Shown here piece by piece: positions 1 to 4,363 of a stretch of DNA of 4,363 bases. The notes under the pieces are model-generated. The model ran no database searches and was not told the DNA's origin. It saw only the letters and a list, made by a program, of their open reading frames with translations. Origin of the DNA: a virus (lineage: Duplodnaviria > Heunggongvirae > Uroviricota > Caudoviricetes). The DNA lies in the IMG/VR virus record IMGVR_UViG_2609459822_000009. One strand, 5' to 3'. Both the position numbers and the translations under genes were made by a program. How positions within the stretch are numbered: position 1 is the first letter of the stretch; the number at the start of each line of letters is the position of its first letter.

Positions 1-11
1 CTACAAAAATA

Positions 12-689
12 ATGTCCATCATTTTTAATGGACACTATCGTATGAAACACCGGACCTGGATCACTGAAGCTTTACGTCTTCACTTTGAAGAACATTTACC
101 CCGGGTTGTGGCCGGGCGTCGCCTGGGTGTACCAAAATCAACAGTTTGTAGTATGTTCGTGCGCTTTCGGAGAGCTGGCCTTTCGTGGCCTTTGCCCGCA
201 GGCATGTCGGAGCAGGAACTTGATGCCTGCCTTTACGGACAATTTTCCACGGTACCAGTCGTACGTCCTGAAAGCACCGTTATATCCGAAGCCCCCGTGG
301 TAAAAAAACGTCCCCGGCGGCCCAACTTCCCTTATGAGTTTAAAATCGCCTTAGTGGAGCAGTCACTGCAGCCCGGAGCCTGTGTGGCGCAGATCGCCCG
401 GGAAAACGGAATCAACGATAACCTGCTCTTCAACTGGCGCCATCAATACCGGAAAGGTGGCCTGCTGCCTTCCGGAAAAAATATGCCGGCACTGCTTCCC
501 GTGACGTTAACGCCGGAGCCGGATAATAAAATCCCGGCCCCCGCACAGGAACCAGAGCGGATAAATACACCGTCCGACAGTCTGTGTTGTGAGCTGGTTC
601 TGCCGGCCGGAACTCTCAGGCTTAAAGGTAAACTGACGCCGGCGTTATTACAGACACTTATCCGCGAAATAAAAGGGAGCAGCCACTGA
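12..689 (+). CDS. tnpA: IS66-family accessory protein TnpA (orf1), helix-turn-helix protein; start uncertain and frame is open to the window edge
   Basis: 225-codon frame. The C-terminal ~130 aa (KKRPRRPNFPYEFKIALVEQSLQPGACVAQIARENGINDNLLFNWRHQY ... ELVLPAGTLRLKGKLTPALLQTLIREIKG) has the layout I recall for IS66 Orf1: an HTH followed by a conserved C-terminal motif. The N-terminal ~95 aa holds a second HTH-like segment (AGRRLGVPKSTVCSMFVRFRRAG). No Shine-Dalgarno precedes ATG 12 or ATG 42, and there is no in-frame stop between position 3 and 12, so the true start may be 42, 204 or upstream of the window. Stop TGA at 687-689. Confidence 0.8.
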   Translation: MSIIFNGHYRMKHRTWITEALRLHFEEHLPRVVAGRRLGVPKSTVCSMFVRFRRAGLSWPLPAGMSEQELDACLYGQFSTVPVVRPESTVISEAPVVKKRPRRPNFPYEFKIALVEQSLQPGACVAQIARENGINDNLLFNWRHQYRKGGLLPSGKNMPALLPVTLTPEPDNKIPAPAQEPERINTPSDSLCCELVLPAGTLRLKGKLTPALLQTLIREIKGSSH

Positions 690-1036
690 TGATATCTCTC
701 CCTGCAGGTTCGCGTATCTGGCTGGTTGCAGGTATCACCGATATGCGAAATGGCTTTAACGGCCTGGCATCAAAAGTTCAGAACGTCCTGAAGGATGACC
801 CGTTCTCCGGACACCTGTTCATCTTCCGCGGACGCCGGGGTGACCAGATAAAAGTGTTGTGGGCTGACAGTGACGGACTGTGCCTCTTCACCAAACGCCT
901 GGAGCGGGGCCGCTTCGTCTGGCCAGTCACCCGTGACGGCAAGGTGCACCTTACTCCGGCTCAGTTATCCATGCTTCTTGAAGGTATCAACTGGAAGCAC
1001 CCGAAACGAACGGAACGCGCTGGAATCCGCATATAA
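689..1036 (+). CDS. tnpB: IS66-family accessory protein TnpB (orf2)
   Basis: 115-aa ORF whose ATG (689-691) overlaps the tnpA stop (TGATG), as is typical for IS66 orf1/orf2. The protein (MISLPAGSRIWLVAGITDMRNGFNGLASKVQ ... FIFRGRRGDQIKVLWADSDGLCLFTKRLE) matches the conserved IS66 Orf2 signature as I recall it. Stop TAA 1034-1036. Confidence 0.9.
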   Translation: MISLPAGSRIWLVAGITDMRNGFNGLASKVQNVLKDDPFSGHLFIFRGRRGDQIKVLWADSDGLCLFTKRLERGRFVWPVTRDGKVHLTPAQLSMLLEGINWKHPKRTERAGIRI

Positions 1037-1055
1037 CCCGTTGTAAAGTGAGGAT

Positions 1056-2627
1056 ATGGACACCTCACTTGCTCATGAGAACGCCCGCCTGCGGGCACTG
1101 TTGCAGACGCAACAGGACACCATCCGCCAGATGGCTGAATACAACCGCCTGCTCTCACAGCGGGTGGCGGCTTATGCTTCCGAAATCAACCGGCTGAAGG
1201 CGCTGGTTGCGAAACTGCAACGTATGCAGTTCGGTAAAAGCTCAGAAAAACTTCGTGCAAAAACCGAACGGCAGATACAGGAAGCACAGGAGCGAATCAG
1301 CGCACTTCAGGAAGAAATGGCGGAAACGCTGGGTGAGCAATATGACCCGGTACTGCCATCCGCCCTGCGCCAGTCTTCAGCCCGTAAACCGTTACCGGCC
1401 TCACTTCCCCGTGAAACCCGGGTTATCCGGCCGGAAGAGGAATGCTGTCCTGCCTGTGGTGGTGAACTCAGTTCTCTGGGATGTGATGTGTCAGAGCAAC
1501 TGGAGCTTATCAGCAGCGCCTTTAAGGTTATCGAAACACAACGTCCGAAACAGGCCTGTTGCCGGTGCGACCATATCGTGCAGGCACCAGTACCTTCAAA
1601 ACCCATTGCACGCAGTTATGCCGGAGCGGGGCTTCTGGCCCATGTTGTCACCGGGAAATATGCAGACCATCTGCCGTTATACCGCCAGTCAGAAATATAC
1701 CGTCGTCAGGGAGTGGAGCTGAGCCGTGCCACACTGGGGCGCTGGACAGGTGCTGTTGCTGAACTGCTGGAGCCGCTGTATGACGTCCTGCGCCAGTATG
1801 TGCTGATGCCCGGTAAAGTCCATGCTGATGATATCCCCGTCCCGGTCCAGGAGCCGGGCAGCGGTAAAACCCGGACAGCCCGGCTGTGGGTCTACGTCCG
1901 TGATGACCGTAACGCCGGTTCACAGATGCCCCCGGCGGTCTGGTTCGCGTACAGTCCGGACCGGAAAGGTATCCATCCACAAAATCACCTGGCCGGTTAC
2001 AGCGGTGTGCTTCAGGCCGATGCTTACGGTGGTTACCGGGCGTTATACGAATCCGGCAGAATAACGGAAGCCGCGTGTATGGCTCATGCCCGGAGAAAAA
2101 TCCACGATGTGCATGCAAGAGCGCCCACCTACATCACCACGGAAGCCCTGCAGCGTATCGGTGAACTGTATGCCATCGAGGCAGAGGTCCGGGGCTGTTC
2201 AGCAGAACAGCGTCTGGCGGCAAGAAAAGCCAGAGCCGCGCCACTGATGCAGTCACTGTATGACTGGATACAGCAACAGATGAAAACACTGTCGCGTCAC
2301 TCAGATACGGCAAAAGCGTTCGCATACCTGCTGAAACAGTGGGATGCACTGAACGTGTACTGCAGTAATGGCTGGGTGGAAATCGACAACAACATCGCAG
2401 AGAACGCCTTACGGGGAGTGGCCGTAGGCCGGAAAAACTGGATGTTCGCGGGTTCCGACAGCGGTGGTGAACATGCGGCGGTGTTGTACTCGCTGATCGG
2501 CACATGCCGTCTGAACAATGTGGAGCCAGAAAAGTGGCTGCGTTACGTCATTGAACATATCCAGGACTGGCCGGCAAACCGGGTACGCGATCTGTTGCCC
2601 TGGAAAGTTGATCTGAGCTCTCAGTAA
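1056..2627 (+). CDS. tnpC: IS66-family DDE transposase TnpC (orf3)
   Basis: 523-aa ORF with the expected IS66 transposase architecture. N-terminal coiled-coil/leucine-zipper-like region (aa ~8-95). Cys cluster C130, C131, C134, C143 ... C168, C169, C171 (zinc-finger-like). Candidate catalytic residues in VHADD (D258/D259, nt 1827-1832), LQADAYGGY (D322, nt 2019-2021) and NNIAENALR (E449, nt 2400-2402). GTGAGGA lies just upstream of the ATG, though the spacing is short. Stop TAA 2625-2627. Confidence 0.93.
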
Positions 2628-2637
2628 ATATCAATAC

Positions 2638-2657
2638 GGTTCTGACGAGTCGCTTAC
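2638..2657. repeat. Right terminal inverted repeat of the IS66-family element (inner boundary approximate)
   Basis: GGTTCTGACGAGTCGCTTAC ends in the reverse complement of GTAAGCG. It lies between the tnpC stop (2627) and the point where phage U coding sequence resumes (2658). The repeat length cannot be fixed without the left end, which is outside the window. Confidence 0.6.
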
Positions 2658-2951
2658 GATTTTCCGGCAGTTGCCGTTTATCTCACCGGCGCTGAATACA
2701 CGGGCGAAGAGCTGGACAGCGATACCTGGCAGGCGGAGCTGCATATCGAAGTTTTCCTGCCTGCTCAGGTGCCGGATTCAGAGCTGGATGCGTGGATGGA
2801 GTCCCGGATTTATCCGGTGATGAGCGATATCCCGGCACTGTCAGATTTGATCACCAGTATGGTGGCCAGCGGCTATGACTACCGGCGCGACGATGATGCG
2901 GGCCTGTGGAGTTCAGCCGATCTGACTTATGTCATTACCTATGAAATGTGA
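2658..2951 (+). pseudogene. U: Lambda-like tail terminator (minor tail protein U) gene, 3' fragment only; interrupted by the IS66-family insertion
   Basis: From 2658 the frame reads [97 protein letters not shown] and stops at TGA 2949-2951. I recognise this as residues ~35-131 of phage lambda gpU. The 5' ~34 codons are absent from the window and replaced by IS sequence. The ORF-track entry 2769..2951 is only the part after the first internal Met. Confidence 0.85.
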
Positions 2952-2958
2952 GGACGCT

Positions 2959-3699
2959 ATGCCTGTACCAAATCCTACAATGCCGGTGAAAGGTGCCGGG
3001 ACCACCCTGTGGGTTTATAAGGGGAGCGGTGACCCTTATGCGAATCCGCTTTCAGACGTTGACTGGTCGCGTCTGGCTAAAGTTAAAGACCTGACGCCCG
3101 GCGAACTGACCGCTGAGTCCTATGACGACAGCTATCTCGATGATGAAGATGCAGACTGGACTGCGACCGGGCAGGGGCAGAAATCTGCCGGAGATACCAG
3201 CTTCACGCTGGCGTGGATGCCCGGAGAGCAGGGGCAGCAGGCGCTGCTGGCGTGGTTTAATGAAGGTGATACCCGTGCCTATAAAATCCGCTTCCCGAAC
3301 GGCACGGTCGATGTGTTCCGTGGCTGGGTCAGCAGTATCGGTAAGGCGGTGACGGCGAAGGAAGTGATTACCCGCACGGTGAAGATCACCAATGTGGGAC
3401 GTCCGTCGATGGCAGAAGATCGCAGCACGGTGACGGCGACAACCGGCATGACGGTGACACCCGCCAGTGCTTCCGTAGTGAAAGGGCAGAGCACCACGCT
3501 GACCGTGGCATTCCAGCCGGAGGGCGCAACCGACAAGAGCTTCCGTGCGGTGTCTGCGGATAAAACAAAAGCCACCGTGTCGGTCAGTGGTATGACCATC
3601 ACCGTGAAAGGTGTTGCTGCAGGCAAGGTCAACATTCCGGTCGTATCTGGTAATGGTGAGTTTGCTGCGGTTGCAGAAATCAACGTCACCGCCAGTTAA
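2959..3699 (+). CDS. V: Major tail (tube) protein V, lambda gpV-like, with C-terminal Ig-like domain
   Basis: 246-aa ORF beginning [45 protein letters not shown]..., recognised as lambda gpV. GAGG at 2950-2953 sits 5 nt before ATG 2959. The track ORF starts at 2929, but that ATG is inside U and has no RBS. The C-terminal ~90 aa is Thr/Val/Ser-rich with a beta-strand pattern consistent with the known Ig-like domain of gpV. Stop TAA 3697-3699. Confidence 0.93.
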
Positions 3700-3714
3700 T
3701 CCGGAGAGTCAGCG

Positions 3715-4137
3715 ATGTTCCTGAAAACCGAATCATTTGAACATAACGGTGTGACCGTCACGCTTTCTGAACTGTCAGCCCTGCAGCGTATTGAGCATCT
3801 CGCCCTGATGAAACGGCAGGCAGAACAGGCGGAGTCAGACAGCAACCGGAAGTTTACTGTGGAAGACGCCATCAGAACCGGCGCGTTTCTGGTGGCGATG
3901 TCCCTGTGGCATAACCATCCGAAGAAGACAAAGCTGCCTTCCATGAATGAAGCCGTTAAACAGATTGAGCAGGAAGTGCTTACCACCTGGCCCACAGAGG
4001 CAATTTCTCATGCTGAAAACGTGGTGTACCGGCTGTCCGGTATGTATGAGTTTGTTGTGAATAATACCCCTGAACAGGCAGAGGACGCCGGGCCTGCAGA
4101 GCCTGTTTCTGCGGGAAAGTGTTCGACGGTGAGCTGA
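3715..4137 (+). CDS. G: Tail assembly chaperone G (lambda gpG-like)
   Basis: 140-aa ORF MFLKTESFEHNGVTVTLSELSALQRIEHLALMKRQAEQAE...PVSAGKCSTVS, recognised as lambda gpG. GGAG at 3703-3706 sits 8 nt before ATG 3715. Contains the slippery heptamer near its 3' end. Stop TGA 4135-4137. Confidence 0.93.
   Translation: MFLKTESFEHNGVTVTLSELSALQRIEHLALMKRQAEQAESDSNRKFTVEDAIRTGAFLVAMSLWHNHPKKTKLPSMNEAVKQIEQEVLTTWPTEAISHAENVVYRLSGMYEFVVNNTPEQAEDAGPAEPVSAGKCSTVS
4113..4119 (+). promoter_or_regulatory. Programmed -1 ribosomal frameshift slippery heptamer G GGA AAG (G to G-T)
   Basis: The heptamer GGGAAAG sits in the G reading frame as G|GGA|AAG (codons GCG GGA AAG at 4111-4119), 18 nt upstream of the G stop. 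This is the position and sequence of the well-characterised lambda G/G-T frameshift site. Confidence 0.85.
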
Positions 4138-4363
4138 GTTTTGCCCTGAAACTGGCGCGTGAGATGGGGCGACCCGACTGGCGCGCCATGCTTGCCGGGA
4201 TGTCATCCACGGAGTATGCCGACTGGCACCGCTTTTACAGTACCCATTATTTTCATGATGTTCTGCTGGATATGCACTTTTCCGGGCTGACGTACACCGT
4301 GCTCAGCCTGTTTTTCAGCGATCCGGATATGCATCCGCTGGATTTCAGTCTGCTGAACCGGCG
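4113..4363 (+). CDS. T: T-frame segment of the G-T tail assembly fusion protein, reached by -1 ribosomal frameshift from G; 3'-partial (runs off window end)
   Basis: The -1 frame from 4113 is open to the window end and reads (GK)VFDGELSFALKLAREMGRPDWRAMLAGMSSTEYADWHRFYSTHYFHDVLLDMHFSGLTYTVLSLFFSDPDMHPLDFSLLNRR, recognised as the T portion of lambda gpG-T. There is no independent start codon or RBS, consistent with expression only by frameshifting. Confidence 0.85.

Follow-up and report, generated by a model that had tools for sequence, protein, structure and literature searches.

We found that the 4,363-nucleotide stretch analysed here (the window, meaning this stretch at its full length) joins the right end of an ISCro1 element of the IS66 family to the interior of gene U, the tail terminator gene of a lambda-like prophage, and very probably this junction was left by a single 2,699-bp ISCro1 that transposed into U and duplicated the 8-mer GATTTTCC. 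The element ends at position 2657 with ...GACGAGTCGCTTAC and the phage sequence begins with GATTTTCC at 2658-2665, as read from the window; the initial annotation had already placed the junction there, and its call is confirmed to the base. Given a named insertion sequence, a known property of its family and a well-known phage gene, the finding itself is already known: this is one more ISCro1 insertion that would make a lambda-like prophage tail-defective, and there is very little new in it besides a clean junction for use as a strain-typing marker. The sole part that might be new is a possible target preference of ISCro1, described in the last section.

Identity of the Element

ISCro1 is an IS66-family element first named in Citrobacter rodentium ICC168 and common in E. 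coli. The window holds nt 43-2699 of this element, because the full copies in loci L001, L002 and L003 start 42 nt earlier, with GTAACCGGCTCATTTAAACCGTCTGGTCTGTTTCCTCCGGCT, and then run on into window position 1; the element therefore begins 42 bp before the window, and the part outside contains the left inverted repeat. Over 2,657 nt, the IS part of the window shows 0-4 mismatches against 28 full copies and 0 against 8 copies. The initial annotation had left the element to be named and measured, and it is ISCro1, with 2,699 bp in full copies, the name being taken from the PGAP/RefSeq label “IS66-like element ISCro1 family” on the matched, near-identical copies. An ISCro1 of 2,699 bp with an 8-bp duplication has already been published (PMC12115866). 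The window element has the same length, the same tnpA-tnpB-tnpC order and the same termini as ISCro1, with no difference in the element itself, and only its insertion site is particular.

The assignment to the IS66 family, also proposed at first reading, holds for all three proteins, with TnpC matching PF03050 and NF033517, TnpB matching PF05717 and TnpA matching NF038385 (Table 1). TnpC carries the IS66-type catalytic domain, and tnpA and tnpB lie upstream of tnpC and are coupled, the tnpA stop TGA (687-689) and the tnpB ATG (689-691) sharing 1 nt. Compared with IS66 and IS679, the latter reportedly of the same build, the window element shares the three-ORF layout, the tnpA-tnpB translational coupling, the imperfect repeats starting with GTAA and, in the ISCro1 copies sampled, the 8-bp duplication, and its TnpC is likewise a DDE transposase with leucine-zipper and zinc-finger regions; it differs in its longer TnpA (225 aa), which is of the NF038385 type rather than the shorter NF047595 type. 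The termini of IS66 and IS679, as Han et al. are said to have described them in 2001, are imperfect repeats that start with GTAA.

The TnpA of the window (12-689) has an N-terminal extension of about 100 residues ahead of HTH_Tnp_1 (residues 102-159), and this extension is covered by NCBIfam model NF038385 and not by the shorter IS66 TnpA model NF047595. The helix-turn-helix-like N-terminus of the 225-aa ORF had raised the idea that window 1-250 is a piece of some other IS fused to the IS66 element; this is ruled out, given that NF038385 spans TnpA residues 13-206 and that the full copies are colinear from nt 1.

Table 1. Features of the window, with their positions and the basis of each assignment.
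Feature	Position	Strand	Basis or remark
ISCro1 (IS66 family), nt 43-2699 of 2,699 bp	1..2657	+	near-identical full copies
tnpA, accessory protein with helix-turn-helix, 225 aa	12..689	+	NF038385 IS66_access_TnpA, 294.5 bits (cut-off 150); PF01527
tnpB, IS66 Orf2-type accessory protein, 115 aa	689..1036	+	PF05717, E=4.7e-40; NF033819, 128.9 bits (cut-off 50)
tnpC, DDE transposase, 523 aa, intact	1056..2627	+	PF13007, PF13005, PF03050 (E=2.5e-103), PF13817; NF033517, 477.9 bits (cut-off 180)
Right terminal inverted repeat (IRR)	2632..2657	+	reverse complement = GTAAGCGACTCGTCAGAACCGTATTG
Right-hand duplication copy GATTTTCC = gpU nt 103-110	2658..2665	+	single copy in uninterrupted allele L004, L012
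gpU (tail terminator) 3' fragment, residues 35-131 + stop, pseudogene	2658..2951	+	100% identical to PDB 1Z1Z 35-131
gpV, major tail tube protein, intact	2959..3699	+	PF16461 + PF02368; exact protein in many lambdoid prophages
gpG, tail assembly chaperone, intact	3715..4137	+	PF06894, E=1.1e-59
gpT start (G-T frameshift partner), cut by window end	4119..4363	+	position compared with annotated T in L001, L004

The Right Junction and the Terminal Repeats

The edges of the megablast matches, the right ends of other copies and the gpU translation all agree with the IS ending at 2657 and the phage DNA starting at 2658. By megablast, ISCro1 copies in other contexts give matches that stop exactly at 2657 (H26, H27), and the Stx phage PPwrbA_EC3734, with 99.9% identity over window 1-2657, stops at the same IS edge; conversely, matches to the lambdoid phages 2G7b and 434 and to many lambda relatives begin exactly at 2658 (H28-H45). 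The right end ...GAGTCGCTTAC is the same in 30 complete ISCro1 copies, with the target duplication directly after it. The boundary is fixed at 2657/2658 because a shift of one base spoils the 8/8 match at the surrogate left junctions in L049 and L038, which are described below.

A search of the whole window found a single occurrence of GATTTTCC, with no second copy, and there is no left inverted repeat within window 1-4363. The 8-mer AATTTTCC at 241-248 was considered as a second duplication copy and rejected, since it lies inside tnpA and its 5 matches, against 3.06 expected, are at chance level.

The left repeat, GTAACCGGCTCATTTAAACCGTCTGG, was taken from sequence-identical full copies; it matches the IRR in 18/26 positions, and both start with GTAA. 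The initial annotation had predicted a left end starting with GTAAGCG, and in this detail it was mistaken, because the inverted repeats are imperfect: the actual left end, GTAACCGGCTC..., starts with GTAACCG, whereas reverse-complementing the right end gives GTAAGCG.

The Target Duplication

Flanks were taken from every complete copy fetched, that is, from 13 loci plus 18 around gpU, giving 31 loci including one tandem dimer. All complete single copies (30/30) were exactly 2,699 bp long and flanked by perfect 8-bp direct repeats, and these 30 copies span at least 27 distinct sites. The expectation of the initial annotation that IS66-family elements duplicate 8 bp is thus upheld in ISCro1, both by these 30/30 copies and by the published case (PMC12115866). 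For IS66 itself, an 8-bp duplication is given in a later paper in a passage citing Machida 1984 (PMC6778807).

The tandem dimer is in E. coli O103:H2 strain 129 (L027 3371-8762, NZ_AP038976.1), where two head-to-tail ISCro1 copies lie in gpU with TACACGGG as both outer flanks. Of the two, the first is complete, and 6 nt (GTAACC) are missing from the start of the second at the joint of right end and left end; the dimer could be a structure resembling an (IS)2-type intermediate, or could come from a later deletion.

The uninterrupted prophages L004 and L012 show 0/1,706 mismatches against window 2658-4363, and they carry the empty site GAGGCG GATTTTCC GGCAGTTG, with one 8-mer at U nt 103-110; around the target, their intact gpU reads ...GATGAGGCG GATTTTCC GGCAGTTGCC.... 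This allele represents the state before insertion. The 8-mer GATTTTCC is found at this site in three settings, at the right junction in the window, at the left junction in L049 and L038, and at the empty site in L004. With the right junction placed at U nt 103 by the window and the left one at U nt 110 by L049 and L038, the duplication at this site is defined as GATTTTCC, although not for the window's own genome.

The Left Junction in Other Assemblies

L049 (three samples) contains the left junction that was predicted, ...GGCGGATTTTCC/GTAACCGGCTC..., and so, as a remnant, does L038. In L049 (Logan SRR7551177, one contig in 3 samples), the contig reads ...GATGAGGCGGATTTTCC/GTAACCGGCTCATTTAAACCGTCTGGT in the orientation of the window and ends at the repeat. 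L038 (GCA_000601355.1) has the same left junction as L049, with 22 nt of IS only. In a third assembly, L039 (Logan ERR12033407, seven samples), ...GATTTTCC/GTAAGCGACTCGTCAGAACCGTAT is the inverted right end, that is, an insertion in the opposite orientation.

L049 need not show the same event as the window, because the two sequences do not overlap, L049 ending at IS nt 27 and the window starting at IS nt 43, and because the U 5' allele of L049 is slightly different, with 1 mismatch in 110 nt and 14 in 700 nt compared with phage 2G7b. L038, in turn, carries a different V allele. From these allele differences, L049, L038 and the window may represent independent hits at one site rather than one event.

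The remnant in L038 (8111-8145, JHDK01000003.1) consists of the 22-nt left end of ISCro1 at GATTTTCC, after which the sequence rejoins gpU about 12 nt past the target; the join has a CCGT microhomology and two more mismatches, and the locus gains 10 bp net. Either the IS was deleted here and left a scar, or the assembly is at fault.

A gpU stub of 37 residues was expected from the left junction because, with the duplication in place, the 5' part of gpU would read through ...DEADFP into a TAA formed by CC/GTAA, and exactly this 37-aa stub is on record in public assemblies (P0063, P0077), together with allelic variants. Not every 37-residue gpU is an insertion: L040-L048 and L050-L057, which also have one, were rejected as insertions since they end at a contig end within intact U, and the other 37-aa stub alleles, P0091 and P0100, are likewise truncations at contig ends.

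The viral, genome and metagenome contig collections contained neither the exact right-junction 34-mer nor, in either orientation, the degenerate left-junction pattern, and megablast with each of the two junctions gave no one-piece match in 5,426 complete E. coli genomes or in the phage and plasmid collections. The look-up of the exact gpV protein returned 4,166 blocks, with U intact in all the matches listed; for the TnpA variant there were 775 blocks, and no match listed was beside tail genes. Truncated forms of gpU gave, at 60 aa, no more than an adapter chimera, a gap in a scaffold and a deletion, and, at 51 aa, frameshift-rich assemblies, none with an IS.

Two assemblies deserve mention in their own right. 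In the metagenome scaffold L015 1300-1375 (ENA ERZ28576192 scaffold_26116), a gap of Ns starts one base after GATTTTCC in gpU; this position is probably fortuitous, given that beyond the Ns the scaffold does not pick up at the junction. The public draft contig L014 1-98 (GCA_054769875.1, BAAHUW010000283.1) starts with an Illumina/Nextera adapter, ...AGATGTGTATAAGAGACAG, joined to gpU, so that the assembly was deposited with adapter contamination.

Proposed Insertion Event and Alternatives

In the event that we favor, ISCro1 would have entered U at codons 35-37, oriented like the phage late operon. TnpC, together with TnpA and TnpB, would make target cuts staggered by 8 bp, and repair would then duplicate GATTTTCC on both sides; this chemistry is inferred from the family. 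The left-hand copy of GATTTTCC would directly precede GTAACCGGCTC, at 43-50 bp upstream of window position 1, and the window's own genome is predicted to carry this left junction. The right junction would read ...GAGTCGCTTAC/GATTTTCCGGCAG for insertions in the same orientation and ...AAATGAGCCGGTTAC/GATTTTCCGGCAG for those in the opposite one. The insertion is probably recent, as the initial annotation also supposed, because no ORF is broken, the IS matches 8 other, active-looking copies without a mismatch and the phage flank is undecayed and identical to the uninterrupted allele.

The right junction could also be genuine while the left flank was replaced by exchange with another ISCro1, through an inversion, a deletion or a prophage-prophage event. 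E. coli genomes carry ISCro1 at a median of 3 places and at up to 41, homologous recombination mediated by ISCro1 is documented (PMC12115866), as are unmatched 8-mers around IS66 after recombination (PMC6778807), and gpU 3' fragments beside unrelated genes exist (L025). Nevertheless, rearranged ISCro1 copies must be uncommon, because the 8-mers match in every one of the 30 complete copies sampled, and the right-hand phage DNA is undecayed and identical to the intact allele, so we consider such an exchange unlikely. A more complex left side, with a tandem ISCro1 dimer or a nested second IS, so that the duplication would flank a larger composite, has its precedent in the 5,392-bp dimer in gpU of strain 129; yet that dimer is 1 locus among 31, and window 1-2657 is colinear with a single standard copy, which makes a composite very improbable here.

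Least probable of all, with hardly any weight in our judgement, is an assembly chimera between a contig ending in the IS and a phage contig. IS repeats do break short-read assemblies, and odd joins occur in public data, such as the adapter chimera of L014 and the 22-nt IS stub of L038, but the join in the window falls exactly at the canonical IS terminus, and a chimera is unlikely because this is the very position where the independent assemblies L049, L038 and L039 show ISCro1 ends, in both orientations. Simple transposition of one ISCro1 into U stays by far the best explanation.

Probable Consequences for gpU and Tail Assembly

By this simple transposition, gpU would be split into a 37-residue N-terminal stub, closed by the TAA from CC/GTAA at the IS end, and a C-terminal fragment without a start. 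Observed in the window is the latter, which has 97 codons from 2658, is 100% identical to phage lambda gpU (PDB 1Z1Z) over residues 35-131 and covers PF06141 profile positions 36-130; an in-frame TGA at 2643-2645, inside the IS, precedes it, and there is no in-frame start for it before the GTG at 2769. Compared with a full-length gpU (PF06141, ~131 aa), residues 35-131 alone remain downstream of the IS, and the gpU of the window is a disrupted gene and no functional member of PF06141.

From what is established for lambda, tails should not be completed once the tail terminator is lost, unless another prophage supplies gpU. A prophage with gpU split in this manner should not be able to finish its tails unaided; it would be tail-defective because gpU is divided into a stub and a start-less fragment.

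Target Choice and Reuse of Sites

Other lambdoid ISCro1 insertions resemble the one in the window: in complete E. coli genomes they lie in genes E, FI/FII, Z, U and V, always flanked by an 8-bp duplication, and late genes are disrupted or separated as in the window. They differ in their position, given that the site at U nt 103-110 is absent from 5,426 complete RefSeq E. coli genomes and, besides the window, an insertion there is found only in the draft or read-level assemblies L038, L039 and L049. ISCro1 occurs at at least 16 distinct head-tail sites from gene E to gene V (L001, L002, L027, L063-L077).

At GATTTTCC in gpU, ISCro1 lies one way in the window, in L049 (6968-6998) and in L038 (8101-8132), and the other way in L039 (8101-8134), and the same-orientation junction at GATTTTCC is present in at least 2 different prophage backgrounds. 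On comparison of these sequences, the reuse of GATTTTCC suggests independent hits at one exact site. The 8-mer GTACCAAA, at gpV codons 3-5 (U coordinates 410-417), is occupied in the plus orientation in L066 and in the minus orientation in L071 and L075; all three are complete E. coli genomes, and the 8-bp duplication at GTACCAAA is perfect in every one.

With the whole window as query, 8 of the 12 same-orientation sites fall within the interval from U nt 103 to V nt 111, which makes up about 410 bp of a detectable span of about 4.4 kb, a count to be read in the light of a detection range that differs between queries and of an interval picked after seeing the data. Genes G and T and the remainder of V contain none of the ISCro1 sites detected. 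The cluster from U to V could be a true regional hot spot or the product of a search or selection bias.

We judge it about as likely as not that ISCro1 prefers NNWNNWNN targets and finds, from U to the 5' part of V, a hot spot in which GATTTTCC and GTACCAAA were hit independently both ways, the window then being one case of a recurrent, target-directed inactivation of tail genes. Target choice in the IS66 family has been poorly described so far, and, if true, a symmetric A/T preference together with the reuse of 8-mers would provide a testable statement on how the transposase reads DNA, and would also bear on the contribution of insertion sequences to prophage domestication in E. coli.

The pattern itself comes from 28 oriented sites, where position 3 of the duplication is A/T in 26/28 and position 6 in 25/28 (NNWNNWNN, which is symmetric), the other positions being uninformative. 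Both GATTTTCC and the published TAACCTTT fit A/T at positions 3 and 6, and two sites, TACACGGG, that of the tandem dimer, and CAGCAGCG, deviate from it at both.

Follow-up and report, generated by a model that had tools for sequence, protein, structure and literature searches.

ISCro1 adjoins codon 35 of the tail-terminator gene U in a Lambdavirus-type prophage, probably by simple insertion

Introduction

In the stretch of viral DNA analysed here (4,363 nucleotides, IMG/VR record IMGVR_UViG_2609459822_000009; hereafter the window), the tail-terminator gene U of a lambda-like late operon begins only at its 35th codon, immediately behind the end of an insertion sequence. Has the element transposed into U and split it, with the missing codons lying just beyond its other end, or does its end mark a breakpoint at which upstream phage DNA was lost or moved? 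And what does the event leave of the phage? U-defective lambda forms tails that are improperly terminated and are not joined to heads, as known from classical genetics. A first-pass annotation of the window had read the locus as a U gene split by an IS66-family element in a prophage that is probably tail-defective. We followed up this reading by domain searches, by alignment with intact prophages, and by a survey of related insertions in complete E. coli genomes.

Results and Discussion

Identity and ends of the insertion sequence

The insertion sequence and its parts are as follows.

1–2657, + strand: ISCro1 (IS66 family), corresponding to positions 43–2699 of the 2699-bp element
12–689, + strand: tnpA, IS66 accessory protein of 225 aa (PF01527 HTH_Tnp_1, E = 9e-15)
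689–1036, + strand: tnpB, IS66 Orf2-like accessory protein of 115 aa (PF05717 TnpB_IS66, E = 5e-40)
1056–2627, + strand: tnpC, DDE transposase of 523 aa (PF03050 DDE_Tnp_IS66, E = 3e-103)
2632–2657, + strand: right terminal inverted repeat of ISCro1, CAATACGGTTCTGACGAGTCGCTTAC, read from the sequence

Window positions 1–2657 matched the ISCro1 copy of E. coli RMDEC332 (2699 bp) over the full length with a single base difference (G559A; 1 mismatch in 2657 bases), and ISCro1 copies in several other genomes were 100% identical to them. RefSeq labels the matching copies, including that of RMDEC332, "IS66-like element ISCro1 family". The gene content was that of an IS66 element, with three co-oriented genes in the order tnpA-tnpB-tnpC and a DDE_Tnp_IS66 transposase, which also carried leucine-zipper (LZ), zinc-finger and C-terminal IS66 domains (PF13817, PF13007 and PF13005; Pfam search). 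The sole difference from RMDEC332 fell in tnpA codon 183 (window position 559), where the window has G for A and encodes R183 in the place of Q. This TnpA R183 variant is widespread, the exact protein being present in 775 blocks of the collection.

The window opens at ISCro1 position 43, and the left 42 bases of the element, including its left inverted repeat, lie outside it. The right repeat CAATACGGTTCTGACGAGTCGCTTAC is an imperfect complement of the ISCro1 left end GTAACCGGCTCATTTAAACCGTCTGG, as read in two related loci (L001 and L002). Imperfect terminal repeats beginning GTAA(G/C)CG are expected of ISCro1; the right one is intact in the window, and the left one was seen in related copies only. 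The right terminus of the element (...GAGTCGCTTAC) is intact, with its last base at position 2657. In 17 other ISCro1 copies, 8-bp target duplications define the ends of the element, and all of these copies have the same last base.

The U fragment and the downstream tail genes

Phage DNA begins with the next base, and the remaining features of the window are as follows.

2658–2665, + strand: GATTTTCC, the 8 bases adjoining the IS right end, predicted right-hand target-site duplication (17 of 17 related insertions have an 8-bp duplication)
2658–2951, + strand: 3' fragment of the tail-terminator gene U, codons 35–131 and stop (lambda gpU identity, Pfam)
2959–3699, + strand: V, major tail tube protein of 246 aa, intact (PF16461, E = 1e-70, plus Big_2)
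3715–4137, + strand: G, tail assembly chaperone of 140 aa, intact (PF06894, E = 1e-59)
4113–4363, + strand: G-T -1 frameshift site GGGAAAG (4113–4119), followed by the T frame (from the sequence)

The 97 residues encoded from position 2658 (coding part 2658–2948, stop 2949–2951) were 100% identical to residues 35–131 of lambda gpU (PDB 1Z1Z and five more entries, E = 4e-61) and matched positions 36–130 of the 130-position Pfam model PF06141 Phage_tail_U. In the intact prophage L006, whose U spans 9598–9993, the first phage base corresponds to position 9700, which is U codon 35. Together with the IS66 domains on the other side of the join, this bore out the earlier view of a U gene broken by an IS66-family element (at codon 34/35), with a 3' fragment adjoining the right end of that element. 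The earlier count of 97 codons present and 34 missing was correct, the missing peptide that had been guessed (MKHTELRAAVLDALEKHDTGATFFDGRPAVFDEA) agreed with intact alleles, and the comparison with an uninterrupted lambda U that had been called for gave the identity stated above over residues 35–131. The fragment also has the place expected of U in the lambda order, upstream of V-G-T.

Translation of 2628–2951 read ISIRF, a stop, RVAY and then DFPAVAVYLTGAEY...VITYEM and the stop of U. In-frame stops precede the fragment at 2625 (TAA, the stop of tnpC) and at 2643 (TGA), and the frame contains no ATG, GTG or TTG before the GTG at 2769, from which only the last 60 residues of gpU would be made. 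The window therefore encodes no full-length Phage_tail_U domain (about 131 residues) that begins at a start codon of its own. The tnpC gene and the U fragment share one reading frame (window 1056–2951) with two stops between them; because of these stops (TAA 2625 and TGA 2643), a transposase-U fusion is impossible without double readthrough.

The genes behind the fragment were well preserved. V has its own ribosome-binding site (GAGGA at 2950–2954), and its exact protein occurred in 4166 blocks, with an intact U upstream in all ten places shown. The T frame was free of stops over 4119–4361 and open to the window end, and T is annotated at the corresponding position in the RMDEC332 locus (L001). 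Over the whole phage side (2658–4363), six intact prophages of other E. coli genomes (L006, L007, L010, L011, L012 and L014) showed 0 differences from the window; identity was 99.8% with the Lambdavirus phage 2G7b, which is viable, and 99.1% with phage 434. Judged by these alignments, it is a genuine, undecayed lambda-type tail module.

Consequences for gpU and particle formation

In the lambda virion, gpU consists of a five-stranded sheet flanked by two helices. Its O-loop (residues 25–37) docks the head-side stopper gpFII, its E-loop (residues 45–58) contacts gpV, and the protein caps the tail tube and offers the docking surface for gpFII (PMC10721106). The missing residues 1–34 take in beta-strand 1 and most of the O-loop, and a restart at GTG 2769 would also drop beta-strand 2 and the E-loop. 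Since beta-strand 1 and most of the O-loop are gone and no start codon precedes this GTG, U is non-functional here, and we conclude that the gene has almost certainly been inactivated by the IS. About 70% of the protein would be missing from an upstream U piece, and no functional gpU is expected to be made from this prophage. The prophage alone would yield no infectious particles, unless gpU came from another resident lambdoid prophage or U were repaired by recombination or excision. The earlier statement that it is tail-defective unless U is complemented in trans is a sound inference from the virion structure (PMC10721106) and classical lambda genetics.

The reservation about complementation is a real one. 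If a second lambdoid prophage in the same cell supplied gpU, the insertion would have no effect on phage production, and we regard this outcome as unlikely, though with some weight. The U-V segment was found in 5151 places in 3535 complete genomes, and a single genome had as many as 7; in OZ039559, two copies (L011 and L012) match the window exactly, and SEC470/H10407 has two lambda-like modules. In O157 Sakai, prophages with morphogenetic defects are complemented by others resident in the same cell (PMC2669165). However, the median was one U-V module per genome having any, and progeny made with borrowed gpU would still carry the defective U.

In SEC470/ETEC H10407 (L035 and L037; NZ_CP007594 at 1314217 and 5103170), each of the two lambda-like prophages has been struck by ISCro1, one in E and the other in U, and each could in principle complement the defect of the other.

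For annotation, the fragment is best labelled a pseudogene of U, and predictions of inducibility or transfer should take the prophage as probably unable to produce particles autonomously. Beyond annotation, the locus matters little.

Expression of the late genes behind the insertion

Two opposite effects of the element on the downstream late genes had been proposed, namely polarity and transcription from an outward-reading IS promoter. Neither found support in consensus scans of the whole window: nothing resembling a terminator was detected on the + strand, and neither strand showed a sigma-70-like promoter, the IS right end included. Q-modified RNA polymerase reads through terminators along the whole late operon. 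V, G and T retain translation signals of their own and should still be expressed from a Q-antiterminated transcript passing through the co-oriented IS. With no terminator-like site on the + strand, the V ribosome-binding site retained, the IS co-oriented and Q-dependent read-through, little polarity is to be expected. A search of the window against Rfam gave no RNA family match.

Evidence that U was split rather than truncated

We put the probability at about 0.85 that ISCro1 transposed by simple insertion into U of a Lambdavirus-type prophage of E. coli or a close relative. The element, co-oriented with the late operon, would have inserted between U codons 34 and 37 and probably duplicated GATTTTCC, which in the intact allele stands between ...GATGAGGCG and GGCAG.... 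The 5' part of U would then adjoin the left end of the IS, a little beyond the edge of the window. Such an insertion predicts ...GATGAGGCGGATTTTCC directly before the IS left end and a left junction in which ...TTTGATGAGGCGGATTTTCC is joined to GTAACCGGCTCATTTAAACC. The upstream piece of U would encode residues 1–37 and then stop at the TAA within the IS terminus GTAACC.

The fate of other ISCro1 copies was the main evidence for this reading. Our query for the base rate consisted of the IS and downstream phage DNA only, and the copies that it found were therefore not selected on upstream content. With this query, ISCro1 was located within about 2.7 kb of a U-V-G-T segment in 51 complete genomes, co-oriented in 29 and reversed in 22. 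Among complete E. coli genomes, 17 copies that lie within the genes E to H of a lambda-like prophage were examined. A perfect 8-bp duplication was present in every case (17/17), and for all 17 both target halves were present and the empty site could be reconstructed and aligned to an intact prophage. Three of the 17 lay in U (O103:H2 strain 129, SEC470/H10407 and NMBU_W05E18), and one was a tandem IS dimer. By analogy with these copies, a U gene split by insertion with both halves kept is the likely reading of the window.

An IS-associated deletion or rearrangement would explain the same right-hand join, and we consider it improbable. The IS right end would then be a breakpoint, and the first 34 codons of U, possibly together with Z and the head genes, would be gone or displaced, through recombination of one ISCro1 copy with another or through adjacent deletion, and the element would be a truncated prophage remnant. 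The window, which starts at IS position 43, is compatible with such an event. ISCro1 is multi-copy, genomes matched by an IS-internal probe having 2 matching places at the median and 33 at most, and decayed lambdoid prophages of strain 300709 have undergone heavy deletion. Two further ISCro1 copies were found in heavily decayed prophages; one was a simple insertion, whereas that of ATCC 43896 lay between lysis genes and a partial tail-fibre assembly gene, and its 8-bp flanks did not match. Against a deletion, the 17/17 copies in E to H that kept both target halves and a perfect duplication form a set unselected on the upstream side, and the phage side of the window is without decay, as its 0 differences from intact prophages indicate.

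An assembly artefact, that is, a collapsed IS repeat joined to the wrong flank with no real ISCro1 in U, is very improbable: the window does begin inside the IS, as contigs broken in repeats often do, and two other U-fragment entries are adapter chimeras (contig L003; proteins P0126 and P0164), but the join falls exactly at the IS terminal base without adapter or foreign bases, a U gene that runs from codon 35 right after an IS terminus demands an IS end there whichever IS body is attached, and the same element is truly inserted at 15 other sites of the module in closed genomes.

The public "truncated U" entries just mentioned (L003 positions 1–98, P0126 and P0164) have a Nextera or TruSeq adapter fused to U. 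They translate as ...RSEEHTSELQ or ...LSLIHISEPTRP and represent no biological truncation.

The junctions of the simple insertion were also sought directly. A megablast search with the 200-bp junction gave no single-piece match in 5426 complete E. coli genomes. Exact scans of GTDB species representatives, JGI metagenomes and IMG/VR returned 0 matches to the right junction GAGTCGCTTACGATTTTCCGGCAG and 0 to the predicted left junction GGCGGATTTTCCGTAACCGGCTCA (...GGCGGATTTTCC joined to GTAACCGGCTCA), and the phage collection contained no match to the junction. At the protein level, an exact look-up of the 60-residue remnant started at GTG found three short contigs, and the two that were read were an adapter chimera and an N-gapped scaffold. 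The U junction was absent from the ten places shown among the 775 blocks with TnpA R183. The partial U proteins matched by a 40-residue query (eight sequences fetched) included no called 37-residue product (MKHT...DEADFP), and the shortest among the best 120 matches to full-length U had 104 residues. As regards the claim of a split U, the right junction at codon 35 is plain in the window and the split is likely by the 17/17 analogy; neither this junction nor the predicted left one was found in any collection searched.

The exact site (L006 position 9700, target GATTTTCC) was met nowhere else, and the insertion is a new allele of a known kind of event. Both the IS and the phage side agree completely or almost completely with other copies, which suggests an evolutionarily recent event.

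Comparable insertions in U and other late genes

ISCro1 disruption of a lambda-like U is a known kind of event, belonging to ordinary prophage decay, and other strains have such insertions at many positions nearby. RefSeq annotates gpU pseudogenes split by ISCro1 in H10407/SEC470 and in O103:H2 strain 129. In ETEC H10407/SEC470 (NC_017633 / NZ_CP007594, ~5103069–5106171), the same 2699-bp IS lies in gpU of a lambda-like prophage with a perfect 8-bp duplication, and the two halves carry the RefSeq label "gpU phage tail terminator protein, incomplete". This insertion differs from that of the window in its site, at about codon 90 (L006 position 9867) instead of codon 35, and in the opposite orientation of the IS. 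The copy of O103:H2 strain 129 (NZ_AP038976) is closer, being in the same gene and orientation only 39 bp downstream of the site of the window (L006 9739 as against 9700), with both U halves and the duplication TACACGGG; unlike the window, it consists of two head-to-tail ISCro1 copies (5392 bp). In NMBU_W05E18, ISCro1 lies in U near codon 112.

In the strain 129 dimer (L002 positions 709–6100, inside U), the right end ...CGCTTAC is joined directly to GGCTCATTT. The second copy is without the first six left-end bases (GTAACC), which gives a total of 5392 instead of 5398 bp. The dimer could be a transposition intermediate with abutted ends or a product of recombination.

Two further cases bear comparison. 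The U amber mutants of lambda resemble the window in the loss of the tail terminator, but they are point mutations in a lytic laboratory phage, whereas here a 2.7-kb element parts Z from V. In the "defective prophage pool" of O157 Sakai, IS insertions have inactivated single late genes of lambdoid prophages, for example nu1 of Sp4 (PMC2669165); these cases concern another gene and other prophages.

Distribution of ISCro1 targets in the lambda late module

The 17 mapped insertions occupied 15 distinct sites. The target GTTTGATC near the start of E (L006 7237–7244) was used in SEC470 (+ orientation, L035) and in TUM12368 (- orientation, L041), and the target GCATCAAC at the 3' end of Z (L006 9571–9578) in RMDEC332 (+ orientation, L001) and in strain 21310 (- orientation, L039); both 8-bp targets were thus occupied in both orientations, in unrelated strains. 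This reuse of 8-bp targets suggests that ISCro1 has a target-site preference. Nine of the 17 insertions, or ten with that of the window, fell within about 540 bp (L006 9571–10111: the end of Z, U and the first 37 codons of V) of the roughly 7 kb sampled.

That ISCro1 insertion is non-random and has preferred targets in the lambda head-tail late module is, taken as a whole, a doubtful proposition at present. If it were true, ISCro1 would be a recurrent, semi-specific disabler of Lambdavirus prophages in E. coli, and the window one more instance. ISCro1 was observed near the module 51 times against about 13 expected under a crude uniform model (about 9900 chromosomal IS66-like places and 5151 modules of about 7 kb). 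Clonality and selection against insertions elsewhere confound this comparison, which is only suggestive, and a strong hotspot claim is for the same reasons unproven. An orientation bias of ISCro1 in the module was rejected, the records being divided into 29 co-oriented and 22 oppositely oriented ones.

In complete E. coli genomes, about 1% of U-V places (51 records versus 5151 places) had ISCro1 within about 2.7 kb of U-V-G-T. This frequency and the reuse of targets bear on the contribution of IS to prophage domestication.
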